A stretch of 63,871 nt of DNA, the filler included, from Reclinomonas americana ATCC 50394 (taxonomy: Eukaryota), in the NCBI GenBank assembly GCA_048213135.1. It is 35 parts of 35 records of this genome, joined end to end, with 100 filler letters (N's around TTAATTAATTAA, not from the genome) between each part and the next. Parts side by side here need not be neighbours in the genome. Positions count along the whole stretch, not along the records: positions 25,111 to 26,944 come from AFZH01025172.1; 34 more parts are not named here. One strand, written 5' to 3'. The notes beneath the pieces are model-generated. The model was not told the DNA's origin. It saw only the letters and a list, made by a program, of their open reading frames with translations, and searched no databases. The translations under genes and the position numbers were made by a program. Shown here piece after piece: positions 1-63,871 of this stretch. Within the stretch, counting starts at the first letter, position 1. Each line of letters begins with the position of its first letter.

Positions 1-13412: not shown

Positions 13413-13539
13413 CAAGGGTCAAGGGTCAAGGGTCAAGGGTCAAGGGTCAAGGGTCAAGGGTCAAGGGTCAAGGGTCAAGGGTCAAGGGTCAAGGTCAAGG
13501 GTCAAGGTCAAGGGTCAAGGGTCAAGGGTCAAGGGTCAA
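13412..13539 (+). repeat. (TCAAGGG)n array with TCAAGG variants, candidate telomere
   Basis: Tandem 7-mer running to the contig end, with the G-rich strand 5'->3' toward the end. Confidence 0.7.
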
Positions 13540-13639
13540 NNNNNNNNNNNNNNNNNNNNNNNNNNNNNNNNNNNNNNNNNNNNTTAATTAATTAANNNNN
13601 NNNNNNNNNNNNNNNNNNNNNNNNNNNNNNNNNNNNNNN

Positions 13640-14149
13640 CTGGAAGCGGATGGGCCGGACGTCCTCATGGAGCGCCTGCGGGCACAGGATCCGGTGACCG
13701 CGGCGCGCATCGACCCCCGCAACGGTCGACGTGTCGTCCGCGCGCTGGAGGTCCTCGAGCAGGGCGGGGCCACGCACGGCGCTGCGCTCCCCGAGCACCC
13801 CACGCTCTGGCACCCGCACACCCGCATCATCGGTCTGCAGGTCGATCGCGCGGCACTGGTCGAACGCCTCGATGCCCGTGTCGAGAGGATGTGGGCGACG
13901 GGGCTCGTCGATGAGGTCACCGGCCTTCGCCGTCACGGCCTCGAGGGCGGCGTGACCGCGAGTCGCGCGATCGGCTACGCGCAGGCGCTCGGACAGCTCG
14001 ACGGTCGACTGTCCGAAGCAGAGGCGATCGCCGAGACCCAGGCACTGACGAGACGCTACGCCCGACGCCAGGTCTCCTGGTTCAAGCGGTACCGCGAGGC
14101 CGAATGGCACGATGCACCCGCGGGCGTCGACAGGCTCCTCGACGTCTGA
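13640..14149 (+). CDS. miaA: tRNA dimethylallyltransferase, 3' part (actinobacterial)
   Basis: Motifs [41 protein letters not shown] and [12 protein letters not shown]. Confidence 0.95.
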
Positions 14150-14186
14150 AGGATCGGATGTCGGACGTCGATGCCACTCTGTCGGA

Positions 14187-14714
14187 ATGACGACACACTT
14201 CTTCACGGCGTCCAGCCTCGACGGGTTCATCGCCACATCCGAGCATTCGCTCGACTGGCTGCTGAAGCAGGACATCGATCCGGAGGGGCCGATGGCCTAT
14301 CAGGGGTTCGAGAAGACGATCGGTGCGCTGGCGATGGGCGCCTCGACCTATGAATGGGTCATGCGACACGAGGAGGGCCGCTGGGGGTACACCCAGCCGG
14401 CGTGGGTGTTCACGCATCGGGACCTCGAGGTTCCCGATGGGGCCGACATCCGTCTGACCCGGGCCGACATCGCCGAGGTGCATGCCGAGATGGTCGAGGC
14501 CGCGGGCGACAAGGACCTCTGGGTCATCGGGGGAGGAGACCTCGCGGGGCAGTTCGCTGATGCCGGACTGCTCGACGAGGTGTGGGTGCAGTATGCGCCG
14601 GTCACGCTCGGTTCCGGAGCTCCGCTGCTGCCGCGTGAACTCGACCTCGAACTCCTCGACGTCGCCCGCAATCGCAGCTTTCTCTGCGGTCGGTATCGGG
14701 TGCTGCGCGCCTGA
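14187..14714 (+). CDS. Dihydrofolate reductase family (RibD C-terminal-like) protein
   Basis: Motifs ASSLDGFIA..LDWL, MGASTY, WVIGGGDLAGQF..GLLDE and PVTLGSG.PL. Confidence 0.9.
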   Translation: MTTHFFTASSLDGFIATSEHSLDWLLKQDIDPEGPMAYQGFEKTIGALAMGASTYEWVMRHEEGRWGYTQPAWVFTHRDLEVPDGADIRLTRADIAEVHAEMVEAAGDKDLWVIGGGDLAGQFADAGLLDEVWVQYAPVTLGSGAPLLPRELDLELLDVARNRSFLCGRYRVLRA

Positions 14715-14837
14715 GCGGCGTGGACCGGGCCGCCCTCNNNNNNNNNNNNNNNNNNNNNNNNNNNNNNNNNNNNNNNNNNNNTTAATTAATTAANNNNNNN
14801 NNNNNNNNNNNNNNNNNNNNNNNNNNNNNNNNNNNNN

Positions 14838-14868
<31 letters not shown>

Positions 14869-14886
14869 GAGAGAGGAGAGAGAGAG

Positions 14887-14918
<32 letters not shown>

Positions 14919-14960
14919 ATAGAGGAGAGGAGAACAGAGACTCCAACTGGCAACAGAAGA

Positions 14961-15050
14961 GAGATAAGGTGACACCTGAAGCACTTTAGGTGACACTTAT
15001 GCCGACTTGCGGGCACCTGTAGACTGCAAAGAGAGAGATAGAGATAAGAG

Positions 15051-15084
<34 letters not shown>

Positions 15085-15347
15085 AAGTGAGAGAGGCAAC
15101 AAGTGCGTACAGGCAACTGAAGAGGATATGACACCAAAAGCAGTGGAGGTGACACATAGGCTGACTTGCAGGCACCTGCAGACTGCAAAAAGAGAGAGAG
15201 AGATAGGGAGAGAGAGAGAGAGAAGAAGAAGAAGAAGAAGAGACTGCATGCATGAGAGAGACAACAGGCAACATCAGAGAGATAAGGTGACGCCTAAAGC
15301 AGTGAAGGTGACACTTAGGCGACGACCTAGGCGCCTGCAGACTGCAG
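14961..15347. repeat. Three ~70-nt diverged repeat units separated by (GA)n tracts
   Basis: Units at ~14961, ~15121 and ~15278 share aggtgacac...ggc(a/g)cctg(c/t)agactgca, with a period of about 160 nt. Confidence 0.8.
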
Positions 15348-16779
15348 CAATAATAGAGCGACTGAGAGAGTGGCAGCGACTTAGAACTGGCAACAGGAGA
15401 GGCACCTTGTACGACAAGAGCGAGAGAGAGAGAGAAACCAATAGCATCCAAGTCGACTACACATCGCAGGATCATTGCTTGTTCACTGATCATTGACTCT
15501 CCCTTGCTCTCTCTCCCTCTCCTCTCTTCCCTCTCCCTCCCTCTCCTTTTTCTTGTCCAGTCGCCAGCGTGGTGTCTGGCGGAACCGAGGAGGAAGGAGA
15601 GATCGATGTGAGCGAGGAGCCTCTTGCGCGGTACGAGGGCGACTGGAAGAAGACGCCGGAGCATGGGCTTACACGGGAGGGACGTGGTGTGTACACGGAG
15701 GGAGGATTGCGGTGAGTTTGGCGGCGAAGAGAACAGAAAAGGTTGTGAGTTGAACGAATTTGAAGGTGCAGATCAGAGTCTCGGGAAGCTCTCTCTATTT
15801 TCGAGAGACCTGGTCGCTGTGTTGCTTTCTCTCTCTGTGTTTGAGCAGCTTCTGTACTCTGCCCACAGATTGTCAGTCTGCGCTTGATTCCTCCTCATTG
15901 CCTTCTCCTCTTTATCTTCTCCTCTCCTTTGCCTTCTCCTCTTTGCCTTCCTCTTCTGTCTTCCTCTTCTACCTTCTCCTTCTGTATTTCCCTTCTGTCT
16001 TCCTCTTCTGCCTTCGACGTCTGTCTTCCTCTTCTGTCTTCCTCCTGTCTATTTTCAAGAGAGTTGCAGTGCACTCTGGCAGAACATACTGGTCGCTCTC
16101 TCTACACGCTCAGTCGACGAGGACTCCGTGTCCTGAGCATTCAAGAGTAGTTCCCACAGTTATCGCTGGGTGCTTCCTCTGCCATCTCTCTCTCTCTCTC
16201 TCTCTCCCAATGAGTCGACTTCAAAAGAGCTAAGACTCATGACCAAAATTGATCTTTCATCCTGTGCCCCTTTCTTTTGGCACTCTCTCTCACTGACATC
16301 AATCAGAACTGCGTGTCACCGTTGTCTGCATCTCTTCTCTTCTCTTCTCTCTTTCACTCTCTGTGCATCCATGTCAACTCAATTCCCATAACTCTTCATA
16401 CCGTTTCTTACAGCCAGCCTCTCCCGTCTCCACACATTTATCCCTTCCCTTTCACCCTCTCCTCCTTCCCCTTCCCCCTTGCTCTCCCCCTCAACTAACT
16501 CCGTGTCCTGAGCATTCAGAGCAGTTCCCACAGTTATCACTGTGTGCTTCCTCTGCCCTCTCTCTCTCTCTCTCGCTCTCTCTCTCCTGTCTCGTACCGT
16601 ACACTCCCGTCCGTTCGGACCGTACAGCAGTCTAATAAAGTCGCAAGGGAAAGGGGGAGCGCAATAATACATAAGAAAANNNNNNNNNNNNNNNNNNNNN
16701 NNNNNNNNNNNNNNNNNNNNNNNTTAATTAATTAANNNNNNNNNNNNNNNNNNNNNNNNNNNNNNNNNNNNNNNNNNNN

Positions 16780-17938
16780 TAGACAGGCCATCACCGCCAC
16801 CTCCACCACCACCACCTTGCACAGGAAACGAGGGAGCCATTGTCATTGCTGTTGGTGCTGTTGTTGTTGTTGTCGACGCAGGCGGCGGCGCCACAGCCGA
16901 TGAATGCCACTGTCGTGGATGCGCCGACTGCTGCGGCATAGGCAGGTCGACGCTCTGCGTCGCATACGCGGCTGCCATCGCCGCCGCTGAGGCCGCGGCT
17001 GCTGCCGCTGCCGCCGACGCAGGAAGAGGTGGTGCGGTGGGTGTGTCCGAGTCGTCCGCCGGCCGCTTGCGCGACCGCGCCCGGCGATTCTGCAACGTGA
17101 GAGCACGCGACGGAGAGTGAGTGAGAGAGAAGAAGAAGAAGAAGAAGAAGAACAACGAGAGAGAAGGACAGAAGAGATATCGATATGTGGATGCAGAAAA
17201 CATATCAGAGTCGATATCAGAGTGCGAACTGCGACAATGTTCAGTGGAGAGGCACTTACCATGAACCAGTTGCTGACCTTCTTTGTGTCGCACTGAAGTG
17301 CCGCGGCAATTCTGTGATGGAAGCGGGTGAGTTGAGTGTGCACCACACACACGCATCTCCACACACAAATCGCACACAATGAAAAACAATAGAATCTGTA
17401 CACTGCCCCGCCGCAAGGGAAAAGATATCGATTTCTTGTTGTCCGCGAAGCACAGAAAATAGAACATATGTAACGGTGCACTGGGAACCCCCGTACGACA
17501 CAGTCACACAGGCACACACACACACAGGCACACACCACACACAGTGGAATGCGGAAAGAACAACAATTATGTGACCCAATTCTATCACCATAAATGGTCA
17601 TCCTTCCCCTGCCTCTCACCGTTCTTTCGCAGCACGACCCGGCTGAGGGTTCCGCACAAACAGCGACTCCAGGAAGTTCACCTGCAAGGGCAGGAGACAG
17701 AGAGAGGCGGGAGGAGGGCGGTGAGAACGAAGAAAAAGCAACACTCGACAAATTTGACCATAAGATGCCGGTCGCGAACCGAGTCCTGCGGAAAGCGCTC
17801 CTTGCGACGCGTCGAAGTGCCTCCAGCCGGAGAGGGCGGCGAGGTTCCCAAGGGAGGTGATGGTGTTGCGAGGGGGGGCGGAGGCGGACGAGAATCGTCA
17901 CCAGTGTATTGCTGGTCCTCGTGATCGCCCGGATTCAT
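16780..17938 (-). CDS. Non-TALE homeodomain protein, 3'-partial
   Basis: Exons 17938-17780, 17681-17620, 17311-17260 and 17089-16780 splice through GT-AG introns to RRKERFPQDSVNFLESLFVRNPQPGRAAKERIAAALQCDTKKVSNWFMNRRARSRKR, which has L16, F20, W48, F49, N51 and R53. Confidence 0.9.
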
Positions 17939-18721
17939 CCCTCCCACACTCACACACACGCGCGTGTGGTGATCACGCACACGCGCGCGTGGGGGGAGGG
18001 TTCAGATCAGACAGGCACGCCGCTGTAGGCCGCCTGCAAAGACACCCAAAAGAAGACTGTATTGAGCTCGATTTTCAATAGCTTCGCGGGGAAATGCGCA
18101 ACAATTTGGATGCCATACAACACTCAGGTGCGACAGTTGGGTGCGTGTGAGAACGTGCAGGAGTTACACCTCACACAGTGCACGTGTAGCTCATCTCTCA
18201 CACTATCCTCCGCACTGCTGCAATCACACAGGGGGCGAGAAGTAAACCGAACACGTACTTTTCGACAGAGAGTTGACGCGCTCACGCAATGACAGACAGT
18301 GATGTGGCGGAGATCACGCATACACACACCGCGACGCACGCGAGAAGAGGAGAGTGGAGCTCAGGGAGTGGCGGAGAGAGCGAGAGAAGGTGTGGTAAGA
18401 TTCGTGTTTCTGCTGCTGGATCACGGCTGACAGCATCGATCAGGATGCCGGCGGCGTCACGACAAAAGAGAAGACGGAGGAGGGAGTGCGCGCCGGTGTG
18501 TTGCTTGCCACACACAGAGGGTACACACACACACACACACACACCCTCAAACACATGCAATACAGAAACACTCGCCTCGCTCTTGCTCGGGATCGAAACT
18601 TGGAGTCGAGGCTCGCGCCGGNNNNNNNNNNNNNNNNNNNNNNNNNNNNNNNNNNNNNNNNNNNNTTAATTAATTAANNNNNNNNNNNNNNNNNNNNNNN
18701 NNNNNNNNNNNNNNNNNNNNN

Positions 18722-19306
18722 AGGCGGCGCCTCGGGCGTGCGCCTGGAGGTGATCAGGATGGCGTCGGCCTGCGCCCCGTAGGAGATCAGGCAGCCTTCC
18801 TTGTCGAGGGTGAAATCGTCGCCCTCGCGCACCACGCCGCAGATCGACGAGCGCAAATCACCGCCGACGCCGCCGCCTTCGGTGGTGGCCGAGGCGAGCA
18901 GCAGCTGCTCGCGGGCGATGCGCGCCATGAAGGAGGCATGCCAGGGATCGTCATTGCAATGCACGACCAGGCTCGACGCCTTGATCTGGTGCATTGCGTA
19001 GATCATGCCGGTCGATGCGCAAGCCTGGGCCAGCACCGAGCAGATCTCGGCGATGGTCGCGTGGCTGGCCTCCTCGCCGCCATGGGCCGCCGGGATCATG
19101 ATCCCCAGCAGGCGCTCGCGCTTCAGGGCCTCGAAGGCCTCGTGCGGGAAGCGCGACCTGGCGTCGACATCGCCGGCGTGCTCGGCCGCGACTTTCGCGA
19201 TCTTGCGCGCCTTGGCGATCATCGCCTTCTGCGCCTCGGCGCTGGCGCCCGATGTCTCGGCGGTCAGCTGATAGCCGGCATCGGCCAGGCGGGCGAGCGT
19301 CGTCAT
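18722..19306 (-). CDS. Acyl-CoA dehydrogenase family protein, 5' part (alphaproteobacterial)
   Basis: Motifs DVDARSRFPHEAFEAL, ACASTGMIYAMH and LLASATTE.G.GGD. The start overlaps the carrier-protein stop (TGATG). Confidence 0.9.
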
Positions 19307-19551
19307 CAGACGTGCTCGCTCTGGATGGTGCGGATCGCGTTCTCGATCGCGGCGATCGAGGCGAAGTTGCGCCGGTTCATCATGTTGTCGGGGAACTCGA
19401 CCTCGAAAGCCTCTTCGAGCGCCATCATCAGCTCGACGGTGCCGAAGGAGGTGAGGCCGGCATTGTAGAGATCGGCCTCGTCGGCGAGGGTTGCGACATC
19501 GACCGGCAGCTTGCCGGTGGTCTTGAGGATTTCGCGGATCCTGGTCTTCAT
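19306..19551 (-). CDS. Acyl/aminoacyl carrier protein
   Basis: 81-aa acidic protein with DLYNAGLTSFGTVELMMALEEAFEVEFPD; the phosphopantetheine Ser is in GLTS. Confidence 0.9.
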   Translation of the reverse strand: MKTRIREILKTTGKLPVDVATLADEADLYNAGLTSFGTVELMMALEEAFEVEFPDNMMNRRNFASIAAIENAIRTIQSEHV

Positions 19552-20076
19552 CTTTCGGTCCTGCCCTGTCTGATGCCATCGCTGCTGCGGTGCAGCCCCG
19601 TTTTGGCTCCGCCCTCGACGCGCAGCGGCATACGCTGGCGCAGGGCGCTCGCGATCGCCGTCCGTGACGCTTGGGTCGGTTGGTTTGACGCCGTGTTGTT
19701 CGTTGCGTCAGGCCTAACGCATAAAATTTAAAGTTACCTTGCGCCGGCCATAGAATGACTGGCGTAAGCGCTTCGAGCCTTGGTGTCTGGAGGTGTGGTA
19801 AACGGCTGATTGCAGCGAATACTCGATTTCTAGAGAAATCACCCAGCTGTGGCGGTTGAATAATTGGGGGCCACGCTGCGCTCGGCCACCGGCGCAGGCT
19901 CAGCTCCGGCATCGCCATCACTCGATCCGCTCATGAACCAGAGCAGGGCCGCCGTCTTGATCGAGTAGACGGAGTCNNNNNNNNNNNNNNNNNNNNNNNN
20001 NNNNNNNNNNNNNNNNNNNNTTAATTAATTAANNNNNNNNNNNNNNNNNNNNNNNNNNNNNNNNNNNNNNNNNNNN

Positions 20077-20422
20077 CATGCGCCCCATCTGGGGTGACAG
20101 CGACAGATCGCACCCAGTTAGTGTGCCCGCTCCACCGTCGCACCTCCCGCCCACTTGCGAGCGACCACACTCGCACTGTGCCATCGTTGCTGCCACTGAC
20201 AACGTGCTGACTATCAGAGGTCATAGCGAGACAGGTCACTGCGCCAGTGTGTCCCTCCAGCCGTCGCACCTCCCGCTCACTCGTGAGTGACCACACAATC
20301 ACTATCATGTCGTCACCGCCACTGGCAAGGTGAGCGTCATCGGGAGAGACGGCAATGCAGTACACCAGTGAAGTGTGTCCACGCAGGCATTTGTAGAGGA
20401 AGGAGGGAGCGGTGTGAGACAT
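20077..20422 (-). CDS. WD40-repeat protein, 5' part
   Basis: GH-x-V-x-x-V-A..D..SGxxDxTVRVW repeats begin almost at the start Met; no introns. Confidence 0.85.
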
Positions 20423-20894
20423 GTGAGAGGGGGAGAGGGAAGGTGAGAGGGCGGATAAGGGAAGGGAAGGGAGTGAGGAGAGGAACTCGGCGTTCAGCGA
20501 AGCAAGAAGAAAGTAAGAATCGAGGACGAACTTGGTTCTCGCGTCGCGATTCCGGTGGTCTTGGTAGCAGGGCAGCGGCGAGTGTCATCAATGGCTGTTC
20601 TACGGAGCTGCATAGCAAGACCGGAAACGCGACGAGTCGTACACTTGTTTATTCCGGAGGCACCAAATGGCCCCGATTCGATGTGGTCGAGGGAAGAAGA
20701 AAGGAGAGGAAAAAGGGAACGCCTATGCAGCCAGAACAAGGCTTGTCAGAGGCAGCAACGCCCCAAGCGAAGCGAAAAAAACACAGTTCTGCAGTACCCG
20801 AGGAAAGAAACTTGGAAATGACTCGACAGTCAGAAGAGAGAGACCACCCTTGCAGCGACACTAATGAAAAGACACCTGCAAGACGCTGCTTGTC

Positions 20895-21914
20895 TCATAG
20901 ATGCAACGCAGGATCCGCACGGCATCGATACGCGACGGCCTCAGCTTCTTCAACAATAAAGCACCGCAGCACAATCTCTGGCAAGCATCGCGGATTCGGC
21001 TCGCCTTCGCCGACCTCGCGTTGCTGCGTCTCTTGAATAGCGCGCATGGCCTCGCGTGCCACGTCGAGCTCCTGGCGAGCGAGGCCGAGGGGCGCTGACC
21101 ACACAAGCATGACTCCGTCCGCGTTGCCACTCACAATGCGCTGACCATCGGGGGCGACGGCCAGAGAGGCAACGCAACCTGCTTGTCCCTCCAGCCGCTG
21201 CACCTCCACACCACTTGCCAGTGACGAGACAAGTACGCCGCCGTCACTGTCTCCACTCACAATGTGCCGACCGTCGGGAGTGACAGCGACAGACGCCACC
21301 GTAGCATTGTGTCCCTCCAACCGTCGCACGTCTTCACCACTCGCCAGTGACCACACGCGCACTGTGCCGTCAAAGCTGCCGCTCACAATAAAGCGACTGT
21401 CGGGGGTGACGGCGACAGCGTCCACCCGCTCAGCGTGTCCCTCCATCCGTCGCACCTCCTGCCCACTCTCCAGTGACCACAAGCGCACTGTCTTGTCACT
21501 GCTGCCACTCACAACATGCAGTCCGTCAGCTGAGACGGCGACAGAGCGCACCGCATCCGTGTGCCCTTCCATCCGGTGCTCTTGCACGCCATTCTCCAGT
21601 GAGAACACGCGCACCGTCCAGTCAACACTCCCACTCACAGCGTGCCGATCGTCGGGTGTGATGGCGACAGACAGCACCCCGGCAGGGTGTCCCTCCGGAT
21701 CCAGCCAGAGTATCTCCGCACCACTCGCCAGTGACCACACTCGCACTGTGCCATCATTGCCTCCACTCACAATGTACTGACCGTCGAGTGTGATGGCCAC
21801 TGATCGCACCCAGCTTAGGTGCCCATGCAGTCGTCGCACCTCCTCCCCCCGCGCCAGTGACCAAACGCGAATCGTGGTGTCGAGGCCACCACTCACAATG
21901 TGTTGACCGTCGGG
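20895..21914 (-). CDS. WD40-repeat protein with highly similar repeats, 3' part
   Basis: About seven 42-aa repeats of the type VRRLEGH..V.SVAVTPDG..IVSGS.D.TVRVWSL.SG, followed by a ~65-aa non-WD tail. Confidence 0.92.
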   Translation of the reverse strand, partial: PDGQHIVSGGLDTTIRVWSLARGEEVRRLHGHLSWVRSVAITLDGQYIVSGGNDGTVRVWSLASGAEILWLDPEGHPAGVLSVAITPDDRHAVSGSVDWTVRVFSLENGVQEHRMEGHTDAVRSVAVSADGLHVVSGSSDKTVRLWSLESGQEVRRMEGHAERVDAVAVTPDSRFIVSGSFDGTVRVWSLASGEDVRRLEGHNATVASVAVTPDGRHIVSGDSDGGVLVSSLASGVEVQRLEGQAGCVASLAVAPDGQRIVSGNADGVMLVWSAPLGLARQELDVAREAMRAIQETQQREVGEGEPNPRCLPEIVLRCFIVEEAEAVAYRCRADPALHL

Positions 21915-22047
21915 NNNNNNNNNNNNNNNNNNNNNNNNNNNNNNNNNNNNNNNNNNNNTTAATTAATTAANNNNNNNNNNNNNNNNNNNNNNNNNNNNNN
22001 NNNNNNNNNNNNNNGATCATGACCGCGAGGGTGCCTCTTGCCAATGC

Positions 22048-22734
22048 TCAGTGCCGCGAGGCGCTCCGGCCGAACAGGGCGGAAGGCCAGAAACTGCGCT
22101 GCAGCGAGAGCGACAGGGTTGCGAAGCTGCGGGCATTGTCCATTGCCTCGTCCAGCAGGGTGAACGGCGTCGGCGCGCCGGTGGCGATCCTGCCCTCGAC
22201 ATCGGCGTAGCCGCCGACCATCTCGGCCTCGAACTTGCGCGCGAGGTTCCGCATCGCGGCGTTCTCGGGCAGGCAGGTCATGTAGAGCGTCCTGATATTG
22301 CGGTTGCGCGCCGCCGTGATCAGGCGGCTGAACAGCTCTCCGCCGATGCCGCGCCGGCGCCAGGTGCGTTCGACGCTGAAGGCGGCTTCGCCAGTCTGGA
22401 TGACGATTTCCTCCAGCCCGCGCAATTCGGCGGCGCCGCGGACCTCGCCGGCCTCGACATAGGCATAGACCAGCCCGCCGACACCAAAGGTGGTTTCGGC
22501 GTAGTTCCGGAGGAAATCATCCGTGACCGCCGTGCCGAAACGCTCGCGCCGTGTGTCGGCGTCGAGGCGAAGCAGATGGGCGGTGAAGAGATCGCGCTCG
22601 GCAGGCCAGAGACGCCTGACCTCGCCGTGCCTGGCCTTGGCGCCAGGCTTGATCGAACGATTCAATTGCAGCTCCTGTGAAAGCGCTGATGGCGCTGCCC
22701 AAAGGAGGCGTGTCTTCCCTAACTCGGAGACCAA
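22048..22734 (-). CDS. GNAT family N-acetyltransferase (start uncertain)
   Basis: Motifs HLLRLD..R..RFG, EAAFSVE..WRRRGIG..L and CLPENAAMRNLARKF. Confidence 0.85.
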   Translation of the reverse strand: MVSELGKTRLLWAAPSALSQELQLNRSIKPGAKARHGEVRRLWPAERDLFTAHLLRLDADTRRERFGTAVTDDFLRNYAETTFGVGGLVYAYVEAGEVRGAAELRGLEEIVIQTGEAAFSVERTWRRRGIGGELFSRLITAARNRNIRTLYMTCLPENAAMRNLARKFEAEMVGGYADVEGRIATGAPTPFTLLDEAMDNARSFATLSLSLQRSFWPSALFGRSASRH

Positions 22735-22827
22735 GATGCGCTTCCGATCTGGGAATACAAGTGGCGCGATTGCGGCAATTTACAGCTAAATGCCTGTAAA
22801 AATGGCCGGAATGGTCAAGGCTGCGCG

Positions 22828-23424
22828 CTAACGCCACATGGTGGCGATCGAGGCGGCCAACGCCAGAGCAAGCCCGATATTGAGGGCGCGCCATTGCCAG
22901 GCCTGCGTCAGCAGCCGTGCCAGAAGCAGTCCGGCGACGCACCAGAGCATCAGCGACAGCAGCGCGAGCACGCCGAAGACGGTGCCGAGCAGGGCGGCGA
23001 GCTCTCCTGCGCCGCGGGCAAGCTCGCCGAAGGAGGCGGCGGCGCCGAGCGTCATGGCCCAGCCCTTGGGATTCTGCAGCTGGATCCAGAGCGCGCCGAG
23101 GAAGCTCGTCGGCCTGGCGATGCTCCTGTCGAGATGCGGGGGGCCGCTGCGGCCGATCCTGACGGCGAGCCAGAGCAGATAGGCCGAACCGGCGAGCTTC
23201 ATCGCGAATTCGAGCGATGGCATCGCCAGCAGCAGGCCGGCGAGCCCGGCCGCGGCCGCGACAGCCATTCCGGCCAATCCGATCGCGACGCCGATCATGA
23301 AGGGCAGGGAACGGCGAAAACCGAAATGGGCGCCGGAGGCCGTGGCGAGCGTGGTGGTGGCGCCCGGTGTCACGGTGGAGATGGCGGCGAAGGCGATGAG
23401 CGGCAGGAATGATTCCGGTGACAT
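22828..23424 (-). CDS. LysE family translocator
   Basis: TPG motif, G..YLLWLA and QLQNPKGW; hydrophobic throughout; divergent from a LysR gene. Confidence 0.92.
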   Translation of the reverse strand: MSPESFLPLIAFAAISTVTPGATTTLATASGAHFGFRRSLPFMIGVAIGLAGMAVAAAAGLAGLLLAMPSLEFAMKLAGSAYLLWLAVRIGRSGPPHLDRSIARPTSFLGALWIQLQNPKGWAMTLGAAASFGELARGAGELAALLGTVFGVLALLSLMLWCVAGLLLARLLTQAWQWRALNIGLALALAASIATMWR

Positions 23425-23512
23425 GGGCGGCTCCGGCTAGAAGCCATCGCATTAGGTTCGTCCGACGAATGATGAAAACGAATGTTGAAGCGATCAGGCA
23501 TTAGCATCGATA

Positions 23513-23851
23513 ATGCTAGACATGCGCAATCTCGACCTCGAGCTGATCCGGGCCTTCGTCGCCGTCGCCGACCATGGCAGCATGACCATCGCCGGCAATG
23601 CGCTGCATCTGACGCAGAGCGCCGTCAGCCAGCAGATCATGCGGCTGGAGCGACGGCTCGGGCAGGCTCTCTTCCTGCGAGAGCGGCGCGGGCTGAAGCT
23701 GACGGCCTCGGGCGATCGCCTGCTCGCCAAGGCACGCCGGCTGATCGGTCTCAATGACGAGATCTGGGCCGAGATGACGACGGGCTGCGCCGGCACGGTG
23801 CGGCTTGGCGTGCCCTATGACCTCGTCGGCACCGCGCTCGCGCCGATCCTG
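23513..23851 (+). CDS. LysR family transcriptional regulator, 5' part
   Basis: LDLELIRAFVAVAD.GS.T.A...LHLTQSAVSQQI.RLE..LG..LF.R. Confidence 0.95.
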
Positions 23852-23951
23852 NNNNNNNNNNNNNNNNNNNNNNNNNNNNNNNNNNNNNNNNNNNNTTAAT
23901 TAATTAANNNNNNNNNNNNNNNNNNNNNNNNNNNNNNNNNNNNNNNNNNNN

Positions 23952-24038
23952 CTCGCCGGACGTCCGGACGCGGCCGAGGCGGCGATGCGCGATCATCTCG
24001 CCGGATCCGAGGCGCTGCTGCGCGGCTTCCTGATGTGA
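23952..24038 (+). CDS. C-terminal end of a probable GntR/FadR (FCD) regulator
   Basis: LAGRPDAAEAAMRDHLAGSEALLRGFLM* resembles the A...MxxHL ending of FCD domains. Confidence 0.55.
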   Translation, partial: LAGRPDAAEAAMRDHLAGSEALLRGFLM

Positions 24039-24063
24039 GGGCCCGGCGGCTCACGTCACCGGA

Positions 24064-24963
24064 TCAGCGGTCGTCGTATCCCCAGCGGATGCCGAGCGCG
24101 CCCGGACCGAAGTCCCGACGCGTCTGATGCACCGAGGCCTGCGGTCGGAGCGGGCTGTACTCCGTCCCGTCCGTCGACTCGGTCCGCTCGAGCTCGTCGA
24201 GCCAGTCCGGGACCGCGTCCTCATGGAATCGCGTCCACAGGACGAGGTCGCGGATGGGACGCACGACGAAGGCGCCGGTCTCGGGCTGCGAGGTGTACTC
24301 CCCGTGCCCTTCCATCGTGACCTCGATCATCGTCGTCGCGCCGAGCGTGAGCGGCTGGTCGAGCTTCAGCACGTATGCGTACACGTGCTCGCTGACGTGG
24401 AGGTGATCGCGGACCATCCGCGCCCCTCGTACCGTCATCTCCGGGCGGTCGATGGTGTCCTCCGTCGACAGCAGCGTGTACGTCACGTGGTCGACGGTCG
24501 TGGGGATCACGGACTGGATCAGGGTCTGGGCGGCGCGCCGGCGCAGGTAGCCGTCGGCGGACACATCTGCGATCACATGCGTCGAGAGCTCCCGGGTGAT
24601 GTCGAGCGGCGGCGCATCGAGGATCTCGAGCGTCTCGGACAGCGCCCGGGTGACCTGCTCCTCCGTGAAGGGGTTGCGGGGTTCGTGTAGCGCTCCCAGC
24701 CGCACCCGCTCCGGCACCAGGCCGCCGAGAGCTCCCGGCGGCATGCTGAGCAGTCGTTCGATGTCCTCGACGGCAGCGAGCGAGGCCGCTCCCTCGGGCG
24801 TGCGCTCCCCGGAGCGCCAGTAACTGAGGGTCGCGATCGAGACGGGGTTGGCGCGGGCGACCAGTCGGCGCTGCAGCGACGAGAGCGAGATGCCGCTCGC
24901 GGTGACCGCCGCTCCGAACGCACTGCTGAACGAGTCTCGTCCGTCGGGAACCTCCGCTGCCAT
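24064..24963 (-). CDS. Actinobacterial protein with N-terminal XRE-like HTH
   Basis: 299-aa ORF with a GAGG-type RBS. SLSSLQRRL....PVSIATLSYWRSGERTP is HTH-like. Confidence 0.7.
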   Translation of the reverse strand: MAAEVPDGRDSFSSAFGAAVTASGISLSSLQRRLVARANPVSIATLSYWRSGERTPEGAASLAAVEDIERLLSMPPGALGGLVPERVRLGALHEPRNPFTEEQVTRALSETLEILDAPPLDITRELSTHVIADVSADGYLRRRAAQTLIQSVIPTTVDHVTYTLLSTEDTIDRPEMTVRGARMVRDHLHVSEHVYAYVLKLDQPLTLGATTMIEVTMEGHGEYTSQPETGAFVVRPIRDLVLWTRFHEDAVPDWLDELERTESTDGTEYSPLRPQASVHQTRRDFGPGALGIRWGYDDR

Positions 24964-25110
24964 TCCAGCCTCCTCTCCCCGACGATAGTCCCGTCAGCGG
25001 TCGAACCCCCNNNNNNNNNNNNNNNNNNNNNNNNNNNNNNNNNNNNNNNNNNNNTTAATTAATTAANNNNNNNNNNNNNNNNNNNNNNNNNNNNNNNNNN
25101 NNNNNNNNNN

Positions 25111-26944
25111 GGTGCAACGTTTGCTGCAAGTAGCGAGTGAGAAAGAGACAATTTTGGCCTGTAACTAAAAGCAGCGCAGCTGCCACACGAACCTTCGCTA
25201 ATTGAGAATGTCTGGCTGTACACTCCGCCATGGCTGTCGTCCGTCTGCACTCGCACCAGCAAATTGTTACCCGTCAAGCCCGCGCCGCCTTGTACGGCCA
25301 CGAGCTGGTTGCCCGTGATAGAGAAGCTGCTTGCATTTGCTCCACCGGTGATGCTGTAGGTGAAGCTCTGGCAGCAATTGGCATCCGTGGTCGTAAAGGT
25401 TCCAACGACAGTCCCCGAGGGTGCGGGCACAGGTGTGTAAAGAAGTGACGACAGAGCGATGGCCGTGGGGACAACATTGGCTGCGGCAACGCGAGAGCGG
25501 AAGTGAGAATGAGAAAGGAACACAACGTGCAGTGCAAGTTGATGAGCAGCGCCAAACCTTCGTCAAGAACAAACGCCTTGCTGAATGTTCCACCAGCTCC
25601 ATCGTTGGTGCGAATGGTCACATGCAAGCTGTTGCCGGTGAGGCCATTCACGCTCGACACAAGCTGTGAGCCGACGATGGCGAACTTGGCCGCATCAGCA
25701 CCGCCAGTGATCGTGTATGTGAACGACTGACAGCAGTTGCCGTCGGTAGTTGTCAGCGAGCCGATGACTCCGTTCAGCGCCAGCGGTGGCGTGTAAGTCA
25801 GTGTCGACAAGGTAATGTCGGATGGAACGAGATTGACTGCGCGCACAATGTGAGCAACCAGAGTAGTCAAGACGCACCCGACAGCATCCACAACGCAACT
25901 TTCGTTGATGTAGAATGTCTTGTCAAACGAGCCACCGAAACCATCGGTGAGCCGCACAGTCACCTCGAGATTCATGCCGGTCAGACCACCCATTACGTTA
26001 GTCCGCAGTTGAGCACCGGCGATCAAGAACTTGGCCATGTCTGCGCCGCCGACCAAGCTGAAAACAAACGTTTGACAACAGTTTGCGTCCACGGCTGAAA
26101 AGTTGCCGACTGCCGTATTAGCAAAGGCCGGTGGTGTATACGTCGTCGAGTCCAGAAGAATATCCGTGGGAGGCATGTTGGCTGCGCGTGTGAACAGCGA
26201 GTGATACCACAATCAGCACCACACTTATCACACAAACCCGCACACCAACAAACAAACACACACGCTGCTCGCTGTCCCTCTCTCTCTCTCTCTGTGTCTC
26301 GTTCTCTGTACGCACACAAACACGCACCTTCAGAGAGCGTCAGCGTCTTGTCAAACGTCCCACCCGCACCATCATTCGTCCGCACAATGACCACCAGATT
26401 GTTGCCCGTCAGTCCCGCAACATTCACCCGCAGCTGACTGCCACTGATGTTGAACGACGCCGCATTCGCACCACCCACAATGCTGTACGTGAATGTCTGA
26501 CAGCAGTTCGCGTCCACCGTCGACAGCGTGCCCACAACAGTGTTCAGTGGCGCAGGTACCGGCGTGTACAGTGTCGAGCTGATGCTCACATCCGTCGGCG
26601 CAACATTGGCTGCGCCCACCACACCACACCAATCGTGTCAGCAGACATCACCCTCCCTTCTTTTTCCATATTTCCCCTCCCACGCACCTTCATCCACTGT
26701 AAACGTCTTCGAGAACGTGAGCGCCGCTGAGTCTGTCACACGAATCGTCACCACGAGCCCGTTCCCAGTCTGTCCCACATTCGACAGCCGCAGTTGATTG
26801 CCCGCAATGTTGAATGCAGCCGCATTTGCTCCACCAGTAATGGCAAATGTGAACACATCACCAAGATTGCCATCAACGGCAACCAGCGTCCCCACTACCG
26901 CATTCGTTGACAGCGTCGGCGGCACATATGTTGACGACGACAAC
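25111..26944 (-). CDS. Cadherin-like repeat protein, internal fragment, one repeat per exon
   Basis: Exons ..26688, 26609-26328, 26181-25900, 25836-25558, 25480-25193 and 25123..; all introns are GT-AG phase 1. Each exon reads N.APTDI.LS....VGTL...D....FTY.I.GG....F.I.G.QL......VRT.D..G..F.K.F...E. Confidence 0.85.
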
Positions 26945-27115
26945 NNNNNNNNNNNNNNNNNNNNNNNNNNNNNNNNNNNNNNNNNNNNTTAATTAATTAA
27001 NNNNNNNNNNNNNNNNNNNNNNNNNNNNNNNNNNNNNNNNNNNNTTCCCCCTCCTTCCCCCCTCCTTCCCCCCCTCCTTCCCCCCTCCCTCTCCTCTCCT
27101 TTCCCTCTACACGAG

Positions 27116-27495
27116 CAGTGGCATTCTGGATTCAGTGCGCGTTCGGATCAGCAATCTCACCAAGTCGTCGGTCACCGAGTACGACGAGTTCCAGGCGCTC
27201 TCCGCCACCTTTGACGGCGATCGACCGGGATTTGGCGAGACGTTGCGTGGCGTCTGCGCTCTTCTTCTCTTCCATCTCTCCGCACCCACCCACCTGTGTG
27301 CGCGCACACGTCTGTAGTGCGGCGGTGAATGCGGTGATGGACACGATTGTGCAGCCGTTGGTGACGACGCTGGATGAGCACGTGGAGGGCTTGTTGCGCG
27401 AGCTCGAGGCGTTGGCGGAGCAGGTGACGAGATCGTCGGATGCGATCAAGACCAAGGAGCGACAACTAGCTGCGACCACTGCGGCAGCTCGCTGA
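27116..27495 (+). CDS. 3' end of an uncharacterised two-exon coiled-coil gene
   Basis: Coding-like segments ...EFQALSATFDGDRPGFGET and AAVNAVMDTIVQPL...AAAR* flank a pyrimidine-rich intron. Confidence 0.4.
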
Positions 27496-27618
27496 GGCGG
27501 CGATCCCACCACAAGATGACGTGTTAGTGAGTAAGTGAGTGCTACATTATCTGATTTTTGTGTGCGGGCTGTGTAAAAGGAAAACAAACATGTATGCGGG
27601 AAACAGAGCGCCACACTC

Positions 27619-28878
27619 TCACAGATTGGCAAAGTGGTGCTTGAGTTGCGTGTTCTCCTGCCTGAGTTCCTTGATCTCTGCGAGAAGCGGGTCGATGCGC
27701 TCCACCAGTCGTCCGATCAGCGTCGCCGTCTCCATTTGGTGCTCGTGGAAGCACCGCAGCATCTCCATGTGCATGTTCTGAATGTCGTCGTGCACGGCCA
27801 AGCGGAACGACGACAGCGTGTCCTCCAGCGCACCCTGTACCATTTGCTGCTGGAACTCGCTGGCCATGTCGGTCGCACGCAGTGAGCCGCCAAATGAATC
27901 CAGGGACGAGTCCACGGCCGGTCCACTGCCGGATGCGGCGGCGGTAGTGACGGTGGAGGAGGGACCCGACAGCGCCTGCAGACGACGAGACCATGAGCAC
28001 ACTCACGCAAATACGAGTCAAGAGTGTTGCACTGGCTCACCCCATTGCGTGGTAACCGTGCCTGGTCGGCCGCCGACTGTCACACACTCGCGGTCAGCAT
28101 CGCACTCGCTATTCTCTGACTGCTTCCATGCACTCACCGGCTGACGACCGAGCATCTTGGTGGCCGAGTCGACTCGCCTTCTCCACTCACTCTCGTCCAC
28201 TGGCGGTGGTGAATTGCGCGCGCTGTACCGATCTCTGCACGCACAACGAGTACTGAGCATCACGCTTGCGCGCGCTCAAAAAGGCAGCACACTGCTCCAC
28301 ACCTCTCCGACGGCAAGTCATTCTTGTCGCGCGCACTCAGCATGTCGCTCCTCGAACTGTCGGGTGGCGACGCATACATCGACGACTTGTCGCTGGTCTC
28401 TCGCCAGGCGTGCACTGGCGACGTGCGCGGCAGTGGCGGTGGTGACGACGGTGCCACCGGCTGATGGGGTTTGCCAACCGAGAGCGGTCTCTCCTCGGCC
28501 AGCAGCTGACCGGACAAGTCAGCGGCGTGAGCTTGCGCGTCGAGATCGTACGGCGAGTGCATCGGTGGCGAGTGCATGGCCGACGGCGGGGAGGCGCGGT
28601 CCGGATCTCGCGACGAGGCCGATCCACCCGAATTCCCAAACGCACCATCGCGCGCAAAGAAGCTCGAGTACGGTCGTGCCGCCGCGCCACCGAAATCGCT
28701 ACCACTGGACGGCGCAGCAGCAGCAGCAGCAACAGAGGCAGAGGCCAGTGTTGACGAGGGCGACGTGCGGTAGCGAGCGTGAGGTAATACGTCAGCAGCA
28801 GCGGGATTCGACGGTGCGGCAGCTGCTGCACTGGAGGAGATGGAGCGCGTGTGTGTTGCGGCGGCTGTCCGCGATGCC
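27619..28878 (-). CDS. NEDD1: NEDD1/GCP-WD-like protein, C-terminal part
   Basis: ALEDTLSSFRLAVHDDIQNMHMEMLRCFH...LLAEIKELRQENTQLK matches the NEDD1 gamma-tubulin-binding tail (ETLDDFRxxxHRDIxNLQVEMIKQFH..LVAEIERLREENKRL). Confidence 0.85.
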
Positions 28879-29049
28879 NNNNNNNNNNNNNNNNNNNNNN
28901 NNNNNNNNNNNNNNNNNNNNNNTTAATTAATTAANNNNNNNNNNNNNNNNNNNNNNNNNNNNNNNNNNNNNNNNNNNNCACAAAAAGACCGACAAAGGAG
29001 CAGAAGCGGTCGATGCAGCCTCTGCGCATCGATCCTCTTTTTTCGCCTC

Positions 29050-30222
29050 TTAGCGGTAGCTCCTCGATCCGCCACCTCCGCCTGTCATGGACGAGGCCGA
29101 GGACGATGGCCCGTGCCCGCCACTGCCGCCTACGGCCGCCGCTGCGCCGGGGTGCGATGAGGCAAACGAGTTGGGTGTCCGCTGCAACTGCAGCAGCAGC
29201 GAAGGGTTCTTGATCTTGACGAGAGCGCTCATGTCGTTGAGACGCGCCTGCACCAGCGCCAGGCGCGTCTTGACCTGGTTGTAGCGGAAGGTAATCTCCT
29301 TGCGCACGGTCTCCTCGTCGCTCGCCACGAAGTCCAGCGACAGCAACTCGACAAACTTGTACTCCATGTTCTGAATAAAGTCGAGTTGTGCGGCGCCATC
29401 GCGGTGCACCAGGAGGACAGCGAGGTGGCTGTGGGGTGGGAAACAGGTCAGACGAGGGAGAAGGGAGAAGGGAGAAGGGAGAAACAACGGAGAAATGGAG
29501 AATGCAGATGGGGAAAAGAGACAGCTGCTTCAATGCAGTGAAGTGCAGAGGAGAAACGAGACATTCCTCTCTCTCTCTCTCTGTACAAGTGCGTGTGTGT
29601 GCGTGTGTGTTCGTGTGTGCTCCTGCGTGTATCTGCGCGTGTGTGCAAGTGCGTGCAAGTGCGTGTGTGTGTCACGACGAGCTGCAAACCTCTGTGGACT
29701 CTTGACACACTGGTTGAGCATGCGAATGAGGACTTGCGAGAAGTTGCCAAAGTCAATCATGAGCTTCTGCTGCTGCTGCATGCGCGTGAACTGCTCCTCG
29801 TTGCTGGAGAATGTGTAGTTGAAGAAGAGGTTATCCTCGCTGGTCAACTCCACGCGAATGTGCGTCACGCGTGAGTCAGCTGCTTGCTGTTATGTGTAAA
29901 AGAGAGAGTGAGCAAGGGGCGGAGAAGAAGAGTGTGAGAGCCGCTCTTGTGACTGACCAGTTCCAACACGCGGACTTTGATCTGTTCCAGTGAGCCCAAG
30001 TCGTGTGTTCCTTGCTTTCTCAGCTCAAAGGGAACCTCGCGATCGTACAGTGATCGGAAGCCATCCGCTGTGTGTGTGAGACAGAGAGAGAGAGACAAAC
30101 AGAGAGACAAACAGAGAGAGAAAGAGACAATGATGAGTGCGCGTGTGCATGCATACGCAGACACAGAGTGAGCACTCACCAAGTGAAGGATCAAACTCCT
30201 CAATGCCCGTGACCTCGTCCAT
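29050..30222 (-). CDS. SAS6L: SAS-6-like protein, multi-exon
   Basis: Spliced peptides DPSL..YDREVPFELR, ELTSEDNLFF, QKLMIDF..MLNQC and LDFIQNMEYKFVELLS..FRYN..KIKNPSLLLQLQ. No long coiled coil, as in SAS6L rather than SAS-6. Confidence 0.85.
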
Positions 30223-30703
30223 GAGTGTTGTGTGTGCGATTGCTGACTCTCGATTGTCCACTGGACAGAGCGAGCGAGCGCGGACAAATGGGACTGTCCG
30301 TGTCTGTCCCGTTTGTGTTTTGTGTGGGTGTTTTGTGAGTTGAGTTATTGTGATGAGTGTGGCGCCTTGGTTGCGGCATCCGTCTGTGGAGTACTTTTCG
30401 TATGATCCGATTGAGCGGGCGCAGTTTCGGATCAGTGTGCGGCAAGTGCGCGGGAAGGCGCAGAGGGTGCGGTGGTGGGCGGGAAAGGGGAAGGGAGAGA
30501 GAAGGGAGGCAGGGGGAGGGTAGACGCACAGAAGAGCAAGAGAGAAGGAAGAGAGACAACAGATTGAAGCAAATTGGCAAGATCAGAGAGAGAGAGAGAG
30601 AGGGAGAGAAGAGGAGAAAGAGAGAGCGATGGAAGGGAGACACGCCTTCACGCAGCAGAGAAGAGAAGATAATACAAAGACAACAGCGTGAATCAATCGA
30701 GTG

Positions 30704-30812
<109 letters not shown>

Positions 30813-30912
30813 NNNNNNNNNNNNNNNNNNNNNNNNNNNNNNNNNNNNNNNNNNNNTTAATTAATTAANNNNNNNNNNNNNNNNNNNNNNNNNNNNNNNN
30901 NNNNNNNNNNNN

Positions 30913-32203
30913 GGGCGGGTGTGTGGGACAGCACGCGAGGGGGATGGAGTCTCTTGCCTGGAACGGACAGGAGGCGAGGCAGCGGTGGGCGGTAGCGGCA
31001 GCCGGGGCGGCGCGTCTTCCTCCTGCGCCGGCAGCACCGGCGGCTCCGGCTTCTGCACAGCCGGTTGCGCAGCCGGGCGCTGAGTGGCAGCGAGGAGACA
31101 GCCTGCTGGGGCGTCATCGAATTGAGCTCGGAGCGAGTGGCGTCGGTTTCGCGCGACCGGTCCTCTCTGCGCCGCATCAGCAGCAGGACGGTCGGGCACG
31201 CTTGGAGCGAGCCGACTTCAGCCACATCGCTCAGCTCGTTCAGCAGTCAGTGCTCCGACAGAACGTTCGAGACGCACTGCAGGGCGTCGTCGACGACGCC
31301 CAGAAGATTACCTTTGGTTCAGGCGGCCTGACTGGGGCGGGGTACGCGAACGCTGACCACGGCCGTAGCAGTCAGGCGGCGAGGATTCGCATGGTGGCGA
31401 GCACGTCGGCGGTGGAGTTCGTCACAGCCACCTCAAGCGCGCTGCTGGGTGCACCGCCGGACGTGTGGCGTTACGAGGCGTTGGTCAACTCCACCACTGT
31501 GTCAGGGCGCAAGCAGCTCGACACTTTCTGCGGCCAGCTGGAGACCATGCTGGGCAAGTACCTGGTGTCTCGCTTTGAGGTTTTTGCCGAGGCGATGGCC
31601 AGTCAGTCGTGGTGGAACGTGTCGCGTGCGGAGGCCTCGACGGCCCCTGTTGGCGACACCGGCGTCGAATTGCGAATCAAGTTTATCAAGGTATTGCTCG
31701 AGTCGTTGTTGCTCGAGAAAAAGGGGGTGTACACGGCGCGGCTACGGGCGTCTACCGACGCTTCGAGCTGGGTGGAGTGTGCACGCGCCTTGCAGTCGGA
31801 TCTGTTGGAGACGGCGAAGGGTCAGTTGCTCAAGAAGGTGGCTAAGCGAGCGGCGGCAGTGGCTCTGGAGTCGATTGAGACTGAGACACGCACGCGGCCA
31901 TTCGAGGCCAAGCGCAGCCACCTCGCTGACAGTGAATCGCCATCATCGCCCGGGGAGCGGGTTGATGATGAGGAGGATGATGGCGACGGCGACTCGGAGG
32001 ACTTTGAGGACGATAGTGCGTCCTCATCGCCCGTGGAGTGGGTCGATGATGATGTCGGCGACAGTGACCCGGAGGACTTTGAGGACGAGGGTTCGTCTTC
32101 TTCGCCCGTGGAGTGGGTCGATGATGATCTTGGCGACTGTGACCCGGAGGACTTTGATGCGATCGTCGATGGTGCTGAGTCTCCCTCGGGTGGAGACGAC
32201 TGA
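30913..32203 (+). CDS. Uncharacterised intronless ORF with acidic C-terminal 25-aa repeats
   Basis: More than 420 open codons; SSSSPVEWVDDDVGDSDPEDFEDEG occurs in 2-3 copies with a 75-nt period at ~31940-32160. Confidence 0.6.
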
Positions 32204-32841
32204 GAGTGACTGTTGTCACAAGAACTGGTTCAGCAGTCGACCTTGTTGGGATACGCAGTCCTCGAGTCTCTTTTCGGCGATGGGATCGTTTTTCCACGCT
32301 GTGGATCCGTGTATTTTGTTTTCAAGGGCGGGATGGAGGAGTCGTATTTGGTGCTGTGGATGGCCATTCGGTTGAGTGTCGTCGAGTGAGGTTCGGCGGC
32401 ATCATTGTTGGTATCTCGGCTGGCTAGTGGCAGCACTGTGAGAGGAGTGACAGATGGAGACTTTTCTGTATAACGACGGAGGCAGTCATCCAAATGCTAA
32501 TAGTTTCTCGCAACCTGTTGGCGAGAAGCTCATTGCAGAAGGATTGCCGACGTCGTTAGACAGCTGTCGATTATCTCTCCATCTGTCACTCCGTCCTGCA
32601 ATCCATTGGATGATTGTTCCCGTGGTTTGCCGCCTTCGTGCGAGTGAACCACCTGGTGGCTTCCTCCAACCCCGATTCTCCCGCCCACCCTCCCACTTGG
32701 ACACTGCCGTTGATCGGTGTTGGGAGTCTTGGTGGTGGTGGNNNNNNNNNNNNNNNNNNNNNNNNNNNNNNNNNNNNNNNNNNNNTTAATTAATTAANNN
32801 NNNNNNNNNNNNNNNNNNNNNNNNNNNNNNNNNNNNNNNNN

Positions 32842-33892
32842 CCTGCGAGTAGCGTGGTGTCGCGGGGAAGCTGAGACGAGCATTCACAATGGCCATGGGG
32901 TACTCCTCAAAGGGCATCTTGAAGTAGGCCAGCTTGTACAGCAAGCAGCCGAGCGCCCAAATATCCGCCTTCTCGTTGATCGGCTTGCGCGAGTACAAGT
33001 CAATCATTTCCGGGGCGCGGTACAGTGGCGTCGTCTTCTTCTCGATCTCGTACTCGGCTTGCATGCGCTCGCGATTGTTGGTGAGGTTCTCGAATTTCTC
33101 AGTCGTGCAGCTTCCAAAATCGCACAGCTTGTACTTGCCGTCGTTGCCGACCAAAATGTTTTCCACCTGCAAGTGGGTTGCGGATGAGATGAATGCGGGA
33201 GAAGGGAGGAGAAGGGACGCGACGAGACAAACCTTCAGATCGCGGTGAATGACTGGCGGATCCTGATCGTGCAAGTGCGCCACAGCCAAGCACGTATCGT
33301 AAAAGATGCGCAGCACCTCCTGCTCCGAGAACCGATTGGTCAAGCGAGTGTTCATCACATCGACCATTGTGCCGCCTGCCAAAAGCGACCGGGGAGGGTT
33401 TAAGTCACACACAGGCACGAAGCAGCTGCGTGTTCCACATGCAATCACCTTCGCACAACTCCATCAGAATGTACACTTCCGCACCGCCGTCTCCTCGCGG
33501 CTTGATCTCCGCCGCATACATCTCCACCACGTATGCATACGAGCCAAACTTTTTCTGCACACCACAACAACACAGCACGCACGCACACGCACACATAGCA
33601 CACACATATCGCATGGAGAATGAATGAGCCAACCAACCCAACTGCCCAATGCTCGGTTCACCGCTGCCACACACACACTCACACACGAACCATAAAAGCG
33701 ATCTCATTCTTGAGGTCAGCAAGGACTTCGCGATCGGCGGCATTCATGCGCTTGAGAGCGTACACATAGCCGGTGGCACTGAAGAGATCATGACAACATT
33801 AGATATCGAACTGTGAATGCGTTGGTAAGTGAGGCAAGAGTGAGAGGGACGCAACGTGTCGACCGCAAGGTACACGACAGAGAAGCCGCCTG
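32842..33892 (-). CDS. Numb-associated kinase (AAK1/BMP2K/Ark1-like), multi-exon, partial; first exon not placed
   Basis: Spliced peptides GGFSVVYLA, YALKRM, EVYILMELC, PPVIHRDLKVENIL, KLCDFGS, EIEKKTTPLYRAPEMIDLY and EKADIWALGCLLYKL. Confidence 0.92.
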
Positions 33893-34889
33893 CGTGAAGA
33901 GCGAGAGAGCGTGAGTGTGACAGATGGGACATGTTCGTTTCGTGCAGTGTTCCTCTCTTGCCACAGCGATCACACAGACAGATGGACAGTGAGAGGGAGT
34001 GACACGCGTACACAGACAGAGACCGCGATCAGTGCGCGTGTGTGTGTGTGAGCTGATGACGACGACAGTTGCGGTCTCAAATTCGCCCAAGTAAGCAAGT
34101 GCGCATGGACGCACGCCACGCACGCACTGAGCAAGAGAGAGACAGAGACACACACATGGAGAATGCCAGAGAGGGAGAGTGACAAGAGTGTGAGAGAGCA
34201 AAGTGCGTGCTCAAGTGGCGGAGATGCATCACCGACCGTTTGAGCACGCCACCCACCCCACATCATACACACAAAAAATCACCTCCTCCTGGCTCATGCT
34301 CACTCTCTCACTCTCTGCGCGCGCACACTCACACAAACACACACACGTTCATCTATCTCTCACTCTCATCAATCTCTTACACAAAAAAATGTGCTCCATC
34401 AATCAACGTGTGACAGAGACTTGCCTTCTGCGAGCTTGCGCTGCACACGAATGGTCTTGTTGCCCACACGGAACGTCTGCCCAACCAAATCCATGATGCT
34501 GGCACACACGCACACACACACTCACTCACTCAAGAGAGACAAAGAGACTTGCACCGCACGCCTTTTGTCTTTCAAACGCGATGCTCTGTGGCGCACACGT
34601 GAGCTGTTGCACTCACACAGAGCAGCACCAGTGTGTGTGAGCACGCACCGTGAAAGTGACACACACGATNNNNNNNNNNNNNNNNNNNNNNNNNNNNNNN
34701 NNNNNNNNNNNNNTTAATTAATTAANNNNNNNNNNNNNNNNNNNNNNNNNNNNNNNNNNNNNNNNNNNNCTGCCTTTCCCTTTTTCTCTCTCTCCTGCCT
34801 TGCCCATTCGCTCTCTCTCCCTTTCCCGTTCCCTTTTCGCTCTCTCTCCCTTTCCCTTTTGTTCTCTCTCTCACCTTTCCCCTTCACGC

Positions 34890-35365
34890 AGGACCTCCTG
34901 TTGGATCGCACCATGCAAGCGGCGCTACAGCAACTCCCGAGCACCGCCAACTCTGTCATCCTCTTCCCCGACGGCACCTTCCGCTGCCCGCCAGAGTCGA
35001 ACGGCGGCACTCCGGCACGCTCGCGTCGCAAGCCGGGGCAAGCGCACCAAAACGTCCACAGCGACGACGACGACGATTACAGCGACGACAGTGACGACAG
35101 GAGCAGTCGACGTGCGCCGCCGCCTGCAACAGGCGGGCAGAGAGACGACGCAGAGGGTCACGACGCGGACGCTGAAGTTTACGAAGACGACGACGACGAT
35201 GAAGAGTTCTTGGAGAGCGACCGGTGGGACGGCGCAGAGGAGGCGGAGGTGGTCGACCTGTGCGACTTGGACTTTGCGCCGCCGGCGCCGTGGCAGAAGC
35301 CGGCAGCACCACGGCCGCCGGCGTCGGGCGAGCCGGAAATTATCGTGCTCGACGACTCGGACTGA
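34890..35365 (+). CDS. Final exon of an acidic protein with SIM-like motifs
   Basis: Follows a cgcag acceptor. VVDLCD and IIVLDDSD* resemble SUMO-interacting motifs. Confidence 0.5.
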
Positions 35366-35408
35366 TGGGACAGTGAATGCAATGCGATGTTTCTCGAATC
35401 ACTGCTCT

Positions 35409-36435
35409 CTACATTGCACTGATGCCGGCGTTGGGGAATGGCGGACTCAGATTGCCCGTGTAATGCTTGAGCTCCATGAAATGCACGGCCGAGGGGAACA
35501 GCGTCTGCGTCAGATCCCGATGAGCACGCGTCCACATGTGCAGCGTGTGATCTGTGCCGAGACTGATCGTGCCCTCAATCGCCCACTCGTCACTGACAAA
35601 GCACGTGCCGCTGACAAAATTCTCCAGATTCGTCACTGTGAACTCCCACAGCGGCTGCTCCCGATTGTACAGTGGCGACACGACCGTCGCACCTGAACCC
35701 CCCGACGAACTGCCCCTGCCTCCCGCCGCCGCCGCCGCTGCTCCGCCTCCGGCGATGGACGAAGTCACAGGTCGCATCGGCACCGCCGGCGTCGACACCA
35801 CCGATGTTGGCACACTGAGCATGTCGCCGGGCGTGAAGGTCGGCCGCTCACTCTGCTCCGCATCGCGCGAGTACTGCAACTGCGCCAACCGCGAGCGCAA
35901 CCTGCCCGTACACACACAATGAGATTGCGGAGTGGACGAGGAGTAAGGCGACACGGAAGCGCACCCCAGCCGACTCTGCGCCATGACCGGAATCACTCGT
36001 CCCTGTCCATGCCACATGACATCCTCCTTCATCTTGTTGGTCACAAAGATCTCCATGCCTCCATCGGCATCGAAGCGCACCACACACTGCGGCTGATCCG
36101 ACTCGGGCACAAACGACACGTAGGTGCCATACGCGCGCAACGTGCGGTATCGCTCCTCCGAACGTGCCGCCAGCACCTGACACAGACTGGAGAGGCCATA
36201 GAAGCGAGCCTCCTCGTCAAGTGCCTCTAACTCGGCTTGCGCCAGAGTGGACGGGAGAAGGCCTGTCACACAGACAACTCGTAAATGAGAGAGTGAGAGA
36301 GTCACTGAGTCTCTCGCTCAGTGATCACACCTGTTCTGAGATAGCTGAGAATGTGCGCGAATAGAGGCCCATCGCGATCAATGAATGGGATGCCGGCGTC
36401 GTCCACGTCAAGTGGCTCCTTGTCCATGATGTTTG
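35409..36435 (-). CDS. BTB/POZ (KCTD-type) domain protein, partial
   Basis: Spliced exons give DDAGIPFIDRDGPLFAHILSYLRTG and LDEEARFYGLSSL. Confidence 0.85.
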
Positions 36436-36555
36436 CTGAGACAGAGAGAGAGAGAGAATGAGAGTGAGAGCATTGGCAAACTGCCTTACATAATGACACT
36501 CTCACATGCATTCTCCCCTTCTTGCACATACACTCACACACACGTGCTTCCCTTC

Positions 36556-36594
<39 letters not shown>

Positions 36595-49554: not shown

Positions 49555-51230
49555 GTCAGTCGCCGCTCTCGCTGCGCAGCACGCCATCGATGAGCGCCCG
49601 GCCCCTGATCGCACTGGCTGCCGCCAGCTTCTTGTCCGTCGTGTCGTTCAAGTACAACTTGCTCAGTTTGTCCAGCGTCTCCGGGCTGTCCTCTGCAGCG
49701 GCACTGGAGATGCTGCGATTCAGCTGCGCCAGCGTCCACTCCTGCGATCCAGACCTGCGAGACGAATCATGAACACAAAAGGCCGTAGAACCAGCCAGCG
49801 AACGGAGCAGTGGAGCGCAACATGCGGCGTCCTCCTGACGACGAACGCGGACGCGATGCCGGCGGCGTCACGATCCGGGCGCCAAAGCCACCACCCGCGG
49901 GCGGAAGGACGGCAAGACCACGCTGACTCGGCGACAGGAGAGTTTGCATGGCGGCCGACGGCGAGGTCACTGTGGTTGAAGAGGCGGCAGCGTCAGGCGA
50001 TTGAACGGCCGCTGGCCACGACTTGCCGTGCTGTGGTGACATGGGCGGCGAAGTGGGGCCGGGTGCTGGCAGACTCGGCAGCTGCGAAATGGTGGCCCCC
50101 GCACTGCCGGAAACCTCACCCGTGTACAACTTGAGCATGCGCTCCTTGCGCAAAGGAGCACCGGCATCTCGACGCTCCGTGGACGGCAGTGGTCGCCCAA
50201 CGGCTCGCGGCAGTGAGAGATGTGCTTCCGGGGGCGGAGCAGGCACCGCGGTGGGCGTCGTGGGATGGGGGGACGACTTGTGTGGTGTCAGCGGACTCTC
50301 GTCGACGGGAATAGAAACAGGCTGGGGAACAGGCTTCGGTCGACGGACACGTCGTGAGGCGGCGCTACTCCGTCGACTTGGCATGACGGAGCCGGCAACC
50401 GAGGTGGGCGGTGAAGCGTACGCAGACGAGGCCGATGCCGACGGCGGTGACGACAACAACTCACCCACCTCTGGCTTATGTGACTTCCCATCACGACGTA
50501 TGCTCTGCCGACTGGCCATGGGACGGCGTTGCTGATGAAAGTCTCCGGAAGAGGCCAGTGCGGGACCAACATAGTTCGGCCAGTCGCCATTCAGCGGGTC
50601 CACCGTCGATGACGCGTACGCTGGGAAATCAAAGACGGAGTAGGAAAACGATGCGCCCCGCCGGCTCGGTGCGACACGGGCGTTGCGCGCGCGTCCATCG
50701 GTGACCGAGGTGACTGCTGGTACCAGCACCGTACGAGGGGCGACCGCTGTACATACATGAGCAGCAGGGCAAGCAGGTGACAACAATCGCGTGCACACTC
50801 AACGACGAGGCTTGACCACAGGCGACGGCAGCAACACTGGACGCGGTGCAACTTCCGCACTGGTCTGCAGTTGTGGTACAGTAAAGAGAGGCGCAGGGAC
50901 ATGCGAGTGCAAGTCTGCAACGGAGTGCGAGTGAGAGTGATGGATAAGAGAAGCAGATAATGCACTGCCAGGTACCAGGCGACGGGGAACGACGGAGTCT
51001 TGGAGAGATGCTGATGGGTGTCGACGGGCGTGGATCGTACGGAGGACTTGCCGCTCGCATGACCGGTGTCGACGCCCGCATCTACGTGTGCCGGCGCACA
51101 CGCTGTCATACCGATGGACTCACACAACTGCACGAATACAAGAAACGAAACTGGCGACACAGCACGAGTCACAGGTGGCGGTATGCTGACACCAAGAGTA
51201 ACAATGTCACCCAGATTAGTGCCAAATGAT
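49555..51230 (-). CDS. Uncharacterised Ser/Pro-rich multi-exon protein, 3' part
   Basis: Long open frame 49767-50798 plus flanking exon-like segments. No domain recognised. Confidence 0.4.
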
Positions 51231-52227
51231 ACGGCAACTTTGGTGGCCGCATCTGAAGAGTAGTANNNNNNNNNNNNNNNNNNNNNNNNNNNNNNNNNNN
51301 NNNNNNNNNTTAATTAATTAANNNNNNNNNNNNNNNNNNNNNNNNNNNNNNNNNNNNNNNNNNNNCCTGGCGTCGCCGACATGGATCGCTTGAGCTGCAA
51401 AAACGACGGGATCTGTTCATCCGCCTGCGGTGTTCCACTGCGCACATGACGACCCCAGTGAGAAGGAGGATGAAGGAGAAGAAGACTACCGCGGTGGCAC
51501 GCAACGACCCGGCCAAGCTCTCCCCCTGTGAACGAGGAAAAGGAAACATGAGCGAATATCGACATGACAGTGCATTCACACACACGCACCGTGTGCAGCA
51601 CCGCCGCGTTCAGTGTATCTCTAATGATGCGCCTGGCACGTGTGGGCGGCGATCCTGACCCAGCCGCGGCCGACGCCCCGACAGTGGTGGACACCACCAC
51701 CGATGGTGCTCCCCGCACAGGCGACCCTGAACGCGGTGACCTGTTGCCCGTGGGAGTGCGCATGCCACCTCCTGCTCCACCACCATTGCCAGCAGCGCTG
51801 GGTGTGAGCAGCGAGGAGATGGCCGACGAGGAAGTCGAGGACGAGAGTGAGGATGAGGATGAGGATGGCGAAACACCACGTCCACCCGCAGGTGCTCCAC
51901 CTCTCCCACTGCCAGGAGGTGCAGGAGCAGCAGCGCCACCAGCAGCAGCAGTTCTGCATGCGCACGGATACACACACACACGTGTGAGTAAACATGCATG
52001 CTATTCTCGTGTGTGCATGATGATTCAGACACTCAACGGTGCAGGGCTGCCGCCACCGTCTGTTGGCACGTAGGTGCGCCGGAAGTCACTCATGTGGCCT
52101 TGCGCGCGTGTCTCACTGCGTGCTGTTCGTAAACACGGTAGTCCTGCGCTGTGCATGAGTGACTTCGCGCGCATTTTCATTCTTCGACATCATGACATGC
52201 CGACGCTGCCATCATGACACATGCGTT

Positions 52228-53140
52228 TCAACGGCGATGGTGGCGGTCGCGGTCGCGGTCCCGATCCCGATCTCGATCACGGTCACGGTCACGGTGGTGC
52301 TCTCGTTCACGGGAGCGTGATCGGGAGCGATCGCGACGTGGCTTCTTGGTATCGCGTTCGGCACGATCGCGATCGCGTGGTGGTGATCGGTGATCGCGAT
52401 GGCGGCGTCGATCTTCGTCGTCGTCACGACTGCGAAAAGCGGCAGGCAACGCATCAGGCAGAGTCAAAGGAGGTGGTGGAAGGAAGGAGGGAAAGGATTC
52501 GCAACTCTCGTTTGCGTTCCTGAGCAGGCGACTGGCTTCGTCGACGCCTGTCGTGACGTCGCCGCTCCACAAGATCCTTCTCGTCAAACACCATGTCATA
52601 CCTGTGAAAGATTGGCGTGAGGAAGCGAAGTCGGAAAGGAGAAGGACAAGGGGAAGCAACTTGGCGCCGCCGAGCTGTCGCACTGGACCGCCGCCGCCAC
52701 CACCACGGGGTCCTCCTCGCCCGCCCGACCGTCCCGGCTTGTCGTCTGCATCGCATGGCAGAGGTGAGGGGGACAGACAAGAACGGCGATCAGCAACACA
52801 TCGTCAGCGAACCAAAGTCCCCAGAACTGGTCTGCATGCCACGGCGATACTTGCCCCACAGCTGCGCACGCACGCACAGTAAGCACCGCACGTACGCTGT
52901 ACCACGTACCACCTCGGAGAGCACAGACCTTGGACACAGACTGACTGAAATCGACGTGCACTCGCCTACACCCAACAGCACGGTAAGGGCGAGAAGTGGA
53001 ATATCAATGCAGCATCTGTGCGTCGCACTCACCGATCGTCGATCAAGCAGTTGTCCATCTTGAAGTATGCCTGTTCGCACTGCTCCGGCGTGTCAAACTC
53101 CACAAACCCGTAGCAGAGAGACTCGCCATTGAATGTATCC
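52228..53140 (-). CDS. PPIL4: Cyclophilin-RRM protein PPIL4/CYP59, C-terminal part
   Basis: Spliced [39 protein letters not shown] and YDMVFD, followed by an RS/RD-rich tail. Confidence 0.9.
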
Positions 53141-53275
53141 TGCACACAACAGTTGGGTACACGTTTCTCCCCCCGNNNNNNNNNNNNNNNNNNNNNNNNN
53201 NNNNNNNNNNNNNNNNNNNTTAATTAATTAANNNNNNNNNNNNNNNNNNNNNNNNNNNNNNNNNNNNNNNNNNNN

Positions 53276-54992
53276 AGAGAAGCACAAACGTAAGCAAGCA
53301 GTCGCAAGAGAGAGAAATGAGAGCACATTAAACACACCTTGCGAATGACAAGAGTGTCGCGAGAGCCGCAGCACGAAAACATCCACTTGAAGAACCAGCC
53401 GACCGGCAAGATGAGGTCGAGCACCTTCATGAAGGTGGACGGCGGTCCGTTCTGGTAAGTGGTGTCGCGAACCATGGCCTGGCCCAACACACGCGCGTAC
53501 AGTTGGCGCAGCTGCGATTCGTTGTAGCCCTGGTCGTTCTCGCGGAGCGGCAGCTTCGACACGAGGCTGCGGACCTTCTTCTGCACTTCGGTAATCATGC
53601 AGCGGTCGTGCTTGTCGTTGAGGTCGTAGCCGAGAGTGTACGAGCCGAAGTCGAAGCCGAACGGGTGCGGACGCAGACCCTGGCGACGAGCCTGACCGTC
53701 GGGCAGCATCTCGTCGAGCCACGCGTCCTTGTGGCGCTCGTCGACAACCGGAATCAGCTCGGGGTGCTCACCGGGGCGGCCCGAGCGAGCATTGGGGATC
53801 AGCGGGCGGCGCTGACCGTCGTTGGTGTTGCCGTCCATGTCGGGATTCGGCCAGTACTCGACAGCACTGTCCTCCGACTCGCGGGCAAAGTACCGCGCCG
53901 CAATTGCATTCATGCGTTTGCGATGCGCGCAAGTGCAAGCACAGCAGGTGATGAGGATGCCGATGACCAGGAACAACACCGCCACGCCACCGGCCACGAG
54001 GGCCGACTGAGCGTCGAGTGTGTTACCGAGCACACGATTGCCGGCATTCGGATCTGCGTGTCACATCATGATGTCAGCAAGTGGCGGTGGAGGAGAGGGA
54101 GAGGGAGAGAGTGGGACAGCTCACCGTCGGGAATACAGTCGACCTTCAGCGAGTCGATCTTGAACAGCGCTTGGCCCTGAGTGACGAGGCGAATGCACAG
54201 CGCCACCTTGGCGTACGTGCCGGACGAGAACGATGCCGAGTACGTGCCGTAGGCACCGACCGACGTGACCGTCATCGACTGGAACTCGGACGGGCGATCA
54301 GAGCACACGGCGGCGGTGTTGAAGTCGCCAGGCGAGTAGCCAATCGTCATGACTGAGGCGTCGAGGTTGGTGATGTTGAAGCCAGTGGTGGGCGTGGTGA
54401 CGGTCGTGTTGAGCGACGGGTTGTAGGGAACGCCGACGCGCTGCGCCGACACCGACAGCGTGAACTTGCCCTTGACCGCGGCCTGCATAATGACCACACG
54501 CGAGGAATCGCCACGCGCGGAAGCATACGCGAGGAGTTCTCCGCCCTTGGCCACCCAAGCGTACTTGCCAGTCGAGAAACCGTCATACTGCGAGTCCCAC
54601 GTCGGCAACGAGTTGAAATCGTTGCTGTAGCCACCATCGCAGAGCGCACGAGTCGAGAAGCGAGTCGCAGGCGTTGTCGCGAGCGATGTCGACGCGTCCG
54701 TGTGCAACGAGCGTGGCTCAACGGCAGAATCGACCGCCAATGTCGGCAGAGTCTCGGCGGCCGAGCTGGCCACTGGCGCCACCGCAACCTCGGCTGCTGT
54801 GGGCACAATGACCTCTATTGTTGTTGCTGGTGTTGTTGCAACGGTTGATGATGATGATGTTGTTGTTGTTGTTGGTGCTTCTGTCGGCACGTGTGGCACC
54901 TCCTCCGATGCTGCGGCAACGGTGGCCAGCACCACCAGAATGAGCACGCAGATCGCGGCCAGTGCGCGACGTTGCTCCTTTTTCTGCAGCAT
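53276..54992 (-). CDS. Predicted signal-peptide, single-pass membrane protein, 3'-partial
   Basis: N-terminal hydrophobic leader, Thr-rich stalk, beta-rich ectodomain and TM segment ALVAGGVAVLFLVIGILITCCAC; intron at ~54060-54125. Confidence 0.65.
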
Positions 54993-55183
54993 TCTTCACT
55001 GCTGCTGGTGGTCTGCGTGTGTCGAAGCACAGAGCATGAGTAAACAAAGAAGAACAAGTCGTCGCGAACGCGTGCCATGCACGNNNNNNNNNNNNNNNNN
55101 NNNNNNNNNNNNNNNNNNNNNNNNNNNTTAATTAATTAANNNNNNNNNNNNNNNNNNNNNNNNNNNNNNNNNNNNNNNNNNNN

Positions 55184-56987
55184 GTTCGCCGACAGCCCGA
55201 TATTCGTCGGCGCCACATTGCCTACAACACACGGCAGAGTCAGCTGACTGCATCGTGATTCACAAACACAAGCTGCGGCACGCACTCTCGTTGAACGTCA
55301 GTGTCTTGCTCACGCTGCCGCCGTGTCCGTCGTCCGACGTGATCGTCACTTGCACACCGTTGCCAGACAGGCCGCCACCACCCACATTCGCCACCAGTTG
55401 AGAGCCACTCACACTGAACTTGCCGCTGTCGGCACCGCCGCTGATCGTGTACGTCGGCGTCTGGCAGCAGTTGGCATCCACCGTCGACAGCGTGCAAATC
55501 ACACTTCCCAGTGTGGCCGGCGGCACATATGTAGTCGAGCTGCAGTTGATGTTGGTCGGCGCAACGTTGGCTGCGCGCATATCACAGCAGGTCAGTTGGT
55601 TGTGTGTGACACAGGGAGAAGAATGATTCCCTTTCCATTTCTCTCTTCCTCTCTCCTCCTCACCTTCATCAATCACAAAAGTCCGATCAAACGTCTGACT
55701 CGTGCTATCCGTCACTCGCACCGTCACCGTCAGGCTGTTGCCTGTCTGGCCGGCGTTGCGTAGCACCAGATTGTTGCCGCCTGCAATGTTGAACAGCGCG
55801 GCATTGGCGCCGCCTTGCACACTGAACGTGAATGTGTCGCCCACATTGGGATCCACGCCGCTCAGCACGCCCACGACCGTGTTCGCTGCCGCCGTCGGTG
55901 GCACGTACGTCACCGACGTGATCAAGATATTGGTGGGTGGTTGAGGCGCTGTGTGCGTGCGCATGCACGTAGAGTGTCAGGCAATGCAGAAGGCAACTCA
56001 GACGAAAGGGAGGACGCAACTGTCGGTGATGGTGAATGTTTTCTCGAAGAACAGCGCCCCGGTGCCGTCATCGGTCGTGCGAATCACCACTTGCCATCCT
56101 GTGCCGACCTGTCCGTTGGCTGTGATGCGCAACTGGTTGCCAGAGATGTTGAAAAGAGCGGCGTTGACGCCGCCGGTGATGGTGTAGGTGAACGACTGGC
56201 AGCAGTTGACATCGGTGGTGGACAGCGTGCCGATCACAGTGTTGGCCATTGTCGTTGGCGGGCTGTACGATGTTGACGAGAGTGAAACGTCCGTCGGTGC
56301 AACGTTCACTGCGAAACGCGCAGTGAGCAGAGATGGCGACCGTAAGTTATCACGAGGCAGGAAACGTACCTTCGCTGAACAGGAACGTCTTGTTGAAAGT
56401 TCCACCGTGCAAGTCGTCGGTCTTCACAGTGACTTGCAAGTTGTTGCCGGTGAGATTGGCAACGGCGCTGCGCAGCTGGTTGCCGTTCACCTCGAACTTG
56501 GCCTGATCCGCGCCACCGATAATCGTGTACACTGGCGACTGGCAACAGTTGACATCCGCAGTAGTCAGCGTGGCCAACACGCCGTGCAACCCGGTGTGCG
56601 GTGTATACAGCAGCGTAGACGGAGTGATGTCAGTCGGTGCCACATTGGCTGTCAACCGACAAGCGAAACTTTAGCGCACGTGTCCAAGCAATCAATCTCA
56701 AGAACGTGCTCAACAAACCTTCGTCAATGGTGAACAATTTGGTGAAAGCAAGACCGCCACTGTCAGTGACGCGAATCTGCACTTGCAATCCGTTGCCCGT
56801 CTGACCAGCAGATGTGAGCTGCAGTTGCGCACCCGAAATGTTGAATAGGGCCGCACTGGCGCCGCCCACGATCGCAAATGTCGCAGTGTCACCAGTATTA
56901 TTGTCAACCATCGCCAGTGTGCCCACAACGCTGTTGGCAGCCGCTGTGGGTGGCGTGTACGTGCTCGAGGATAGAGTGATGTCGGTC
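55184..56987 (-). CDS. Cadherin-like repeat protein, internal fragment 2, one repeat per exon
   Basis: Exons ..56719, 56648-56370, 56308-56021, 55948-55664, 55570-55286 and 55221..; all introns are phase-1 GT-AG. Same consensus as 25111-26944. Confidence 0.85.
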
Positions 56988-57100
56988 NNNNNNNNNNNNN
57001 NNNNNNNNNNNNNNNNNNNNNNNNNNNNNNNTTAATTAATTAANNNNNNNNNNNNNNNNNNNNNNNNNNNNNNNNNNNNNNNNNNNNTTATAATGAGAAC

Positions 57101-57488
57101 AATAGTTCATATTTAAAAAACTCATCATCGAAGAAACAAACACATGATCAAACCAGAGAAAAAGATGGAAAGAAATAAAATGGGAACAGGAATGACAGCT
57201 TCCATTATTCAACATCTGCATGAAATCCATGCTCTTTGTAAAAGGGCCAGAATCAAACCAAGAGAATGACTGGTCATGTGGCGAAGGAGGTTTGTATTGT
57301 TGTTAATAGTTCTTTTATTATTATTATAATAATATTTCATATATAACAACTCATCATCGGGGAAACAAACACATGATCAAACCAGAAAAAACGATGGAAA
57401 GAAAAACAATGAGGACAGAAATGACAGCTTCTGTTAATCAACATCTGCATGAAATCCATTCTCTTTGTAAGTGCCAGAATCAAACCAA
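57101..57488. repeat. Diverged ~160-nt direct duplication
   Basis: actcatcatcg..aaacaaacacatgatcaaaccag...caacatctgcatgaaatccat...gccagaatcaaacca at ~57101-57260 and ~57331-57488. Confidence 0.85.
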
Positions 57489-58612
57489 AAACAAACGTAA
57501 CAGAGATAACGATTTCTTTTCAGATTTCACCGTCACGAAATCAAGTACAGAACGAGTCACAAATTCTCCTACAATAAGGCAGCCACAGTCATTTCATACT
57601 TTTTTGGCACTGAAAACGTGATTTCTTGGCTTCAAAGTGTTCACTCAGCGTGGTGATCACCAGGTAACATTGGCGCAAACACACACGCGAGGAACCTGCT
57701 GCGGCCTAAAGACTGGTGCCTGTGTTGATGATTTGGATATGGTTGAAATCGGCCATCAACGCGGCTGATGCTTGTTTGTTGGTGAATGAATTTGTTGTTG
57801 GAATAGAAAAAATACTGGTCAATGTGCTACTCAAACACGCATCAAATCGTTCTGTTTTGTTGTCTGCGAAATTGTGCACCATCAACTGCTAAGATACTTG
57901 AAAACAGGGGAGTTGGAAAGGAAACTATACACCAGAATGATGTGGACACGGAGAGCAGCGGAAACGTACATCGACATGTTTGAAAAAAACAATAGTCAAG
58001 GAACAGAGCATCAAAGACTGGAACTGATGCAACAGAGTGACGAGCGAGACGACAATAAGCAGCAAACAGGTACTCAAAAGTAAAATCTATAGCCAGGAAA
58101 GAAACCGGACATGGAACAAACCGAACGAATCAATACCGGACGAATGGGTCTCCACATACATCAAATCGTCATGACAAACACAGAATCTCGAAGCACGTGC
58201 ATTTCTGCAAAGGATTTCAACATCAGCAACGGACGGTAGAAAACACGAGAAAGCACCAGGAGGAGACACAATGGCAGCTGCTCATCGACCACGGAAACAA
58301 ATGACAAGGCCGAACAAGGGCACAAAAACTCACGCAACTACACAAAATACAATCAACTGCATCACGCAAACAGAAAATGAGCACAACGAGAAAAACATGA
58401 GCAGAACAGAACAGACTTTATTCCTAGGATTACGAGAGGAGAGATTGTCGCGTCAAAGAGAAGTCTCTCTCTGTCTAGGCCGACGTTGCCACAGCAAAAA
58501 ACAACCGCTCATCATCAAGCACCTTCTCCGATCCACTCCAATACGCCGCCAAGTGCGATGGATTTCGAAAGTGTGGATCGACTCCCGTAGAGTGAAAACT
58601 TGTTTTTTTTTT

Positions 58613-58881
<269 letters not shown>

Positions 58882-58987
58882 CAGCAGNNNNNNNNNNNNN
58901 NNNNNNNNNNNNNNNNNNNNNNNNNNNNNNNTTAATTAATTAANNNNNNNNNNNNNNNNNNNNNNNNNNNNNNNNNNNNNNNNNNNN

Positions 58988-60790
58988 CTGGCCAACGCCA
59001 CTGTGAGCGTGGCCAGTGTCAGCTCGGATCGCACCAGCGCCGCCGTCAATGTCACCACGACTGGTGCGGCTGGCGGCTCGTATCAGCTGTGTGCTCGACT
59101 GGACAGCAACTCGCCGTACTTTGCGGTGGGTTCGCTGAGCGTGGCGTCGGTGACGCCGTTTGCTAGCCCGGTGGTGCTGCCAGTGGGTGCGGCCGGCACA
59201 TCGGCTTCGGTCACACTGAATGGCACTGGTCTGCCGAGCAATGTGGTGCAGAACGCAAGCGCCTTTGTGTTGGCCGACTCGTGCCAGCCGCTGACCGGTG
59301 TGGACACGGCGACCACGGTGCAGGCGACGAGTGCCAGCAGCACGCAGATTCAGCTGTCGGTGACGTTCTCGGCTGCCAGCACTGGCGGCTCGAAGCGTCT
59401 GTGCGCACAGTGGACGGCGGGTGCTGGTGAGGCGTATGTGGATTTGGGTGCAGTGTCGCTGCCGCAGCTGACTGGCGTGGTGACGCCGAGCGCGCTGACG
59501 GCGACGACGACGGCGCCACTGCAAGTGGGCGGTGTCGGCCTGACGACGCCGACTGATGTGCGTTTGTCGACGGCAGCATGCGACAGTGCGACGCCACCGG
59601 CGGCGTTTGGCAGCACGACGGTGTCGAGCAGCAGTGCAACTGGCATCAGCCTGAGCACGACTAACTCGGGACCGGCGGGCACAGTGGCGCACTGTGTGTG
59701 TGCAGTATGTGCAAGGCGGCGCGTACGTGTCGGCGGGTGACGTGACGGTTGGCGGTGTGTCGTCGGTGAATGTGCCGGCGGTGGTCGCCGGCAGCTCGCA
59801 GACTGTGGCGGTGAGCGGTGTTTCGCTGGCCAACGTCTCTGGCGTGAGTGCACCGTATGTGGTGGTGGCCGGCACGACGTGCGGCTCGTCGACCACGGTG
59901 ACGCCGGTGGCGGGTGTGACGGTCACGGTTGACACGTCGCAGCAGAGCTCGACGTCGCAGGTGCTGACGGTGAGCGCGACGGCGGGTGCGGCGAGTGGTC
60001 CGGCCGTGTTGTGCTACCGATTGGCGAACGGCTCGACGTATGCCACGGGTCCGAGCATTAGCATTGTGGGTGCGACATCGGCGCCGACTCCGTCGACGGT
60101 GGTGTCTGGCAGCACGAATGTGGCTGGCAGTGTGAACGGTGCCGGCTTTGTGGCTGGATCGAGCCTGGTGATTGCGGCGGCTCCGTGCTCGCTGCTGTCG
60201 GTGTCGAGTCCGCAGGGTGCTGATGGCGCCAGCGTCGATGTGACGGTGACGAGCAGCACGCAGCTGACGCTGTCGGTGTCGGCGGTGGGAACTGCCGGTG
60301 GTGTGTACGACTACTGCTATCGCGCGTCGAGCAGTGCTTCGTTCGCCTCGCTGGGACAGGTGCGCGTTGTGCAGCTGCTGGGTACGTCGCCGTCGGTGGT
60401 GCCGATTGGCGCCACGTCTACGGTGACGCTGGCGGCTGTCGGACTGGCGACGAGTGGCAACACGTTCCGCCTGTCGGGCGACAGCAGCTCGTGTGCCAAC
60501 GTCGGCACGTCGGGTGTGGCTGTGGCGGCGACGGTGGCGATGGACGGTCGGTCAGCGGCGCTGAGTGTGGACACGAGCGGCAGTGGCGTGAGCGGTGGTC
60601 TGCGTGCGCTGTGCGTGCAGTTGGCCGGCAGCAGCACGTACACGTCGATTGGCCAGGTGTCGGTGGCGGCGGTGGCGTCTGTGTCGCCGACGACGCTGGC
60701 GCGCGCCGGTGGACAGCAGTCGCTGTTGGTGAACGGCAGTGGATTGCCGGCCAGTGGCGACAGTGTGACGGTGGTGTTGCGCAGCGGCAG
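58988..60790 (+). CDS. Ser/Thr/Val/Gly-rich IPT/TIG-like repeat surface protein, internal fragment, frameshift near 59690
   Basis: Repeats of about 100 aa ending in YQLCAR, RLCAQ, VCVQY, VLCYR, DYCYR and ALCVQ. Two frames (59003-59740 and 59694 onward) overlap at a (TG)5 tract. Confidence 0.75.
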
Positions 60791-61492
60791 NNNNNNNNNN
60801 NNNNNNNNNNNNNNNNNNNNNNNNNNNNNNNNNNTTAATTAATTAANNNNNNNNNNNNNNNNNNNNNNNNNNNNNNNNNNNNNNNNNNNNGCTGTCCATC
60901 TGTGTGTGAGTGTGCACCCGAGTTCGAGAGTCAGTGTGAGAGAGTGTGTGAGAGAGGAGTCGGAACACCAACATCAAGCAACGACAACTGATGCACAACA
61001 TCGAGATTGAGCGTGCGCGCCCACGCTCGCACAGGGTCCAGTGTGAGCACCTGATAGGGGTCCTTGCGAGGCGCGTGGTTGGGCCCGCGAGTGATCAGCG
61101 AGTCAAGTGCCACGAGAACACCCTGTGAGCGAGACAGAGAGAGTGAGAGGAGAGTGTGAGAGAGGAGTGCGTGCAACCCAACGCACTTGATAGTCTCGCG
61201 GCCCCGAGTAGAGGGCGGGCTGAAGGGTGGCAGTGGTGGTGGACATGAGACGCCGAAACATGCGTGTGACTCGGTGTGCGCGCGACTTGGTCGACGACGA
61301 CGATTGACGAAACCCGGCAATCCTGTCGCGAACGTCGACTGCCCGTGCCACTCCATCATTGAAAAAGCACAGCTTCAGAGGCATAGCAGAAAGAAGGCGA
61401 GCTGGCAATCACCCAGAGCATCAACAAAGAGTGGCACGAGACGTCGACGGCGAGGCAGGACCGATTTCTTTCTCCTCCTATCCCTCAATCAC

Positions 61493-62690
61493 ATGCGCAT
61501 TCAAGTGCACTACGCAGGCGACTCGTCGCGCGACGGCTCGCTGGACGAGGTCGACACCGGCTCTTGCACACTGGACGCGCTGATCGACTGGGTGCACGAG
61601 GAGAGCAGTGGTGCGCCACGGCCACACCTCGTGCAACTCGTGGATGCATCCTCGCCGGCATCGGCCATTGTGCGTGCGCAGTGGCGACCAGCGCGAGTCG
61701 GTCACCTCACACTGGCCGATCTGGGATTGGACGACAGCGGCGAGGGTGCGACGGCGCATTTGCGATTTGTGTGCAGTGATGAGGCATCATCATTGTCGAC
61801 CACGACAACGACGACTGCAGCTGCTCCTGCTCCCGCAGCTGATGCTGCTGGATCGTCGTCCACGAACCCCACACTGACGCTGACGCCGATCGGGTACGCG
61901 CACACGCCGTACGTTCAGCGCGCCGATGCGCCACGTCAGCCGGCGGCAGCCGAGGGCGTTCGTGGCACGATCGAGTTGCTGCCTGGCCACAACTACCATC
62001 ACGCGCTGTGCGACTTGGACGGCTGGCAGTACATCTGGGTGCTCTTCTGGTTCCACCTGAACCAGGGCTGGAGGCCGAAAGTGTTGCCACCGCGCACGGG
62101 CGAGTGGCACGTGCGACGCGGCGTCTTCTCCACCCGCTCACCGTACCGGCCCAACCCGCTTGGGCTGAGCGTGGTGCGACTGGAGCGCGTCGAGGGCCTC
62201 ACGCTGCACGTGATCAATGTGGATCTGCTGGACGGCACGCCCATTCTCGACATCAAGCCGTACGTGCCGTACACGGATGCGATTGTGGTGGAGCAGGCGG
62301 CGTCGTGGCTGGAGGCCGGAGCCGGTGATCTGGAGCGCGCGGTGCCGCGCGATCCGCGCCCCGCCTACCACGTCGAGTGGAGCGAGGAGGCACTGGAGCG
62401 GCTGGAGTGGCTGCGTGCGCACTCGGAGCTGGTGTCGATCAGCAAGACCATCACCGCCGAGCAGCTGCAAGAGCGCGTGAATGCGCAACTGGGCCTCGGA
62501 CCACACACCAACCCGTACCGCCGCATCAAGCAAGTACCGCGTGACGAGAGCGCGCCGGACGGCGAAAAGGAGCCGGAGCTGGCCATCAAGGAGTGGCGCG
62601 TGCGCTTCTCCTTCTCGACCGCCGCCGTACTAGTGCGCACCGTTCTATCGGGATACCGCCCCAGCGCGCTCCGCGTTCGCCCGCCCGCCC
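61493..62690 (+). CDS. trmO: tRNA m6t6A37 methyltransferase TrmO (TsaA/YaeB) with N-terminal extension, 3'-partial
   Basis: Motifs LTPIG, APRQP, IWVLFWFH, V.PPR, RGVFSTRSPYRPNPLGLS, DLLDGTPILDIKPY and DPRPAY. Confidence 0.93.
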
Positions 62691-63871
62691 NNNNNNNNNN
62701 NNNNNNNNNNNNNNNNNNNNNNNNNNNNNNNNNNTTAATTAATTAANNNNNNNNNNNNNNNNNNNNNNNNNNNNNNNNNNNNNNNNNNNNCCGATACTCC
62801 TCCACCACATGCTCCAAACACACCGGCGGCGGAGTCACCTCATGCACCGCCGGTTGATTCACCGCCAGCACCGTGCGAAACACGAAGCGCTCCTCATGCG
62901 GCGCCTCCCCAACCACAATCACCTCGTCGCCAAGGACAACGTGCGGATCGGCGGCAGCGGCGGCGCCGGAACCAGCGGCGGACATGTCACGCAGAAAAGG
63001 CGCGGAAGAACTGCTTCCGTCGCTCTCTGGTTGATCGTGGAGCCCCGTGTTGTTGTTGGAGAGCACACGCACACGCAAACACGGCTGTCGCGCGCGCGGA
63101 CGGAGAGACGGAGCCAATACAAGTGGGGGACGCGGACAAGGACTTGTATGAAGTCAACTTCGGCCTCCAGAATTCGGTGTCTTCCCCGCGCATATCTCCA
63201 TCCCTCCCTCTCACGCTCTCACCCCCTCTCCCTCTCCCTCCCTCTCATTTTCTTCCGTGGCTCCATCTCCGTCAGAACGTCGGCCTTCTTCATTCTGCAC
63301 TCCGATTGACTGGCACGTTCAGCGTTGACAGGAGATGTAAGCCACACCTGCTCCAGCATCAGGAGCGGCAAGCGCGCCTTGCTCGGCGCCATCCCCGGGA
63401 AAATCACACTGCGAAGTGTCGTCCAGGACGCCAATCACTAGGTGTGAAAGGCGGTGAGGCGGTGTTATCCACCCCTTCTTCACGTGCGCTACCGTTGTCT
63501 CACGCATGCGTGTGCACTGTGTGCAGACGAGACGAACGAGAGCAACACGCCTGCCAGTTTTTTGGGCAATGCGAAATGCCTGTCGCGTCTTGTGTGCGTG
63601 CGCGCTGCTCGTGCTACTGCTCTCCCTCGCGTCTCTGCCATCCACTGCGAGTGCGAATGGAGTGCGCGACAGCTCACCGCCAAATTCAGAAATATTAGCC
63701 CGCCATTCCCCCGTTCGCCGACCTCCTCTGCGTGCGAGTGAGCGCGCACTCTCGTCAACGGCCGCACCTCCATCGTCTCTCTGTATAGGTGTGTCAAAAT
63801 GTGTGCATGTGCGTGTGTGTGTGCGTGATACGCATTGCATTCCGTCTCTCTCGCACTCTCTCTCTCTCTCT

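Follow-up and report, generated by a model that had tools for sequence, protein, structure and literature searches.

Cadherin repeats occur in animals in tip-link cadherins and in receptors of the CELSR/Flamingo type, in which they are combined with a GAIN/GPS region and a 7TM domain, and in bacteria in giant adhesins, for example of Rhodopirellula, Stieleria and Bacteroidota, which carry intronless PF00028 arrays of 10-34 repeats and T9SS CHU_C or RTX tails. A 2021 review (PMC8164589) assigns nearly all eukaryotic cadherin and cadherin-like domains that it covers to Filozoa and SAR, Thecamonas and a green alga being represented by one entry each. Among non-animals, bacteria, oomycetes, choanoflagellates and Thecamonas are known to possess cadherin-like domains, for which lateral transfer has been suggested (PMC8164589, PMC2926784). 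Correspondence between domains and exons is by itself a feature documented throughout eukaryotes (PMC6547436), and the question of why exon shuffling should be restricted to Metazoa, and why the modules should be of class 1-1, was raised in an account of animal exon modules (Patthy, 2021; PMC8001218). REJ domains are found in polycystin-1, PKDREJ and sea-urchin REJ proteins, and a protist protein with REJ and GPS has been described from the brown alga Ectocarpus (Esi0130_0068; PMC4700764).

Here we describe a repeat gene of the jakobid Reclinomonas americana ATCC 50394. The last coding exon of the EF1A gene in this assembly matches the UniRef entry for Reclinomonas americana with 100% identity over 338 residues; the next named EF1A entries of high identity are those of Histiona (87%), Jakoba (84%) and Seculamonas (82%), which places the host among the jakobids (Discoba), a group distant from animals. 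No published account of the repeat type in jakobids or euglenids was found in a search of open papers by title and beginning of abstract, though supplementary domain tables accompanying the genomes of Euglena or jakobids may include such proteins. The main text of the paper on the Andalucia genome, which is poor in introns, contains no mention of cadherin (PMC7050145).

Exon structure and sequence constraint

The window, that is, the whole stretch of 63,871 nt that was analysed, is made up of both protist and bacterial contigs, all short and separated by linkers of N's. One contig contained four whole and two partial exons of the repeat gene (Table 1), and the five introns between them, with junctions read from the DNA, all had GT..AG ends and were in phase 1. 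This confirmed the original prediction that every complete exon is 279-288 nt in length, encodes one repeat and is bounded by phase-1 GT-AG introns. The spliced frame of 466 codons contained no stops, compared with 13 and 19 in the other two frames, and the repeats, with ~93 residues per exon, were 45-63% identical to each other.

Table 1. Location of the repeat gene and its exons and introns within the window
Feature	Position	Strand	Details
Repeat-gene contig G000:C9705	25111..26944	-	one whole contig
Partial exon, repeat type 23	26688..26944	-	85 aa of cadherin-fold repeat; 5' end truncated at contig edge
Intron	26610..26687	-	phase 1; 78 nt; stop in frame
Exon, one repeat, type 24	26328..26609	-	282 nt; repeat used for fold prediction
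Intron	26182..26327	-	phase 1; 146 nt; GA and GT microsatellites inside
Exon, one repeat, type 25	25900..26181	-	282 nt
Intron 3	25837..25899	-	phase 1; 63 nt; GTT-type donor; multiple of three, without stop in window
Exon, one repeat, type 26	25558..25836	-	279 nt
Intron	25481..25557	-	phase 1; 77 nt
Exon, one repeat, type 27	25193..25480	-	288 nt; weak Pfam Cadherin match, E 0.023
Intron 5	25124..25192	-	phase 1; 69 nt; multiple of three, without stop
Next (sixth) repeat exon	25111..25123	-	first 13 nt
Second window contig, continuing the gene	55184..56987	-	repeat exons of types 28, 29, 36, 37, 14

Seventeen exons were located in sister copies of the gene, all 17 with the same length as in the window and with indels confined to introns. 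Sixteen of these were compared (1459 codons; one was dropped because of an N); codons differed synonymously in 139 cases and non-synonymously in 30, with 142 of the 171 substitutions in third codon positions. The predominance of silent differences between sister copies indicates that the gene is under constraint (purifying selection). Intron 3 was considered as a coding spacer and rejected, its length in three sister copies (61, 62 and 54 nt) not being a multiple of three in two of them. For the array introns in general (n=131) the median length was 70 nt, lengths modulo 3 were distributed 38/42/51, and 18 of the 131 were multiples of three and free of stops. Donor position +3 was T in 56 of 158 repeat exons.

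The exon structure could in principle be an artefact, whether through bacterial contamination, decay into a pseudogene or misassembly that inflates the number of repeats; the window does include bacterial contigs, among them both upstream neighbours, and the arrays are gapped and locally inverted. Such an origin is contradicted by the spliceosomal introns, the strong synonymous bias and the absence of stops from 158 exons, by the eukaryotic genes that surround arrays on large contigs rich in introns and by the limited identity of repeats within the contig, and we regard it as exceedingly improbable, even if misassembly may still affect the count and order of repeats. The bacterial contaminant contigs (GC 65-70%) are located at window positions 13640-14737, 18722-19976, 22015-25010 and 43707-45522. 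Genes with large exons for further long proteins of Ig/IPT-like repeats are found at 5853-9648, 9749-11594 and 58988-60790, with 5853-7701 and 7802-9648 representing near-identical copies. Genome-wide, 132 matches to actin-family exons were recorded, with a cluster on contig C60, and an rRNA search gave one match of 1,521 bases, on C1.

Fold and calcium motifs of the repeat

An AlphaFold model of the jakobid repeat, obtained with an alignment of 58 repeats as input, had a pLDDT of 96.7; an earlier fold from five sequences (pLDDT 56) was set aside. The model is a seven-stranded EC beta-sandwich as in the cadherin superfamily. In a structural search of 48,161 representative chains, the best 50 matches listed were all animal cadherin EC domains (Z 9.3-11.1, rmsd 2.0-2.9, 11-23% identity over 85-92 residues), in agreement with the cadherin-type fold that had been predicted. 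A Foldseek search also agreed with this fold, with no match reaching E 0.001, and a PDB profile search with the repeat gave a best E of 0.0036. Comparison with the Pfam cadherin models, suggested as a check, resulted in matches to PF00028 that were weak and below the gathering score (11 of 58 repeats, best E 0.011); in a genome-wide scan no repeat was over the cut-off among the 14 candidates scored. With hundreds of cadherin-fold exons in a jakobid that Pfam misses, surveys of cadherin domains therefore undercount.

The calcium motifs LDRE and DxND have been given as marks of true cadherins (PMC2926784). We tallied calcium-motif columns for 158 jakobid repeats and 1739 bacterial-type domains. 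The glutamate of xEN was E in 91% of the bacterial-type domains compared with P in 96% of the jakobid repeats, in which D-x-E ahead of strand F was mostly deleted and the linker E changed to V. xE and DxD are further cadherin calcium motifs; the second D of DxD was kept in 81% of bacterial-type domains, as opposed to N in 98% of jakobid repeats. Jakobid repeats contained a mean of 5.6 D+E, bacterial-type domains 12.2, and a Cys-Cys pair was present in 54 of the 158 jakobid repeats. Most of the calcium motifs expected of the cadherin superfamily are thus lost or changed in the 158 repeats tallied. As modelled, the fold of the repeat is that of a cadherin, though most of the defining calcium motifs are missing; based on their loss, the rod of repeats is probably calcium-independent. 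Since calcium motifs are present in both bacteria and animals, the state of the repeats in Discoba is the derived one.

Relatives of the repeat

The repeat profile matched 12,414 representatives. The best named homologues were from Planctomycetota, Bacteroidota and other bacterial adhesins (31-50% identity), related domains were spread over many bacterial phyla, and strong PF00028 arrays were present in nine of ten profile-matching representatives scanned, some with T9SS or RTX tails, the named ones being bacterial. By repeat sequence family, the jakobid repeats belong with the bacterial cadherin-domain adhesins, sharing with them the N-x-A-P-T-D-I-x-L-S start and the core. The claim that the repeats resemble bacterial adhesins more than metazoan EC domains was correct with respect to sequence identity. 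The calcium motifs that the bacterial adhesins keep (xEN, DxD, D-F/Y-E and D/N-V-N-E) have been lost or changed in jakobid repeats, and the nearest relatives are eukaryotic, euglenid-type proteins.

In single-domain comparison the highest score belonged to a secreted protein, P0064 (104 bits; bacterial-type domains scored at most 83), and P0064 led on to the euglenid-type secreted proteins P0381 and P0383. P0383 is EukProt entry GGOE01002849 from Euglena longa, the species to which GGOE01 is assigned in 10.1101/573709, while P0064 and P0381 are termed euglenid-type by their likeness to P0383. All three proteins have the same repeat type as the jakobid, with YxPP, DxN, D-x-E lost (no LDxE) and a shorter linker. 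They differ in containing 8-9 repeats rather than ~50, followed by Big_5 and other domains with no REJ match.

A first tree was based on 116 rows, comprising 32 jakobid repeats (28 chosen for diversity from 158, plus the four window repeats), 24 euglenid-type and 60 bacterial-type domains (of 150 diverse ones). The 60 bacterial rows fell on one side of a branch with support of 100/96, the bootstrap being unconverged, and jakobid and euglenid rows were intermixed. A second tree, extended by repeats from further jakobid genes and by 33 domains encoded at loci in prokaryote genomes and in viruses, had 63 rows on the bacterial side (SH-aLRT 92). Both trees are unrooted, are based on 94-96 columns and are without animal or other eukaryote rows. 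Nesting of jakobid repeats among bacterial repeats was not seen in either unrooted tree; in the phylogeny of single repeats that had been proposed, the jakobid thus groups with the euglenid-type proteins and apart from bacteria. In viral contigs, an alignment query detected two bacterial-type domains and a single repeat gave no match, while among predicted viral structures there were phage cadherin-domain proteins at 16-29% identity. An Atlas search with the Euglena repeats returned cadherin clusters, mostly without taxa.

Transfer of a bacterial adhesin module into this protist lineage itself, where it would then have become intron-bounded and amplified, had been the original prediction, and the bacterial nature of the best named homologues and the wide bacterial distribution of profile matches fit such an event. 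With euglenid-type proteins as the nearest relatives, however, transfer into the jakobid lineage alone is unlikely: these score best in single-domain comparison, share the derived motifs and are separated along with the jakobid from bacteria in both trees. Furthermore, a strict YxPP..DxN pattern had no matches in prokaryote genomes, metagenome contigs or viral contigs, while it matches 18 of 64 collected loci; a pattern as strict as this could miss a donor. Of the predicted scenario, amplification within the jakobid and independence from animals were upheld.

Inheritance of an ancient eukaryotic domain, with no lateral transfer after LECA, retention in Discoba and Filozoa and loss or lack of recognition elsewhere, is rather unlikely. 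It would account for the presence of the domain in jakobids and euglenids, two deep branches of Discoba, and the type may easily be missed in other groups because Pfam finds no repeats over the cut-off here. A separate bacterial source nevertheless agrees better with 31-50% identity to bacterial repeats versus 11-23% to animal EC domains, and eukaryote-type proteins numbered three among the 294 homologues examined (the best 40-150 per list, by whole-protein score). Bacteria are the closest outgroup sampled for the Discoba repeats, and a transfer from them at an early date would be the simplest interpretation and a plausible one, but the trees are short, unrooted and without other eukaryotes. 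The bacterial source, if any, is probably old.

Growth of the array and the class 1-1 exon module

Phase-1 sites were identified at both ends of 381 of 412 whole repeats in 26 mapped stretches, a number that includes haplotype copies, which are not independent. In the three repeat sets, phase-1 AG and GT were at the expected sites in 158/165, 136/151 and 87/96 repeats. As an internal control, 18 introns downstream of the array were examined, of which 12 were in phase 0, four in phase 1 and two in phase 2. Five further repeat exons, in the arrays on G000:C551, C151 and C264, are followed by a GC donor in the phase-1 position where the others have GT.

The duplication pattern of this cassette is directly visible in the arrays. 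An exon block of types 36-37-14-15-16 is present twice in C31 with ~95% DNA identity, and two exon types alternate in C544 and C656, giving a two-exon periodicity. On G000:C75:140018-158795 there are ~45 very alike repeats in a row, a recent expansion in which the 29 central repeats average 82% protein identity. Judged from these patterns, the arrays grew as single exons and whole blocks of exons were duplicated in tandem, and unequal crossing-over, which symmetric exons survive, is the mechanism that we infer. For growth of this kind, gain of one boundary intron in one ancestral repeat would suffice. The predicted class 1-1 module was borne out in its phase-1 bounds; the mechanism seen is tandem duplication.

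Like the class 1-1 modules of animals (Patthy, 2021; PMC8001218, in the features given there), the jakobid module is an all-beta extracellular domain with phase-1 bounds, a phase-1 signal-peptide exon and several architectures. It differs in that one module only is involved, duplication is mainly in tandem and EGF repeats are not exon-bounded. The module adjoins NHL, PA14-like, EGF and REJ parts, an arrangement that may reflect insertion into unrelated genes by way of flanking introns but that gene duplication and later change could also yield. A short gene (L170:2221-5740 (+), G000:C136) encodes an NHL repeat and three cadherin exons and is flanked by Dus and fatty-acid hydroxylase genes. At L173:3-1384 (-), on G000:C347, one cadherin repeat, which is without exact boundary sites, precedes an EGF/DSL-like array that extends over at least 303 residues with no intron. 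With an EGF array of 303 residues in one open frame, general class 1-1 modularity in this genome is not supported. The array parallels the class 1-1 modules of animals but is not evidence of exon shuffling on the scale seen there; with a jakobid host and euglenid and bacterial kin, its animal-like layout arose separately from that of animals.

Each exon, being a multiple of three with phase 1-1 bounds, can be skipped in frame, and the cassettes might therefore be subject to regulated alternative splicing that tunes rod length or isoform diversity. However, the introns are short (with the median given above) and their sites ordinary, which is expected for constitutive intron-defined splicing, and tandem duplication alone explains the symmetry. 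Some paralogue junctions are also without an intron: in the genes on C36 and C210, additional introns interrupt many of the repeats and three mapped junctions have none. We thus consider regulated skipping improbable, and tandem duplication remains our explanation for the symmetric exons.

The reconstructed gene and its predicted membrane anchor

At least 150 repeat matches (from 2266 candidates) were found in the 108-Mb assembly, with 259 exact matches to the junction pattern compared with none for the control. Near-identical copies of the gene are located on G000:C31, C107, C269 and C283 (90-98% identity among themselves and with the window contig). Their membrane ends form a C31/C107 pair at 98% and a C269/C283 pair that is 64-65% identical to C31, a pattern to be expected if the four copies are probably the two haplotypes of each of two loci. 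Ectodomain and REJ of C31 and of C269/C283 are 94-96% identical, whereas the last membrane exons are at 64-65%; gene conversion and a recent chimera are candidate readings of this difference.

Exon typing assigned the window contig to types 23-27, and the end of the second window contig (Table 1) and window position 25111 map to neighbouring bases of C31, 182837 and 182838. C31 is free of gaps from types 16 to 24 and on through 34, 35, 31, 30, 32 and 33 into the 3' part. Based on this overlap of repeat types, which extends across gapped and partly inverted scaffolds, it is very likely that the window contig is joined to a REJ/membrane anchor. The whole protein would contain roughly 50 repeats, a count reconstructed from overlapping copies.

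Directly after the last repeat, with no gap between, a REJ domain was identified (PF02010, 37.7 bits, cut-off 25, E 1.3e-9), and a match was present in all four gene copies. REJ matches also adjoin arrays on C551, C151, C544, C656, C311 and C5360, four of these six being near or under the cut-off; 36 REJ matches were found genome-wide. A stop-free spliced model of ~1,140 aa, built by hand, runs from the last repeat through REJ and the motif C-A-T-S-H-M-T-D-F to the first helix, and ends within the first cytosolic loop. This GPS-like motif, read by eye ~35 residues ahead of the first helix, fits the GPS consensus H-L/M-T; Pfam GPS had no match on the intron-broken frames of the 3' part. Further hydrophobic exons lie near the 3' end; three helices were measured (hydropathy 2.57, 2.47 and 1.79) and two more identified by eye. 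No PLAT or channel domain was matched on the frames scanned, and neither the REJ frame nor any of three pieces of the membrane part gave a significant match in PDB sequence searches.

The 5' end contains a signal-peptide-like exon, ending in phase 1 and conserved in C283 and C269. The first repeats hold PA14-like inserts (PA14 17.3 bits, below the cut-off of 24). PA14-like or other inserts within a cadherin repeat were observed at L042:517-1518 (-) on G000:C283 and on C551, C151, C544 and C656, directly after the D-A-N-x-C loop, where other repeats carry the Cys-Cys pair. Upstream of the array, G000:C283:65975-69815 (-) contains a gene whose Gly/Thr-rich repeats are similar to those of fibres in phages or autotransporters. 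Elsewhere in the window, 47539-49352 (frame 47912-48748, +; G000:C9719) represents the membrane end of a receptor paralogue of the same family; near-identical sequences on C75, C11089, C13191, C4445, C9145 and C5191 suggest a multi-copy gene.

The gene resembles CELSR/Flamingo in its cadherin rod on a putative GPS-type multi-pass anchor, and its repeats have the EC fold of animal cadherins. It differs from animal cadherins in its low identity, the absence of calcium motifs and the presence of REJ, and no EGF, LamG, HormR, 7TM or catenin-binding domain was seen. With polycystin-1, PKDREJ and sea-urchin REJ it shares a REJ domain over the cut-off, a GPS-like motif before the first helix and a long Ig-like ectodomain, but the repeats are of cadherin fold and not PKD repeats, there is no PLAT or channel match, the frame ends soon after the last hydrophobic exon and no PDB match backs kinship of the membrane part with the polycystin-1 family.

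Proposed function and evolution

Taken as a whole, we consider it likely that the window contig is the middle of a giant jakobid surface-protein gene. The predicted layout is a signal-peptide exon, repeats with PA14-like inserts, ~50 cadherin-fold repeats, REJ, the GPS-like motif and several membrane helices with long cytosolic loops. At ~4.5 nm per cadherin domain, the repeats would form a long calcium-independent rod of ~0.2 micrometre, which may keep a tip that probably binds sugars at a distance from the cell while linking it to a putative self-cleaving membrane anchor of REJ/GAIN type. R. americana is described as feeding within a lorica fixed to the substrate (PMC11145212). Likely roles would be in anchoring the cell to its lorica or substrate, or in making contact with the bacteria on which it preys.

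A bacterial-type, calcium-binding cadherin domain would have been present early in Discoba, with the calcium motifs lost before the jakobid and euglenid repeats split. Among the ancestors of jakobids, a single phase-1 intron located at a domain junction may have given rise to the symmetric cassette, which unequal crossing-over would have copied singly, in pairs and in blocks, and which would have spread to several genes.

We tentatively propose, as a possibility that we hold with some doubt, that Discoba own a calcium-independent branch of the cadherin fold dating from the jakobid-euglenozoan ancestor, which jakobids turned, independently of animals, into a class 1-1 module and into CELSR-like receptors with a rod on a self-cleaving REJ/GAIN multi-pass anchor. 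If so, this branch would be a counter-example to the notion that class 1-1 modularisation and cadherin-GPS receptors are inventions of the animal lineage. The gene family is an independent case of class 1-1, complete with a phase-1 signal-peptide exon, in which one module represents a single event, and its proteins are candidates for adhesion or prey sensing in a loricate, surface-attached flagellate.
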